Source of the DNA: Alphaproteobacteria bacterium
Lineage (GTDB): Bacteria; Pseudomonadota; Alphaproteobacteria; RF32; CAG-239
Length of the DNA: 52,344 nt
Assembly: GCA_017475525.1 (NCBI GenBank)
Contig: JAFVFH010000036.1
Coordinates: forward strand, 1 to 52,344
Reading direction: 5' to 3'
Below are positions 1-52,344 of the stretch, one piece after another (the first letter of the stretch is position 1; every line of letters begins with the position of its first letter). The translations under genes were made by a program, and so were the position numbers. A model generated the notes under the pieces. It saw only the letters and a list, made by a program, of their open reading frames with translations. It made no database searches and was not told the DNA's origin.

Positions 1-124
1 CAGGCGACAGCCGAACGCAGCAAATCTTACAAGCCAAGTGACCGAAGAGAGCGTAAGCTCTCAAGAAGAGGTTAGGAGAGGGTGACAACAATAATATCAA
101 TATGAATTTTAAGGAGTTTAACTT

Positions 125-997
125 ATGAAAAAAACAGTTTTGATTTTGAGCTTAATGGTGAGTTTTAATGCCAACGCGTGGGAGCCTTGCGGCACAGATG
201 CCGAGGGCAATACGGCAAACTGCGAATATCAAATTATTGACGGCACATTAACGATTCGCGGTGTCGGTAATAATGGCAATATCGGAAGCTGGTCTAATGA
301 TACAGGAATATTGGCGCCGTGGCGTGGAAAAAATGTCGAGAATGTTGTTATTGAAAACTCAATTAAGGATTTAGGACAAATGGGGTTTGTCTATATAAAA
401 AGCCAAAATCCGATTACTATTCCCAACAGCATAACAACAATTGGCAGTAACGCTTTTTTCGCTGCAGATACTTCGGAAATCATTATTCCTGATAGTGTTA
501 CGGATATTAGTAGTACAGCTTTTAATTGGTCTTCAATCAAAAAAATCGATATTCCGGATTCAGTTAAAATATTAGGTGGGCTTCGAGGGACAAATCTTGT
601 TGATGTTGTTGTTCCGGATTCTGTCGAAAGAATCCGTGATATCGCTTTTTCGTACTGCATAAATCTTCAAAGTTTAACAATAGGTGAAAATACTCAAATA
701 AACCAAATTTTTGATTTTTATGATGAAGAAAGGTCTGAAAATCTTGAAAATCTCAAAATCTATTGCACGGGAGATACAAAAAAATGTGATGCGAATTTAG
801 AAGCGGCAGGTTATGGCGAGCTCAAATCAATCAAGGCGACAACAAAGCAAGTCAACGGGGTGACTTATGTTTATGACAACAAGGGAAAACTTGTGACGAC
901 ATCCGGCAAGCGCAAAGAAAAGCGCATCTACTCAATAGAAGAAGCCTCTCTTGTTTCCAAAAAAACAGGCAATACTTTTAAGTTGAGATACAAATAA
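125..997 (+). CDS. Secreted BspA-type leucine-rich-repeat (LRR_5-like) protein with conserved C-terminal tail
   Basis: AAGGAG RBS precedes the ATG. N-terminal signal peptide (MKKTVLILSLMVSFNANA). CxxxC..DGTLTIRG..APW opening followed by IP(D/N)SVT.I...AF repeats. Ends in KRIYSIEEASLVSKKTGNTFKLRYK, a tail shared with 3 other ORFs here. Confidence 0.8.
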   Translation: MKKTVLILSLMVSFNANAWEPCGTDAEGNTANCEYQIIDGTLTIRGVGNNGNIGSWSNDTGILAPWRGKNVENVVIENSIKDLGQMGFVYIKSQNPITIPNSITTIGSNAFFAADTSEIIIPDSVTDISSTAFNWSSIKKIDIPDSVKILGGLRGTNLVDVVVPDSVERIRDIAFSYCINLQSLTIGENTQINQIFDFYDEERSENLENLKIYCTGDTKKCDANLEAAGYGELKSIKATTKQVNGVTYVYDNKGKLVTTSGKRKEKRIYSIEEASLVSKKTGNTFKLRYK

Positions 998-1110
998 GCT
1001 CTTGTCATCGTTTGAATGATGACTAAAACACAAAGATAGTCTGCATAAAAATGCAAAATATCTTGTGATGACGCTTGATTGATGCTACAAGAAAAAAAAG
1101 AGAAAAATCA

Positions 1111-2184
1111 ATGCGCACATATATTATCAAAAGGCTTTTTTTAATTCCCTTAACACTGCTCGGCATTTTGGCCGTCAATTTTGCCATTATCCAGCTTGCT
1201 CCCGGTGGGCCGGTGGAATATGTGTTGGCAAAATATCAGGGCATGAACACGGACTCAAAAGCGCAGTTCACCTCAACGCCCCAAGCACAAAGCAATTCAA
1301 CAGCTTCAAAATATCAGGGGGCGCAAGGTGTGCCTGAAGATTTGGTGGAAGAATTAAACAAGCAATTCGGGTTTGATAAACCATGGTATGAACGGTTTTG
1401 CAAAATGGTGAAAGATTATGCCACCTTTGATTTTGGCAGAAGCTATTATCAAGATAAAACCGTTTTAGAGCTGATTGCCGAGCGTATGCCTGTTTCTGTT
1501 TCGCTCGGGCTTTGGTCAACGCTCATTATCTACTTGATTGCGATTCCTTTGGGTATTAAAAAAGCGCTTTATGACGGCACGAAGTTTGATGTTTCAACAA
1601 CTGTTGCCGTGATTATCGGCTCAGCCATCCCTGTTTTTCTGTTTGCCGTGTTTTTGATTGTGTTTTTGGCAGGTGGCACATATTTGCAATGGTTTCCGCT
1701 TCGGGGGTTGACCTTTGATAATTTTGAAACGCTTTCATTGATGGGCAAAATCAAAGACTATTTTTGGCATATCGCGTTGCCTGTCGTTTCAATTGTCATT
1801 GGCGGGTTTGCTTCGCTTACCATGCTCACCAAAAACTCATTTTTAGACGAGCTTGGAAAGCAATATATTTTAACGGCGCGCGCCAAAGGCTTGTCTGAAA
1901 AAGACATTTTGTATAAACATGTTTTCAGAAATGCCATGCTGATTATTATCGCAGGTTTTCCGTCACTTTTAATCAAAATGTTGTTCACGGGTTCTGTTTT
2001 GATTGAAGTCGTGTTTTCATTAAACGGGCTCGGCCTCTTGGGTTATGAGGCAATTATGACGCGCGATTATCCCGTTATTTTCGGCACACTTTATATTTTT
2101 GCACTTTTGGGACTTGTTTTAAAGCTGATAAGCGACCTGACTTATTCGCTTGTCGACCCACGAATCAATTTTGATAAGATATAA
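1111..2184 (+). CDS. yejB: Oligopeptide/microcin C ABC transporter permease YejB
   Basis: Collinear, high similarity (recalled from memory) to E. coli YejB: IQLAPGGPVE, FGFDKPWYERF, WHI(A/T)LPV, LTMLTKNSFLDE, TARAKG(L/V)SEK, VDPRI(N/D)F. Start moved to ATG 1111 (MRTYIIKRLF); the 1075 start in the ORF track is TTG. Confidence 0.85.
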   Translation: MRTYIIKRLFLIPLTLLGILAVNFAIIQLAPGGPVEYVLAKYQGMNTDSKAQFTSTPQAQSNSTASKYQGAQGVPEDLVEELNKQFGFDKPWYERFCKMVKDYATFDFGRSYYQDKTVLELIAERMPVSVSLGLWSTLIIYLIAIPLGIKKALYDGTKFDVSTTVAVIIGSAIPVFLFAVFLIVFLAGGTYLQWFPLRGLTFDNFETLSLMGKIKDYFWHIALPVVSIVIGGFASLTMLTKNSFLDELGKQYILTARAKGLSEKDILYKHVFRNAMLIIIAGFPSLLIKMLFTGSVLIEVVFSLNGLGLLGYEAIMTRDYPVIFGTLYIFALLGLVLKLISDLTYSLVDPRINFDKI

Positions 2185-2514
2185 AAATTCTTCTTTACTT
2201 TTCTTGAAATATCTGCCATAATAAAAGCAGATATGAGTTGTGCTCATATTGAGCGTCTTGATAGGCGCGGGGCTGTCGAAAGCTCTTGACCATGTGCGGC
2301 GTAAGGATAACACCGCAAAATGTGCTATTCTTTTTTCTTTTTAAAAAGGTGGTGCATTATCCCCGATGAAACGGTCGGGGAGCTGGTGGCGGATGTTCAA
2401 GATATTTTATCTAAAGGCCATCAGAGTCATTTCACATGGTATGATTTTCGAACTTCCCGTCCGCTCTATTAAGAGCGGCTTCTTGTTATTTAATGATTTT
2501 TAGGAGAGAAAATT

Positions 2515-4197
2515 ATGCAAAAAAAATTTTTTATACTGCCTTTGTTTGCTGCTTTTTTACTATCATCTAATGCAAAAGCGCTTGATTGTCCTTCAGGAAC
2601 AGTGGAAGGCACGAGTTGTTGGGCTGTATATGGAAGCGCACAGGCTGCGTATTTGATTAATGGTGTTTTGACCATACCTACGAATAGTTCTTATGCTAGC
2701 GCATCAAGCACACCATGGTATGGTTCTCGAAGTAAAATTACAAGCGTTGTCGTGACAGGCGGTGGTGGCATCGGAGCTTATGCTCTTGGCGGTTTATCAA
2801 AGGTAACAAGCGTGACATTTACCGGAAATACGTCCGGTTACATTTCTAAAAATGCTTTGAATGGTGCAACGTCATTAAAGACGTTGGTAATTCCAAAGGG
2901 AATGATGATTGAAAACGGAACTTTTACAGGATCCGGTGTGACAACGGTTGTTGCAGATAGGGATGCGGGGTTTGCATCAAAATCTTTTACAGGTCTTTCT
3001 TCAAGCGCCGTTTTGTATTGCGAAAGCGGTACAACCTGTTCAAGTGATGCTAAAAAAACAGGTTTTACCGGAACCGTCCGAAGTTATAATATCGACGCTA
3101 ATGGGGTGTATAGCTATAATGGTAAATATTTTGCTTCGGCGGATAATATGGGAAAAAATAATACATCGGGTTGTAGCACTTTGAGTGCCTGCACAACAAC
3201 AGTTAAAAACAACGAAATTGCCAAAATGGTATCCGAAGGAAAATATTGCAACTCAACAAGCACATGTTCGGCTTTATGGGATATGAAATCAAACGGTTAT
3301 TGTAGCGATTATACGGCGTGCAAAAAACTTTCGGATATGAAAAATGACGGCTATTGCACGGATTACAGCGATTGCAAAACGTTAGTCGATATGGCAAATG
3401 CAAAAACGTATTGCAAAACTATAGATACCTGTAAGGCATTGGTTGATATGAAAGCAAACGGTGATTGTGCAGACTATGCCAAATGTGTGAGTTTGCAACA
3501 AATGCAAACAGCCGGATGTGAGGCCGGAACGTATGATGCTTGCCTGAGCTTGTCACAAATGGAAGGTTGTGAGGGCTATACCGAATGTGCAAGCTTGCAA
3601 CAAATGCAAACAGCCGGATGCGAAGCCGGAACATATGAGGCTTGCTTGAGCTTGTCACAAATGGAAGGTTGTGAGGGCTATACCGAATGTGCAAGCTTGC
3701 AACAAATGCAAACAGCCGGATGCGAAGCCGGAACATATGAGGCTTGCTTGAACTTGTCACAAATGGAAGGTTGCTCGGGCTATGCCGAATGTGCCAGCTT
3801 GCAACAAATGCAAACAGCCGGATGTGAGGCCGGAACGTATGAGGTTTGTTTGAAGTTGTCACAAATGCAGACAAATGGCTATTGCGAAGATTACATTTCT
3901 TGTCAAGCTTTGCAGAATATGGCAGATACGAGCGATTTGTGTTCAACGCCGGAAAGTTGTAAAGAACTGATTGATATGTCAAGCGGAACTTTGTGCAACA
4001 CGCTTGAGAGTTGTCATGAGCTTGTGACAATGGCTAATGCTGGCGAAGTATGTTCAACAGCAGAGGAATGTAAAGCGTATCTTCACCAAAAAGCTGAAGA
4101 AGAACGTGCGTCAAAAATCAAGCGTATCTATACTATTGAAGAGGCAACGCGTCTTTCTAAAGAAACCGGCAACAAATTTAAATTAAGATATAAATAA
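2515..4197 (+). CDS. Secreted protein: N-terminal BspA-like LRR region, ~16-unit Cys-rich repeat array, and conserved C-terminal tail
   Basis: AGGAG RBS and signal peptide (LLSSNAKA). About 16 units of C-x5-6-C-x2-L-x2-M-x3-5. Ends in KRIYTIEEATRLSKETGNKFKLRYK. Confidence 0.8.
   Translation: MQKKFFILPLFAAFLLSSNAKALDCPSGTVEGTSCWAVYGSAQAAYLINGVLTIPTNSSYASASSTPWYGSRSKITSVVVTGGGGIGAYALGGLSKVTSVTFTGNTSGYISKNALNGATSLKTLVIPKGMMIENGTFTGSGVTTVVADRDAGFASKSFTGLSSSAVLYCESGTTCSSDAKKTGFTGTVRSYNIDANGVYSYNGKYFASADNMGKNNTSGCSTLSACTTTVKNNEIAKMVSEGKYCNSTSTCSALWDMKSNGYCSDYTACKKLSDMKNDGYCTDYSDCKTLVDMANAKTYCKTIDTCKALVDMKANGDCADYAKCVSLQQMQTAGCEAGTYDACLSLSQMEGCEGYTECASLQQMQTAGCEAGTYEACLSLSQMEGCEGYTECASLQQMQTAGCEAGTYEACLNLSQMEGCSGYAECASLQQMQTAGCEAGTYEVCLKLSQMQTNGYCEDYISCQALQNMADTSDLCSTPESCKELIDMSSGTLCNTLESCHELVTMANAGEVCSTAEECKAYLHQKAEEERASKIKRIYTIEEATRLSKETGNKFKLRYK
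3484..3865 (+). repeat. In-frame tandem repeat, 102-bp period, ~3.7 copies, inside CDS 2515..4197
   Basis: Copies start at 3484, 3586, 3688 and 3790. Each encodes the 34-aa unit CASLQQMQTAGCEAGTYEACLSLSQMEGCEGYTE. Copies 2 and 3 differ at about 5 of 102 nt by eye. Confidence 0.9.
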
Positions 4198-4206
4198 AAA
4201 TACGCT

Positions 4207-4239
4207 AAAAAAACCGTCGGTTCAATCCGACGGTTTTTT
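4207..4239. terminator. Bidirectional rho-independent terminator between convergent genes
   Basis: A7-CCGTCGG-ttcaat-CCGACGG-T6. Confidence 0.8.
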
Positions 4240-4252
4240 AATGAGAAGTATC

Positions 4253-5221
4253 TTAAAGCCGTTCGATTTCGCGGGCGGCGTCAATCGCGGCGTTTAAGGA
4301 GCTGTTCGGTTTGAAGTTGATATAGCGCATATCAAGCGGAGCGGCATAGCGGTTTTCATAAAGCGCATGAATAAAACGATAATGTTTCTTTGTGAGCCAG
4401 CTTTTGCCTTCAAACACAAAAACGGGTTTGCTTGTGCCGCAAGCCTCGGAGGTCATCGAAACGGAATCGCCCGTCACAATAATGTTATCGGCACAGGCAA
4501 GATACCCCAAATATGGATTTTCGTTTTTATCGCCCCACAAAAATGTGTGTGCGGGAATATCCTTTAAGGCTTCCATAATGAGCTTTTGTGCATTTTCGCC
4601 GGTGCGGCGTGAAGTTGTAATCAGGATTGAACCACCGATTTTTTTCTTGAAATCTAAAATTTTATCTGCAAGCCCCTTGGCGTTTTCAAGTGTAAACGGG
4701 CGGTCTTTAATCGCACCGCCGACAATAACCGCCGTTAAAGGCTTGGGTAAATCTTTGAAAGTTTCAGCCCATTTGGCTTCAGCCTCGTCTAAAACCTTCG
4801 GTGTCACACGGTGCGGTGCCCCGATTAAATAGCGAAAACTCTTGCGAAATGGTTTGTCTTTATCATGCTCGGGCAACAAAACAAGCGAAAACTCATCCAG
4901 CCCCGTTTCACCGGGGTGCATAATTTGAATAAGTTGCGTTTGAGGATTTTCCTTTTTGATATAGCGTGCAACGGGAACAGTCCGCCGACTGATGGATAAA
5001 ACCATATTCGGCCATGGTGCCTTAAAGAGTTTTTTCGAATCTTGCGTCAGACCCATGAGCGTTCTGCCTCTGACAAAATTCGGGAGACCTGAAAGTTTTG
5101 TATATTCGATTTTTTTCTCAATGATATCGAAATGGTTGTCATTAAGCTGCTGAATAATACCGCGTGCCTGCCCGACGCTTCCCATACGATTATCAATCAA
5201 TACCCATAAAACTTTTTTCAT
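4253..5221 (-). CDS. ELM1/DUF1022-family protein (GT-B-like fold, function unknown)
   Basis: Family-typical motifs recalled from memory: VLWVLIDNRMGSVGQARG, VIVGGAIK, ITTSRRT, NPYLGYLACADNIIVTGDSVSMTSEA, KPVFVF. Confidence 0.55.
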   Translation of the reverse strand: MKKVLWVLIDNRMGSVGQARGIIQQLNDNHFDIIEKKIEYTKLSGLPNFVRGRTLMGLTQDSKKLFKAPWPNMVLSISRRTVPVARYIKKENPQTQLIQIMHPGETGLDEFSLVLLPEHDKDKPFRKSFRYLIGAPHRVTPKVLDEAEAKWAETFKDLPKPLTAVIVGGAIKDRPFTLENAKGLADKILDFKKKIGGSILITTSRRTGENAQKLIMEALKDIPAHTFLWGDKNENPYLGYLACADNIIVTGDSVSMTSEACGTSKPVFVFEGKSWLTKKHYRFIHALYENRYAAPLDMRYINFKPNSSLNAAIDAAREIERL

Positions 5222-5304
5222 ATAAAATCTCCTGTTACAAAATATATTGTAGTCTATGACAAAGTTTTGAAATATGCAAGATTTTTTTTCAAATCAAAAG
5301 GCGT

Positions 5305-6561
5305 TTAATACAGGGCGGCAACTTCAGGATCGTTGAAATATTTATCAATGGCGTTGGCGGCAGATGTCGCAAGCTTTTTGCGGTAGCTTGATTGTTTGAG
5401 CAAGCTTTCTTCCTGTTTGTTTGACAGATACCCCATTTCCAAAAGGGCAGACGGAATATCCGGTGCTTTTAACACGGCAAAACCTGCAAAACGATGAGTG
5501 TTATCAACGATTTTGACGGATTTTTTCATTTCACCCACAACATATCCGGCAAATTTTGAAGATTTATTGCGACAGTCCGTTTGTGAAAGTGAAATCAAAA
5601 TATCATTGATTTCTTTGGAGTTTTCGGAAAAATCGACACCGCCGATGATATCCACTTTGTTTTCGCGTTCAGCCAAAGCGGCGGCCTCTTTATCGGAAGC
5701 TTTTTCCGAAAGCGTATAAACGGACAAACCTTTGGCGTTGCGATTTGTCGCACTGTCGGCGTGGAGCGACATAAACAAATCTGCCTTATATTTTTGCGCA
5801 ATTTTAACACGCTGGCGAAGCGGAATAAAAATGTCGGTCGAACGTGTTAAATAAACCTTATAACCTTTTTTCTCCAAAAGAGTTTTCAATTCTTTGCCCA
5901 TGGCCAGAGTGATGTTTTTTTCATAGGTCTTACCGTAAGCGCCGATGGCTCCCGGATCTTTTCCGCCATGCCCCGGATCCAAAACAACGATTTTTTGCTT
6001 GGCTTTCGGCTTAGCCGTTTTGTCAGATGAAAACCAACCGCTTGAGCTTTTTGCTTTTGACGCAACTTTTGATGACGTGTTTTGCGCACCGCTTGAAAGG
6101 GCATATTTTGTGCCGACCTTAGCCTTAAAATCGCGCTCGGAAGCGGCCACCAAATCAACCACAAATCGCCAACCGTTGTTTTTGGTTGGTTCAAGCATAA
6201 ACGCTTGCTTGATTAAAACAGGTTTTTGCAAATCAAACACAATGCGCTTATCTGTTTTGTTCAGTTCGCCGACTCGCGTTGAAGAAATCAGGCTGTTTTT
6301 GTCATTCTGTAAAGTTTTTTTGATGTCCGTATCTAAAGTGTCAACAACGAGTCTTTTGGGTGTGTTTAGCAAAAACACCTGCCAATCAAACCTTTCATCT
6401 GCGTCAAAAACAATGCGCACACTGCTGACTTGTTGACCGATTCGCATATTTTTGATTGTTGCGGCAGAAACATTTGAGCAAACAAACAAAAATGCAAATA
6501 CGAGCCACAATGCACCTATATTTTTTGCAAAATTTTGATATATTTTTTTCATGCCATACAT
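5305..6561 (-). CDS. N-acetylmuramoyl-L-alanine amidase, AmiC-like (AMIN domain + Amidase_3)
   Basis: Signal peptide. AMIN-like N-terminus (IKNMRIGQQVSSVRIVFD...LLNTPKRLVVD). Amidase_3 motifs VVLDPGHGGKDPGA and DLFMSLHADS. Met4 at 6552 is an alternative start. Confidence 0.8.
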   Translation of the reverse strand: MYGMKKIYQNFAKNIGALWLVFAFLFVCSNVSAATIKNMRIGQQVSSVRIVFDADERFDWQVFLLNTPKRLVVDTLDTDIKKTLQNDKNSLISSTRVGELNKTDKRIVFDLQKPVLIKQAFMLEPTKNNGWRFVVDLVAASERDFKAKVGTKYALSSGAQNTSSKVASKAKSSSGWFSSDKTAKPKAKQKIVVLDPGHGGKDPGAIGAYGKTYEKNITLAMGKELKTLLEKKGYKVYLTRSTDIFIPLRQRVKIAQKYKADLFMSLHADSATNRNAKGLSVYTLSEKASDKEAAALAERENKVDIIGGVDFSENSKEINDILISLSQTDCRNKSSKFAGYVVGEMKKSVKIVDNTHRFAGFAVLKAPDIPSALLEMGYLSNKQEESLLKQSSYRKKLATSAANAIDKYFNDPEVAALY

Positions 6562-6659
6562 TTTAGAGAAAGAGTTATTACCAATTGTTTAAAAAAAATA
6601 TGAAACAAATAAAATTTTCTTGTTGTAATTTTAAAACAAAGTCTATATTGTATCAAAAG

Positions 6660-6707
6660 TTGACCGTATATACGCACGGAAGATTTTGCATAAGATGCGT
6701 GGGTCAA
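6660..6707 (+). promoter_or_regulatory. Extended hairpin in the long rne 5' leader
   Basis: TTGACC..ACGCA..(loop)..TGCGT.GGTCAA lies inside the 353-nt intergenic region upstream of rne. A possible promoter, TTGTTG-18-TATATT, lies just upstream. Confidence 0.35.
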
Positions 6708-6914
6708 TGGTAGAATGCAGAGTTTTGTTTTTTTTTAAAATCGCCAAAGCAATGAAGAAAGATAAAGTGCGGTTTTTTGAAAAAAAATAATAGAGAGCGC
6801 AAAGCACGCTTGAAACAAAAAAAAAGGCAAAAAGCCTTTTGTGTAGTTTGAAATATCTTTGTTTACAAATCTCTGTATTCGTGGTGTAAACTGATTTTGA
6901 TACAGGATAATGTG

Positions 6915-9305
6915 ATGACAAAGAAAATGCTGATTGATGCCACCCAAAAAGAAGAAACACGTGTGGTCATCGTTGATGGAAACAAAGTTGAAGATGTTGA
7001 GTTTGAATCAACTTCCCGCAAACAAATTAAAGGCAATATATATACGGCACGAGTTATTCGTGTTGAGCCCTCATTGCAGGCCGCGTTTATCGACTACGGG
7101 GGAAATAAACACGGTTTTTTGGCTTTTAGCGAAATTCATCCGGACTACTATCATGTTTCTAATGAAGTTTTAGAAGCTTTAGATAAAGAAGTTGATGAAA
7201 TCATTGAAAATAAAAAACAATATATCCGCGAGCGTCAGGAAACGCGTGCGCGTATCAGAGCCGAGAAAAAGGCTTTGTATGAAGCGCGTAAGGCAGAAGA
7301 AGAACGCTTAAAAGCTGAAAAGGAAGAACAAAAAGAGCAGGAAACGCCGCAAGAGCAAGAAGCCTTTGAGGAACAAGGGGCAGATAATGCAACTGAGCAA
7401 GCCGCAAATACGGTCATCTTGGGCGATGAGGCTCTCGAGTCTTCAACAATAAAAGAAAATACCGATTCGGCAAATGCTGAAGAAGTGACAACGGAGCCTG
7501 CTGAAAACACTCAAGAAGAAAAACCGACTCGTGGCAAAAGAAAATACAGCCGTCGCACACAAAAAAAGAGAGCAGCAAAAGAAAGTGAAACATCGGAGGT
7601 TTCTGAGCTCAAAGTGTCGTCGGCAGATACCATAGATGAAGATGACCGTATCGATGAAGACATTGACTCCTCATCTGATTTGGATGTTGATAATGATGAT
7701 GAAGTTGATGTGCCTGATAATGTGGCAGAAGATGAATTTGAATATAGTTTTGAAGTTCAGCGCAAACTCATTCGTGCACGCAAACTGTATCATAATTCAG
7801 CTATTCAAGATGTGATTAAAGAAGGGCAGATTTTGCTTGTGCAGGTTGTCAAAGAAGAACGTGGCAACAAAGGTGCTTCGTTCACAACGTATCTTTCACT
7901 TGCAGGGCGCTATGGTGTGTTAATGCCGAACCGCATCAAATCCGGCGGTGTTTCGCGCAAAATTACCAATGCGGCAGACAGAAAGCGTTTGAAAGACATC
8001 ATCAGAGATTTGCCGCTTTCAATGGATATGTCGCTGATTATCCGCACGGCGGGTGAAGACAAAACAGAAGATGAAATTGTGCGCGATTATAACTATTTGA
8101 TCAGAACATGGAATTTGATTCGCACAAGTGCGTTGCAAAACAAGGCGCCTGCGCTGATTTATGAAGAAGGAGATTTGATCAAGCGTGCGCTTCGTGATAT
8201 GTGTTCAAATGATATTTCTGAAATTATTGTCGATGGTGATACGGCATATAAAGCCGCACGTGAGTTTGTCAAGATTTTATCACCGCAAGAGGTTAGAAAA
8301 ATCAGATGTCGCAAACCGTATGAACCGCCTGTTTTTCAGCGCTATCAGGTTGAAGCACAGCTTGATAAATTGCATAGCCCGACTGTTCAGCTCGAATCCG
8401 GCGGCTATTTGGTGATTAACCCGACAGAAGCTTTGGTCGCGATTGATGTGAACTCCGGTCGCGCCACAAAAGAGCTTGATATTGAAGAAACCGCCTTAAA
8501 AACAAACTTGGAAGCTGCTGATGAAATTGCTCGTCAGCTCAAAATGCGTGATTTGGCAGGGCTTATTGTTGTTGACTTTATTGATATGGAAGAAAACAAA
8601 AACAATATTGCGGTTGAAAAACGCATGAAAGAAGCTTTGAAAACAGATCGTGCACGTGTTCAAATTGCAAGAATGAGTTGCTTCGGTTTGCTCGAAATTT
8701 CGCGTCAGCGTATGCATTCCTCGTTTGTCGAAAGTAACTATGAAACATGTCCGTATTGCCACGGGCACGGTGTTATGCGCACAATAGAATCAGGTGCGGC
8801 ATTGATTTTGCGTGCGATAGAAGAAGAAGGTGTGAAAAACAGATTTTCAAGTCTGACCGTTTTTGTGCCGACAGATACAGCGATATATCTCTTAAATCAA
8901 AAACGCAAGAGTTTGGCAGAACTTGAAGAACGTTATCATATGTCTGTGATTATTTCGGCCGATGGCGACATTAAAAATGTGTCGGATTATAAAATCGAGC
9001 GTCAACGTCTGTCAAAAAACCAAGAAAATCAGGTTGAAACTGCACCTGCCACAACTTATGCAGATGCTGTGGCGGAAGATGAGCTTCAAATAGAGGAATA
9101 TGCACAAGAAACAGAGAATGAGGACAACTCGAATTATCGCAACAACAGGCGTTATAATCGTCGTAAAGGGCGCTTTAATAAGCGCTATAACAATAAACAA
9201 AATGAGAAAAAGGAAGCACCGAAAATTTTGTACAGCTCCGATAACATCAACTTAAACCAAGACGATAAAAAGAAAACGACATGGTGGCGCAGATTAATCG
9301 GCTAA
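6915..9305 (+). CDS. rne: Ribonuclease E
   Basis: N-terminus MTKKMLIDATQKEETRVVIVDG with S1 domain. Catalytic core motifs (LVAIDVNSG, DFIDM) and a CPxCxGxG Zn-link. Acidic/basic low-complexity insert and tail. Start moved from TTG 6897 to ATG 6915. Confidence 0.9.
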   Translation: MTKKMLIDATQKEETRVVIVDGNKVEDVEFESTSRKQIKGNIYTARVIRVEPSLQAAFIDYGGNKHGFLAFSEIHPDYYHVSNEVLEALDKEVDEIIENKKQYIRERQETRARIRAEKKALYEARKAEEERLKAEKEEQKEQETPQEQEAFEEQGADNATEQAANTVILGDEALESSTIKENTDSANAEEVTTEPAENTQEEKPTRGKRKYSRRTQKKRAAKESETSEVSELKVSSADTIDEDDRIDEDIDSSSDLDVDNDDEVDVPDNVAEDEFEYSFEVQRKLIRARKLYHNSAIQDVIKEGQILLVQVVKEERGNKGASFTTYLSLAGRYGVLMPNRIKSGGVSRKITNAADRKRLKDIIRDLPLSMDMSLIIRTAGEDKTEDEIVRDYNYLIRTWNLIRTSALQNKAPALIYEEGDLIKRALRDMCSNDISEIIVDGDTAYKAAREFVKILSPQEVRKIRCRKPYEPPVFQRYQVEAQLDKLHSPTVQLESGGYLVINPTEALVAIDVNSGRATKELDIEETALKTNLEAADEIARQLKMRDLAGLIVVDFIDMEENKNNIAVEKRMKEALKTDRARVQIARMSCFGLLEISRQRMHSSFVESNYETCPYCHGHGVMRTIESGAALILRAIEEEGVKNRFSSLTVFVPTDTAIYLLNQKRKSLAELEERYHMSVIISADGDIKNVSDYKIERQRLSKNQENQVETAPATTYADAVAEDELQIEEYAQETENEDNSNYRNNRRYNRRKGRFNKRYNNKQNEKKEAPKILYSSDNINLNQDDKKKTTWWRRLIG

Positions 9306-10624
9306 AAATCAAACTTATTTCAAGGTTGCTGTTCGGGTTTATCCTTTCGGCGGTTTTTGCTTTTAGTGCAAACGCCGCACCGTCTTTGTTGACGGATGAT
9401 GAAACCGAAACGCTGATCAAAGAGATTGTCAAACCGATTTTTAAGGTGGCGAACGTTTCATTTGATGAAAACCGCATACACCTTTTAAATGATATGAGCT
9501 TAAATGCGTTTGTGAGCGACGGCAACCACTTGTTTGTGCATACGGGCACTATCTTAAAAGCCGAAAACGTGAATGAGATTTCGGGCATTTTAGCGCACGA
9601 AACGGGGCACATAGCCGGTGGGCACATTATGCGTCAAAAGCTTAAGATTCAAGATTTGCAAACCTTGTCAGCCATTTCGCTGATTGCGGCCGGAGGTGCG
9701 GCTGTGGCGTCGGGTAGGGGAGATGCGGCCATGGCCATTGCGCTCGGCTCTCACGGCTCACTCTTAAATTCACTGATGGCCTACCAGATGACGGAAGAAC
9801 GTAGCGCCGATGAGAGTGCGGTCAAATACTTGAAAGCGCTTCATCAGTCGCCGGCAGGGTTGAAAAATTTTATGAAAACGATTCAAAAAACAAACCGCTT
9901 GTCAGGTTATGAAGAAACGCCGTATTTTAGAACACACCCGATGAGCACTGAACGTATGGCGTTTTTTGAAAAAGCCTTAAAACAAAACGGCGGCAAAACG
10001 ACCTCTCCGCTTGATAAAGATTTTGAGTTTGTAAAAGCAAAACTTTTTGCTTTTTTGATGCCTCAAGAGCAAACATTGAAAAAATACCCTTTATCAGACA
10101 AAACAGATACGGCGGTGTATGCACATGCGGTTGTCAAATTCAAACAAAAAAAGTTTGCGGAAGCTGTTTTGCTGATGAATAATTTGATTGAAAGATATCC
10201 TTCAAACCCATATTTTTATCAGCTCAAAGGTCAGTTTTTGTTTGAAAGCGGCAAGCCGGGCGAAGCCTTAAAAGCCTACCAAAAAGCTTTAGAGTTCAAA
10301 CCGAACTCAAATGAAACGATGCTTTTATATGCCGAAAGCGCGATAGAAACAAATTTAAGCAAAACAGAGCTTCAAAATGTGATAGACATTTTGAACAAAC
10401 TTCAAATAAGGCAAGAAACACCGCGTGGCTGGGAGCTTTTAGCCAAAGCCTATTATCAAAAAGGGGTTGAGGCACAAAGCCTGTATGCTTCAGCAAAATA
10501 CAGCTTTTTAATCGGCAATGTGGAAATCGCTAAAAAGCAAATTAAAAAAGCCTTGAGCCTGAATCCCTCCGAGTCGCTTAAGCTCAAACTCAAAGATTTA
10601 GAAGAAGAGCTCAAAGAAGAATAG
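9281..10624 (+). CDS. Periplasmic M48-family zinc metalloprotease with C-terminal TPR repeats (BepA/YfgC-like)
   Basis: Signal peptide (AFSANA), HETGHIAGGH (HExxH), and a TPR-like C-terminal half. The start overlaps the rne 3' end by 25 nt. Confidence 0.75.
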   Translation: MVAQINRLKIKLISRLLFGFILSAVFAFSANAAPSLLTDDETETLIKEIVKPIFKVANVSFDENRIHLLNDMSLNAFVSDGNHLFVHTGTILKAENVNEISGILAHETGHIAGGHIMRQKLKIQDLQTLSAISLIAAGGAAVASGRGDAAMAIALGSHGSLLNSLMAYQMTEERSADESAVKYLKALHQSPAGLKNFMKTIQKTNRLSGYEETPYFRTHPMSTERMAFFEKALKQNGGKTTSPLDKDFEFVKAKLFAFLMPQEQTLKKYPLSDKTDTAVYAHAVVKFKQKKFAEAVLLMNNLIERYPSNPYFYQLKGQFLFESGKPGEALKAYQKALEFKPNSNETMLLYAESAIETNLSKTELQNVIDILNKLQIRQETPRGWELLAKAYYQKGVEAQSLYASAKYSFLIGNVEIAKKQIKKALSLNPSESLKLKLKDLEEELKEE

Positions 10625-10646
10625 TTTGTTGTTACGGCAAATAAGT

Positions 10647-11360
10647 TTATTTATACCGCAATCTAAATGTATTTCCCGCCGGTTTGGAAACTTTGGTCGC
10701 TTCTTCAAGGGTATAAATACGCTTCGGAATATAGTTTCCGTTTTGCATATCCTTAAAATTGGCATATTTTTTGCCGCTAACAGAGTATCTTCCGTCAGCA
10801 TCTATAGTATATACATGAACGCCGGACGGCTTGCCTAAAGCTTTAAGACACTGCGCCGCAAGATTTTCGGGACAATAAAGCGATGCGTCAGTGTAAAAGG
10901 CATGATCGTCAATATATGTTGTCCCTTGAGGAACGGCAATATTTTCTACAGCAGAATTCATAAAAGCCGCACTGCCGATACGTGTCACCGTTTCAGGAAT
11001 GATGATACTTGTTTCCGCCAATTGGTAAAAAGCTGCTGCCCCGATTGATTCAATACCCTCTGATATCTCAATTCTTGTGATATCAAGCGCATAAGTGCCC
11101 CACGGTGCCGATGTTATATGTTGGCTTGTCCAGTTATTGTAAGGTAATACATATGAGTCAACTTGTTGAGAATAATAATCATACATATCTCCCGTGCCGG
11201 AAATCTCGAGTTTCCCATCACTGTATAGTTTCCAAGTGCAATTATCGCCGCATTTTGTCGTCGCATCATTCGGGTCTGTTTGAGCAATAATTGTTATTTC
11301 ATCGTTTGCCAGTACATTAAAACTTAAAATTAGACCCAAAATTAAAACAGTTTTCTTCAT
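10647..11360 (-). CDS. Secreted BspA-type LRR protein with conserved C-terminal tail
   Basis: Signal peptide. CGDNCTWKLYSDGKLEISGTG..APWG opening followed by LRR_5-like repeats. Ends in KRIYTLEEATKVSKPAGNTFRLRYK. Confidence 0.8.
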   Translation of the reverse strand: MKKTVLILGLILSFNVLANDEITIIAQTDPNDATTKCGDNCTWKLYSDGKLEISGTGDMYDYYSQQVDSYVLPYNNWTSQHITSAPWGTYALDITRIEISEGIESIGAAAFYQLAETSIIIPETVTRIGSAAFMNSAVENIAVPQGTTYIDDHAFYTDASLYCPENLAAQCLKALGKPSGVHVYTIDADGRYSVSGKKYANFKDMQNGNYIPKRIYTLEEATKVSKPAGNTFRLRYK

Positions 11361-11383
11361 AGTTTTTCTCCTGCATGATAAAT

Positions 11384-11543
11384 AAAAAAAACCACCTTGA
11401 AAAATCCAAAGTGGGAGCCCTAAAAACTGTCGCAGACAGACTCTCTTATTCGCCGCAAAATTGCGCTTATCTCGAGAACTCCCATTAAAAGGAGCTGTTC
11501 TGCGAAGATGTTTTTAGGAACACCATAGCCAACTCGGCTACAT
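11384..11543 (-). promoter_or_regulatory. Structured leader RNA, copy A (unclassified motif ending in an intrinsic terminator)
   Basis: Promoter TTGACT(11572-11577)-17-CAAAAT(11549-11554). Shares with copies B, C and D: two 5' hairpins, CUCC/GGAG hairpin, GAnAUAAG-hairpin-CGAAUAA, CUGU/ACAG hairpin, GCUCCC, then CCACTTTG/CAAGGTGG followed by T8. Confidence 0.7.
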
Positions 11544-11710
11544 TTTTTATTTTGCCATATTTGATTTTAAAAGTCAAAGAAAAAATATTAAAAAAAGACT
11601 TGATTTTTGCTTAAAATCGTGTATAAGCTCTTTTCTGTTAACCGGCGGAGCGGGCGAAATGGCATGCCTGACCGCTTGAATATCAATCCATTTTTATGAA
11701 GGAAGATAAA

Positions 11711-11908
11711 ATGCCAAAATTAAAAACAAAAAGTTCCGCGAAAAAACGCTTCAGCGTGACAAGTACCGGAAAATTAAAAAAGAATGCCGCGTTCAAAAGA
11801 CACCTCCTCTTTAACAAAGGCACAAAAATGAAAAGACAAGCAAGAGGCACATCTCTTGTCAGTGAGTCTGATGTTCAAATTGTTAAAAAGTTTTTACCGT
11901 ATTTATAA
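11711..11908 (+). CDS. rpmI: 50S ribosomal protein L35
   Basis: [14 protein letters not shown]... with an AAGGAAG RBS. Start moved from 11696 to 11711. Possible promoter TTGATT-16-TATAAG about 90 nt upstream. Confidence 0.9.
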
Positions 11909-11920
11909 GGAGGATTTGTT

Positions 11921-12277
11921 ATGTCACGTATGAAAAGAGGTATGACCGCACACGCTCGTCACAAGAAAATTTTATCTATGGCGAAAGGTTACAGAGGTCG
12001 CAATAAAAACGTATTCAGAGTTGCAGTTGAAAAGGTTGAGAAAGGTTTGCAATATGCATATCGTGATCGCCGTGCAAAAAAGAGAAGCTTCCGCGCACTG
12101 TGGATTCAACGCATCAATGCAGCCACACGTTTGCATGATATGACTTATTCTCGATTTATCAGCGGGCTTATCAAAGCCGGTATTGAACTTGATCGTAAAG
12201 TTCTCGCTGATATCGCTTTGAAAGAGCCCAAAGCTTTTGCTAAGCTTGTCGATTCTGCCAAAGCAGCTCTTAAATAA
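11921..12277 (+). CDS. rplT: 50S ribosomal protein L20
   Basis: [34 protein letters not shown]. Sits immediately after rpmI. Confidence 0.95.
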
Positions 12278-12303
12278 GAAGTAAAAAGTCATTTTAAGAA
12301 AAA

Positions 12304-12338
12304 AGAGTTATCTTGGCAGATCAAGATAGCTCTTTTTT
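12304..12338 (+). terminator. Strong hairpin plus T-run between rplT and pheS
   Basis: 12-bp stem AGAGTTATCTTG / CAAGATAGCTCT followed by T6. The pheS ATG is only 20 nt downstream. Confidence 0.6.
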
Positions 12339-12358
12339 ATGTTTTTAAGGTTAAAATC

Positions 12359-13468
12359 ATGGAAGATATAAAAGATATAGAACAGCGTATTTTAGAAGAA
12401 GTCAGCAAGGCATCTGACTTGAAAGCTCTTGATGAAATCCGCGTTTCGGCAATGGGCAAAAAAGGTGAAATTACCGAAATGATGAAAACATTGGGGCAAA
12501 TGAGTGCAGATGAACGCATTGAAACAGCTAAAAAATTAAATTTGCTTAAATCTGCCGTTGAGGAGGCTTTATCAAAGCGCAAAGATATTTTGGAAAACGA
12601 GGCATTAAACGCTAAATTGGCTTGTGAAAAAATAGATGTCACATTGCCGTGCCGTCCTGAAACACAAGGGCGCATTCACCCCGTTTCAAAAATTTATGAA
12701 GAAGTGGCGGCGATATTTGGCGAGCTCGGTTTTGAAGTTGCCGAAGGTCCTTCAATTGAAGACCAGTTCCATAACTTTAATGCTTTGAATATGCCCCTAA
12801 ATCACCCTGCGCGCCAAATGCAGGATACCTTTTATATTGCCCATGATAAAGATAAGCCTTTTGAAATGGATGATGCTTATGTTGTGCGCACTCACACATC
12901 AGGTATGCAAATCCGCACGATGGAAAACAAAAAACCGCCGATCAGAATCATTGCCCCCGGCAGAACATATCGCTCGGATTTTGACGCCACGCACACGCCG
13001 ATGTTTCACCAGGTTGAAGGGTTGGTGATTGATAAAACAACAACGCTTGCTCACCTCAAGGGTTGTTTGTATGATTTTGTGAAAGCCTTCTTTGAACTTG
13101 ATGATATTCCGGTGCGTTACCGTCCGTCATATTTTCCGTTTACCGAGCCGTCGGCTGAAATGGATATCGGTTGCTTAAAAACAAAAACAGAGCTCAAAAT
13201 CGGTGCCGGCAATGATTGGTTGGAGATTTTGGGTTGCGGTATGGTTCATCCGAATGTCTTAAAAGCAGGCGGTATTGACCCTGATGAGTATCAAGGTTTT
13301 GCTTTCGGCGTCGGTTTAGACAGACTTGCAATGCTTAAATACGGCATTCCTGATTTACGCACATTTTTTGAATCAGATGTCAGATGGATGAAAAATTATG
13401 GTTTTGCGCCGCTTGATTTTTCATCTTTGACAGGTGGCTTGAGCAACAACGGAGGGCAACTCAGATGA
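12359..13468 (+). CDS. pheS: Phenylalanine--tRNA ligase alpha subunit
   Basis: Class II core motifs (HPARQMQDTFY, RTHTS, FRPSYFPFTEPS, GFAFGVGLDRLAML). Overlaps pheT by 4 nt. Confidence 0.95.
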   Translation: MEDIKDIEQRILEEVSKASDLKALDEIRVSAMGKKGEITEMMKTLGQMSADERIETAKKLNLLKSAVEEALSKRKDILENEALNAKLACEKIDVTLPCRPETQGRIHPVSKIYEEVAAIFGELGFEVAEGPSIEDQFHNFNALNMPLNHPARQMQDTFYIAHDKDKPFEMDDAYVVRTHTSGMQIRTMENKKPPIRIIAPGRTYRSDFDATHTPMFHQVEGLVIDKTTTLAHLKGCLYDFVKAFFELDDIPVRYRPSYFPFTEPSAEMDIGCLKTKTELKIGAGNDWLEILGCGMVHPNVLKAGGIDPDEYQGFAFGVGLDRLAMLKYGIPDLRTFFESDVRWMKNYGFAPLDFSSLTGGLSNNGGQLR

Positions 13469-15858
13469 AATTAACATTATCATGGCTTAAAGAACATTTA
13501 GATACAACGGCTGATTTAAATACGATTGTTAAAACATTAACGCGTATTGGCTTGGAAGTTGAAGAAGTTTATAATCCGGCAGAAAATTTAAAAGGTTTTA
13601 TCACAGCTCGTGCCGAAAATGTGACCATGCACCCCGATTCTGATCACTTGCATGTTTTAACCGTCAATACAGGCAAAGAAAAGTTGCAGGTTGTTTGCGG
13701 TGCGCCGAATGTCAAAGAAGGTCTTATCGGTATTTTTGCGCCTGTCGGCACAAATATTCCGTGCTATAATGAGGTTTTAAAAGTGGGCAAAATCCGCGGC
13801 GTTGAAAGCTTTGGAATGATGTGTTCGGAAAAAGAGCTTTGCGTTGGTGAAGACCACACAGGTATTATTGAATTGCCGCAAGATACAAAAATCGGTCTTC
13901 CGGCCTCAGAGGTTTTAAATATTGACCCCGTCATTGAAATAGCCATCACCCCGAACAGGGCAGAATGTTTAGGTGTCAGAGGTGTGGCGCGTGATTTGGC
14001 GGCAGCAGGACTGGGCACATTAAAATCGTTGGAAATCGAAAAAATCAAAGGCACATTTGAAAGCCCGATTAAAGTCAAAGTTTTATGTCAGGACGAATGC
14101 CCGACTTATGTCGGAAGATACATTAAAAATGTTGATAACACACGACAAACACCAAAATGGATGAAAGACCGCTTAACAGCCATCGGCTTGCGTTCTATCT
14201 CGCCGCTTGTTGATGTAACAAACTATATCAACTATGATTTGGCGCGTCCTTTGCATGTTTTTGATGCCGATAAAATCAAAGGCGACATAACTGTTCGTAT
14301 GTGCAAAGAAAATGAGCATTTCGTGGCTTTAGATGAAAAAGAATATGATTTAGACACGCTTTCGCTCGGTATTTGTGATGACGAAGGCATTGAGTGTTTG
14401 GGCGGCATTATGGGCGGTTTAAGCAAAGGTTGCTCAGCGGATACAAAAAATGTTTTCTTGGAATGTGCTTTGTTCAAGCCTCAATGCATTGCAAGGACAG
14501 GACGCAAATTTGCCATTGAATCAGACTCGCGCTATCGCTCTGAACGCTGGGTTGACCCGAAATCAAATGTTTTAGGCTCTGATTATGCCACACAGCTCAT
14601 CACCGAGATTTGCGGCGGTGAAGTTTCGGAAGTGATGATTGAAGGTGATGAAAATGCCGCGCCTCAAGTGGCATATATCCGCCCATCACGCATGAAAACA
14701 TTTGTCGGTATGGAAGTGGCTCAAGAAAAAATCATTGAGATTTTGAGCCGTTTAGGTTTCAAAACCTCTGTTGAGGGGGATAAAATCAAAGCTGTTTCAC
14801 CTTCTTGGCGCGGAGATATTGAGTGCGAACAAGATCTGATTGAAGAGGTGGTGCGTATGATTGGCTTAGATGAGATTGAACCTCAATCTATGCCTCATGA
14901 TCAGTTCCCGAAACAAGTTTTGACGCCGGCTCAACAGCGAGTTGTTACAGTCAAACACGAGCTCGCCTTGAGAGGTATGTATGAAACGGTCACATGGAGC
15001 TTTACATCATCAAAATTGGCCGATGTTTTTCATAAAAGCAATCAAACAGATGTTGTGCTCATTGCAAACCCGATTTCGGCTGATTTGGATGAGATGAGAC
15101 CGTCATTGTTGCCAAACCTTTTGATGGGTGCGAAAAATAACATTGCACACGGCTATGCCAATATGTCGATTTTTGAGGTGGGACCTGAGTTTTACGGGCG
15201 TCATCCGAAAGAAGAAACAAATGTGGCAACAGGAATCCGTGTCGGTTTAACAAGTGATAAGGATTGGAGCAAAACAAGTCGCCCGTTTGATGTGTTTGAT
15301 GCAAAAGCCGATGCTTTAGCTACGATTGCGGCGGCCAAAGGTCCGATAGATAATCCGCAGATAACTTTAGATGCGCCTGCCTACTATCACCCCGGTCGCA
15401 GCGGCACGATTCGTCTAGGAAAAAATGTGCTTGCATATTTTGGCGAATTACACCCGAGCGTGTTGAAAAAGTTTGGCTTAAAAACGCGCGTTGTGGCGTT
15501 TGAAGTCTATCTTGACAATATCCCGTTGCCGCGAGCCACGCATGATAAATCAAAGAAAAAACTTGAGCTTTCGGCTTTTCAACCGGTTGTTAAAGATTTG
15601 GCTTTTGTGGTAGATGAAAATGTCTCGGCAGCAGCTGTTTTGGCAGCGGCGAAAAATGCGGACAGAAACCTGATAACAGAAGTCAGATTGTTTGACCTTT
15701 ACGAGGGTGAAAACCTTCCTCAAGGCAAAAAATCGCTTGCGATATCTGTGGTATTCCAGCCGAATGAGCAAACATTTACCGATAAAGATATTGAAAATTT
15801 GATGAATAAGGTCATCGTGAATGTGAACAAAAACACGGGCGGTGAACTTCGAGCTTAA
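13465..15858 (+). CDS. pheT: Phenylalanine--tRNA ligase beta subunit
   Basis: 797 aa. N-terminus MKLTLSWLKEHL. tRNA-binding, B3/4, B5 and FDX-ACB regions in canonical order. Confidence 0.95.
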   Translation: MKLTLSWLKEHLDTTADLNTIVKTLTRIGLEVEEVYNPAENLKGFITARAENVTMHPDSDHLHVLTVNTGKEKLQVVCGAPNVKEGLIGIFAPVGTNIPCYNEVLKVGKIRGVESFGMMCSEKELCVGEDHTGIIELPQDTKIGLPASEVLNIDPVIEIAITPNRAECLGVRGVARDLAAAGLGTLKSLEIEKIKGTFESPIKVKVLCQDECPTYVGRYIKNVDNTRQTPKWMKDRLTAIGLRSISPLVDVTNYINYDLARPLHVFDADKIKGDITVRMCKENEHFVALDEKEYDLDTLSLGICDDEGIECLGGIMGGLSKGCSADTKNVFLECALFKPQCIARTGRKFAIESDSRYRSERWVDPKSNVLGSDYATQLITEICGGEVSEVMIEGDENAAPQVAYIRPSRMKTFVGMEVAQEKIIEILSRLGFKTSVEGDKIKAVSPSWRGDIECEQDLIEEVVRMIGLDEIEPQSMPHDQFPKQVLTPAQQRVVTVKHELALRGMYETVTWSFTSSKLADVFHKSNQTDVVLIANPISADLDEMRPSLLPNLLMGAKNNIAHGYANMSIFEVGPEFYGRHPKEETNVATGIRVGLTSDKDWSKTSRPFDVFDAKADALATIAAAKGPIDNPQITLDAPAYYHPGRSGTIRLGKNVLAYFGELHPSVLKKFGLKTRVVAFEVYLDNIPLPRATHDKSKKKLELSAFQPVVKDLAFVVDENVSAAAVLAAAKNADRNLITEVRLFDLYEGENLPQGKKSLAISVVFQPNEQTFTDKDIENLMNKVIVNVNKNTGGELRA

Positions 15859-15873
15859 TAAAAGGAAAAGATT

Positions 15874-17382
15874 ATGACACTTAAAACAAAAAGAGCAGAA
15901 AATTATCCTGCATGGTATCAATGCGTTGTTTCAGAAGCCGATATGGCCGAAAACTCCGTTTCGCCGGGGTGTATGGTTATCAAACCTTGGGGATACGGCA
16001 TTTGGGAGCGCATTCGCGATTTGATGGACGAAGAATTTCGTCAAACCGACCATGAAAACGCATATTTTCCGCTTTTTATTCCGATTTCTTTTTTCAGAAA
16101 AGAAGCCGAGCACGTTGAGGGTTTTGCTAAAGAAATGGCTGTTGTGACACACTCAAGGCTAGAGCAAGTTGATGGCACATTGCAGCCGGCAGGCGAGCTT
16201 GACGAGCCTTTGATTGTGCGCCCGACCTCCGAGACGATTATTGCCGATTCTTTTTCAAAATGGGTGAAATCATATCGTGATTTGCCGGTTTTGATCAACC
16301 AATGGGCAAATGTTGTGCGTTGGGAGTTAAGACCGCGTTTGTTCTTGCGTACGCGTGAGTTTTTGTGGCAAGAGGGACACACGGCACATGCCTCTGCCGA
16401 AGATGCCGAAACAGAAACAAAACGTATGCTTGAGGTTTATCGCAAAACCTGTGAAGAGTTTTTGGCGATGCCTGTCATTGAAGGGGTTAAGCCTGAATAT
16501 GACAAATTCCCCGGTGCGGTTGATACTTATTGCGTTGAAGCCATGATGCAGGACGGCAAAGCCTTGCAGGCCGGCACATCGCACTTTTTGGGACAAAACT
16601 TTGCAAAATCGGCAAACATCAGCTTTATCAACAAAGAAAACAAGCCCGAATTTGCATATACAACCTCATGGGGTGTTTCAACAAGACTTATCGGCGGTGT
16701 GATTATGACGCACGCCGATGATGAAGGCATGGTTGTGCCACCTCGTATTGCGCCTTATCAGGTCATTTTCGTGCCGGTGATTAAAAAAGCCGAAGATGAA
16801 GAAAAGGTGATGGCTTATATCAACGAAGTGGCGCTTGAACTCAAAAAACAAACACCTTTCGGTGAAAAAATCCGCATCAAGATTGACAAGCGTAACAAAC
16901 AAGCCGTTGACAAGTTTTGGGAGTGGACGAGAAAAGGTGCGCCCGTGATTTGCGAAATCGGTTTAAGAGATATTGAAAACAATGCTATGATGGTCCGTGA
17001 GCGTTTGAACATCGGCGCCAAAGAGATTGTTTCAAAAGCTGATTTTGTGGCAACGATTCCAAGCCGCTTAGAAAAAATTCAAAAAGAGCTGTTTGACCGC
17101 GCCAAAGCGCGTATGGATCAAAATATCCGCACAGATATCTCAAGTCCTGAAGAATTTAAGGCCTATTTTTCAAATTCAAACGAGTGGATTGAAGACGGAA
17201 AGGTTGGCAAAGTTGCCTTTGTGAAAGGCAAATGGAGCGGCGATGAAAAAACGGAAGAACTCTTAAAAGAGCTCAAGATTGCCATTCGCTGCCTGCCTTT
17301 AGAGCAATCAGGCACAAAGGGCAAATGCTTGCTGACAGGCAAAGATGCCACGATAGATGTGATTTACGCAAGGAGTTATTAA
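15874..17382 (+). CDS. proS: Proline--tRNA ligase (archaeal/eukaryote-like type lacking the INS domain)
   Basis: YPAWYQCVVSEADMAE, IRPTSET, FLRTREFLWQEGHT, TSWGVSTR, and a C-terminal ...ARSY. Confidence 0.9.
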   Translation: MTLKTKRAENYPAWYQCVVSEADMAENSVSPGCMVIKPWGYGIWERIRDLMDEEFRQTDHENAYFPLFIPISFFRKEAEHVEGFAKEMAVVTHSRLEQVDGTLQPAGELDEPLIVRPTSETIIADSFSKWVKSYRDLPVLINQWANVVRWELRPRLFLRTREFLWQEGHTAHASAEDAETETKRMLEVYRKTCEEFLAMPVIEGVKPEYDKFPGAVDTYCVEAMMQDGKALQAGTSHFLGQNFAKSANISFINKENKPEFAYTTSWGVSTRLIGGVIMTHADDEGMVVPPRIAPYQVIFVPVIKKAEDEEKVMAYINEVALELKKQTPFGEKIRIKIDKRNKQAVDKFWEWTRKGAPVICEIGLRDIENNAMMVRERLNIGAKEIVSKADFVATIPSRLEKIQKELFDRAKARMDQNIRTDISSPEEFKAYFSNSNEWIEDGKVGKVAFVKGKWSGDEKTEELLKELKIAIRCLPLEQSGTKGKCLLTGKDATIDVIYARSY

Positions 17383-17387
17383 ATTGA

Positions 17388-17414
17388 CAAAAAGAGACCT
17401 TCGGGTCTTTTTTT
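17388..17414 (+). terminator. Rho-independent terminator after proS
   Basis: GAGACC-ttcg-GGTCT(T) followed by a T-run. Confidence 0.8.
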
Positions 17415-17477
17415 GTTGAATAATAATAAAAAATTTTGTATAATAAGATAAGTATATGCCCCTTGAGGAGAAATCAG

Positions 17478-19064
17478 ATGACAGATGAGAAAGAAAACAG
17501 AGTAGCCAAACGAGCGCCCGACGGTTATCGCACGATTACTTATCAAGTCGATACGCTTTCCTCAAAAGCCAATGCGGCGGCATACTACCAATCAAGGAGC
17601 AATGCGATTACATCAAATTATGTTATCGGGCAGGATAACACATACAATCAAAGCGATGAAGTCTTGATTCATGAACAAAAGCATCGTAGCAATCAAGAAA
17701 AGGGGTTGTATGCCTATGCCGTCAATTCTGAACAGGCCTATAAATTGCAAATGCATGATGAAATTTCGGCAACAATGGCTTCGATTATTGCCTCGCGGCA
17801 AAAATATCTTGAAACGGGCGATATTTCTGTTTTTGATAACAACTATAATGCTAAATTTTACGCTGACGCTATTAAAAACGGAGAAGTTAATCCTTTCAGC
17901 GATAAAAAAGAAGATTTTGATAAAGAGATGCATTTAATCATGAACGGCACACAAAAATTTTGGTGTGAGAAAAAAGGTTTATCCGATACATACATGAGAG
18001 TATGTGCCACAAACGGATGTATCAGAGCCGAACTTGACGGTAAACACGCGGCTTTTTATGATGAAAATTATGAGCGTGGTAAAAAGATTTGTTATAACAT
18101 CGGCGGTGTTGACTTTACGCAATATATGGATCATGATGTTGAAATACCGGCAGAAGGGCAAAATATGCTCAATGCGAAAATCAATGATAAAATCCAGAAA
18201 ACAGGATATGAACACCTTTCGCATGAAGATTTGGCCATGTTTTACGATGTGCCGGTATATGACGGGAAAATGAGCTTGCAACAATATCAAGATTTGGTGC
18301 AACAAACACTTGCGATGAACAAGGCCTTTAACATCAATAATTCGTCTGTGTTAAGTACGGGAGAAACCGTTGCTACATATGAAAAAACAATGCTGGCTCA
18401 TGCAACGCTGAACAACGAAGGTCTTCAATATGCGCAAAGCGAATATAAAAATGCCATGGAAAGTGCCTTGCCCGTTGCTCAAAATATCACAACAGCGTTG
18501 GCCGAAGAATATAGAGATAAAGGGATAAAAGTCGGTTCAGGCGATAATGAGGCTTATCAGCAGGCTTTGCAAAAGCTGTATACATATTCATATGACAGTT
18601 CAAATATGATAAATTGTGTGCAATATACGGGAGATGTCAATGTTTCCGAAGCGTTAAATCCACAGCAAACACAATATTCATCTGCGATATCGCAGACAGC
18701 TCAGGATGTTCAAAATCTCAGCAAATGGGCGGTTAAGAAGAATCGCGTGTCTCATGTTTTGTATATGAATTTAGGCCCCGAGGTCAAAAACGAACCGGTG
18801 CGAAAAGCAAACAGAGGCTTGCCGCAATATAGAACATGGCAAGATCAAGACGGTTCACGCGTTTCCGAGGTGCAATACAGAGATGTTTTGGATATGAACC
18901 AACCGATTATTAAACAGCCCTCTGCTCAAAGTGCTGAAAACAATAAAACATTGGCAGAGCTTTTGTTGGAAAAGACCGGACGGAAAGATAATCGTTCAGA
19001 TGCGCCCGTTTCTCGTATCACAGATGCGCCTGTATACGTGGTTAAGAAAATAAACACGCGGTAA
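17478..19064 (+). CDS. Hypothetical Q/N/Y-rich protein with an HExxH motif and no signal peptide
   Basis: Own promoter (TTGAAT-17-TATAAT) and GAGGAG RBS before ATG 17478; the 17436 start in the ORF track is TTG. Contains LIHEQKHR. No family recognised. Confidence 0.6.
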   Translation: MTDEKENRVAKRAPDGYRTITYQVDTLSSKANAAAYYQSRSNAITSNYVIGQDNTYNQSDEVLIHEQKHRSNQEKGLYAYAVNSEQAYKLQMHDEISATMASIIASRQKYLETGDISVFDNNYNAKFYADAIKNGEVNPFSDKKEDFDKEMHLIMNGTQKFWCEKKGLSDTYMRVCATNGCIRAELDGKHAAFYDENYERGKKICYNIGGVDFTQYMDHDVEIPAEGQNMLNAKINDKIQKTGYEHLSHEDLAMFYDVPVYDGKMSLQQYQDLVQQTLAMNKAFNINNSSVLSTGETVATYEKTMLAHATLNNEGLQYAQSEYKNAMESALPVAQNITTALAEEYRDKGIKVGSGDNEAYQQALQKLYTYSYDSSNMINCVQYTGDVNVSEALNPQQTQYSSAISQTAQDVQNLSKWAVKKNRVSHVLYMNLGPEVKNEPVRKANRGLPQYRTWQDQDGSRVSEVQYRDVLDMNQPIIKQPSAQSAENNKTLAELLLEKTGRKDNRSDAPVSRITDAPVYVVKKINTR

Positions 19065-19092
19065 TATTTTTATTCAAATAAAAAAAAGAAAC

Positions 19093-19122
19093 AAAAAAAG
19101 AGGTCGTCAAGACCTCTTTTTT
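19093..19122. terminator. Bidirectional terminator; identical copy at 21085..21113
   Basis: A-run, AGAGGTC-gtcaa-GACCTCT, T-run. Confidence 0.8.
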
Positions 19123-19141
19123 GATTGCTTATATTGAAATA

Positions 19142-20170
19142 TTATTTATAGCGCAGTTTGAAGGTGTTGCCGGTTGGTTTGGAAACCTTCGTAGCCTCTT
19201 CAATGGTGTAGATGCGCTTGTTTTTATATCCGATGACATTACCGTCTTTATCAACGATAGTATAACTGCCGTCATTTTCATTGTAAATTTCTTTGTTTGA
19301 GCTTCTCATCGGTGCTTGTATCATGTTATATGTTCCTTTTTGATAACCTGCGGTGAGCATGTTCGCCTCACAAACGGAGATTTTTCCGGTGCAATGAATC
19401 GTAATCCCTTCCAATGGAAGATCCCTATCAAAACCATCGGCAAAGAAAATTCGACCATCGCTGTATGATATAACGTAATCGTTTGCATCAGGATATTGGG
19501 TAAAATATGCCATTGCTGCATCAACATCTTTTTGTGTGAAATAACCTGTTTCTATCCTTTCTTGTAATTGAAATTTGCCAAAATCATCGTCATAAATCAT
19601 ATATCTTGGAATTAAAATATCTTTTTCTGATGTTCTGATGGGTGTATGTTCCCCAATAGTGACATCTGTAAGTGGGACATTATAAAAGGCGTATGCTCCT
19701 ATGATCTCGACCGAATCGGGAATATCTATGCTCTGAAGCGATGAGTTTTGAAATGCATGCTCCCCAATTTTAGTTACACTATCTGGAATATTAATAGAAC
19801 TTAAAGTGTGAGATTCAAAGGCAAATTCTCCAATTTCTTTTAGTCCTTCAGGAAGATTCACACTTTGCATATGATTGTAAAATTCAATTCTATATGCAAA
19901 TGCCCCATTAGGTATTCTTTCTATACCTTTTTCAAGAGTTAAAGAAAAATTATCTTCATTAAGTTTGTTGCGAACTTCGTTATTCCAGACTTGTACAAAA
20001 TTTGCCGGTATTGTGTAAGTTATGGATGAATCATTTGGGCCGAGAATAAGTTGCCTCGTTTCGGAATTAAAAGTCCATTTGCAATTAGTGCCACAATCAT
20101 CACCCGTAAGAATTTCGGCATTTGCATGAAAAGTTGCAGCCAACCCCAAAATCAAAATCAATTTTCTCAT
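19142..20170 (-). CDS. Secreted BspA-type LRR protein with conserved C-terminal tail
   Basis: Signal peptide. CGTNCKWTFNSETRQLILG opening followed by IPDSV..IG..AF repeats. Ends in KRIYTIEEATKVSKPTGNTFKLRYK. Confidence 0.8.
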   Translation of the reverse strand: MRKLILILGLAATFHANAEILTGDDCGTNCKWTFNSETRQLILGPNDSSITYTIPANFVQVWNNEVRNKLNEDNFSLTLEKGIERIPNGAFAYRIEFYNHMQSVNLPEGLKEIGEFAFESHTLSSINIPDSVTKIGEHAFQNSSLQSIDIPDSVEIIGAYAFYNVPLTDVTIGEHTPIRTSEKDILIPRYMIYDDDFGKFQLQERIETGYFTQKDVDAAMAYFTQYPDANDYVISYSDGRIFFADGFDRDLPLEGITIHCTGKISVCEANMLTAGYQKGTYNMIQAPMRSSNKEIYNENDGSYTIVDKDGNVIGYKNKRIYTIEEATKVSKPTGNTFKLRYK

Positions 20171-20191
20171 ATTTTTTTTCCTTTACAAAAT

Positions 20192-20352
20192 AAAAACCGT
20201 TTAAGATAAACCAAAAACGGAGGAGCTAGAAAACTGCCATTGCACAGCTTGCTTTATTCGTGCGTCTGAATACGCCTTATTTCAACAACTCCTCTGCAAA
20301 GGAGCTATACAATGGATGTGTTTTCTAAACACCGCAACCATTTTGGTTACAT
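20192..20352 (-). promoter_or_regulatory. Structured leader RNA, copy B
   Basis: Promoter TTTACT(20381-20386)-17-CATAAT(20358-20363). The 5' 27 nt are identical to copy C. Same helices as the other copies, with terminator CCGTTT/AAACGG plus T5. Confidence 0.7.
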
Positions 20353-20523
20353 TCTGTATTATGGCATATCTCAAATCAAAAGTAAATAAAAAATATTGCA
20401 TTTTTTTCAATTAAATATATCATAAAAATACTTGTTTTGATTTTTAGTCACTTATTAACAATATTTATTATGAAAATCGATTGTATTATTTTAGTGCCTC
20501 AAAAAACATATTGGGGCGGAAAA

Positions 20524-21063
20524 ATGAGATTCTTGGGAGAAATAGACAAGTTTCTTTTAAGAGAGCTTCCTATGCAGCGTCTTTTGGCTTTGAAAGATGT
20601 TCCGCCGGAAAATTTCGGTAAAGAATTATCAAATCTCGTTTCAAGTATCGGCATGGAGCTTGGAATGAGGCTTCTGAAAAGCGAACATTATGTTTTGCCT
20701 CTTATCGAATTGACGGAAACTGAATCCTTGACCGAGCTTGAGGTTGTTGAAGCTTGGCGTGACATTACCTTTCTCAGCGCCGTGCAAGAGCTTTGGAAAC
20801 AATCCAAAGAAGATACAGCTTTCACACTTTTGCTTGAACAGACCTTAGAAAAAGAGATTGCCCTCTGCTCTCGTTATGAAAAAGTGTGTGCAAAGTCATC
20901 TCTGTTTATGAAAAAGGCAAAACGACAACAGCTTCAAAGGATCTTAAATGAGCTCTCGGCACAGTCCTGTCAGGAAACGCTTTACCTCTACGGCATAATC
21001 GTTTATGCCAAAACGCTGTTTTTGATCAAGGGGCTTAACGCAGACAAATTTTCCTTCAAATAA
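20524..21063 (+). CDS. Hypothetical protein (predicted helical, no recognised domain)
   Basis: Long ORF. ATG 20524 is preferred (GGCGGA 4 nt upstream) over TTG 20437. No family recognised. Confidence 0.45.
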   Translation: MRFLGEIDKFLLRELPMQRLLALKDVPPENFGKELSNLVSSIGMELGMRLLKSEHYVLPLIELTETESLTELEVVEAWRDITFLSAVQELWKQSKEDTAFTLLLEQTLEKEIALCSRYEKVCAKSSLFMKKAKRQQLQRILNELSAQSCQETLYLYGIIVYAKTLFLIKGLNADKFSFK

Positions 21064-21084
21064 AAATGAGGAAGTCGTGTTTAT

Positions 21085-21113
21085 AAAAAAGAGGTCGTCA
21101 AGACCTCTTTTTT
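21085..21113. terminator. Bidirectional terminator; identical copy at 19093..19122
   Basis: AAAAAAGAGGTCgtcaaGACCTCTTTTTT. Confidence 0.8.
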
Positions 21114-21510
21114 ATTGCAATTTTTTGCGCATTTCATCAGGGATTCGTGTCGGTCTGTGACGATTGATGTTGATGTAAACAAGCGTTACTCTCACATCGG
21201 CCAAAAGCTCATCTCCTTTTTTAACCTCTTGATGAATCACAACCGAAGAGTTGCGCAGTTCTTCAATTTCGCACGAAACGGAAAGCAAATCATCTAAAAA
21301 AGCTGATTGCTTGTAGTCTATTTCGGCGTGTCTTGCGACAAAACCACACCTGTCGCCGTCTTTATTTGTTTCAACCGTCCAACCTTGTGCACGCATAAAT
21401 TCCGTTCTGGCGCGCTCGGCAAATTTCAAATAGTTTGCGTAATAAACAATTCTTTCGGCATCAGTGTCTTCATAATACACCCTGACAGGAATTTTAAAAA
21501 CATCAGTCAT
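21112..21510 (-). CDS. ybgC: Acyl-CoA thioesterase, YbgC family (4HBT hotdog fold)
   Basis: [35 protein letters not shown]. Position after ruvAB is typical. Start at ATG 21510 gives an 8-nt overlap with ruvB. Confidence 0.85.
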
Positions 21511-22576
21511 TATTTTCGCTTTCAATATTTTTTAACAAATCAAATTGCCCGTTGTCATATTTGATTTTGCCATAAGGCAAACCGAGATATTTATATCCTT
21601 GCTCGGAAATCACGCGTCCGCGCGGGGTGCGGGCAATAAATCCGAGCTTTAGCAAAAACGGCTCAACAACTTCTTCAATCGTATCGCGTTCTTCAGAAAG
21701 CGCGGCGGCTAACGTGTCTGCTCCGACAGGCCCACCGCCATAGTTTTTGGCGATGCAGTTCAAATAGCGCCTGTCAAACATATCAAGCCCGTAGTTGTCA
21801 ACATCCAAACGTTTTAAGGCTGTGTCGGCGAGAGCGTTGTCAATCTCCGCTCCTCCGCTCACAGCGCCAAAATCACGCACGCGCCTGAGCAATCTTCCTG
21901 CAACACGCGGTGTGCCGCGCGAGCGTTTGGCAATTTCCATCGCGCCTGTTTCCGAAATCGGCATACCAAGCAATTTTGCGCCGCGAAGCACAATTTTTTT
22001 CAGGTCTTCATGGGTGTAAAAATCAAGCCTTAAAGGGATTCCGAAACGTTCTCTCAAAGGTGTGGATAAAAGTCCCGAGCGCGTTGTGGCGCCAACGAGC
22101 GTAAACGGTTGCAGGTCTATTTTGACCGAGCGTGCGGACGGACCTTCCCCGATGATTAAATCAAGCTGAAAATCTTCCATGGCGGAATATAAAACTTCTT
22201 CAATGGCGGGGTTCAAACGGTGAATTTCATCAATAAACAAAACATCGTTCGGTTCCAAATTTGTGAGGATTGCCGCCAAATCGCCGGATTTTGAAATCAT
22301 CGGTGCGGAAGTTGCCTTAAAATTCACGCCGAGTTCTTTGGCGATAATGGAAGCAAGCGTTGTTTTGCCTAAGCCCGGAGGGCCGAAAAGCAACACATGA
22401 TCCATTGCTTCACCGCGAGATTTTGCCGCTTCGATAAAAACTTTAAGATTTTGCTTCGCGCCCTCTTGTCCGATAAAATCCGAGAGCTTTTCCGGTCTGG
22501 TGTTGACGGGAATATTGATATCTTTTCGCTCGTCTTCGGGCAAAGGCTGCAAGCTCACAATGCGTTCATTTTCCAT
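21503..22576 (-). CDS. ruvB: Holliday junction branch migration helicase RuvB
   Basis: Walker [16 protein letters not shown], and [16 protein letters not shown]. Confidence 0.95.
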
Positions 22577-22579
22577 TTT

Positions 22580-23221
22580 TTATATATCCTTTTTTGCAAA
22601 TTCTTTCAAAGCAAGCCTGATGAGCTCTTGAAGAGGTTGGTCGCTGTTTGTGCCGTAAACTTTAGTGGCGGCCTTGTAAGCTTCTAACCGCTGATATCCC
22701 AAATTGACAAGAGCGGAAATCACATCCTCTAAAATATCACTTTGTTCATCTTTGAGGGCGAGAGAACTTGTACTTAAATCCGTATCTGCCAAATCTTCAA
22801 GCTTGACATCACCCAGTGGTGCGGTAACGACCTTGTCTTTGAGCTCAGTCACAAGCCTTGCTGCCAATTTCGGTCCGACACCCGAAGCACGCGAAAACGA
22901 GGCTTTATCTTGCGCGGCAACGGCTTGGGCAAGTTGCGACGGGGTGAGGGCAGATAAAATGCTCAAACAAACTTTTGCGCCCACACCTTGAACTTTTGTG
23001 AGCGTTAAGAACCACTCTTTTTCCCAAGCGTCATAAAAGCCGTAGAGTGAAATGGAATCTTCACGCACCACCGTTTCAATGAGCAAAGTTGCTTCCATAC
23101 CCCTCACGAGTTTTGAAAGCGTGCGCGATGAACAGGCCACCAAATACCCCACACCGTTCACATCAACAATACAGCTGTCTTCATAAACGCTGTCTATGAT
23201 GCCTCTTAATTTTGCAATCAT
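22580..23221 (-). CDS. ruvA: Holliday junction DNA-binding protein RuvA
   Basis: MIAKLRGIIDSV...VDVNGVGY...LYGF, HhH region (VQGVGAKVCLSIL, ASGVGPKLAARL). Sits upstream of ruvB. Confidence 0.95.
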   Translation of the reverse strand: MIAKLRGIIDSVYEDSCIVDVNGVGYLVACSSRTLSKLVRGMEATLLIETVVREDSISLYGFYDAWEKEWFLTLTKVQGVGAKVCLSILSALTPSQLAQAVAAQDKASFSRASGVGPKLAARLVTELKDKVVTAPLGDVKLEDLADTDLSTSSLALKDEQSDILEDVISALVNLGYQRLEAYKAATKVYGTNSDQPLQELIRLALKEFAKKDI

Positions 23222-23304
23222 CTTTTTTCCTTCAAAAATATGCTCAAATTTTATAAAACATATCAGACAAACGCAAGTCTTTTATGCCCGTTCATCACAG
23301 CTTA

Positions 23305-23458
23305 AAAAATCCTCATTTTTTATCAAAAAATTCTTGACAAAAATCGAAGGGAGGGTAAAATGGAAGTACAAACAAATTAGTATGGATAAAGTTATGTCAA
23401 CTATTAGCCGTGTGCTATCAGATGATAAGATTTTTTATGCTTTTATATTTTGTTTATA
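23305..23458 (+). repeat. Cassette 5' block, copy 1 (promoter plus conserved leader/uORF)
   Basis: About 85-90% identical by eye to 25332..25484. Contains TTGACA-16-TAAAAT and the uORF MSTISRVLSDDKIFYAFIFCL (23394..23459). Confidence 0.85.
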
Positions 23459-23485
23459 ATATTTAACTTATAAATTATTTTAGTT

Positions 23486-23860
23486 ATGAAAAAAATTGTC
23501 GTTTTCTTCGCTCTCCTCCTTACCCTTACCATGGTGCCTTGTTTCTCTCAGGAGAAAAAGGATACTACGACCACCAAAGCCGCAACGACGATCTCAGTCA
23601 CACCCGGATATCGTCTTGTCAAAAGGGTTACCATTATGCCAGAAGACAATCTTGGCGGTCCTTATGTTGTATTGTTGTTGGATCATGGCCAAATGGTCGA
23701 AATCCGACACCAAATCGGAGAAACATATTACCACAGACCAATTTATGGCACGGAAAAAAAAGCCTTTACGCTTCATCCGGGCGACGAAGTAATGATACGT
23801 CCGGATAGAAGAGGGAACTACATTCTAGTTAACGTTAAGTACTACATGCATACTTTATAG
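23486..23860 (+). CDS. Small secreted hypothetical protein (cassette 1 cargo)
   Basis: Signal peptide MKKIVVFFALLLTLTMVPCFSQ. No family recognised. Confidence 0.55.
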   Translation: MKKIVVFFALLLTLTMVPCFSQEKKDTTTTKAATTISVTPGYRLVKRVTIMPEDNLGGPYVVLLLDHGQMVEIRHQIGETYYHRPIYGTEKKAFTLHPGDEVMIRPDRRGNYILVNVKYYMHTL

Positions 23861-23876
23861 TTAATGTTAAGTTCAA

Positions 23877-23960
23877 GTAGTAACGTATAGCACACGAACC
23901 CCTCGGATTTTTGAAGTTTATCATGAAAATGATCTGCTTTGAAATACGAGGGATTTTTTA
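23877..23960 (+). repeat. Cassette 3' block, copy 1 (conserved sequence plus terminator)
   Basis: GTAGTAACGTATAGCACACGAACCCCTCGGATTTTTGAAGTTT matches 25703... CCCTCG pairs with CGAGGG (23947-23952), followed by T6. Confidence 0.8.
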
Positions 23961-23962
23961 TT

Positions 23963-25204
23963 TTAAAGCTCATCTTGGAGCAGAAAGTCTTTTAAGCCGA
24001 GTGTTAATATCCCATTATCATCAAAATAAGGCATAATGTCATTTTTTGTGACGATAATTTTCTTAAAACTGTCGTTTATTTTTAAAAGTGGGCGCTTTTC
24101 TTGAATTTGTTTTTCTTCAGTCGGCATTGAAAGTGCAGATTGAATATAATATTTTTTATTACCCTTGTTTGCAATAAAATCCACTTCAATCTTTTTGGGT
24201 TTATAACTCTCATTTGTTTTTTCATAAATATCAAGCTCTCCGATATCTACTTCAAAACCTCTGATTTTTAGCTCATTATAAATCACATTTTCCATAAGAT
24301 GAGATTCTTCAAGTTGCCTGAAATGTAAGCGGGCATTTCTTAACCCGACATCCGTAAAGTAGTATTTTGACGGCGTATTGATATATTTTTTGCCTTTGAT
24401 GTCATAGCGCAAAACTTTATCTAAGATAAATGAATCTTCCAGATAATTAAGATATGTTTTAATCGTTGGAGCTGAAATATCGGAATGTTTGAGAGTTTGA
24501 AATGTGTCTGAGAGCTTTTGCGGATTAATCAGACACCCGACGCATGAAGCAATGATATCTGTCAATTCGCTTAATTCTTGATTGTTTTTAATATTGTTTC
24601 GTTCTTCAATGTCCTTAAAATATGTTTCTAAAAACAAATCTTTCAGATATTTCACTTTTTCATCATCTGTGTTTTGGAGCACGGCAAGAGGCATTCCTCC
24701 GAAAGTATAATACTGACGCCACGCGTCTTCAAAATGATCGCCGAAAGCATCAAAAAATTCTTTAAAACTTAAAGGGAAAACTCTAATTTCGTCACCGCGT
24801 CCGCGAAATTCTGTGACAACATCGGTTGATAAAAATTTTGAATTAGAACCTGTCACATACACGTCTAAATTTTTAATGTGTAAAAAGCCATTTAAAACAT
24901 CTTCAAAATTGCCCATCATTTGCACTTCATCAAGCAAAAGATAGTGCATTTTTTCATCTTTAATGGAAGCTTTAACATATTGATAACAATTATCCGGATT
25001 GCGATATTCACGCTTTGCATAATCATCTAAGGCAAGGTGTATAATATGGTCTTTTTTAACACCGCTGCCCAAAAGGTGTTTTTGGAACAATTCGCTCAGA
25101 AGATATGATTTTCCTGACCGCCGAATACCGCTGATGATTTTAATAAGCCCGTTGTGTTTGTGCGAAATAATTTGATTCAAATATCTGTCTCTTGCAATTT
25201 TCAT
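23963..25204 (-). CDS. AAA-family ATPase with DUF4143-type C-terminal domain
   Basis: Walker A GIRRSGKS. Walker B-like LLLDEVQ. 413 aa overall, matching the AAA_14/DUF4143 architecture as recalled. Confidence 0.7.
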   Translation of the reverse strand: MKIARDRYLNQIISHKHNGLIKIISGIRRSGKSYLLSELFQKHLLGSGVKKDHIIHLALDDYAKREYRNPDNCYQYVKASIKDEKMHYLLLDEVQMMGNFEDVLNGFLHIKNLDVYVTGSNSKFLSTDVVTEFRGRGDEIRVFPLSFKEFFDAFGDHFEDAWRQYYTFGGMPLAVLQNTDDEKVKYLKDLFLETYFKDIEERNNIKNNQELSELTDIIASCVGCLINPQKLSDTFQTLKHSDISAPTIKTYLNYLEDSFILDKVLRYDIKGKKYINTPSKYYFTDVGLRNARLHFRQLEESHLMENVIYNELKIRGFEVDIGELDIYEKTNESYKPKKIEVDFIANKGNKKYYIQSALSMPTEEKQIQEKRPLLKINDSFKKIIVTKNDIMPYFDDNGILTLGLKDFLLQDEL

Positions 25205-25212
25205 CTTGTCCT

Positions 25213-25254
25213 CATTTTAGAAAATATATAATATCTCACTTTTTCTAAAATAGA
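25213..25254. repeat. 42-bp repeat R1 containing a 10-bp inverted repeat (TTTTAGAAAA..TTTTCTAAAA)
   Basis: About 35 of 41 positions match R2 (25286..25327). Abuts the RBS of the ATPase gene. Confidence 0.75.
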
Positions 25255-25285
25255 AATAACATAAAAGATGTATATTGTCAAGGCA

Positions 25286-25327
25286 TATTTTAGAAAACAT
25301 CTGATATCTTACTTTTTCTAAAACAGA
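25286..25327. repeat. 42-bp repeat R2 (paralog of R1)
   Basis: Same palindromic arms as R1. A minus-strand TTGACA (25276-25281) lies between R1 and R2. Confidence 0.75.
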
Positions 25328-25331
25328 TGGC

Positions 25332-25484
25332 AAAAATCCTCATTTTTTATCAAAAAACTCTTGACAAAAATCGGGGGGGGGTAAAATGGAAGTAATAAAC
25401 AAATTAGTGTGGATGATTTATGTCAACTATTAGCCGTGTGCGATCGGATGATAAGATTTTTTCATACTTTATATTTTGTTTATT
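25332..25484 (+). repeat. Cassette 5' block, copy 2
   Basis: Paralog of 23305..23458. Contains the uORF MSTISRVRSDDKIFSYFIFCLLKPNV (25420..25500). Confidence 0.85.
25361..25387 (+). promoter_or_regulatory. Sigma70-like promoter with a G9 homopolymer in the spacer
   Basis: TTGACA(25361-25366), a 15-nt spacer containing G9 (25373-25381), then TAAAAT(25382-25387). Copy 1 has a 16-nt spacer with the interrupted sequence GAAGGGAGGG. Confidence 0.6.
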
Positions 25485-25517
25485 AAAACCGAATGTTTAA
25501 CAATTAAAATAGAAGTT

Positions 25518-25706
25518 ATGAAAGTTATCTTTGTAATTCTCAGTGTAGTATTTGTTCTCTTTTCCATTATGATGAGTATTCTTCTCATTAACTGGAAAAA
25601 GACATCTCATTCCATAAAAGAATGGGATTTCAGAGATTGGCTTTCCGTTTCACTTTGTGTGACGGAAATGCTGGTCTCGCTCATACTGTGCTACTTGCTG
25701 ATGTAG
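25518..25706 (+). CDS. Small two-TM membrane protein (cassette 2 cargo)
   Basis: 62 aa with two hydrophobic helices (VIFVILSVVFVLFSIMMSILLI; LSVSLCVTEMLVSLILCYLL). ATG 25518 aligns with the ATG of cassette 1. Confidence 0.5.
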   Translation: MKVIFVILSVVFVLFSIMMSILLINWKKTSHSIKEWDFRDWLSVSLCVTEMLVSLILCYLLM

Positions 25707-25785
25707 TACACGTAGCACACGAACCCCTCGGATTTTTGAAGTTTTTTACGCAAGTGATTGACTAAAAAATCCGAGGCTTTTTTTA
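25703..25785 (+). repeat. Cassette 3' block, copy 2 (conserved sequence plus terminator)
   Basis: GTAGTACACGTAGCACACGAACCCCTCGGATTTTTGAAGTTT. CCTCGGATTTTT pairs with AAAAAATCCGAGG, followed by T7. Confidence 0.8.
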
Positions 25786-25861
25786 TTTTAATTTCCCTCT
25801 TTATTTTTATTCAAAATAGATTATATTTGAAAAATCTGATAAAATAAGTTGGAGAAAGTTC

Positions 25862-26998
25862 ATGAAAAAAAGGTTACTTTTAAGCTGTTGCGCAATATTG
25901 TTTGCCTCAAATGCCAATGCGCGCAGTTTGTCAACGGACTACTCAATGTTCAAATATTGGCTCAACAAAAACTACGGTTTGGATTACGGCGTGGATATTT
26001 CGGTTATGCCGCAACGCGGTGCTCCATCTGGCAAATACAACGCTGTTCAAGCTTATATTTATCCGTATCTGACATGGACGAACTTCAAAAACGAGTATGG
26101 TACCGGAAGCCTTAATATGGCTTATTCCATCATCCGTTACGGAAATCATGATGCCTCGGATATCGGAAATCGTATGGGGGTTATCAGCGCCATCAATGAT
26201 TATGACGACAAAACAAACGAGTTCAACGAACTGTATTACAGTTATCAGCTCGGCGGTTCTTGGAACTGGCTCACGTTAGGTTTAGGTCAATTTCCGATTT
26301 ATAATTGGGACGGCTCGGATTATAACTCAAATCAGCAGGTCAATTTTATTAACTATGCTTTGTCGCAAAACCCATCTTCAACTTATTCAACTGCTGGCGT
26401 CGGCGGTTTTGCAACTGTTACGCCAAGTAATGAATGGAGCTTTACACTCGGTGCACAAGATGCCACAAATGTGGACGGCATCAGCGTTCAGCTCAATAAT
26501 TTTGGTGACGGCCATTTCACAACATTTGGGCAGGCCGAATGGACACCGACGAATAAATTGGGCGAAGCTCAAGTTTCCGTGTTGCTCTATAATCAACCGG
26601 GGGTGAAAGAACAACCGCAAACAACAAACGGTTGGTCTTTGAACTGGTCGCAAAACATCGGTGAAAAATGGAATATTTTTGCGCGTGTCAATGGTGTTTC
26701 GGGGCATATGGATACCGTTGAGCAGTCTTGGTCAGGAGGGGTGGTCTATTTAAATCCTTTGGGCAGAAACTCGCTTGATCAAATCGGTTTTGGTTATGCC
26801 TTAAATAAAATCAATGAAGAAGCTGTCGGAGAGCCTTTGGCACACGATACGGAGCATGTTTTTGAAGCATACTGGGCATGGGGTTTTTCAAAATGGATGA
26901 CCATAACACCGGATTTCCAATTTTATATCCACCCTGCGCTTAATCAAAAGTCAGACTATGGCACAGCTGTATCTTTAAGATTGACGTTGTTTTTATAG
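25862..26998 (+). CDS. Putative outer-membrane beta-barrel porin
   Basis: Signal peptide (ILFASNANA). Alternating aromatic/polar strand patterns. C-terminus ..SLRLTLFL. Family not resolved. Confidence 0.45.
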   Translation: MKKRLLLSCCAILFASNANARSLSTDYSMFKYWLNKNYGLDYGVDISVMPQRGAPSGKYNAVQAYIYPYLTWTNFKNEYGTGSLNMAYSIIRYGNHDASDIGNRMGVISAINDYDDKTNEFNELYYSYQLGGSWNWLTLGLGQFPIYNWDGSDYNSNQQVNFINYALSQNPSSTYSTAGVGGFATVTPSNEWSFTLGAQDATNVDGISVQLNNFGDGHFTTFGQAEWTPTNKLGEAQVSVLLYNQPGVKEQPQTTNGWSLNWSQNIGEKWNIFARVNGVSGHMDTVEQSWSGGVVYLNPLGRNSLDQIGFGYALNKINEEAVGEPLAHDTEHVFEAYWAWGFSKWMTITPDFQFYIHPALNQKSDYGTAVSLRLTLFL

Positions 26999-27976
26999 GC
27001 GTTGTAAACCGCCTTGTTGAAAAACTTCGGCAACGGCATAAGATTGGAAGTTTTCTTTTGGCGGAATGGCATGCAATAGAAAAGCTTGAGCTCTTAATTC
27101 TTCATCTTGAGCAATCATTTCTTCCAAAAGTTGAGGTTTTTCTTCGAGTTGGGTAATCAATTCGTCTTTATATTGGCTTGGAATTTTTGCAACAGCAATA
27201 ATTTTAGATAATTTGACGGAATAATCTTTTTCACAGTTCAAGCTCTTGACACAAATGTCTCCTTGTTCATCATACTTTTCAAAAGTGACGCAATGCATAC
27301 CGCTTGATGTGTTTTGAGAAGACTTCAACATTAAAATATCGCCTGGCTCTAATTGATTTTTAAAAACAGCTTGATAATCTTTGGTGCTTTGGTCAATATA
27401 ATTGCTGCCGAGTTTGGCTTTGTAATATGCGCAAAATGCCGGACAAGAAACATTAGGATGGCTGTCTAATTGAAGCTTTTTCGGTGTTGCCTCGGTGCTG
27501 ACCAAAATGTTTTTTAAAACCATATTCATAAGAGAATCGGTCACGCTTTCGTAATAAGCTGAAGTTGCGCCTGCAACACAATAATTTTCTTTGCCTGAAA
27601 GACCGCCTTTTTTATAAACTTGCGAAAACAATTTTCTGATGCGCGAAGCTTTTTTATTTTTAGGTGTTGCAAGAATAGCGTTTTGCAAATGATCGATGTT
27701 TTCTATCACTTGTCGGCTGAGTTCCGACGTTTTCTTTTCTGCAATTTTTTGAATGAGCCTTTGTTTTGCAATATCGTTTTTAGAAGCATTGGGAGCGGCA
27801 CTAAGCTCTACTAAATTGTGCTTATCACGCTCGGTTTCAAACCTTTGATTCGCTTGTGCGTTGGAAGAAATCAAAGCAAGCAAAACAGCACATTTGATCC
27901 AAAGTGTTTTTGAAAAAGTTTTTGGATTTTGTTTAGGTGAAGCATTTGCCGAGTTATGTAAATTTTTATTTTCCAT
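26993..27976 (-). CDS. Secreted hypothetical protein (possible papain-fold Cys/His pair)
   Basis: Signal peptide ending SSNAQA. Contains ENYCVAGATSAY and PGDILML..SSGMHCVTF. No family recognised. Confidence 0.5.
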   Translation of the reverse strand: MENKNLHNSANASPKQNPKTFSKTLWIKCAVLLALISSNAQANQRFETERDKHNLVELSAAPNASKNDIAKQRLIQKIAEKKTSELSRQVIENIDHLQNAILATPKNKKASRIRKLFSQVYKKGGLSGKENYCVAGATSAYYESVTDSLMNMVLKNILVSTEATPKKLQLDSHPNVSCPAFCAYYKAKLGSNYIDQSTKDYQAVFKNQLEPGDILMLKSSQNTSSGMHCVTFEKYDEQGDICVKSLNCEKDYSVKLSKIIAVAKIPSQYKDELITQLEEKPQLLEEMIAQDEELRAQAFLLHAIPPKENFQSYAVAEVFQQGGLQRL

Positions 27977-28118
27977 AAAATTATAATAACATACTTTTTA
28001 TACAAAAGCAAGTTTTTATCAAATAAATATTTGTTGTTTATTTTTTTGTTTTTTCTTTCGCAATATGCAAAAAAAATAGATAAAATCTCACAAAGATTAA
28101 TATGAATGGAACTTTCTG

Positions 28119-28655
28119 ATGAACTTAAAAAAGATATTGACTCTGATTGTTTTGTTTTTAAGCGCTTGCCATAGTGCGCCTAAAGAAGAAATTGTGCCGG
28201 CCATTGTGCCGTCGTCGCAAAAAGCCCCTCAAATCAAATATATTCGCCCCTCAAACATCATCGGCGAAATTGAGCCGATTTATATGCTCCCGATGAAATC
28301 GGCGTTTTTAGCACGCGTTGACACGGGCGCAACAACATCTTCAATTGATGTTCAAAATCTCAAACGCTTTGAGCGTGATGGAAAGCGCTGGGTGTCGTTT
28401 TTTGTGGTTAATGCCGCTTCGGGCGAAAAACATTTTTTTGAAAAACCGGTGATTAAAAGAGTGAAAATCAAACGCATTGAAGAAGAAGAACATCGTGTCA
28501 AGGTGATGATGGATGTCAAATTCGGTGGGCAGAAAATGAAAACGGAATTCACCCTTGCCGAGCGTGAGAGCTTCAGCTATCAAGGTCTTATCGGGCGCAA
28601 TATTTTGACCGGTCGATATATTGTCGACACATCTCTTACAAATACGCTGAAATAG
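28119..28655 (+). CDS. Retropepsin-like peptidase lipoprotein (PF05618 'ATP-dependent zinc protease' family, RimB-like)
   Basis: Lipobox LFLSAC. ARVDTGATTSS (DTGA). GLIGRNIL near the C-terminus. Confidence 0.7.
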   Translation: MNLKKILTLIVLFLSACHSAPKEEIVPAIVPSSQKAPQIKYIRPSNIIGEIEPIYMLPMKSAFLARVDTGATTSSIDVQNLKRFERDGKRWVSFFVVNAASGEKHFFEKPVIKRVKIKRIEEEEHRVKVMMDVKFGGQKMKTEFTLAERESFSYQGLIGRNILTGRYIVDTSLTNTLK

Positions 28656-28666
28656 GAAATATTAAT

Positions 28667-30199
28667 ATGAAAAAGCTTTTTACCGTCCGCAAAATTTTGT
28701 CGTTTTTTTTGGCTGTTTCGCTCATATTTACAGCCTATAGTGCATATTACAAAATTAAATTTTGGGGCTTTGATATAAAACCGAACAAAATAACGGAAGT
28801 TTGGACAATTGATGCCCATATTTCATTTAAGGCTTTGGGTAAAGATGTCAATGTATCGCTTGCAACGCCGAGTGTTTCTAAAGAGTTTAAGGTCTTAAAT
28901 GAAGATATTATAGCAAAAAATTATACTTTTTCAAAAGACGAAAAAACAGGACGCATTAAATTCCAAAGCTCTAAGCGCAAAGGAAGGCAAAATATATATT
29001 ATCGCCTGACGGTTTACGACAATGAAGACACAAGAGGGAAGGTTCGAGGAAAAGAGCCTGAAATGCCGGAGCCTCCTTTGTTCGATGAACAACAATTGCA
29101 AATGGCTGAAGAAATCTTACAATCAGCTTCCGTTTTTGAAGGAAGTTTACCTCAAAAGTTGATTTTGCTGTTTAATCAATCTCCGTTAGATGAAACGGTT
29201 GAGGCTTTTTTGCCTGTGAAAGCAAGCTTGCATGAACGTGCAAACATCATTATTGACTTGCTTTCTTTGCAAAAAATACCGGCAAGACTTGTGCGAGGGG
29301 TCAAATTAGTCGAAGGCAAAAAGGCATCGAATGCCGATTTGATGCTCGAAGCGTATGAGGGAAACCGTTGGCGTTTGTATGACCTGCAAACAGCAAAAGA
29401 TGGTTTGCCGAAAAACTTTATTTTGTTTCAACGTGGCGGTGTCTCACTTTTGGATGTAGAAGGAGGAGAAAGATCAACAATCAAGTTCTCGGTCTTAAAA
29501 TCAGTCACTTCTTCGTTTGAAATGGCGGAACATCGTGCAGAGATGAGCTCAACGGCAAAATTATATAACTTCTCTATTTATAGGCTTCCTTTGTTAGAAC
29601 AAAATATTTTAAAATGGCTGATGGTTTTTCCGCTTGGAATTTTAGTTGTTGTTTTCATGCGCAATGTGGTCGGCGTTCCCACCATGGGCACATTTACGCC
29701 GATGCTTATTGCCATGTCGTTTGTTCAAACGGGGTTAAGTGCGGGTTTGGTTTGTTTTTCAATCATTTTATTTATCGGCATTGCTTTGAGAAGCTTGCTT
29801 TCAAAACTTAACTTGCTTTTGGTTCCGCGTATTTCATCGGTCGTGATTTTTGTGATTTTGATTATTCAAACGATGACGGTAATCGGCTATCATTTTGAGC
29901 TTGAAATCAGCTCAGCTGCAGTCTTTTTCCCGATTATCATTACGGCATGGATTATTGAACGCCTTTCAATCATATGGGAAGAAGAAGGCGCTAAAAATGC
30001 CGTGAAAGAAATGTTTTGGACAACCGTTACCGCCTTGGCAACATATTTTGTGATTGCAAGTGAAACAATCCGCCATTTCATGTTTGCGTTTAACGAGGTA
30101 AATTTGGTCATTTTATTTGTCGTTATGTTGCTTGGCACATATACGGGATATCGCCTGACCGAGCTTAAGCGCTTTTATCCTTTAGTGAAAGAAAAATAG
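28667..30199 (+). CDS. Inactive-transglutaminase-like domain fused to a 7TM module
   Basis: N-terminal TM, a ~300-aa extracytoplasmic region, then a C-terminal cluster of ~7 TM helices. 11 nt after the previous gene and abuts the next gene (TAG ATG). Confidence 0.65.
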   Translation: MKKLFTVRKILSFFLAVSLIFTAYSAYYKIKFWGFDIKPNKITEVWTIDAHISFKALGKDVNVSLATPSVSKEFKVLNEDIIAKNYTFSKDEKTGRIKFQSSKRKGRQNIYYRLTVYDNEDTRGKVRGKEPEMPEPPLFDEQQLQMAEEILQSASVFEGSLPQKLILLFNQSPLDETVEAFLPVKASLHERANIIIDLLSLQKIPARLVRGVKLVEGKKASNADLMLEAYEGNRWRLYDLQTAKDGLPKNFILFQRGGVSLLDVEGGERSTIKFSVLKSVTSSFEMAEHRAEMSSTAKLYNFSIYRLPLLEQNILKWLMVFPLGILVVVFMRNVVGVPTMGTFTPMLIAMSFVQTGLSAGLVCFSIILFIGIALRSLLSKLNLLLVPRISSVVIFVILIIQTMTVIGYHFELEISSAAVFFPIIITAWIIERLSIIWEEEGAKNAVKEMFWTTVTALATYFVIASETIRHFMFAFNEVNLVILFVVMLLGTYTGYRLTELKRFYPLVKEK

Positions 30200-31144
30200 A
30201 TGTTTCATCCTCTTAAAATAGCAAAAAAATTGAAAGCATGCGGCATTTTGGGGATGAATGCGCGAAATTACAGTGTGATTTCGGCCTTAAATAAAAGGAG
30301 CCTCTATCCGCTTTTCGATGATAAGGTGCAAACCAAGGAACTGGCCGTAAAAGCCGGCATTAATACCACAAAAAAAATCGGTTTAATAGAATATCAGCAC
30401 CAAGTCAAAAATTTTCGAAATATGGTTCAAGGTTTCTCGGAATTTGTTATTAAACCGGCTCATGGCAGCGGGGGCAAAGGTGTTTTAGTTATCAAAAAGT
30501 GGGATGATAATTGCTTTACGACTGCTTCCGAAAAGCATTTAACGTATACGGAAGTTTATCAACACATTTCAAATATTTTAAGCGGCTTATACAGTTTGGG
30601 CGGGCAGTATGATGTGGCGCTTATTGAAGAAATGGTCCACTTTAGCAATGCATTTGAGCGTTTCAGCTATCAGGGCGTGCCGGATGTCAGACTGATTGTC
30701 TATAAAGGCTATCCGGCAATGGCGATGATGCGTTTGGCAACCTCAGAATCAGGCGGGCGCGCCAATTTGCACCAAGGAGCAGTCGGTGTCGGGCTTGATG
30801 TTAAAACAGGTTCAACACTATGCGCAGTCCAACACAACAAGCCGATAGAATTTCACCCAGATACGAAGGCAGATTTAAAAACACTCAAAGTACCCTTTTG
30901 GAAAGAACATTTATTGATCGCCTCAAAAGCCTATGAAATGACAGGGCTCGGCTATTTGGGAGCAGATATTGTTTTAGATAAAGATAAGGGGCCGATGATG
31001 TTGGAGCTCAATGCACGACCGGGGCTTGCAATTCAGATAGCCAACGCGTCCGGTTTGAAAAAAGCCATTAAAAATATTGATAAGAACTATCCAAAAAATT
31101 TATCGGCTGAGGAAAGGGTTGATTTTATTTTAAGCAAAACTTAA
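30200..31144 (+). CDS. Alpha-L-glutamate ligase-like ATP-grasp protein (RimK-related)
   Basis: GILGMNARN, FVIKPAHGSGGKGV, and MRLATSESGGRANLHQGAVGVG..LGADIVLD..GPMMLELNARPGL. Confidence 0.75.
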   Translation: MFHPLKIAKKLKACGILGMNARNYSVISALNKRSLYPLFDDKVQTKELAVKAGINTTKKIGLIEYQHQVKNFRNMVQGFSEFVIKPAHGSGGKGVLVIKKWDDNCFTTASEKHLTYTEVYQHISNILSGLYSLGGQYDVALIEEMVHFSNAFERFSYQGVPDVRLIVYKGYPAMAMMRLATSESGGRANLHQGAVGVGLDVKTGSTLCAVQHNKPIEFHPDTKADLKTLKVPFWKEHLLIASKAYEMTGLGYLGADIVLDKDKGPMMLELNARPGLAIQIANASGLKKAIKNIDKNYPKNLSAEERVDFILSKT

Positions 31145-31183
31145 ATAAAAAACAAAGGAAATCATTAAAAAAGGAAAAAAACA

Positions 31184-31789
31184 ATGTCGGAACTCTTAAA
31201 AAAGTCAGAAACAAAAAATTTGGGCAAAAGTGAAACAAAAAACATCGCTTCAAATGAGGCTAAAAAGCTTTCAATGAGCGATACTCGAGCCAAAAAAATC
31301 AAGCATTCTTATCATGTCAAGGATCCGGAAAATTCCCTTGTCTTGAAATTAAAAGACGGAGACGTCGTTATTGAGATGTTTGAAGATGTTGCACCCTCAC
31401 ATGTCAAACGCATTAAGGAACTCGTTCGCCAAGGTTTTTATAACGGCCTCAAATTTCATCGTGTGATTGAGGGTTTTATGGCACAAACGGGCTGTCCTTT
31501 AGGCACCGGCACGGGCGGATCGGGCAAAAAACTCAAGGCAGAGTTTAATCAAAAAGAACATAAGCGCGGTACGGTTTCTATGGCAAGAGCAATGAATCCT
31601 GATTCGGCAGACAGCCAATTTTTTATTTGTTTTGCTGATGCGCCATGGCTTAACGGACAATATACCGTTTGGGGTGAAGTAACCGATGGCATGGAATATG
31701 TTGACAACATCAAAAAGGGTGAGGGCTATAACGGAATGGTCGATGATCCTGATATCATTGTCAGCATGAATGTGATAGCGGATTTGTAA
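31184..31789 (+). CDS. Peptidyl-prolyl cis-trans isomerase (cyclophilin type) with ~45-aa Lys-rich N-terminal extension
   Basis: FHRVIEGFMAQTGCPLGTGTGGSG and SQFFICF. The N-terminus contains the duplicated KSETKN. Confidence 0.85.
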   Translation: MSELLKKSETKNLGKSETKNIASNEAKKLSMSDTRAKKIKHSYHVKDPENSLVLKLKDGDVVIEMFEDVAPSHVKRIKELVRQGFYNGLKFHRVIEGFMAQTGCPLGTGTGGSGKKLKAEFNQKEHKRGTVSMARAMNPDSADSQFFICFADAPWLNGQYTVWGEVTDGMEYVDNIKKGEGYNGMVDDPDIIVSMNVIADL

Positions 31790-31807
31790 AAAAAAAGATT
31801 GCTGAGC

Positions 31808-31841
31808 AAAAAAAGAGGTTCTTAAAAAGAACCTCTTTTTT
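31808..31841. terminator. Bidirectional terminator between convergent genes
   Basis: A-run, AGAGGTTCTT-aaa-AAGAACCTCT, T-run. Confidence 0.8.
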
Positions 31842-31856
31842 ATTCATCAACGAAGA

Positions 31857-33701
31857 TTATTGACATTTGATACACGTCTCACCGCAACCATTCTTTTTTG
31901 TTGCAATGACGACTTGTCCTTGAGGGCATGTATCGCCGACAAAGAATTTCTCATCATAAGTATCGCAAGTCTTAGCACAGCAAGCCGTTTTATCAGCATT
32001 CATCACATAATGTATGCCTTGCTTCATGCCGGTATCTAACCTGTTATCATCATAACAGTTGAGCAGTTTCGAGTTTGTTACCCCGGCACTGGTGCATGTG
32101 CTGCAATTTCCCCAATCCGGACATTGATCTCCGGGGATATTATAATCCGAACAATTCTTCGGCAGACACTGATTGGTATCATCAGATAGTTCATATCCTT
32201 CTTCACATTTTGTAATTTCATAAAACAACTTGCCGCAAATTTTGCGCTCATTTGAAGAAGCAACATGTTCCGGCAATTGCTCAAGATATTGCGTTGCAAC
32301 AATCTTGCATTCTTTATACTTACCGTTGCAACCCAAGCCGATAAATTCAGAATCACTTTGGTTGTCTGTTTCCGAAGTAGACCATTTATACACGGCATCG
32401 TTTTCATCATATGGACATTGACACAAGCCGCACCACTGTCCGCCACTCTTGAAACCTTCCGGCTCAGGATCAAAATTCCAACCTGTGCCGGCATTGATTT
32501 TTTCTTCACAGTCATCTTTGGATTGATACGCCAGACTGTAATACTTGCCGTCATGTGCGGCAGGGCAGGCAATGGGGTTACAAGCTGTTCCGGCAGCATT
32601 TTTCTGATACCCTTCAAGGGCATTACATTCCCACCCCCACTTGAATTGGCAGGTCACCTCTTGATTATCTTGGCAGCCCTTTCCGCTTCCCATCAAAGCC
32701 ACGGCGCCTTCAGGAACACGAACATCAGTCGGGCAGGCGGATAAACAAGTTTTGTAGTGCTTGCCGTCGCAGGCAACTGTTTCAAACTTGCGATATTCGC
32801 CATTTTCACGCGGCAGAGGATTTTTGTTTCCGTCATACTCATAGTTATCAGGCATCAAATGTTTATATTCTTCCGGTACATTGCATTGACATTCATAGCA
32901 TTGCTTGCCTCCGGTGTTTGTTTTAGCCACTTTTGACCAGCCTTTGGCGGCATCTGTCGAGCATTCCAAGGCATCATCTGATTCATACTGTCCTTCAGGA
33001 CACCCGAGTTCAACGCAACTGGTTCCTTCTTCCTTGAAACCGTTCTTGCATTCCCAGTTGACAATCACTTTCTTTGTTCCGCCACAACTGCAAGTCACAT
33101 TTTCTGTAATAGGGGTTGCATTTTCCGGCACCTCATATTTGGCAATACAGCTTGTTTCTTTGCAACCGGTCACATCTAAACAGCGAACTTTGTTCGGGTT
33201 TGACGGGCACGGGAGATATGTATTGCATTCGGTAATGGAGTTTGTGTATCCGAGCTCGGCGCAAATACTCTTATCATTTTTTAAGGTGTCAACAACACCA
33301 CCGCAACCTTCAGGATTGATAAACCCCGGACCGCATTGGCATTTAAAGCAGACGATATCAGCGTTCGAAACTTTTTCACATTCCATATCAGCCGGCTTCG
33401 TTTCAAACAATCCGAAATCTTTACAAGACCATAGCGTGCAACTTAATTTTGTTTTGTCGAACGGACACGCAATACCGCCGTAGGGGCAAGAAGTTGCGGT
33501 ATATCCTAGAGTCGCACATTGTAAGTTGTTCTGAACACAGAGCTCAGATTTATAAGATGTAATCTGTTGTGAATTGGGCGACAAATATGAAAGGGCAGAA
33601 GGCGCATAGCGTGCCAAAATACCCGACACACCGGAACCATCATTTGTTGTTTGTGCTTGTGCCGAAAAAGCAAAGAGCATTAAAAATAAAACCAGTTTCA
33701 T
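31857..33701 (-). CDS. Large secreted cysteine-rich protein (~70 Cys in 614 aa), no recognised family
   Basis: GGGGGA RBS before ATG 33701. Signal peptide MKLVLFLMLFAFSAQA. Recurring C-x2-C-Q-C punctuation (FKCQC, YECQC, GLCQC, IKCQ) and C.(T/E)LGYT motifs. Confidence 0.7.
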   Translation of the reverse strand: MKLVLFLMLFAFSAQAQTTNDGSGVSGILARYAPSALSYLSPNSQQITSYKSELCVQNNLQCATLGYTATSCPYGGIACPFDKTKLSCTLWSCKDFGLFETKPADMECEKVSNADIVCFKCQCGPGFINPEGCGGVVDTLKNDKSICAELGYTNSITECNTYLPCPSNPNKVRCLDVTGCKETSCIAKYEVPENATPITENVTCSCGGTKKVIVNWECKNGFKEEGTSCVELGCPEGQYESDDALECSTDAAKGWSKVAKTNTGGKQCYECQCNVPEEYKHLMPDNYEYDGNKNPLPRENGEYRKFETVACDGKHYKTCLSACPTDVRVPEGAVALMGSGKGCQDNQEVTCQFKWGWECNALEGYQKNAAGTACNPIACPAAHDGKYYSLAYQSKDDCEEKINAGTGWNFDPEPEGFKSGGQWCGLCQCPYDENDAVYKWSTSETDNQSDSEFIGLGCNGKYKECKIVATQYLEQLPEHVASSNERKICGKLFYEITKCEEGYELSDDTNQCLPKNCSDYNIPGDQCPDWGNCSTCTSAGVTNSKLLNCYDDNRLDTGMKQGIHYVMNADKTACCAKTCDTYDEKFFVGDTCPQGQVVIATKKNGCGETCIKCQ

Positions 33702-33801
33702 GAGGCGTCCCCCTTCTTCAAAGATATCTGAAACAATAGTAACATAGTTTAACTTTTTTTTCAACTCAAAATAATATTTTTTCGAAAAACGTCACAAAAA
33801 A

Positions 33802-34539
33802 TTAATAAAAGCTTGGCTTAGTCTCCGGCTTCTTTCCATCGGAAACACGACGAACGGCGGTCACTTTCTGAAACATTTGAGCTCCGTAAGATTTTTTATA
33901 CCAAGAAAAATGATTGCTTTTGCGTGCGTAGTTTTTAATCGGATTTTTCCATAATTTTTCAACAAAAGGAAAAAATAAGCGATTAAAAGGCTTTAAGATA
34001 AACCGCAACACATTAAAATCAGAGGGCTGATGATAATCGATAAATATTGCCCGACCGCCGTTTTTAACGGCCGCTAATGCGTTGTTAATGACTTTTTCCC
34101 GTGAAGTTTCAGGCAATTCATGCAAGAGCATAAAACAAATCACGGTGTCATATTTTCCATTAAAAGGTTTGCGCGCATCATGGCGTTCAAAATCGATTTT
34201 CTTGTCAATCAGTTGCCCGCGTGCACGTTCCAGTTGTTCGTTTGAAACATCGACAATAACGTATGAACCATATCTGCCGATTTTATCGGCTGTTTTTTGC
34301 ATTTGCGATCCGAATGTGCATCCGATTTGTAAAACAGAGCTGTTCGTCCCGACATCTTCAAGCATATCGTCAATAAGCTTGCCCTTAAATCCGAAACTGA
34401 GTAGAGCTTGAATGCGGTCATCATCCATGAATTTTTCGAGTTTCGGATTGTGATACAAAAAACCATATAATTCTTTCAAATAAAGCGGTTCTTTGACAAT
34501 TTTTGAATTTTTAACAACATTTGATTTTGCGACAGACAT
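33802..34539 (-). CDS. rquA: RquA-like methyltransferase-fold protein (probable rhodoquinone biosynthesis)
   Basis: Degenerate SAM motif I, VLQIGCTFG (Gln in place of the acidic residue). ICFMLLHELP. The N-terminal LYGFLY and C-terminal FQKVTAVR resemble R. rubrum RquA as recalled from memory. Confidence 0.55.
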   Translation of the reverse strand: MSVAKSNVVKNSKIVKEPLYLKELYGFLYHNPKLEKFMDDDRIQALLSFGFKGKLIDDMLEDVGTNSSVLQIGCTFGSQMQKTADKIGRYGSYVIVDVSNEQLERARGQLIDKKIDFERHDARKPFNGKYDTVICFMLLHELPETSREKVINNALAAVKNGGRAIFIDYHQPSDFNVLRFILKPFNRLFFPFVEKLWKNPIKNYARKSNHFSWYKKSYGAQMFQKVTAVRRVSDGKKPETKPSFY

Positions 34540-34549
34540 ATTTTTTCTC

Positions 34550-35236
34550 CTATAATCCGGCTTCTTGCTTGCTGATATACCCTTTCTTGACGGCTTCCAT
34601 CACGGCAGCGGTTCGATTTGAAACACCGAGCGTTTTCAAAATAACGGTAATGTGTACTTTAACGGTTCCTTCCGTCAGTCCGAGCTCGTAAGCAATAAGC
34701 TTATTGGGTAAACCTCTGGCAATGCCCCTGATCACATCAATTTGACGTGGTGTCAATTTTTTACCTTTATCTTGAGACGATTGAGGGGTCGAAATTTCTT
34801 TTAAGCTTTGAAATTCAGACAACATTTCTGGCGAAATGCTTGCTTCATCAAGGAGCTCTTTCGGAATATAAATACCACCGGCCATAACCAAATGGATGGC
34901 AGACAACATCAAATCATTTGATGAAGATTTCGGAATATATCCGGCTACCCCGATTTCAATTGTTTTTTGCACGATTTCTTTATCAAACACAGCCGAGACA
35001 ACAATAATCGGTGTGTCTTTTAAGAGCGTATGCATCTGGCTTAAAGCATCCATTGAATTTGCGCCCGGCATGGCAAGATCGGTCATAATGAGGTCAAAAT
35101 GATTGTTTTTCAGTGCCTCAAATAATTCAGGATAATTTTTTACCGCTGTGATGACCGCATCTTCAAAATGCGATTTCAAAACAAGCTTCAAGCCTTCCAA
35201 AAAAAGTTCATGATCATCAGCAATCAATATATTCAT
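34550..35236 (-). CDS. NarL/LuxR-family response regulator (REC + HTH_LuxR)
   Basis: MNILIADDH...DLIMTDLAMPG receiver domain. C-terminal LTPRQIDVIRGIARGLPNKLIAYELGLTEGTVKVH. No histidine kinase gene adjacent. Confidence 0.85.
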   Translation of the reverse strand: MNILIADDHELFLEGLKLVLKSHFEDAVITAVKNYPELFEALKNNHFDLIMTDLAMPGANSMDALSQMHTLLKDTPIIVVSAVFDKEIVQKTIEIGVAGYIPKSSSNDLMLSAIHLVMAGGIYIPKELLDEASISPEMLSEFQSLKEISTPQSSQDKGKKLTPRQIDVIRGIARGLPNKLIAYELGLTEGTVKVHITVILKTLGVSNRTAAVMEAVKKGYISKQEAGL

Positions 35237-35250
35237 TTGTCTTTTCTCCT

Positions 35251-35982
35251 TTATTTCCAGTCACCAACCATGGCCTGCCAACAAGAAAGTGCTGAAATTG
35301 AGGCCGTTTCGGCGCGCAAAATTCGTTTTCCCAAGCTCACGCTTAAAGTATAAGATAAACTTTTTAGCAATTCAAATTCTCTTAAAGAAAATCCACCCTC
35401 TGGACCAATCAAAAAAGCAACAGGTGCTTTCATTTTGCTTGAGGCTTTTGCAAAAGTTTCACCGCTTCCCGTTTCATCCAAATAGACAAGCGTCCGATTT
35501 TTATCCCAATTTGAAAGTATTTGTTGAAGATTTTGCAAATTTTGAACTTCGGGGACATCTTGTCGTCTGCATTGCTCGGCAGCCTCAATAACCTGTGCTT
35601 TGACCCGCTCGGGTTTCAGATGAGCATTGAAAGTGTATTCTGTCTGAACGGGAAAAATTTTTGAAACGCCAAGTTCAACGGCTTTTTGAATGACAATATC
35701 GGTGTTTTCCTTTTTCAAGCTTGCAAACAAAAGCCAGACATCGGGCGATTTTTCAAAGTCAAAGATTTTTTTGTTAACTTTTAAGCTTAAAGTTTTCTTT
35801 CCGATTTCAAGAATTTGAGATTCAAATTCACCGTTTATACCATCAAATAAAAAAACTTCATCACCCAAGCCCAAACGCATCACATTTTTAAGATAATGTG
35901 TTTGGTTCTCGTTTGCCGTATATATTTCACCGATTTTAAGAGGTGTATCGGTAAATAGTCTGATTCTGTTTTTTTTGCTCAT
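35251..35982 (-). CDS. rsmE: 16S rRNA (uracil1498-N3)-methyltransferase
   Basis: HYLKNVMRLGLGDEV..FDG. C-terminal SPOUT motifs (IGPEGGFS..E, SLGKRILRAETA). Confidence 0.8.
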   Translation of the reverse strand: MSKKNRIRLFTDTPLKIGEIYTANENQTHYLKNVMRLGLGDEVFLFDGINGEFESQILEIGKKTLSLKVNKKIFDFEKSPDVWLLFASLKKENTDIVIQKAVELGVSKIFPVQTEYTFNAHLKPERVKAQVIEAAEQCRRQDVPEVQNLQNLQQILSNWDKNRTLVYLDETGSGETFAKASSKMKAPVAFLIGPEGGFSLREFELLKSLSYTLSVSLGKRILRAETASISALSCWQAMVGDWK

Positions 35983-36078
35983 GGCGCAATTTGTTCTGTA
36001 TAAGTTTAAAACTTAACTGCATTATATCAAAAGATATGTTAATGAAAAAATAACAACAAATGAAAAATTAAAGGAAAA

Positions 36079-36747
36079 ATGATGATTATCACAATTGACG
36101 GGCCGGCTGCCGCCGGAAAAGGAACTGTTTCAAAAGTATTGTCTGAGAAATATAAGCTTGCATATTTTGATACGGGGATGATTTATCGTGCTGTCGGTTT
36201 GGAGGTTGTTTTAAGAGGCTTAAACCCCGAAAATGAGGAGCATGCCTTAAATGTTGCCAAATCAATGACTTTTGAAAAGATGATGGAGCTCTCTCAAAAT
36301 CCGGATTTCAGAACAGATGTCGGAGGTTTGGCGGCTTCCAAAGTCTCAGCGATTAATTCGGTGCGTCAGATTCTTTTGAAAATGCAGCAAGATTTTGCGC
36401 TTTCTCCTGTTTTTGCAGATGGCTCAAAAGCCAACGGAGTGATTTATGACGGACGCGACACCGGAACGGTTGTTTGTCCGAATGCGGATATTAAATTTTT
36501 TGTGACAGCTTCAACCGAAGTTCGCGCCATGCGCCGCTTTAAGGAGTTTGAAAGCAAAGGCATCAAAACGACTTATGAAAAAGTTTTGGAAGATATGATA
36601 GCGCGCGACAAACGCGATTCCGAGCGAAAATCCGCGCCGATGAAACCCGCCGTTGACGCCATTATCATGGACACGTCAAATATGGATGCAAACGCTGAAA
36701 TTGAGGCTGTCTTAAAAATCGTTGAAGAGAAAATAGAGGTCGCTTAA
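36079..36747 (+). CDS. cmk: Cytidylate kinase
   Basis: ITIDGPAAAGKGTVSK, DTGMIYRA, GRDTGTVV, and RD..D..R..AP. Confidence 0.9.
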   Translation: MMIITIDGPAAAGKGTVSKVLSEKYKLAYFDTGMIYRAVGLEVVLRGLNPENEEHALNVAKSMTFEKMMELSQNPDFRTDVGGLAASKVSAINSVRQILLKMQQDFALSPVFADGSKANGVIYDGRDTGTVVCPNADIKFFVTASTEVRAMRRFKEFESKGIKTTYEKVLEDMIARDKRDSERKSAPMKPAVDAIIMDTSNMDANAEIEAVLKIVEEKIEVA

Positions 36748-36796
36748 ATAATAAAATAATGCTTGATTTTTTTCAAAGCTACACTTATGATGATAA

Positions 36797-36955
36797 GTGC
36801 AGCGGGTTGTTGCAGTGTCTAATCAACACTTAAAATCCGAGGAAACTCCTCATGAAGGGGAGTTCTTGAGATAAGCATATTTTATGGCGAATAAAAGAGT
36901 CTGTTCTCGGACAGTTGATTAGCTCCCCGTTTTGATTTTTCAAAGCGGTTTTTTT
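36797..36955 (+). promoter_or_regulatory. Structured leader RNA, copy D (upstream of the pilin-like gene)
   Basis: Promoter TTGATT(36763-36768)-17-TATGAT(36786-36791). Same helices and conserved single-stranded blocks as the other copies. Terminator CCGTTTTGA/TCAAAGCGG plus T7. Confidence 0.7.
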
Positions 36956-36976
36956 AGTAACTTTTAACGGAGAATA

Positions 36977-37627
36977 ATGATGAATAAAGAAAATGGTCGT
37001 TCTATGGTCGAAATGCTGGGTGTTTTGGCGATTGTCGGGGTATTGAGCGCAGGTGCTTTGGCAGGCTATTTGAAAGCAATGACGCAACATAAACTCAATA
37101 AACATACACAAGAAATCAGTTATCTTTTGGCAACGGCAATTTATAATCAAGACAAAATCATTGATACAAATTCACAAGAAGAGTACATATCAGCTTTAGA
37201 TGCTCTTGGAGCTTTTACATGGACGACAAATTTGCAAAATCAAGGAGAATCAACATATAAAATCATGACAGACAGCCTTCAAAATACCATATCTTTTGAG
37301 CACAGTGCAGGTAGCGGTACGGCCTTTGTTGTCATTTTAAATAAGTCTGATTTCAGGATGAAGGTGTGTTACAATTATATCAACATTTTCAAAAACCTTT
37401 CAAATGAACTCGACGTAATTTATGTAACAAGAAGTAAAACAGGACAAGCAAAAGAGAGAAATACATATATTGGCAAAACATGCACATCAGAAAAATGTTT
37501 GGAAACTATAACAAATACTGATATTTCAGAACTTTGCGGACAAGTGTGTGATGACGCGGACAGGTGTGTTTTATATGCCCTTTGGGGTTATCCTGCATCA
37601 ACAGTGGCAGGTTTGCTCGGGCAATAA
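36977..37627 (+). CDS. Type IV pilin/pseudopilin-like protein with non-canonical prepilin signal
   Basis: MMNKENG|RSMVEMLGVLAIVGVLSAGALAGY: Gly, then Glu at +5, then a hydrophobic helix. Arg at +1 is unusual. Cys-rich C-terminus. Confidence 0.6.
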   Translation: MMNKENGRSMVEMLGVLAIVGVLSAGALAGYLKAMTQHKLNKHTQEISYLLATAIYNQDKIIDTNSQEEYISALDALGAFTWTTNLQNQGESTYKIMTDSLQNTISFEHSAGSGTAFVVILNKSDFRMKVCYNYINIFKNLSNELDVIYVTRSKTGQAKERNTYIGKTCTSEKCLETITNTDISELCGQVCDDADRCVLYALWGYPASTVAGLLGQ

Positions 37628-38320
37628 GTGTTCAAAACAAACCGCTTTCAAAACACTCAAAAATTCATCTTGCGGAATATGGATTTCGTCAGGATAGGGG
37701 TTTTCAATCAAATTCAAAACCGTATCGGTCGGCACATATTGCCCCATAAAATGGCGGATAAATGCCCACTTGGCGGCATTTAGGTCAGAAACGTCGTAAC
37801 CGATTAGGCTTAAAAGCTCTTTTTCATCGGAGATTTCAACTTTTTTTGCATTTTTCAAATCATACCAAACGCCGAAGCCGTGCCTTGCAAAATATCTCCA
37901 AGGAAATGCTTTTCCGGGGTCTGCTTTTCGTATGGGCGCAATGTCCGAATGTCCTAAAATGCGTGTTTTTTTGATGTGATATTTGCGTTTCAGACGTTTG
38001 CATAGTCTGATAAGTGCTGAAATTTGCCGGCAAGGGTAGGGTTCTTGCCCAAGGCTTGAAGAACAAAGCTCAATACCGATGGAATTGTGGTTGAGATTTT
38101 CTTTTTTTTGCCAATAACTTTTGCCAGCATGCCAAGCTCGTTTTTCATCATCGACAAATTGGTAAATCTTGCCCTTTTCATCAATCATATAGTGACTGCT
38201 GACCTCATGGCGCCGAAAGCTTTCAAGTGCACCTTTCAAATCGTGTGCGATTGAATGAATCACAATCATATCGATTTTTGCATTTCGCTCATCAAAATAA
38301 GGCACATCAATTTTTTTCAT
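37598..38320 (-). CDS. N-acetylmuramoyl-L-alanine amidase, AmpD/AmiD type (Amidase_2) with C-terminal extension
   Basis: IVIHS, SSHYMIDEKGKIYQFV, RAWHAG, NSIGIEL, GHSDIAP.RKADPG. Convergent 30-nt overlap with the pilin-like ORF. Confidence 0.8.
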   Translation of the reverse strand: MKKIDVPYFDERNAKIDMIVIHSIAHDLKGALESFRRHEVSSHYMIDEKGKIYQFVDDEKRAWHAGKSYWQKKENLNHNSIGIELCSSSLGQEPYPCRQISALIRLCKRLKRKYHIKKTRILGHSDIAPIRKADPGKAFPWRYFARHGFGVWYDLKNAKKVEISDEKELLSLIGYDVSDLNAAKWAFIRHFMGQYVPTDTVLNLIENPYPDEIHIPQDEFLSVLKAVCFEHLLPEQTCHC

Positions 38321-38322
38321 TT

Positions 38323-40002
38323 TTATCTTTCAAGCTTTTTATATTTCAAACGGTGCGGCTGACAAGCCTCATCACCCAAACGGCGCTTTTTATCTTTTTC
38401 ATATTCTTCAAAGTTGCCTTCAAACCATTCTACATGTCCTTCGTCTTCATAAGCCAAAATATGCGTTGCCAAGCGGTCTAAAAACCACCTGTCGTGCGAG
38501 GTGACCAAAACACACCCCGGATAAGCCATAATGCCCTCTTCAAGAGAACGCAGAGTATCAACATCCAAATCATTCGTCGGCTCGTCAAGCAAAATAACGT
38601 TGGCGCCCTTTTTAAGCATTTTTGCCAAGTGCACGCGGTTACGTTCACCGCCCGAAAGTTGACCGACTTTCTTTTGTTGATCCGTTCCCTTAAAGTTAAA
38701 CTGACCGACATAAGCGCGTGACGGCATTTGCTTTTTGCCAAGCATCATCATATCGAGCCCATCCGAAATTTCTTCCCATACGGTTTTGTTCGGGTTCAGC
38801 TCATCGCGCGTTTGGTCGACATAACCTAAATCGACTGTATCGCCGATTCTGATCTCACCCGAATCGGATTTAACCTGCCCCGTAATCATCTTAAATAAGG
38901 TTGTTTTGCCGGCGCCGTTGGGCCCGATAATGCCGACAATCGCGCCCTTTGGAATCTTAAACGAGAGGTTGTCAATCAAAACCCTGTCGCCATATGCCTT
39001 GCTGATATTTTTGGCTTCAATGACCAAATCGCCCAAACGTTCCGTCATCGGAATATTGATATAGGCATGCGTAATTTTGTCTTTAACCGCTTGTTGCAAA
39101 AGCTCGTCATAAGCATTGATACGCGCTTGTGATTTTGCCTGACGCGCTTTAGGGTTCTTTTGAATCCATTCCAACTCGCTTGCAAGCGTGCGCTGACGAG
39201 CCGATTCTTCTTTAGCCTCTTGCTCTAAGCGCTTTTGTTTTTGCTCTAACCATGAAGAATAATTGCCCTCATAAGGGATACCTTGCCCGCGGTCAAGTTC
39301 CAAAATCCAACCTGTCACATTGTCTAAGAAATATCTGTCGTGTGTGACCATCACAACTGTGCCTTTATAGTCTTTAAGGTGTTGCTCGAGCCATGCCACC
39401 GATTCGGCGTCCAAATGGTTTGTCGGCTCGTCAAGAAGAAGCAAATCAGGTTTAGAGAGCAAAAGCCTGCATAATGCAACACGTCTTTTTTCACCGCCGG
39501 AAAGCTTTGTCACATCAGCATCTTTTGGCGGACAGCGTAATGCGTCCATCGCAATTTCGACATTGCGCTCCAAATCCCAACCGCCGACGGCCTCAATTTT
39601 TTCGGAAAGCTCGGCTTGCTTTTCAATCAAAGCGTTCATCTCATCATCTGACATCGGCTCTGCAAATTTTAGGGAGATTTCTTCAAATTCTTTTAACAAG
39701 TCACGAACTTCAGAAACGCCGTCCATCACGTTTTCCATAACGTTTTTGTTTGGGTCTAACTTTGGTTCTTGCTCTAAATAGCCGACTTTGACGCCGTCGG
39801 CTGCCCATGCTTCACCGCCAAATTCTTTATCAACGCCTGCCATAATTTTTAATAGTGTTGATTTACCGGCACCGTTCACGCCTAAAACGCCGATTTTTGC
39901 CCCCGGCAAAAATGAAAGCGTGATGCCCTTAAAAAGTTCTTTTCCGCCCGGAAAAACCTTGCTTAAATTTTGCATAACAAAAATATATTGGTAAGAAGCC
40001 AT
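38323..40002 (-). CDS. ettA: Energy-dependent translational throttle ABC-F protein EttA
   Basis: [22 protein letters not shown]. Two ABC cassettes ([18 protein letters not shown]; two LSGGE signatures). About 555 aa. Confidence 0.9.
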
Positions 40003-40033
40003 TTGCCTTATTCCTTATCAAACAAAAAAGAGA

Positions 40034-40696
40034 TTAAAATTGGTCTTGCGCCTGTTTTGCACGCAAAGCTTTTTGATAGTTCGGATCCTTTGTGATTTGT
40101 TCGCGCGTTTTTTGATAAAGCTCCATCATTTTTTTGCGTGCGTCCGGATCTTTTTGATAAACGAGCGTTGCATCATAAATTTGGCGCGGCTTAACAATTT
40201 TTCCGTCAGGCATTTTGAGCGTTCCGTCGCCGTAAATCACGGTTTTGAAAATCTTCTGATTGTCAAAAGAGGCGGCAATTTGTGAGCATCCTATCATATT
40301 ATCTTTTATTTTTGAAATAAATGATTCGGCTTTCGCCTCATTAAATACTTGCATTCCTTGAGCCTGCTCACTGTCTGATTTTGCCTTTGAAATCAAAAAG
40401 GCACGCGCAATCAGTTCAAAAGTGTCATATTTTGAAGCGTTGCAAGCAAGACCTTGGCCCGCAAGATATCCCAAAGCCCGAACTTCTTCAACATAAGTAG
40501 GCACGGCAGCCTTTGCCTCAAATGAAAGTAAAGATACGATAAAAGCAAAAATGAAGAACCATCCGGCTAACGCCGGAGGTATCTCCGTTCCCTCCAAGCT
40601 GCGCTTGCCAATCCGACTGAAAGTCGGCTTGGAATTCGCTTTCCACCGGCTGACGCCAGTGGTTTGCGCATTTGATGTTATCAAAACTTTTTTCAT
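40034..40696 (-). CDS. Hypothetical membrane-anchored/secreted protein
   Basis: Hydrophobic segment GWFFIFAFIVSLLSFEAKA. Start uncertain: ATG 40696 is chosen, and the longer 40819 start would run into the rpmJ promoter region. Confidence 0.4.
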   Translation of the reverse strand: MKKVLITSNAQTTGVSRWKANSKPTFSRIGKRSLEGTEIPPALAGWFFIFAFIVSLLSFEAKAAVPTYVEEVRALGYLAGQGLACNASKYDTFELIARAFLISKAKSDSEQAQGMQVFNEAKAESFISKIKDNMIGCSQIAASFDNQKIFKTVIYGDGTLKMPDGKIVKPRQIYDATLVYQKDPDARKKMMELYQKTREQITKDPNYQKALRAKQAQDQF

Positions 40697-40856
40697 AAAT
40701 ATAAATCCGTTAATGTTAACACATGTAAGCATCATATATAAAATAAGTAAAAAAGCAATTAAAATAAAAAAATTTACAAAATGTAAAAATTTTAGTTGAC
40801 ATTTCATATCTTTTATCATAAGTTGCCACCAAATTGTTACGAAAAGGAAAATTAAA

Positions 40857-40982
40857 ATGAAGTGCTACAGTTCTTTGAAATCTAAGAAAACGCGCGATAA
40901 AGACTGCAAGGTTGTCCGTCGTAAAGGTCGCGTTTATGTGATCAATAAAAAGAATCCGAAGCTCAAAGCTCGTCAGGGATAA
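40857..40982 (+). CDS. rpmJ: 50S ribosomal protein L36
   Basis: Not in the ORF track (41 aa). [41 protein letters not shown] has the canonical L36 pattern. AAGGAAA RBS. Confidence 0.85.
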
Positions 40983-41007
40983 TCTTTTGTATTGTGTTTA
41001 TAGGTTT

Positions 41008-41036
41008 AAAACCCGCTGTTTTCAAGCGGGTTTTTA
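41008..41036 (+). terminator. Rho-independent terminator after rpmJ
   Basis: ACCCGCT-gttttca-AGCGGGT followed by T5. Confidence 0.8.
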
Positions 41037-41134
41037 ATTTTTGTCATGGATTATATAAAAAAATACTTTAAAAATCTTCCGAAAAAAAGTAAAATAAAAA
41101 GAGTTTTGAAACAAAGCAGGCTGTGTGTAAGAAA

Positions 41135-41998
41135 ATGCTTCTTGTATTACTGATAAATATTTTAATTGTCGGAGCCGGATACGGGCTGATTGCAATAGCC
41201 TTTGCCGTGATGAGCTCTGTTTCTCCTTTTTTTAACTTAACCCTTGGCTCTATTATCGCGTTTGGCGCCTATGGCACATACGGTTTAACCGAATACGCGC
41301 ATTTGCCGATGGCTGTTGCTATTGTGATCAGCATTGCTTTTTGTGCTTGTGCGGCGGCTTTGCTTGAGAGATTTGTTTATACACCTTTGAGAACAAGGGG
41401 GGCTTCTTCAATGGTGCTTTTGGTTGCCTCGTTAGGCCTTTATACGATTTTTGAAGCCTCTATTCATCTTGCTTTCGGTCCGCAATATCAAATTTTAGGC
41501 GGTGCTTTGGGGCAAAACATGAATCTCGGCATTTTTTCAATGCCGAAAGTGCAGTTTATCACGATTGTCGCAGATTTTATTGTTTTCGGGCTCGTTAATC
41601 TTTTGTTGTTCCATACGTTTTTCGGCAAAATGGTGCGAGCCCTCAATGACAGTGCCAAACTGGCGAATATAACGGGGTTGAACAATAACAAAATCATTTT
41701 GATTGTCTCAATGCTTTCCGGCTTGATTTTGGGGCTTTCGGGTGTTTTAACCGGCTTTGATACGGGCCTTGAGCCGACAATGGGCTTTAATTTGTTGTTT
41801 AAGGGAATGATTGGTGCCATCATCGGCGGCTCCGGCTCGTTGTATGGGCCGTTTTTAGGCGCGTTCTTTTTGGCGGCAGCCGAAAATGTCGGGGTGATGC
41901 TTTGGGCTTCCGAGTGGCGTGACTTGGTTGCGTTTGTGATTTTCATCATCTTTTTGATATTCCGCCCGCAAGGCATTTTTCAAAGGAAGGAAAAGTAA
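41135..41998 (+). CDS. livH: Branched-chain amino acid ABC transporter permease (LivH-type)
   Basis: About 8 TM helices. Family-typical GYGLIA, MVRALNDS..LA...G, and IIGG.GS..G. ATG 41135 preferred over GTG 41123. Confidence 0.8.
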   Translation: MLLVLLINILIVGAGYGLIAIAFAVMSSVSPFFNLTLGSIIAFGAYGTYGLTEYAHLPMAVAIVISIAFCACAAALLERFVYTPLRTRGASSMVLLVASLGLYTIFEASIHLAFGPQYQILGGALGQNMNLGIFSMPKVQFITIVADFIVFGLVNLLLFHTFFGKMVRALNDSAKLANITGLNNNKIILIVSMLSGLILGLSGVLTGFDTGLEPTMGFNLLFKGMIGAIIGGSGSLYGPFLGAFFLAAAENVGVMLWASEWRDLVAFVIFIIFLIFRPQGIFQRKEK

Positions 41999-43102
41999 AT
42001 GCTTAAAAAATTGATTTTGAGTTTATGTTTTATTTTAGCGCTTAGCGCTTGCAAGGAAGAGAACAAAACCCAAGCGCAAGCAAAACCCGTCATCAAAATC
42101 GGTGCTAATTTACATTTAACAGGTCAGCTTGCTCATACGGGAGCGGGTGCAAAAAATGCATTGCAAATGGCTTTTGAAAAGTGGCAAAAAAAAGACACGA
42201 AATATCGCTATGAATTGATTTTTGAAGATGATATGATGAAAACGCAACAGGCTGCCGTTAATACACAAAAATTGATTAATATTGACGGCGTTCGTGCCGT
42301 TTTGTCTTTGTTTGGTATTGTTGATCGAGTGATTGATGATATTGCAAATCAAAACAAGGTTATTTCCGTGTCATGCTCTTACGGCAAAAGCGAGGTGCCT
42401 GAATATGGGGTGAACACCGGTGCTCAGAATGAAGAAATTTATGGCGCCGTTGTCCGTCAACTCAAAAAAGAAAATGTCAAAACCGTTGTGTTAGAAGGTT
42501 CTCAATCAGCTGTCAGCTTTGCTATTTTGGATTATTTTGCGGCGCATTTACCGCAAGATGGTATCAAGGTTCTTGCAAATGAAAAACATAATTTAGATGT
42601 CAGAGATTTTCGCACTTCCATACAAAAAACAGAAGTCCTAAAACCTGATTATTACCTGATTTTCGGGGTTGAGCCGATGAACAGTATTTTTACAAAACAA
42701 TACCGTGAAATAACAGGCAAAAATAATTTAGCTTCGCTCGGAAATTTTCCTGAAATAGCCGATTCTCTGTGGCCTAATTTGGAGGGGCTTTGGTCTGCTT
42801 CACTCATTGGCGGAACATCTGAATTTTCTCAGCAGTATGAAACACGCTTTCACGATAGAGTGCATGGTTGCTCGGCAAATTTATATGATGCTCTCAATAT
42901 GTTGATGATGGCTTTTGAAAATGCGCCTGTAAAAGAAGGAAAAGACATTCCGGAAAATATAGATGTCGTTCAATATATGCGCCATATCGGCACGTATAAT
43001 GGCGCTTTCGGAATGATTGAAATGGGTATAAACGGTATAGGTCATCCGAGTGTTGATATTGTCAAACTTCAAAACGGAAAATGGGTAAAAATTGGGGAGT
43101 AA
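41999..43102 (+). CDS. Type-1 periplasmic-binding-fold (LivK-like) substrate-binding lipoprotein, paralog 1
   Basis: Lipobox LALSAC followed by KEENK. IKIGANLHLTGQ.A..G. Closest paralog is 48010..49104. Confidence 0.75.
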   Translation: MLKKLILSLCFILALSACKEENKTQAQAKPVIKIGANLHLTGQLAHTGAGAKNALQMAFEKWQKKDTKYRYELIFEDDMMKTQQAAVNTQKLINIDGVRAVLSLFGIVDRVIDDIANQNKVISVSCSYGKSEVPEYGVNTGAQNEEIYGAVVRQLKKENVKTVVLEGSQSAVSFAILDYFAAHLPQDGIKVLANEKHNLDVRDFRTSIQKTEVLKPDYYLIFGVEPMNSIFTKQYREITGKNNLASLGNFPEIADSLWPNLEGLWSASLIGGTSEFSQQYETRFHDRVHGCSANLYDALNMLMMAFENAPVKEGKDIPENIDVVQYMRHIGTYNGAFGMIEMGINGIGHPSVDIVKLQNGKWVKIGE

Positions 43103-43106
43103 TAAC

Positions 43107-44192
43107 ATGAAAAAACTGATATTAATTTTAGGTTGTGTTTTAGCCCTTTCGGCGTGTAAGGAAGAAAACAAGCAACAAGGGAAAGAAAAACCCGTTGTTA
43201 AAATCGGGGCGATTTTGCCTTTAACGGGAGGCGCAGCGGCTTTAGGTGCTTCGCTTAAAGCCGGCACAATGGCCGCCCTTGAAGACAAAGAAAAAGAGGG
43301 CTTAAAATATCACTATAAGGTTGTTTTTGAAGACAATCAGCACATGCCGGCAAAAACGGCACCGGCGGCAAACAAGTTGATTGCATCGGATAAAGTCAAT
43401 ATGCTTTTAACTTTCACAACAGGCCCCGGACGCGTCGCTGCGCCTATTGCTGAGAGCGCAGGCCTGCTTCAAATGTGTGCCACGCTTGAAAATGAATTTG
43501 CCGAACCGATGGGAAAGACCACATTTTTCCAAGGTCCGACGGTTCAAAGCTATCAGCGGATTTTGCTCAGTGCACTTGAAAAACGCGGTATTAAAAAAAT
43601 CGCGATGCTTGCGGCAAATGTCGGCGTTGCTTGTTCGGGAACAGAGGCTCTCTCAAAAATGCTCTCTCAAAAAGATATTGAAAATGAGGTTGAGTGCTTC
43701 AATCCGTCGGATAGAGATTTCAGATTGCCCATTCAAAAATATGTCAAAGAAGGGTATGAATATTTTTATTTGCAGTTTTTCCCACCGCAAACAGATATTT
43801 TGGTGCGCGAATTAAAAGCGCAAAATATTGCGCCCGAGCATATTTTCGGCTCAGGTATTGATACGGGTTCTGACGTTTCGCTTTTTGAAAATATCAATCA
43901 CGTCGGCGGAAGCTCAGGTACACAGGCGTTTATTGATCGCTTAATGGCGGAATACAAAATTGACAATGTTTATATGGCGGCTTCTTCTTATGACCTGATT
44001 GGTCTTGCCATAGATGCTTTTGAAAATGCGCGCGACATCAAAAATATTGATGAAATTGTGGCTTATATCAAAGCACACGCAACGCGCAAATGCGAATCCG
44101 GCGATTGCAGGCTTTTGGAAAACGGCTTTATTGCAAACGAAGCCGAATGGCGCACATATATTGGCGGTAAACCGGTTGCTTTGGAGGAGTGA
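43107..44192 (+). CDS. LivK-like substrate-binding lipoprotein, paralog 2
   Basis: MKKLILILGCVLALSACKEENK. VKIGAILPLTGGAAALG. Confidence 0.75.
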   Translation: MKKLILILGCVLALSACKEENKQQGKEKPVVKIGAILPLTGGAAALGASLKAGTMAALEDKEKEGLKYHYKVVFEDNQHMPAKTAPAANKLIASDKVNMLLTFTTGPGRVAAPIAESAGLLQMCATLENEFAEPMGKTTFFQGPTVQSYQRILLSALEKRGIKKIAMLAANVGVACSGTEALSKMLSQKDIENEVECFNPSDRDFRLPIQKYVKEGYEYFYLQFFPPQTDILVRELKAQNIAPEHIFGSGIDTGSDVSLFENINHVGGSSGTQAFIDRLMAEYKIDNVYMAASSYDLIGLAIDAFENARDIKNIDEIVAYIKAHATRKCESGDCRLLENGFIANEAEWRTYIGGKPVALEE

Positions 44193-44197
44193 TAACG

Positions 44198-45064
44198 GTG
44201 GAATATTTAATCAATCTCGGTATTTTGTTTTGTATTTATGCCATGCTCGCTTTGTCACTTAATATGGTGGTCGGGCTCTCGGGGCTTGTGTCGCTTGCCC
44301 ATGCCGCATTTTATGGCATAGGCGCTTATGCCGTGGCGATTTTGATGACGATGCACGGCTTTGGTTTTTGGTCCTCGATGCTTGCGGGCGTCGTCTTAAA
44401 CGGCATAACGGCATTTGCCGTTGGCAAAATTCTTTCAAAATTCAAGGGTGATTATTATGCGATTGTGTCGGCAGGGTTGTCGGTGATTGTGTTTTCGGTT
44501 CTGCTTAACTTTAAGTCTTTAACAAAAGGCCCGCTTGGCATATACGGCATCGGCAAACCTTCTGTTGCAGGTTTTCATTTTTCTTCTTCCTTATCATTTT
44601 TGGCGCTTGCGTTTGTTTTTGTGGTGCTTTTTTATGCGCTTTTCGTGTTGATAGATAAATCCTCATTCGGCAGAGCCTTAAAAGGCTTGCGAGAAGATGA
44701 AGTTTTGACGGTGTCATTGGGCTATAAAACAACAAAATATAAAAGCCTCATCTTCACATTATCTGCCATGATGGCGGGTGTTGCAGGCAGTTTTTTTGCA
44801 AGCTATATTGCTTTTATTGACCCGACATCGTTTCAGCTTGCAGAAGGCATTTTCTTCTTTACGATGATAACTGTCGGCGGTCTTTCGTCAGCTTTCGGGA
44901 GCGTTGTTGGTGCGGCGCTTTTGCTAATACTTCCGGAGGCCTTGCGCTTTTTGGGACTTCCGTATGAAACGGCGGCACAACTTCAACAGCTCATATACGG
45001 TGCGCTTCTTGTGATGATGATGGCTTTTCGCCCGCAAGGGTTGTTTGGAAAATTTAAGGTATAA
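44198..45064 (+). CDS. livM: Branched-chain amino acid ABC transporter permease (LivM-type)
   Basis: GLSGLVSLAHAAFYGIGAY. GGAGGAG RBS 8 nt before GTG 44198; GTG 44189 is an alternative start. Confidence 0.8.
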   Translation: MEYLINLGILFCIYAMLALSLNMVVGLSGLVSLAHAAFYGIGAYAVAILMTMHGFGFWSSMLAGVVLNGITAFAVGKILSKFKGDYYAIVSAGLSVIVFSVLLNFKSLTKGPLGIYGIGKPSVAGFHFSSSLSFLALAFVFVVLFYALFVLIDKSSFGRALKGLREDEVLTVSLGYKTTKYKSLIFTLSAMMAGVAGSFFASYIAFIDPTSFQLAEGIFFFTMITVGGLSSAFGSVVGAALLLILPEALRFLGLPYETAAQLQQLIYGALLVMMMAFRPQGLFGKFKV

Positions 45065-45067
45065 AAA

Positions 45068-45889
45068 ATGGCAATAAACGAAATCTTAAAAAAATATAAG
45101 TCGATAGATAAAGGGCTTGCGAGTGAGCGAATGGACGTTTTTCAAGAAGGTCTGGATGCCGTTTCAACGCTTCATTTGAGCAAATCGTTTATGGGTATTA
45201 AAGCTGTGAATGATTTGAGTATTTCTTTTCCTTTAGGGTTGGTCACAGGGCTCATCGGCCCGAACGGCTCAGGTAAATCAACGCTGATTAATTTGCTGAC
45301 AGGACTGCTCACTCCCGATGCCGGCTCAATTGTTATTTCAGGTCGTGCATTTCCTTATATCAAACCGTATAAGCTCCGCAAATTTAAGATGGCGCGCACT
45401 TTTCAAGATGCCAGACTTGTGGAACAACTCAGTGTTGAAGACAACCTGCTTTTGAGCGTGGCGCAAAATAAAATAGAAAAGAGCCTGTTTGAATTGAGCA
45501 CAAAAGCATATCGCAAAAAACTTGAGGGAATATTGATTAAAACAGGCTTGAAAGATCATCGCTTCAAAAAAGCGGAAGAGCTTTCTTACGGGCAAAGAAA
45601 GCTCTTGGAAATCGGCAGAGCTTGGATGCAGGAAGCTGATATTTATATTTTTGATGAGCCGTTTACGGGGCTTTCGCCGCAAATGGTTGAAGAGGTTTTA
45701 TCCATTATTGAAATTTTGCGTGTTGAAGGCAAAACGGTGATTTTGATTGAACATAATATGGGCCTGATTGAAAAGCTTTCGGACTATGTGATTGTCTTAG
45801 ACCATGGAACGCTTCTTGCCTCAGGCGCACCGAAAGATGTTTTGAAAAACAAACTTGTCCAAGAAGCATATTTGGGAGTACAAAAATAA
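45068..45889 (+). CDS. livG: Branched-chain amino acid ABC transporter ATP-binding protein (LivG-type)
   Basis: GPNGSGKST, LSYGQRKLLEI, IFDEPFTGL. Confidence 0.85.
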   Translation: MAINEILKKYKSIDKGLASERMDVFQEGLDAVSTLHLSKSFMGIKAVNDLSISFPLGLVTGLIGPNGSGKSTLINLLTGLLTPDAGSIVISGRAFPYIKPYKLRKFKMARTFQDARLVEQLSVEDNLLLSVAQNKIEKSLFELSTKAYRKKLEGILIKTGLKDHRFKKAEELSYGQRKLLEIGRAWMQEADIYIFDEPFTGLSPQMVEEVLSIIEILRVEGKTVILIEHNMGLIEKLSDYVIVLDHGTLLASGAPKDVLKNKLVQEAYLGVQK

Positions 45890-46905
45890 TGGCAAGCTTG
45901 ACAGATAAAAACACGCCGTTTTTTGCTGATGTTGCAGAATTGCTGCAAACTGCACGTTCTAAAGCATATCGGGCAGTTAATTCCATTATGGTAGAAACAT
46001 ATTGGAAAATCGGCGAGCGAATTGTCAAAGAAGAACAAAACGGTAAAAGTCGTGCTGAATATGGTGAAAAATTGATTGAAAATCTTTCGCGTTATTTAAC
46101 GGATACTTTTGGAAATGGCTTTTCTGAAGCTAATTTACAGAATTTTCGCCGCTTTTATCTGACCTTTCCCGAATTTCCTACACACTGTGTAGGGAATCTG
46201 TCTTGGTCTAATATTCGTTATATTATGCGGCTTGATAGCAAAGAAGAACGCGAATATTATATGCGTGAATCAGCTGAACAAAATTGGTCATTTCGCGTCT
46301 TAGAACGCAATATAAAGTCAGGTTATTACCATCGTTTGCTGTCAACACAGCAAAAAAATATCGCACCTATCGAAAATTTGCCGGCAGAAATTAAGGCTCA
46401 AGATTTCATCAAAGATCCATATGTTTTGGAATTTTTGGATGTGCCGGAAAATATTGAGGGCAAGGAAAGTCTTTTGGAAAAAGAGCTGATTGCGCACTTG
46501 CAAAAGTTTTTGCTCGAGCTCGGTAAGGGCTTTTCTTTTGTTGCACGCCAACAGCGTATCAGCACGGAAACAGAGCATTTCTACGCAGATTTGGTATTTT
46601 ATAACTACATTTTGAAGTGTTTTGTTGTCATAGACTTAAAAACCGACAAGTTAACGCACGCAGATATCGGGCAAATGGATATGTATGTCAGAATGTTTGA
46701 CGAATTAAAACGCGGTATTGATGACAATCCGACAATCGGTATTATTCTTTGCACGGATAAAAGCGAGACAATGGTTAAATATTCCGTTTTAAAAGAAAAT
46801 AAGCAGTTATTTGCCAGCAAATATAAAACCATTTTACCAACGGAAGAAGAGTTGGCTGATATGCTTGCCGCGGAAAATTCGCGACTTTTAGCAGATAAAT
46901 CATAA
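45889..46905 (+). CDS. DUF1016/YhcG-family PD-(D/E)XK nuclease-like protein embedded in the liv operon
   Basis: TARSKAYRAVNSIMVETYWKIGERIV. FYADLVFYNYILKCFVVIDLK (D...D-x-K core), similar to E. coli YhcG as recalled. The ATG overlaps the livG TAA (TAATG). Confidence 0.75.
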   Translation: MASLTDKNTPFFADVAELLQTARSKAYRAVNSIMVETYWKIGERIVKEEQNGKSRAEYGEKLIENLSRYLTDTFGNGFSEANLQNFRRFYLTFPEFPTHCVGNLSWSNIRYIMRLDSKEEREYYMRESAEQNWSFRVLERNIKSGYYHRLLSTQQKNIAPIENLPAEIKAQDFIKDPYVLEFLDVPENIEGKESLLEKELIAHLQKFLLELGKGFSFVARQQRISTETEHFYADLVFYNYILKCFVVIDLKTDKLTHADIGQMDMYVRMFDELKRGIDDNPTIGIILCTDKSETMVKYSVLKENKQLFASKYKTILPTEEELADMLAAENSRLLADKS

Positions 46906-46926
46906 AGATAATTGAAAGGAAATAAA

Positions 46927-48006
46927 ATGAAGAAACTGGTTTTAATTTTAAGTTGCATTTTAGCCCTTGGCGCTTGTAAGGAAGAAAAACAGGAGGTGCA
47001 GGCAAAGCCTGTCATCAAAATCGGTGCAAGCTTGCCATTATCTGGCAATATGGCCTCAATCGGCAATGCGGCGCATAAGGCCTTAATCGCTTCTTTTAAA
47101 GACATCAATCAAAATCCGAAAAATAAATATTATTACGAGTTGATAATGGAAAATGACCAAATGGATCCGAAACTGGTCAATAATATTGCCCATAAATTGA
47201 TATATAACGATAAAGTCAATGTGATTATTTCTTATTTTTCTGTTGCGAATAGAATTGTTGCTCCCATGGCTGTTAAAAACAAACTTATCAATTTTATGAT
47301 AGGTTTTGGTGACGATTCGCTTATCAGCCCTTATAATTTTCAAAACTTTTTGACAGTTGAAGCCGAAAATGAGGCTGTTGTTGAGTTTTTTAAAAAACAT
47401 AAGGTTAAAAATGTTGATTTGATTTATCAAAATATCGGTGCGGCTGACGAATTTTTAGCCCCGCTTTTGCCGAAGCTCGAAGCTGAAAATATTGGCTATA
47501 CGGTGCACCGTTTCAATAAAGGAGAGCGTGATTTTAAGATTTTGATCTCTAAAATTAAAGAATCTCCCTCCGAAGCCGTTTTCATATATGCGTTTGAGCC
47601 GGAGGCTGACATCTTGACGCAAGAAATTCGCACACAAAATCTCGAAAAATATATTGCTTATAATGATGGTTTGCCGATGACAAACAATTATTTGATTTAT
47701 GAAGGCTATTATAACATCGGCTCAATCATGACTTCTGAAAATTTGAAAAAAACATGGGGTCTTGAGGGACAAAATGCCGCTTATGCCATGTATCTTTATG
47801 ATACGGGGAAAATCATTGCTGAGGCTTATGAAAATGCACCCACGCAAAACAAAATTCCGAATGCGGATGAACTGTCAAAGTATTTGCATTCAAAACCAAA
47901 ATATTCCGGACTTGTCGGGGATTTTTGGCTTGATGAAAAAGGGCAGTTTCATTCTAAAGGACAAACCACAATTGTTAAAAACGGTCAAATGACGACAGAG
48001 GAGTAA
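46927..48006 (+). CDS. LivK-like substrate-binding lipoprotein, paralog 3
   Basis: MKKLVLILSCILALGACKEEK. IKIGASLPLSGN. Confidence 0.75.
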   Translation: MKKLVLILSCILALGACKEEKQEVQAKPVIKIGASLPLSGNMASIGNAAHKALIASFKDINQNPKNKYYYELIMENDQMDPKLVNNIAHKLIYNDKVNVIISYFSVANRIVAPMAVKNKLINFMIGFGDDSLISPYNFQNFLTVEAENEAVVEFFKKHKVKNVDLIYQNIGAADEFLAPLLPKLEAENIGYTVHRFNKGERDFKILISKIKESPSEAVFIYAFEPEADILTQEIRTQNLEKYIAYNDGLPMTNNYLIYEGYYNIGSIMTSENLKKTWGLEGQNAAYAMYLYDTGKIIAEAYENAPTQNKIPNADELSKYLHSKPKYSGLVGDFWLDEKGQFHSKGQTTIVKNGQMTTEE

Positions 48007-48009
48007 AAA

Positions 48010-49104
48010 ATGAAAAAACTGATTTTAATTTTAAGTTGTGTTTTGGCTCTTTCGGCGTTTAAGGAAGAAAAAGCTCAAACACAGGCAAAGCCTGTTATTC
48101 GGATAGGGGTAACATTGCCTTTAACAGGAGGCTTCGCGGAAACGGGGCTTTCGGCAAAAGAGGCTGTGATAATGGCTTTTGAAAAATGGCAGTCTGAAAA
48201 TACAAAATATGATTATGAATTATTTATTGAAGATGATGCATCTCAGCCTCAAAAAGCAGCCTTAAATGCACAAAATTTTATTAACACCAAAAATGTGAGC
48301 GCTATTATTTCTTTGTTTGGGATAGTTGATCGACCGATTGATGAAATTGCAAATCGCAACAAAGTGATCAGCCTTTCATGCTCTTATGGTAAAATGAATG
48401 TTCCCGAATATGGTGCAAATAATTGCATTCAAAATAAAACAGTGGCAGAAACGCTCATCCCCAAATTAAGAAAAGAAGCCATCAAAAAAATTGCACTTGT
48501 GATGGCAAACACAAATGCGAGTCTTACTGTCGGTGATTATTTTGCCGATCTTTTGCCTAAAGAGGGTTTCAAGGTTGTGGCATATGAAAAATATAATATG
48601 GATACACGCGATATGCGTATGTCAATTTTAAATATGGAGGCAAAAAATCCTGATTATTATTTGACTTTCGCAACTCGCCCTTTAACGGATATTTTTGTAA
48701 AGCAGCTTCGTGAAACAACAGGAAAAAATAATGTTGCGTCTTTTGGCAGTTTTACGGAAATGGATCCTTCTTTATTCTACTTGATTGAAGGTTTGTGGAC
48801 AATTGACACGACAGCCGGCACAGATGAATTTGAATCTGAATTTACAACAAAAACCAATCATAAACTGAAAGGATGCAGTGCCAATTCTTATGATAATCTG
48901 GATATGCTGATTTGGGCTTTTGAAAACACGCCGGTCGAAAATGGAAAGCCTATACCTGATAATATGGATGTGGTCAAAACCATTAAAAATATTAAAAATT
49001 GGAAAGGTGCAACAGGCTTGATAAGTTTTCATGATGGTGTGGCAAGTCCGAAAGCAAAATTAAAAATGTATCAAAACGGCAAATGGGAAACCATAGAGGA
49101 GTAA
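48010..49104 (+). CDS. LivK-like substrate-binding protein, paralog 4 (lipobox Cys replaced by Phe)
   Basis: MKKLILILSCVLALSAFKEEK: codon 17 is TTT where paralogs 1 and 2 have TGT. Otherwise closely similar to paralog 1. Confidence 0.75.
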   Translation: MKKLILILSCVLALSAFKEEKAQTQAKPVIRIGVTLPLTGGFAETGLSAKEAVIMAFEKWQSENTKYDYELFIEDDASQPQKAALNAQNFINTKNVSAIISLFGIVDRPIDEIANRNKVISLSCSYGKMNVPEYGANNCIQNKTVAETLIPKLRKEAIKKIALVMANTNASLTVGDYFADLLPKEGFKVVAYEKYNMDTRDMRMSILNMEAKNPDYYLTFATRPLTDIFVKQLRETTGKNNVASFGSFTEMDPSLFYLIEGLWTIDTTAGTDEFESEFTTKTNHKLKGCSANSYDNLDMLIWAFENTPVENGKPIPDNMDVVKTIKNIKNWKGATGLISFHDGVASPKAKLKMYQNGKWETIEE

Positions 49105-49109
49105 AGCTC

Positions 49110-49808
49110 ATGCTCACCTTAAAAAACATCAATGCCGGCTATGGCAAAAAGAAAGTTTTAAATGACGTGTCAGCTTCGTTCAAAGCTGATTCCATAACCG
49201 TTGTAATGGGACCGAACGGCGCCGGAAAATCAACACTCTTAAAGGTGGCTTTCGGGCTCTTAAAACCTTATAAAGGCAAAATTTTATTTGAAGACAAAGA
49301 AATTTCCCCATCGCCTCAAATGTTTGTGAAAAACGGCGTTTTTATGGTGCCTCAAGGACAGCGTGTTTTCAAAGATATGACGGTCAGAGAAAACATTGAG
49401 CTTGCCACTCATTTTTGGAAATCTCGGGCAGATTTTGAAACAGAGTTTGAGCGCGTTTTAACCTTATTTGAAGAATTAAAGCCGTTTTTGAAATTGCCTG
49501 CCGGCAATCTCTCGGGCGGTCAGCAACAAATGGTAGCTTTAGCGCGCGGTTTGATTAACAAACCCAAGATGGTTTTGTTAGACGAGCCGTCTATCGGTCT
49601 GTCGCCAAAGCTGATTAACGACACGTTTTATAAGTTAAAAGAAATCAAAGATCAAACGGGTACGTCGTTTGTGATTGTGGAACACAACCTCAAAACTCTA
49701 TTGCCGCTAACCGATTTCGCCTACATTTTAAAAGACGGCGCAGTTGTCTATGCCGGCAAATCCGAAGGTCGCGTTTTAGAACAAATGATGTCCGCCGTTT
49801 TCAAATAA
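49110..49808 (+). CDS. livF: Branched-chain amino acid ABC transporter ATP-binding protein (LivF-type)
   Basis: [47 protein letters not shown] before ATG 49110. Confidence 0.85.
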   Translation: MLTLKNINAGYGKKKVLNDVSASFKADSITVVMGPNGAGKSTLLKVAFGLLKPYKGKILFEDKEISPSPQMFVKNGVFMVPQGQRVFKDMTVRENIELATHFWKSRADFETEFERVLTLFEELKPFLKLPAGNLSGGQQQMVALARGLINKPKMVLLDEPSIGLSPKLINDTFYKLKEIKDQTGTSFVIVEHNLKTLLPLTDFAYILKDGAVVYAGKSEGRVLEQMMSAVFK

Positions 49809-49850
49809 AATTATAAAAAAAGACTTGAAATTCAAAAAAAATGGTGTATA

Positions 49851-49887
49851 AAAAGCGCAGCTTTGAAACAAAGGGCGCGCTTTTTTT
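49851..49887 (+). terminator. Hairpin plus T7 after livF / in the rpsA upstream region
   Basis: AAGCGC..CTTTG-aaa-CAAAG..GCGCGCTT followed by T7. A TTGAAA-16-TATAAA promoter-like pair lies just upstream, so its role (livF terminator or rpsA leader element) is ambiguous. Confidence 0.55.
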
Positions 49888-49953
49888 AAAGTTTGTTAAC
49901 CTCGCGCAAGTCCGCTTTTTTATAAGGTCTGGCATTTTTTGAAATATTTTTTT

Positions 49954-51636
49954 ATGACTACAGAATTTAAAATCCCTGAAACAACAGAAAACTTTGAAGA
50001 ACTTTTGAATGAACAGTTCGGCGATAAAGGTATTGTCGGCTCTGTTGTGAAAGGCACAATTATCCGTTTGACAGACGATTTTGCAACCGTTGATGTGGGC
50101 TTAAAATCAGAGGGTCGCATTCCGCTTCGCGAATTTGGCCAAAATCCTGAATTAAAGGTTGGCGATGTTGTTGAAGTGATGGTTGACAGATATGAAGACA
50201 GAGACGGCAACATTGTTTTGTCTCGTGAAAAAGCTCGTCGCCAAGAAGCTTGGGTTGAACTCGAAAAATCGATGAACGCCGGCGAGCGTGTGAACGGCAT
50301 CATCTTTGGCCGTGTTAAAGGCGGCTTTACGGTTGATTTGCAAGGTGCGATTGCTTTCTTGCCGGGCTCTCAAATTGACATTCGCCCGATTAAAGACATC
50401 ACGCCTTTGATGGGCATTTCTCAACCTTTCCAAATTTTGAAAATGGATAGAGAACGTGGTAACATCGTTGTTTCTCGCCGTGTTGTTTTGGAAGAAACAA
50501 GAGCAGAAGCAAGAGCCGAACTCATTGATGCTATCAAAGAGGGTGCTGTTTTGGACGGTATCGTTAAAAACATCACGGACTATGGTGCGTTCATTGACTT
50601 GGGCGGCGTTGACGGATTGCTCCACGTGACAGATATTTCATGGAAACGTATCAATCATCCGGCAGAAGTCTTGTCTGTTGGCCAAACAATCAAAGTTCAA
50701 GTTATCAAATTCAATGAAGATACACAACGTATCAGCCTTGGTATGAAACAACTCGAGAAAGATCCTTGGGAAGCTGTTCAAGGCAAATACCATGTCGGTG
50801 ATGTTAAGAAAGGTATTGTCACAAACATCACAGACTATGGTGCATTTGTTGAATTAGAAGACGGCATTGAAGGTTTGGTTCACGTTTCAGAAATGAGCTG
50901 GACACGCAAAAACGTTCATCCGGGCAAAATCGTTTCAACATCTGAAGAAGTTGAAGTTAAGGTTTTGGAAGTTGATCCTGAAAAGAGAAGAATCAGCCTC
51001 GGCATCAAACAATGCCAACCCAATCCGTGGGCGGCTTATGTTGCTGAGCATCCGGCCGGATCTGTTATTGAAGGCACAATCAAAAACATCACAGAATTTG
51101 GTTTGTTTGTCGGCTTAACAGATGAAATCGACGGCATGATTCACCTTTCAGACCTCGCATGGGGCGAAAGCGGCGAAGAAGCTGTTAAAAATTATGAAAA
51201 AGGCCAAACAATCAAAGCCAAAATCATCGACGTTGATGTTGAAAAAGAGCGTATCAGCTTAGGCGTCAAACAACTCGATGAAAACAATGCCGCTCTTGCT
51301 TTAGAAAACTTGAAGAAGGGCGATAACGTTAAAGCTATTGTCACCGGTATCGATGAAAAAGGCTTGAATGTTGAAGTTGAAGGCATTCCGGCTTTGATTA
51401 AGAAAGCTGATCTTTCAAAAGATAAAGAAGGCCAAAACCTTGAAAATTATCACGAAGGCGATGTTTTGGAAGCAAAACTCACTTCTGTTGATAAGAAAAA
51501 CGGTAAACTCGGCGTTTCAGTCAAAGCTTTTGAAATCGAAGAAGAAAAGAAGGCTTTGGAAGAATATTCAAATTCCAACACAGCCAACACTTCTTTGGGT
51601 GACGCTTTAGGCGAAGCTTTGAAAAAAGCCAACTAA
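49954..51636 (+). CDS. rpsA: 30S ribosomal protein S1
   Basis: Six S1 repeats (G..V.G.V..I...GAF(V/I)(D/E)L). Start at MTTEFKIPE (ATG 49954); the 49939 start in the ORF track is TTG. Confidence 0.95.
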   Translation: MTTEFKIPETTENFEELLNEQFGDKGIVGSVVKGTIIRLTDDFATVDVGLKSEGRIPLREFGQNPELKVGDVVEVMVDRYEDRDGNIVLSREKARRQEAWVELEKSMNAGERVNGIIFGRVKGGFTVDLQGAIAFLPGSQIDIRPIKDITPLMGISQPFQILKMDRERGNIVVSRRVVLEETRAEARAELIDAIKEGAVLDGIVKNITDYGAFIDLGGVDGLLHVTDISWKRINHPAEVLSVGQTIKVQVIKFNEDTQRISLGMKQLEKDPWEAVQGKYHVGDVKKGIVTNITDYGAFVELEDGIEGLVHVSEMSWTRKNVHPGKIVSTSEEVEVKVLEVDPEKRRISLGIKQCQPNPWAAYVAEHPAGSVIEGTIKNITEFGLFVGLTDEIDGMIHLSDLAWGESGEEAVKNYEKGQTIKAKIIDVDVEKERISLGVKQLDENNAALALENLKKGDNVKAIVTGIDEKGLNVEVEGIPALIKKADLSKDKEGQNLENYHEGDVLEAKLTSVDKKNGKLGVSVKAFEIEEEKKALEEYSNSNTANTSLGDALGEALKKAN

Positions 51637-51652
51637 TAAGCTTTAAGCAGAC

Positions 51653-51686
51653 AAAAAAAGACCGGGCATTTGCTCGGTCTTTTTTT
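51653..51686 (+). terminator. Rho-independent terminator after rpsA
   Basis: GACCGGGC-attt-GCTCGGTC followed by T7. Confidence 0.8.
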
Positions 51687-51721
51687 GCTTTACATTTTCA
51701 AAATTTTATGACATAATCAAA

Positions 51722-51879
51722 AATGTAACCAAAATGGTTGCGGTGTTTCATTAACATCTATTCTACCGAAACTCCTTTTTTGAGGAGTTGGTGATATAAG
51801 GTTTCACGAATAAGCCAAGCTGTCGGTAGAACAGTTAATGAGCTCCTCCATTTTGAGTTTTTCAAAATGGATTTTTTTT
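51722..51879 (+). promoter_or_regulatory. Structured leader RNA, copy C
   Basis: Promoter TTTACA(51689-51694)-17-CATAAT(51712-51717). Hairpins AACCA/TGGTT and TGTT/AACA. AACTCC/GGAGTT. GATATAAG..CGAATAAG. CTGT/ACAG. AGCTCCTCC. Terminator TCCATTTTGA/TCAAAATGGA plus T8. Confidence 0.7.
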
Positions 51880-51928
51880 GTAAACATCATACTGAACTCG
51901 TTTCAGCATCTAATTAAGGAGAAATAAT

Positions 51929-52344
51929 ATGAAAAAATTAGTTTTTATTTTTTGGGTGGTTGTTATGTTATTATCTTTTAATACAATGGCTAAAGTAACT
52001 GGTGGTAGTTGTTCCAATGATGGATGTCAATGGTCATATAACAGTGATACCAAAGAACTGACAATTACAGGAAACGGCGCGAGTGTTATGGATAACTATA
52101 CGCCATATTCTAAAGAAAATCCTGTTCCGTGGGCTGCTTATCATGAGGAAATTGAAAGCGTTTCTGTCAGCGGATTAAAATCAACCGGAGATAGAGCTTT
52201 TCTTTTTCATACGGCATTGACAGATGTTTCACTTTCTGAAGGATTGCAGACATTAAATTTTGGTGCTTTTTATGGCGCAAGCAGTTTGGAAAACGTCAAT
52301 CTTCCTGCCTCACTAACACAAATCGGTGATAGAGCTTTCCACCA
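51929..52344 (+). CDS. Secreted BspA-type LRR protein, 5' part only (runs off the window)
   Basis: AAGGAG RBS and signal peptide. CSNDGCQWSYNSDTKELTITGNG...PVPWAAY opening followed by LRR_5-like repeats. The C-terminus is not visible. Confidence 0.75.
   Translation, partial: MKKLVFIFWVVVMLLSFNTMAKVTGGSCSNDGCQWSYNSDTKELTITGNGASVMDNYTPYSKENPVPWAAYHEEIESVSVSGLKSTGDRAFLFHTALTDVSLSEGLQTLNFGAFYGASSLENVNLPASLTQIGDRAFH

Follow-up and report, generated by a model that had tools for sequence, protein, structure and literature searches.

An uncatalogued multicopy 5' leader RNA upstream of pilin-like and LRR genes in uncultured gut Alphaproteobacteria

Described leader systems and the locus under study

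The c-di-GMP-I (GEMM-I) and c-di-GMP-II riboswitches are terminator-bearing leaders that occur in many copies, sometimes in tandem, in front of genes for pilins, adhesins and transcription factors. The leader described here, which we call type 1, is likewise a multicopy terminator leader, sometimes tandem, with similar target genes, but it is without an Rfam match and it combines a 5' hairpin (P0) with a three-way junction closed by helices P1 and P2 and containing a GAnAUAAG/CGAAUAA loop. A parallel can also be drawn with the trp leader, PyrR and T-box attenuators: in type 1, an N'N'GGAGUU segment would pair either upstream or with a twin that overlaps the terminator, and the default outcome would be termination. 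Unlike these attenuators, type 1 displays no conserved leader peptide, T-box or PyrR-loop features, and its anti-antiterminator hairpin forms part of a large conserved domain with a three-way junction. Finally, the UpxY/UpxZ capsule loci of Bacteroides and the LoaP/EAR systems encode NusG-like proteins within the loci and involve long operons. They have in common with type 1 that gut-bacterial surface gene families are preceded by a conserved leader and then by termination signals, which suggests post-initiation control over the surface repertoire. Type 1, in contrast, sits on single genes and is a far more structured RNA, and no NusG paralog was seen near type-1 units.

The window, by which we mean the whole stretch of 52,344 nucleotides that was analyzed, holds four type-1 leaders of ~160 nt (nhmmer search with a 3-sequence profile, E = 1.9e-57, 9.1e-56, 1.7e-43 and 1.5e-23), and the core pattern GGAGTTNNNGANATAAGN{3,30}CGAATAA matches it four times, against 0 expected from 100 shuffles. 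Copies A to C lie upstream of genes matching Pfam LRR_5 (PF13306), in agreement with an earlier note on this DNA that had described them as BspA-type LRR genes. Copy D directly precedes an ORF with a class III signal, as the same note had proposed (Table 1), and from the promoter-like site we infer a transcript start at ~36797. The note had also pointed to an overlap of this pilin-like ORF with the convergent amidase gene, which indeed spans exactly 30 nt, the last 30 of each gene, and is also kept at the ortholog loci L101 and L102. The amidase gene is outside the regulated unit.

Table 1. Coordinates of the leaders, of the copy D elements and of the neighboring genes in the window.
Feature	Position	Strand	Details
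Type-2 leader, terminator-bearing	2263..2488	+	Upstream of the gene for a secreted Cys-rich repeat protein, 2515-4197
Type-1 leader copy A	11383..11546	-	Upstream of LRR_5 gene 10647-11360(-) (PF13306, 2e-13)
Type-1 leader copy B	20187..20353	-	Upstream of LRR_5 gene 19142-20170(-) (PF13306, 2e-22)
Type-1 leader copy C	51721..51879	+	Upstream of LRR_5 gene starting at 51929(+) (PF13306, 1e-9), gene cut by the window end
Copy D promoter, sigma-70-like	36763..36791	+	-35 TTGATT (36763-36768), 17-nt spacer, -10 TATGAT (36786-36791)
Type-1 leader copy D, whole	36797-36955	+	Precedes the 216-aa pilin-like ORF
Copy D structured domain	36797..36926	+	Structural parse of 80 copies and covariation
Copy D P0 hairpin	about 36798-36815	+	
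Copy D (A)GUGU	36815-36819	+	
Copy D P1	36819-36827 with 36914-36922	+	
Copy D P2	36836-36841 with 36906-36911	+	
Copy D P3	36844-36851 with 36857-36864	+	
Copy D P4	36864-36867 with 36895-36898	+	
Copy D conserved internal loop	36868-36875 and 36888-36894	+	GAGAUAAG opposite CGAAUAA
Copy D P5 hairpin	36876-36887	+	
Copy D other elements	36901-36903; 36912-36913; 36922-36926	+	CUG; CA; GCUCC
Copy D switch segment 2 (P3 3' arm)	36857..36864	+	GG+GGAGUU; alternative partners 36844-36851 (P3) or 36921-36928 (candidate antiterminator)
Copy D segment 3 and terminator	36921..36955	+	Segment 3 AGCUCCCC, twin of the P3 5' arm, overlaps the terminator base
Copy D intrinsic terminator	36927-36948, U7 36949-36955	+	Stem CCGUUUUGA/UCAAAGCGG
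RBS	36969-36972	+	GGAG
Pilin-like ORF	36977-37627	+	216 aa, downstream of copy D
Amidase_2 gene	37598..38320	-	N-acetylmuramoyl-L-alanine amidase, convergent; overlap 37598-37627

Structure of the type-1 leader and its candidate switch

A pattern search of the genome collection returned at least 88 loci, about 77 of them in gut or rumen alphaproteobacterial MAGs, and nhmmer gave 91 type-1 matches. The three-way-junction fold is kept in 80 distinct copies from about 24 such MAGs. According to the structural parse, P1 is fully canonical (8/8 or 9/9) in 58 of the 80 copies and P2 stands at 6/6 in 74 of them. The paired positions covary in P1 at positions 4-8 (canonical in 90-100% vs 51-63% with shuffled partners), in P2 (98-100% vs 39-81%) and at the variable positions of P4 (98-100% vs 47-64%), with 3-6 pair types per variable position of these helices; the copies are related and many are paralogs within two MAGs, so that shuffle-based significance overstates their independence.

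The leader comprises the 5' hairpin P0 followed by a domain that the long-range helices P1 and P2 close around a P2/P3/P4 three-way junction. The GAnAUAAG/CGAAUAA internal loop between P4 and P5 is invariant, and the fold has a minimum free energy of -50.3 kcal/mol (z = -3.4). In 52 of 79 copies, the conserved GGUG is preceded at 28-30 nt by the start of a -10-like hexamer, and the RNA would begin a few bases downstream of this sigma-70-like box. Of the 80 copies, 79 have a terminator-like hairpin with a T-run, its stem beginning directly after CUCC in 54, and the terminator ends 20-40 nt 5' of the RBS. The domain is on the same strand as the gene and ends 45-65 nt before the start codon in most copies, and leaders in tandem are found at L014, L060, L067 and L009. 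Judged by these compensatory changes, the type-1 leader is a genuine structured RNA. It associates a covarying structure, a 5' UTR position and a terminator with an alternative pairing, the three generic traits of structured cis-regulatory leaders, and copy D is an intact member of this uncatalogued family of ~160-nt cis-acting 5' leaders.

Over the whole window, no Rfam 15 family reached its gathering score, and permissive searches gave chance-level matches to unrelated families for copy D (E <= 10) and copy C (E <= 1). We discarded the PyrR family for copy C, which scored 21.5 bits against a cut-off of 54 bits and aligned a generic hairpin and the terminator only. On inspection, the consensus positions of the GAnAUAAG/CGAAUAA loop do not seem to fit a K-turn or a sarcin-ricin motif. 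Our literature search found no paper describing the type-1 RNA. A bulk catalogue of gut structured RNAs, in which HTH-XRE genes are frequent neighbors of novel motifs, names nothing comparable to it (PMC8040213).

One could take type 1 for a diverged representative of a riboswitch class already known to control pili and adhesins, such as c-di-GMP-I/II, cGAMP or c-di-AMP. Its gene associations, its many copies and its tandems do resemble c-di-GMP-I, and one GGDEF-like ORF occurs in a related MAG (L022), as detected by a crude, uninformative motif scan of 0.77 Mb for second-messenger enzymes. However, besides the Rfam results given above, neither the architecture nor the conserved nucleotides correspond to those classes. 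We consider this reading very improbable, and membership in a known riboswitch family is close to refuted. The second-messenger control evoked in the earlier note stays a guess; type 1 has no Rfam match to a known second-messenger riboswitch.

A different proposal would be that the leader exerts no conditional control and is a duplicated promoter/5'-UTR cassette or an independent multicopy small RNA that ends at the terminator, with leaky constitutive read-through and transcripts that are stabilized or marked. It is true that there is no overlap between domain and terminator in the most stable structure, that P0 could merely guard the 5' end against RNases, and that the copies sit in paralogous families possibly duplicated with their upstream regions. 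However, nearly every copy has its own helix sequences, yet the pairing is preserved, which argues for selection on structure and not for copied sequence. Moreover, the leaders precede three unrelated gene classes with constant orientation and spacing to the start codon, the short interval from the U-tract to the RBS leaves no room for a separate promoter, tandem copies exist, and the alternative pairing of segments 2 and 3 described below covaries. An absence of conditional control thus appears improbable to us.

The candidate switch is made of four segments. Segment 1 is RCUCC-NN in the 5' arm of P3, segment 2 is N'N'-GGAGUU in the 3' arm of the same helix, segment 3 repeats the RCUCC-NN motif right after P1, its NN being the first bases of the terminator stem, and segment 4 is the 3' arm of the terminator. 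The dinucleotide immediately 5' of GGAG covaries with the one that follows the post-P1 CUCC (GA/UC in 33 copies, GG/CC in 27, xG/CA in 11 and GC/GC in 5). Cognate segments 2 and 3 form 2.15 extra pairs on average vs 1.28 for non-cognate ones, the observed value being reached in 0 of 5000 permutations, and this covariation may partly follow from that of segments 1 and 2 combined with duplication, segments 1 and 3 being near-identical. On average (n = 79), the folded domain with its terminator has an energy of -50.3 kcal/mol vs -43.2 kcal/mol for the fold constrained to the antiterminator. The predicted antiterminator fold is ~7 kcal/mol less stable and, for this reason, a simple ligand-stabilized OFF switch is not obviously favored. 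A pairing of segments 2 and 3 with P1 and P2 still formed would be a sterically demanding pseudoknot.

We propose that transcription would stop when segment 1 is paired with segment 2 and segment 3 with segment 4, that is when both domain and terminator are formed, which is the thermodynamically favored state. Pairing of segment 2 with segment 3 would sequester the G+C-rich base of the terminator and would let RNA polymerase read into the gene. An effector acting on the conserved junction/loop core, or on segment 1, would tip the balance between these two pairings. P0 was also considered as an antiterminator and rejected, its cognate and non-cognate energies being -6.05 and -6.03 kcal/mol over 79 copies. 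In the RUG13121-like clade, the P0 loop and 3' arm (CAAAAUGG) could pair with the 5' arm of the terminator, a complementarity that is missing from other clades. A trp-type leader peptide was rejected as well, inspection of the aligned copies revealing no conserved ORF. The ATGs that occasionally occur in the P0 loop open either no ORF at all or ORFs that differ from copy to copy in length and in frame.

Genes under the leader and the nature of the effector

Three classes of genes are found downstream of type-1 leaders: those for secreted LRR/Cys-rich proteins, pilin-like genes and genes for small XRE-type regulators. Pilin-like genes are under type 1 in at least four species, represented by the window, RUG13121 (L041, L043 and L046), SRR873604_bin135 (L061 and L075) and Reindeer_2_mag_112 (L045); another such locus is L103. 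Many LRR or Cys-rich proteins with a signal peptide are also encoded downstream of type-1 leaders. One MAG contains at least 23 copies, and in relatives more than 20 genes per genome for secreted proteins, pilin-like proteins and XRE regulators are under type 1. The presence of the same leader on prepilin-like and LRR genes, first noticed in the window, thus extends to MAGs of other species, and the hits do not fall upstream of functionally unrelated genes. The idea of a regulon restricted to the surface has to be revised, the most widespread type-1 partner across lineages being a small XRE-type HTH gene and not a surface gene.

Since the pilin-like gene, the three LRR genes and the genes of relatives carry the same leader, they would answer to one input. 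One signal probably switches pilin-like and adhesin-like genes together, a co-regulation that we infer from their common leader. No metabolic gene is found among the genes downstream of type-1 leaders, which therefore give no hint of a ligand. Our preferred guess is that the effector is a small signalling molecule, and hence that type 1 is an orphan riboswitch, an RNA-binding protein being the main alternative.

In the latter case, a dedicated RNA-binding protein would shift the balance between the 1:2 and 2:3 pairings in the manner of PyrR, TRAP or BglG-type proteins. It could be a small XRE-type protein, then autoregulatory, or a NusG-like factor giving rise to a terminator-resistant RNA polymerase. 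A default fold that terminates suits an activator, and in many lineages the leader is confined to small HTH genes, between one and four in number and all from one family. Supporting the same idea, a pilin-like gene lies 0.2-1.6 kb from the leader-HTH unit at L008, L017, L014, L060 and L067, and the occurrence of two unrelated and interchangeable leader families on the same gene classes (see below) fits a shared protein as well as two ligands. On the other hand, a large RNA with roughly 35 invariant junction/loop positions is more typical of metabolite-binding RNAs, and XRE HTH domains bind DNA as a rule. In addition, no small HTH of that family was found in the examined parts of RUG13121 and RUG11221 or in the window, and the sub-threshold PyrR match is confined to the generic parts of copy C mentioned above. 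Attenuation by a protein is, in our opinion, rather unlikely.

We thus retain the reading in which the type-1 leader is a four-segment attenuator of the orphan riboswitch-like kind, provides one input for surface genes and controls, in the window, a type IVb-like prepilin. We regard this explanation, taken as a whole, as probable.

The pilin-like protein and a second leader family

The type IVb pilins PilS from S. Typhi, TcpA from V. cholerae and bundlin (BfpA) from EPEC share with the pilin-like ORF a Gly at -1, a Glu at +5, an N-terminal helix of ~50 residues, a beta-sheet domain and conserved cysteines. The pilin-like family differs from them by its leader peptide of 6-8 residues instead of 15-30, by an invariant Arg at +1, by its dozens of scattered monocistronic paralogs where type IVb pilins have one operon with assembly genes, and by the A24 peptidase of the lineage, which is without a methyltransferase domain.

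The ORF begins with MMNKENG followed, after the putative cleavage site, by RSMVEMLGVLAIVGVLSAG; with Gly-1, Arg+1, Glu+5 and a hydrophobic stretch directly after, it has the features expected of a class III signal. The Glu+5 and the unusual Arg+1 singled out in the earlier note (G|RSMVE) proved to be invariant in 38 aligned homologs, where G7, R8, S9, M10, E12, M13 and L14 never vary, the hydrophobic stretch is invariant or nearly so and Cys131, Cys174 and Cys187 are conserved. The 299 homologs of the ORF all belong to uncultured gut Alphaproteobacteria. Characterized pilins are not known to have an Arg at +1, and a literature search with the N-terminal peptide gave no match. The short leader peptide is found in most family members, with about 17 residues in a few paralogs such as L008, and the mature protein has about 209 residues. 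When compared with the type IVb subclass (leader peptide of 15-30 residues, mature protein of about 190 or more), the leader is too short and the size fits. Gene conversion as the cause of the constant N-terminus was rejected, the DNA identity being only 69% and 40% of the codons being identical among identical residues; the N-terminus is therefore conserved at the protein level. The L101/L091 pair makes an exception to this rule. The same N-terminus is also present in a paralog of 696 aa.

The Pfam model N_methyl (PF07963) scores 18.1 bits, under its cut-off of 21.2, so that the prepilin assignment is based on other lines, namely the motif, the alignment of the family and the fold. NCBIfam pseudopilin/pilin models give only E = 6e-4 to 0.04, and paralogs with the same N-terminus have precomputed matches to PF08805 (PilS) and PF05307 (Bundlin). 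The AF2 model (pLDDT 87.8, pTM 0.81) predicts a helix from residue 8 to 56 and a beta-sheet, with a Cys-containing globular domain. Foldseek ranks 3fhu_A, a type IVb pilin from S. Typhi, first (prob 0.99, E = 4e-3), with a structural similarity that is moderate (TM 0.39/0.52), and the best PDB profile match is TcpA (E = 0.047). The ORF thus models as a type IVb-like pilin, with a predicted pilin fold.

The prepilin would be cleaved after Gly-1 by the short A24 peptidase of the lineage. The earlier note had made its proposal depend on a prepilin peptidase, and at the lineage level one is present: it is encoded in the related MAG UBA3773 (L026:3653-4348, PF01478 at 7e-18) and has 541 homologs in gut Alphaproteobacteria, under the NCBI name prepilin peptidase. 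A related MAG likewise encodes a T2SSE ATPase of about 320 aa (L059:58-615, PF00437 at 5e-20), with 565 homologs under the NCBI name TadA/T2SS ATPase. As for the window, Pfam scans of all large ORFs of these 52 kb found no T4P, T2SS or prepilin-peptidase genes, confirming what had been said of the surroundings of copy D. Nor did we see a complete pilus machinery beside nine inspected pilin-like, peptidase or ATPase genes (P0067, P0004, P0120, P0074, P0144, P0270, P0245, P0001 and P0002); the only mini-cluster among these neighborhoods, at L099, consists of the ATPase gene together with genes for an unknown protein of 253 aa and for a pilin-like protein. The T2SSF platform, the secretin and PilMNOP were not found in about 150 kb of inspected neighborhoods, and a motif scan covering about 0.8 Mb of related loci gave neither T2SSF nor secretin. 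The pilin-like genes themselves are scattered single-gene paralogs, dozens per genome, lying among housekeeping genes.

Such scattered singletons, with no platform, secretin or PilMNOP genes in the inspected neighborhoods, would also suit a protein that is not a subunit of a pilus fiber but an inner-membrane anchor, cleaved or not, or a pseudopilin-type module to display or export variable Cys-rich domains, without a classical type IV pilus. The shortness of the ATPase and its few partners at L099, the number of paralogs per genome, including the 696-aa protein, and an Arg at +1, not known at this position in characterized pilins, go in the same direction. However, the invariant G-R-S-M-V-E-M-L with its Glu+5, the hydrophobic helix and the cysteines are fiber-assembly features, the model has a pilin-like fold whose sole significant structural match is a type IVb pilin, and the A24 peptidase and the T2SSE ATPase are conserved in the lineage. 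An anchor or pseudopilin-type module is possible but doubtful in our view, and we keep the type IVb-like pilin as the preferred assignment.

The window also contains a structured leader of a second type (nhmmer E = 8e-36, the profile being built from 8 type-2 copies), unrelated to type 1 and preceding the same gene classes. Type-2 copies have no Rfam match at E <= 1, and their twin segments covary (GGGGAG/CUCCCC, GGGGUA/UACCCC and GGGGUG(U)/(A)CACCCC). A 94%-identical ortholog of the pilin-like ORF carries type 2 in place of type 1, which indicates that the leader wiring is exchangeable; the pilin-like gene is no obligate member of the type-1 regulon. The type-2 leader of the window apparently belongs to the same surface-gene control layer. 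A tentative hypothesis embracing both families would be that a post-initiation layer of two orphan riboswitch-like families, with the same twin-segment logic, controls a variable surface proteome, the leaders being swapped by recombination near the 5' end of the gene. They would respond to one or two signals, for instance a host-derived compound or a second messenger not yet described, and the XRE regulators would be the ancestral output. The surface proteome in question comprises Sec-exported LRR/Cys-rich proteins with a shared C-terminal RIYT...LRYK tag and dozens of Arg+1 type IVb-like pilins.

If true, type 1 would represent a new orphan riboswitch-like or attenuator class, unusually multicopy and with a surface/secreted rather than metabolic regulon. 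Surface-gene rather than metabolic regulons have so far pointed to signalling ligands. The large pilin-like family with its invariant Arg+1, together with an A24 peptidase lacking the methyltransferase domain, would broaden what is known of the substrates of prepilin processing. Comparative and biochemical studies could draw on two independent RNA families built on one logic, and the type-1 class would offer a handle on how almost unstudied uncultured gut and rumen Alphaproteobacteria choose which adhesin-like and pilin-like proteins to display.

Leader copies in the window and their RNA family

The earlier note had placed the same leader RNA ahead of a prepilin-like ORF and three LRR genes, and this observation is right in all details. 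A profile built from three copies found four type-1 leaders in the window (E 1e-23 to 2e-57), and the invariant core GGAGTTNNNGANATAAG-N(3-30)-CGAATAA had four matches there and none in shuffles. The 30-nt overlap of the pilin-like ORF with a convergent amidase gene was confirmed, the latter being an Amidase_2 gene, and Pfam scans of every large window ORF found housekeeping genes but neither pilus nor T2SS genes, as had been claimed for the neighbourhood.

Features of the window and of related loci (L numbers denote loci from related gut or rumen alphaproteobacterial MAGs)
Feature	Position	Strand	Remarks
Inverted-repeat elements	window 1-90; L091:9780-9960; L089:1840-1960, 18200-18300
LRR_5 gene, fifth	125-997	+
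Type-2 leader	2263-2488	+	upstream of secreted Cys-rich protein
Secreted protein	2515-4197	+	560 aa
Type-1 leader	11383-11546	-	ahead of signal-peptide ORF with Pfam LRR_5 match
Type-1 leader	20187-20353	-	ahead of signal-peptide ORF with Pfam LRR_5 match
Promoter	36763-36791	+	sigma-70-like sequence match, TTGATT-17-TATGAT
Type-1 leader, copy D	terminator stem 36927-36948, then T7	+	about 160 nt; ends in clean intrinsic terminator
Ribosome-binding site	between copy D leader and pilin-like ORF		GGAG
Pilin-like ORF	36977-37627	+	216 aa; N-terminus MMNKENG/RSMVEMLGVLAIVGVLSAG
Type-1 leader	51721-51879	+	ahead of signal-peptide ORF with Pfam LRR_5 match
C-terminal tag	923-997, 4123-4197	+
C-terminal tag	10647-10721, 19142-19216	-
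C-terminal tag, relatives	L003, L020, L023, L031, L050, L056, L059, L026
Pilin-like genes under type-1 leaders	window gene; L041, L043, L046, L005; L061, L075; L045; L103		L041, L043, L046 and truncated L005 from RUG13121
Small HTH family	L013:6400-6648, 6953-7210; L002; L008:3802-4053; L007; L025; L037; others
Tandem type-1 leaders	L014:3555, 3771; L060:3107, 3329, 3553; L067:1087, 1306; L009:3538, 3320
Type-2 leaders, relatives	L091:9572-9789; L089:2071-2294, 9121-9340, 18516-18300; L098:1236-1444, 9151-8944; L041; L044; L018; L047; L101:294-508
A24 peptidase	L026:3653-4348	-	UBA3773
ATPase/pilin mini-cluster	L099:10001-12848

A core-pattern scan of a species-representative genome collection returned at least 88 stretches; among those listed, 11 were chance matches in unrelated phyla, and the remainder came from about 24 uncultured gut and rumen alphaproteobacterial MAGs including UBA3773, with at least 23 copies in RUG13121 and at least 15 in RUG11221. 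Searches with nhmmer added seven copies with small core variants. Eighty distinct copies were parsed against anchors. From 5' to 3' they comprise a hairpin (P0), GGUGY, a long-range helix P1 (8-9 bp), a short purine-rich joiner, a long-range helix P2 (6 bp), P3 (RCUCC-loop-GGAGUU), P4 (4 bp), an invariant internal loop in which GAnAUAAG faces CGAAUAA around a variable hairpin P5, CUG, the 3' strands of P2 and P1 with CA between them, a second RCUCC and the terminator.

Almost every copy has helix sequences of its own, yet the pairing is kept. Canonical pairs amount to 90-100% at P1 positions 4-8 (shuffled partners 51-63%; 4-5 pair types per position), 98-100% in P2 (39-81%; 2-6) and 98-100% at the variable positions of P4 (47-64%; 3-5). 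The P4 figures are unbiased, since they were read at fixed offsets without search; for P1 and P2, the 5' strand was placed by complementarity within a span of about 22 nt. A perfect 6-mer in that span, with a chance probability of about 0.07, occurs in 74 of the 80 copies. In 52 of 79 copies GGUG is preceded at 28-30 nt by a -10-like hexamer, which places the RNA start just before P0, and 79 of the 80 copies carry a terminator-like hairpin and T-run (mean 9.7 bp, 3.7 G-C pairs), beginning immediately after CUCC in 54 of them. The type-1 leader matched nothing in Rfam 15 at gathering or permissive thresholds, and no published description of the motif was found in the literature. It is a genuine structured RNA family; the family is new, but the kind of element is already known.

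Genes under the leader and the prepilin-like product

Genes downstream of type-1 leaders fall into three classes, with a hexapeptide-repeat transferase (L028) as the sole exception: proteins that have a signal peptide and LRR_5 or Cys-rich repeats; pilin-like proteins with an invariant GRSM(V/I)EML N-terminus; and one family of 76-116-aa XRE/Cro-type HTH proteins together with one 160-aa HTH_3 protein. The first two predominate in the window's own clade. Many lineages have the HTH class only, which is thus probably the ancestral partner of the leader. Two to three tandem leaders, each with its own terminator, can precede a single small HTH gene, and 0.2-1.6 kb separate a leader-HTH unit from a pilin-like gene in L008, L017, L014, L060 and L067. 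The small HTH proteins share a conserved C-terminal strand motif, Y.K.[LI].I.L.D.

The product of the window's pilin-like ORF is probably a type IVb-like prepilin. All the organism-named members among its 299 homologs (E <= 1e-3) belong to uncultured Alphaproteobacteria MAGs, and many paralogs are alike only over the N-terminal ~50 residues; those carry PilS and Bundlin Pfam matches. Across 38 aligned members G7, R8, S9, M10, E12, M13 and L14 show little or no variation, and neither do the hydrophobic helix and three cysteines. With 69% DNA identity, and with identical codons at only 40% of identical residues, the N-terminal conservation acts on the protein level. The AlphaFold model is confident (pLDDT 87.8, pTM 0.81) and sets a 49-residue N-terminal helix upon a beta-sheet; its sole Foldseek match with a probability above 0.9 was the S. 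Typhi type IVb pilin (0.99, E = 4e-3, TM 0.39/0.52), and the best PDB sequence-profile match was TcpA (E = 0.047). The ORF is atypical in its short leader peptide, in its invariant Arg+1 and in an N_methyl score below the cut-off (18.1 against 21.2).

In UBA3773 we found a 231-aa A24 peptidase (PF01478 at 7e-18) without a DiS_P_DiS or methyltransferase part. This short form, lacking the N-terminal Zn-finger/methyltransferase region, fits pilins whose non-canonical Arg+1 may escape N-methylation. A T2SSE ATPase fragment adjoins a leader-bearing LRR gene of the same genome (L059). Peptidase and ATPase have more than 500 homologs each, the named ones in uncultured Alphaproteobacteria MAGs and labelled by NCBI as prepilin peptidase and TadA/T2SS ATPase. 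In the inspected neighbourhoods the pilin-like, peptidase and ATPase genes are scattered single genes, with no platform protein or secretin. Prepilin processing is therefore plausible and a classical pilus putative. The only mini-cluster seen, in L099, holds a 317-aa T2SSE ATPase, a 253-aa protein without a Pfam match and a 263-aa Bundlin/PilS-type pilin-like gene, and adjoins a Toluene_X outer-membrane protein gene.

A conserved ~25-residue tag closes every complete LRR or Cys-rich protein of the Sec type at its C-terminus, KRIY[TS][IL]EEA..SK..GN.F.LRYK* (in relatives KRIYTIDEAN.VAGKTN.F.IRYR), which looks like a sorting or anchoring signal and is absent from the pilin-like proteins. It is also borne by the window's fifth LRR_5 gene, which has no leader of type 1 or of the second, unrelated family (type 2) in its 124 nt of upstream sequence, all that the window holds. 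The 560-aa secreted protein contains several near-identical ~34-residue tandem repeats (ASLQQMQTAGCEAGTYEACLSLSQMEGCEGYTEC) and many CxxxC-like spacings, and has no Pfam match. Short G+C-rich inverted repeats (e.g. GAATCCTCCCCCTTGAGGG...GGAGGGGTGA), which may be REP-like elements, recur between or beside leaders and genes.

A candidate attenuation switch

The most stable fold combines the P1-P5 domain with the terminator (copy D: MFE -50.3 kcal/mol, z = -3.4), and for 79 copies the energy under the domain constraint (-50.3) is near the MFE (-52.8). Together with two loop-side bases, the 3' arm of P3 (segment 2) is the complement of both the P3 5' arm (segment 1) and the second RCUCC (segment 3) plus the next two bases. 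These next two bases open the terminator stem and covary with the bases 5' of GGAG. Segments 2 and 3 covary as GA/UC in 33 copies, GG/CC in 27, GC/GC in 5 and xG/CA in 11; cognate partners form 2.15 extra pairs on average and non-cognate ones 1.28, and the cognate value was reached in 0 of 5000 permutations.

Such sequence statistics support attenuation by a twin-segment switch as the likely mechanism. In this putative four-segment attenuator, transcription would terminate with segment 1 paired to 2 and segment 3 to the terminator 3' arm (segment 4); pairing of 2 with 3 would deprive the terminator stem, A+U-rich elsewhere, of its G+C-rich base and allow read-through. By nearest-neighbour rules the 2:3 pairing costs about 7 kcal/mol in stability, and it is sterically hard to square with intact P1 and P2, so the default would be OFF and something must favour the alternative. 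P0, considered as an antiterminator, failed a copy-specificity test.

We lean towards a small signalling ligand as the effector, because the RNA is large, some 35 nucleotides of its junction and loops are invariant, copies occur in tandem, and the regulon is made up purely of surface proteins plus a regulator. The main rival is a dedicated RNA-binding protein, a role that the leader-linked XRE protein itself might fill. We infer the effector, of either kind, and likewise the co-regulation of the leader-bearing genes.

A second leader family and a probable exchange of leaders

Loci without a type-1 copy yielded a different leader of ~220 nt, the type 2, with hairpins CAGUG-AWGGAUAA-CACUG and CCCCGA...UCGGGG and a terminator, and without an Rfam match. 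It precedes the pilin-like paralog P0004, a PilS/Bundlin-type pilin and several LRR_5 genes, and is present in RUG13121 and RUG11221 too. Its first hairpin shows compensatory changes (CAGUG/CACUG against GCGG/CCGC in the window), and the G-run of the third hairpin with the next 2-3 bases covaries with the C-run abutting the terminator (GGGGAG/CUCCCC, GGGGUA/UACCCC, GGGGUG(U)/(A)CACCCC). In this arrangement type 2 repeats the twin logic of type 1.

In L101 and L102, which come from two samples, the window gene has a 94%-identical ortholog that overlaps the amidase gene in the same way and stands under a type-2 leader. Aligning L101:1-1321/L102 with window 36700-37627 shows that the upstream gene differs and that the DNA is homologous from the start codon onward. 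Over its first ~100 nt the ortholog is identical to P0004 (L091:9300-10700), and over the rest it is 97-100% identical to the window gene. This pattern indicates a mosaic gene with a swapped 5' regulatory module; an assembly chimera is unlikely. Both families thus serve the same gene classes and are interchangeable at one gene.

The leader finding is real, and broader than the earlier note could see. The interchangeable leaders strengthen the idea of a common control layer for surface genes, and they show that a given gene is not permanently wired to one leader.

Follow-up and report, generated by a model that had tools for sequence, protein, structure and literature searches.

The window, that is, the whole stretch of 52,344 nucleotides that was analysed, contains exactly four copies of an intergenic leader element. 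From promoter to terminator, copy A occupies positions 11384-11577 on the reverse strand, 5′ of an LRR_5 gene (10647-11360(-)), and copy B (20192-20386(-)) similarly lies 5′ of an LRR_5 gene at 19142-20170(-). Copy D (36763-36955(+)) is followed by a pilin-like gene (36977-37627(+)) and copy C (51689-51879(+)) by a further LRR_5 gene with its ATG at 51929. Covariance model (CM) matches were obtained at 11411-11543, 20219-20352, 36797-36929 and 51723-51849 for copies A, B, D and C, respectively, with E-values from 8e-18 to 5e-29, all within the coordinates given by an earlier reading of the window made without database searches (the sequence-only reading). The 17-nt core GGAGTTNNNGANATAAG gave four matches, against 0.05 expected from shuffles, and a MAFFT alignment of the four regions displayed promoter hexamers, all conserved blocks and a hairpin with T-run. 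On these three grounds, the claim of the sequence-only reading that four intergenic regions share one architecture was borne out.

Coordinates within the leader refer below to copy C and its forward strand. The upstream rpsA gene has a strong, separate intrinsic terminator of its own (51652-51687(+); 16-bp stem with 7 G-C pairs), and as this lies immediately ahead of the leader promoter, copy C is insulated from rpsA transcription. The promoter, located by a promoter scan at 51689-51717(+), consists of a -35 hexamer TTTACA (51689-51694), a 17-nt spacer and an extended -10 element TG-n-CATAAT (51712-51717); 10 of 12 sigma70 hexamer positions are matched, the upstream TG is present, and copy D is similar. 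Judged from the sequence, the transcript probably starts at about 51722-51724, 1-3 nt 5′ of the first helix, P1. Following anchoring on P1, 23 copies gave the promoter consensus TTTGAC(T/A)...TRTGnnATAAT, then 7-8 nt, then GUAACC, with about 17 nt between -35 and -10 (TTGAC(A/T), TG-n-(n)ATAAT). At the other end of the leader, a hairpin scan identified an intrinsic terminator at 51847-51879(+), consisting of an 11-bp stem-loop (51847-51871) and a T-run of eight (51872-51879); that of copy D resembles it. The gene behind copy C starts with the ribosome-binding site (RBS) AAGGAG (51916-51921) and the ATG at 51929, and is present up to 52342 (51916-52342(+)), where it leaves the window. Its product is a signal-peptide BspA-type LRR protein (Pfam LRR_5, E = 9.7e-10) which continues beyond the window end.

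A hairpin followed by a T-run was found 3′ of 76 of 78 copies, with a mean ΔG of -11 kcal/mol and about 9.6 bp. The terminator stem begins immediately past the 3′ CUCC (0 nt) in 45 copies and after 0-2 nt in most. Both the sigma70-type promoter with 17-nt spacer (copies C and D, and the consensus over 23 copies) and the intrinsic terminator shortly 5′ of the RBS (76 of 78 copies) had been proposed from the sequence and were recovered here, but the terminator stem, described as GC-rich, proved to be AU-rich, with 3 of 11 pairs G-C in copy C. The two apparent exceptions, L020 and L067 (loci are designated L followed by a number), were rejected as copies lacking a terminator: L020 carries an insertion of about 115 nt within the terminator loop, and L067 has the same downstream sequence. 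This element (L020 ~2440-2570(-), also L067) is flanked by a short TTTGATG repeat and, from its sequence, looks like a small mobile insertion.

For analysis of the fold, 89 distinct, real sequences were realigned by the CM. With the alignment thus fitted to the structure, 98.4% of cells in the fold P1-P6 were paired, double changes occurred in 27 of 33 pairs and 709 cells were compensatory. The covariation score was 0.719, vs 0.06-0.10 in controls whose partners were displaced by 1-3 columns; it was reached by none of 500 shuffles. In an alignment-independent test, contiguous pairing in P2 (X:X′) averaged 8.35 bp with the own partner vs 4.72 bp with non-self partners; for P3 (Y:Y′) the means were 6.46 and 3.81 bp, respectively. 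The P1-P6 fold was also given by single-sequence MFE folds in almost all copies, and for the 157-nt transcript of copy C the folding z-score was -6.58 vs dinucleotide shuffles. The MFE folds add to P2 a GGUG:CUCC extension, which, being invariant, is beyond the reach of covariation. G-U pairing, common on the transcribed strand in the covariation alignment, points to a structure of RNA and not of double-stranded DNA. The alignments indicate that the leader contains a domain of about 125 nt with six helices, P1-P6, fixed by covariation; an analysis of covariation with more homologs, as proposed by the sequence-only reading, has in this way been carried out on 89 sequences and supports P1-P6.

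In copy C the domain opens with P1, the 5′-terminal hairpin GUAACC-AAAAU-GGUUGC (51725-51741(+)), of which 6/6 pairs change on both sides and 99.4% of cells are paired. Next to it lies the invariant GGUGU (51742-51746(+)); among 77 sequences G28, T29 and G30 are invariant, and G27 and T31 reach at least 90%. The partner of GGUG in the MFE fold is the 3′ CUCC (P2a, which contains a U-U mismatch); for the early phase of transcription, prefix folds of copy C place GGUGU in a local hairpin with AACAUC. The 5′ strand of P2 (X, UUCAUUAAC, 51747-51755(+)) pairs with 51834-51842, with double changes in 7/9 pairs, and is separated by J2/3 (AUCUA, consensus A-Y-n-U, 51756-51760(+)), seen in the alignments as the 5′ side of the P2/P3 internal loop, from the 5′ strand of P3 (Y, UUCUACCG, 51761-51768(+)), which pairs with 51824-51831 and shows double changes in 7/7 pairs. 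The P4 hairpin (51770-51787(+)) comprises the 5′ arm AACUCC (51770-51775), a loop (51776-51783) and the core GGAG (51784-51787), its CUCC:GGAG helix being near-invariant and about 98% paired. P5 is formed by UUGGU (51788-51792(+)) and GCCAA (51814-51818), with double changes in 5/5 pairs. Between the P5 strands lies an invariant internal loop (51793-51813(+), 77 sequences) made of GAUAUAAG (51793-51800) and CGAAUAA (51807-51813); G78, A79, A81-G85 and C92-A98 are without variation across the 77 sequences. The P6 position is reduced in copy C to 6 nt (51801-51806); in copies that do possess the helix, covariation is seen in its outer pairs (CG 49, GC 30, UA 6). The 3′ strand of P5 and the junction strand GCUGU (51819-51823), assigned by alignment and covariation, occupy 51814-51823(+). 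Pairing tests and covariation likewise place the 3′ strand of P3 (51824-51831), J3/2 CA (51832-51833) and the 3′ strand of P2 (51834-51842) at 51824-51842(+). P2 (8-10 bp) and P3 (6-8 bp) are accordingly long-range helices, enclosing a three-way junction of P4 and the P5-P6 arm.

The same pairings were apparent when 79 parsed copies were read side by side. The loop of GUGU...ACAC (X) complements the segment directly before the 3′ CUCC (X′), and the loop of CUGU...ACAG (Y′) complements Y, a segment 5′ of the 5′ arm, the sequences of X and Y differing per copy. In P5, three variable bases past GGAGUU pair with three bases past CGAAUAA; because P5 pairs their flanks, GAnAUAAG and CGAAUAA form the two sides of an internal loop below P6. 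The sequence-only reading had listed these blocks, all of which are present in the MAFFT alignment, around a variable hairpin that in copy C has shrunk to the 6 nt given above. It had further built the element from small local hairpins. The inverted repeats behind these, GUGU/ACAY and CUGU/RCAG, do exist, but their loops are strands of the long-range helices P2 and P3. Its second 5′ hairpin and its CUGU-loop-ACAG hairpin are not backed by covariation: P2 and P3, both missed in that reading, close the domain instead, with P5 enclosing the conserved blocks as an internal loop. The local hairpins were chosen as the main fold by RNAalifold on the plain MAFFT alignment, yet were rejected: they are near-invariant, their changes are only wobble-compatible, and their loops covary with distant strands. 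Pairing of CUGU with RCAG was discarded since the A/G of RCAG tracks Y and not CUGU, with Watson-Crick covariation between this A/G and the base that opens Y (UA 67, CG 16). In prefix folding, the GGUGUU:AACAUC hairpin forms first and is displaced once X′ emerges, with a gain of only about 2 kcal/mol. On this modelling the local hairpins are possible transient forms during transcription, and, because their displacement gains so little, GGUGUU:AACAUC may act as a kinetic gate. A leader peptide was also considered; AUG-UAA mini-ORFs at the 5′ end and UUG-nnn-UAA past the core occur in some copies, but direct reading found them not to be conserved.

The GGAG core has a second potential partner. 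The 3′ arm AGCUCCUC (51841-51848(+)) is complementary to GAGGAGUU (51782-51789), and the resulting helix, P4′, has 2 nt in common with P2 and another 2 nt in common with the terminator stem. Covariation links the position preceding GGAG to the one that follows the 3′ CUCC (AU 52, GC 23, CG 4, UA 1), as RNAalifold also finds. The L001/L049 lineage shows a triple compensation, in which C has become U before GGAG in the core and each of the two arms, 5′ and 3′, has changed from G to A. Because the core covaries with both arms, P4 and P4′ are both under selection, and this covariation upholds the earlier proposal that GGAG alternates between a 5′ and a 3′ CUCC arm. P4′ comprises 7-9 bp, its two inner pairs being shared with the end of X′; given these shared last 2 nt and the lack of a linker between P4′ and P2, it excludes P2. 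A putative H-type pseudoknot, connected by X′, would accommodate P4′ together with P3.

Coupling of P4′ to the terminator was assessed in 76 copies. The overlap of P4′ with the terminator stem measures 2 nt in 35 copies, 1 nt in 13 and at least 3 nt in 12, and is absent (0 nt) in 16; P4′ thus takes 1-5 nt of the terminator base in 60/76 copies and merely abuts it in 16/76. An abutment or an overlap of 1-2 nt had been predicted from the sequence, and the mode is indeed 2 nt. The bases concerned are the terminator closing pairs beside the U-tract, and in intrinsic termination the closing pairs next to the U-tract matter most. In nested folding, the fully nested state lies about 9.6 kcal/mol below the state with forced P4′, and forcing P4′ lowers the number of terminator pairs from 7.7 to 6.4. 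The antiterminator is weak on paper, as the terminator retains most of its pairs. Four upstream segments were compared with both terminator halves; own and non-self duplex energies were equal and no other copy-specific complementarity was found, so P1 and the other upstream segments do not pair with the terminator in a copy-specific manner and were rejected as a second antiterminator. In copy C, an 8-bp complementarity of P1 to the terminator is marginal in the prefix MFE. From these models, P4′ is taken to be the putative antiterminator, and the state that permits termination is identified with the fully nested fold. The structure has good support and the switch has support, while a read-out through the terminator is plausible but unproven.

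In a search for the exact pattern across GTDB, with each species represented by one genome, 77 loci were recovered, all of them from about 13 MAGs of uncultured gut and rumen Alphaproteobacteria, with no chance matches elsewhere. The MAGs include RUG13121 (about 30 matches), RUG11221, UBA3773, several RGIG MAGs, MGYG-HGUT-04444 and MGBC133411. A bootstrap covariance model was matched to the window and the resulting loci, giving 90 matches (four in the window, 86 in the 77 loci), including copies missed by the pattern. All 90 matches belong to a single clade. Viral contigs were searched as well and yielded 0 leader matches, and a phage origin was therefore rejected.

Further observations were made among the relatives. 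In MAG CAMOYJ01, which is about 92-93% identical to the window in housekeeping stretches, the same leader slot can be followed by a different gene (window 10621-11386 vs L039 4474-5099; window 51723-52344 vs L045), an LRR protein gene in the window corresponding to a pilin-like protein gene in CAMOYJ01 at orthologous slots. As the gene behind the leader differs at orthologous positions, cassette-like exchange of surface-protein genes between repeated leaders is suggested by the sequences. Tandem leaders occur in L070 (164-300(-) and 601-735(-)) and L074 (93-226(-) and 331-462(-)), about 240-440 nt apart; no long ORF was detected between the tandem leaders of these two loci. L042 (286-426(-)) contains a degenerate relative with a weak CM match (23 bits), in which the loop blocks are changed to AAAAUAAA and CAAUAU, and L060 (7094-7213(+)) a degenerate copy without its 5′ half. 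By sequence, these may be decayed copies or a divergent variant.

A same-strand downstream ORF with RBS could be called for 81 of the 90 CM matches, most of the other nine running off the locus end. Signal-peptide proteins with a common C-terminal motif, many with BspA-type LRR_5 repeats, are encoded by 30 of these ORFs, and 14 further ORFs encode signal-peptide proteins, often cut at the locus end. Nine products are pilin-like, with the N-terminus GRSMVEMLGVLA, and about 16 are small HTH-like proteins of 73-95 aa; single cases comprise an outer-membrane beta-barrel protein, a sulfatase-family membrane enzyme, a hexapeptide acetyltransferase and an HTH_3 regulator. As predicted from these products, the set of controlled genes is a cell-surface one (LRR adhesin-like, pilin-like, outer-membrane and envelope-modifying) plus the small HTH-like proteins. 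The common C-terminal motif, of about 25 aa, reads K-R-I-Y-T-[IVL]-[DE]-E-A...N-x-[FV]-x-[IL]-[RK]-Y-[RK]-COOH and is carried by the window genes 19142-20170(-) and 10647-11360(-) and by the 30 downstream ORFs in loci L002-L077. It has no match in Pfam or NCBIfam and, by its sequence, may be a lineage-specific sorting or secretion signal. In several MAG lineages the small genes for 73-95-aa proteins are monocistronic and alone follow the leader (L001, L025, L026, L041, L046, L048, L049 and L062; L005, L015, L016, L020, L034 and L052). Their products gave no Pfam or NCBIfam match, and the best PDB match was a weak one to an XRE-type regulator (E = 0.52). With no significant match in these three databases they were rejected as identifiable RNA-binding regulators; from the sequence they could still be regulators under the control of the leader itself. 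In L062, the gene upstream of the small-protein leader (4679-5047(+)) resembles, by eye, the alphaproteobacterial flagellar regulator FlaF.

The whole window was compared with Rfam 15 (4227 covariance models, including c-di-GMP-I/II, T-box, PyrR, ZTP and fluoride), resulting in 0 matches at gathering thresholds. At E ≤ 10, copy C gave only terminator- and sRNA-like noise, mostly on the rpsA terminator; the best match inside the element was PyrR, at 21.5 bits vs a gathering threshold of 54. Copy B gave 0 matches at E ≤ 1. Membership in any Rfam 15 family was rejected for want of a gathering-level match, which agrees with the earlier designation of the element as an unclassified leader RNA, and no description of the motif was found in the literature.

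Several known systems are nevertheless instructive. As in riboswitches, a structured domain backed by covariation lies in cis in the 5′ UTR, the promoter ending 7-8 nt before P1. A conserved multi-helix 5′ leader with invariant junction nucleotides is likewise found in the ZTP/pfl, fluoride/crcB and c-di-GMP riboswitches. ZTP/pfl and fluoride/crcB also terminate transcription with a switching strand that overlaps the terminator only slightly, their 3′ strand pairing back into the sensor domain or leaving the terminator intact. The c-di-GMP-I/II riboswitches occur in many copies per genome before adhesin, pilus and surface-protein genes, a setting shared by the leader, which has no sequence or structure match to any of these riboswitch families. 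Unlike in these riboswitches, there are two long-range closing helices, a CUCC/GGAG/CUCC swap and a GAnAUAAG/CGAAUAA loop, all the leader's own. A chain of mutually exclusive pairings recalls trp-type 1:2 / 2:3 / 3:4 attenuators: 5′ arm:core would correspond to the anti-antiterminator, core:3′ arm to the antiterminator, and the 3′ arm with the following bases to the terminator. It differs from them in having no leader peptide and a terminator overlap of only 0-5 nt. T-box leaders are likewise large, with dozens of copies per genome, but the leader has no Rfam T-box match and controls surface-protein rather than aminoacyl-tRNA or amino-acid genes; judged by the Rfam models and the regulated genes, it is not a T-box. 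RAT/BglG-LicT sites, ANTAR dual hairpins and PyrR sites share with it default termination and an alternative structure over the 5′ base of the terminator. They are short hairpins, whereas the leader is a 125-nt six-helix domain. A UAA/GAN internal-loop motif is said to have been described by Lee, Gutell and Russell in 2006. The GAnAUAAG/CGAAUAA loop, read antiparallel, sets GAN opposite UAA twice (window 51793-51813, all copies), a resemblance in sequence only; this suggests that the loop is a tertiary-contact module and not a simple open loop. The UAA/GAN motif is not known to occur in such a tandem, pseudo-symmetric arrangement. The leader is a new family within a known kind and a member of no family compared here.

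Taken at somewhat better than even confidence, the leaders constitute a previously undescribed family of cis-acting 5′ leaders of about 155 nt, each a transcription attenuator with a riboswitch-like sensor that controls read-through into the next gene. Two RNA states are envisaged. In state A, P2, P3 and P4 would be formed, GGUG would be paired with the 3′ CUCC and the terminator would be whole, switching expression off. State B would arise when the core is captured by the 3′ arm (7-9 bp), with P2 excluded and P3 possibly kept as a pseudoknot; the bottom 1-5 bp of the terminator stem beside the U-tract would be lost, favouring read-through and turning expression on. The balance between A and B would be shifted by an effector that binds to the conserved junctions and loops. 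Control in cis is supported by the downstream RBS and ORF, which have the same orientation as the leader, and by a gap between terminator and RBS that is too small for a promoter (copies such as L028). Against an attenuator stand the 16/76 copies in which P4′ only abuts the terminator and the advantage of state A of about 9.6 kcal/mol. The effector may be a small molecule or second messenger, as in a riboswitch, or a protein, the former being somewhat more likely; the narrow distribution is equally compatible with a ligand and with a lineage-specific protein factor.

In its most specific form, which is put forward tentatively and at less than an even chance, the leader would be a new riboswitch class: a six-helix aptamer for a small molecule or second messenger, with a CUCC/GGAG/CUCC swap that is possibly pseudoknotted, setting the expression of essentially the entire repertoire of secreted adhesins, pilins and envelope genes, which numbers at least 30 genes in each genome.

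A protein or other macromolecule could replace the ligand, the fold then binding a lineage-specific factor that stabilises P4′, with state A as default. This is rather unlikely, and it has several points in its favour. The thermodynamics strongly favour state A, so that the on state would be reached more readily with an active factor; the family is limited to one clade, in about 13 MAGs; and the small HTH-like genes behind the leader in several MAGs would allow a possible feedback loop. Weighing against it, about 50 invariant nucleotides are concentrated in the multi-helix junctions of the 125-nt domain, and such numbers of invariant junction nucleotides are more typical of ligand- or tRNA-binding leaders than of known protein-binding attenuator sites. 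PyrR stayed at 21.5 bits vs 54, no other protein-binding leader family was among the matches at E ≤ 10, and no candidate protein was found, the small proteins having no significant Pfam, NCBIfam or PDB match.

An independent small RNA gene, of which the terminated transcript of about 155 nt would itself be the product, acting in trans or sequestering a protein, with gene adjacency secondary, is improbable. In nearly all callable copies the first RBS-bearing ORF lies on the same strand 30-100 nt past the domain, with no room for a promoter. Variation of the helix sequences between copies leaves no common seed for trans pairing, and P4′ covaries and overlaps the terminator. These points are set against a strong promoter and a terminator of its own in each copy, an MFE fold fully compatible with the terminator, and the tandem copies of L070 and L074 with no long ORF in between.

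Translational control, in which a free 3′ arm CUCCUCC would mask an AGGAG RBS in one state while the terminator served as a leaky insulator, is given very little weight. Both arms do contain CUCC, the RBSs are of GGAG type and, in some copies (L028, L037, L056), the RBS lies directly past the T-run; but complementarity between CUCC and GGAG is to be expected of any Shine-Dalgarno sequence, the arm-RBS distance ranges from 35 to more than 150 nt, the 3′ CUCC is paired in both modelled states (with GGUG or with the core), and the universal terminator would be left unexplained. That the element has no regulatory function, being an inherited 5′ region of paralogous genes or a repeat at the level of DNA (a recombination site, for instance), is scarcely credible and already contradicted by covariation: many downstream genes are paralogous LRR genes and the exchange of the gene behind the leader between close genomes suggests recombination at repeats, but the helices vary with pairing kept (hundreds of compensatory cells), unpaired junction bases are invariant, G-U pairs are strand-specific, and the gene families behind the leader are unrelated (LRR, pilin-like, outer-membrane beta-barrel, sulfatase-family, acetyltransferase, HTH).

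The attenuator reading remains the preferred one. The leader is a strong candidate for an orphan riboswitch, unusual in its partner swap and striking in its regulon of surface-protein genes, but no new principle is at stake unless the effector proves novel. As a well-defined RNA, with a fold backed by covariation and a design of two states, the leader lends itself to biochemistry, and its family is an Rfam candidate. Even with a protein effector, a single leader over dozens of unrelated surface-protein genes would represent a regulon hidden from protein annotation. If it is a riboswitch, it would provide a new aptamer fold, perhaps with a new ligand, and a handle on surface and adhesin switching in abundant uncultured gut and rumen Alphaproteobacteria.
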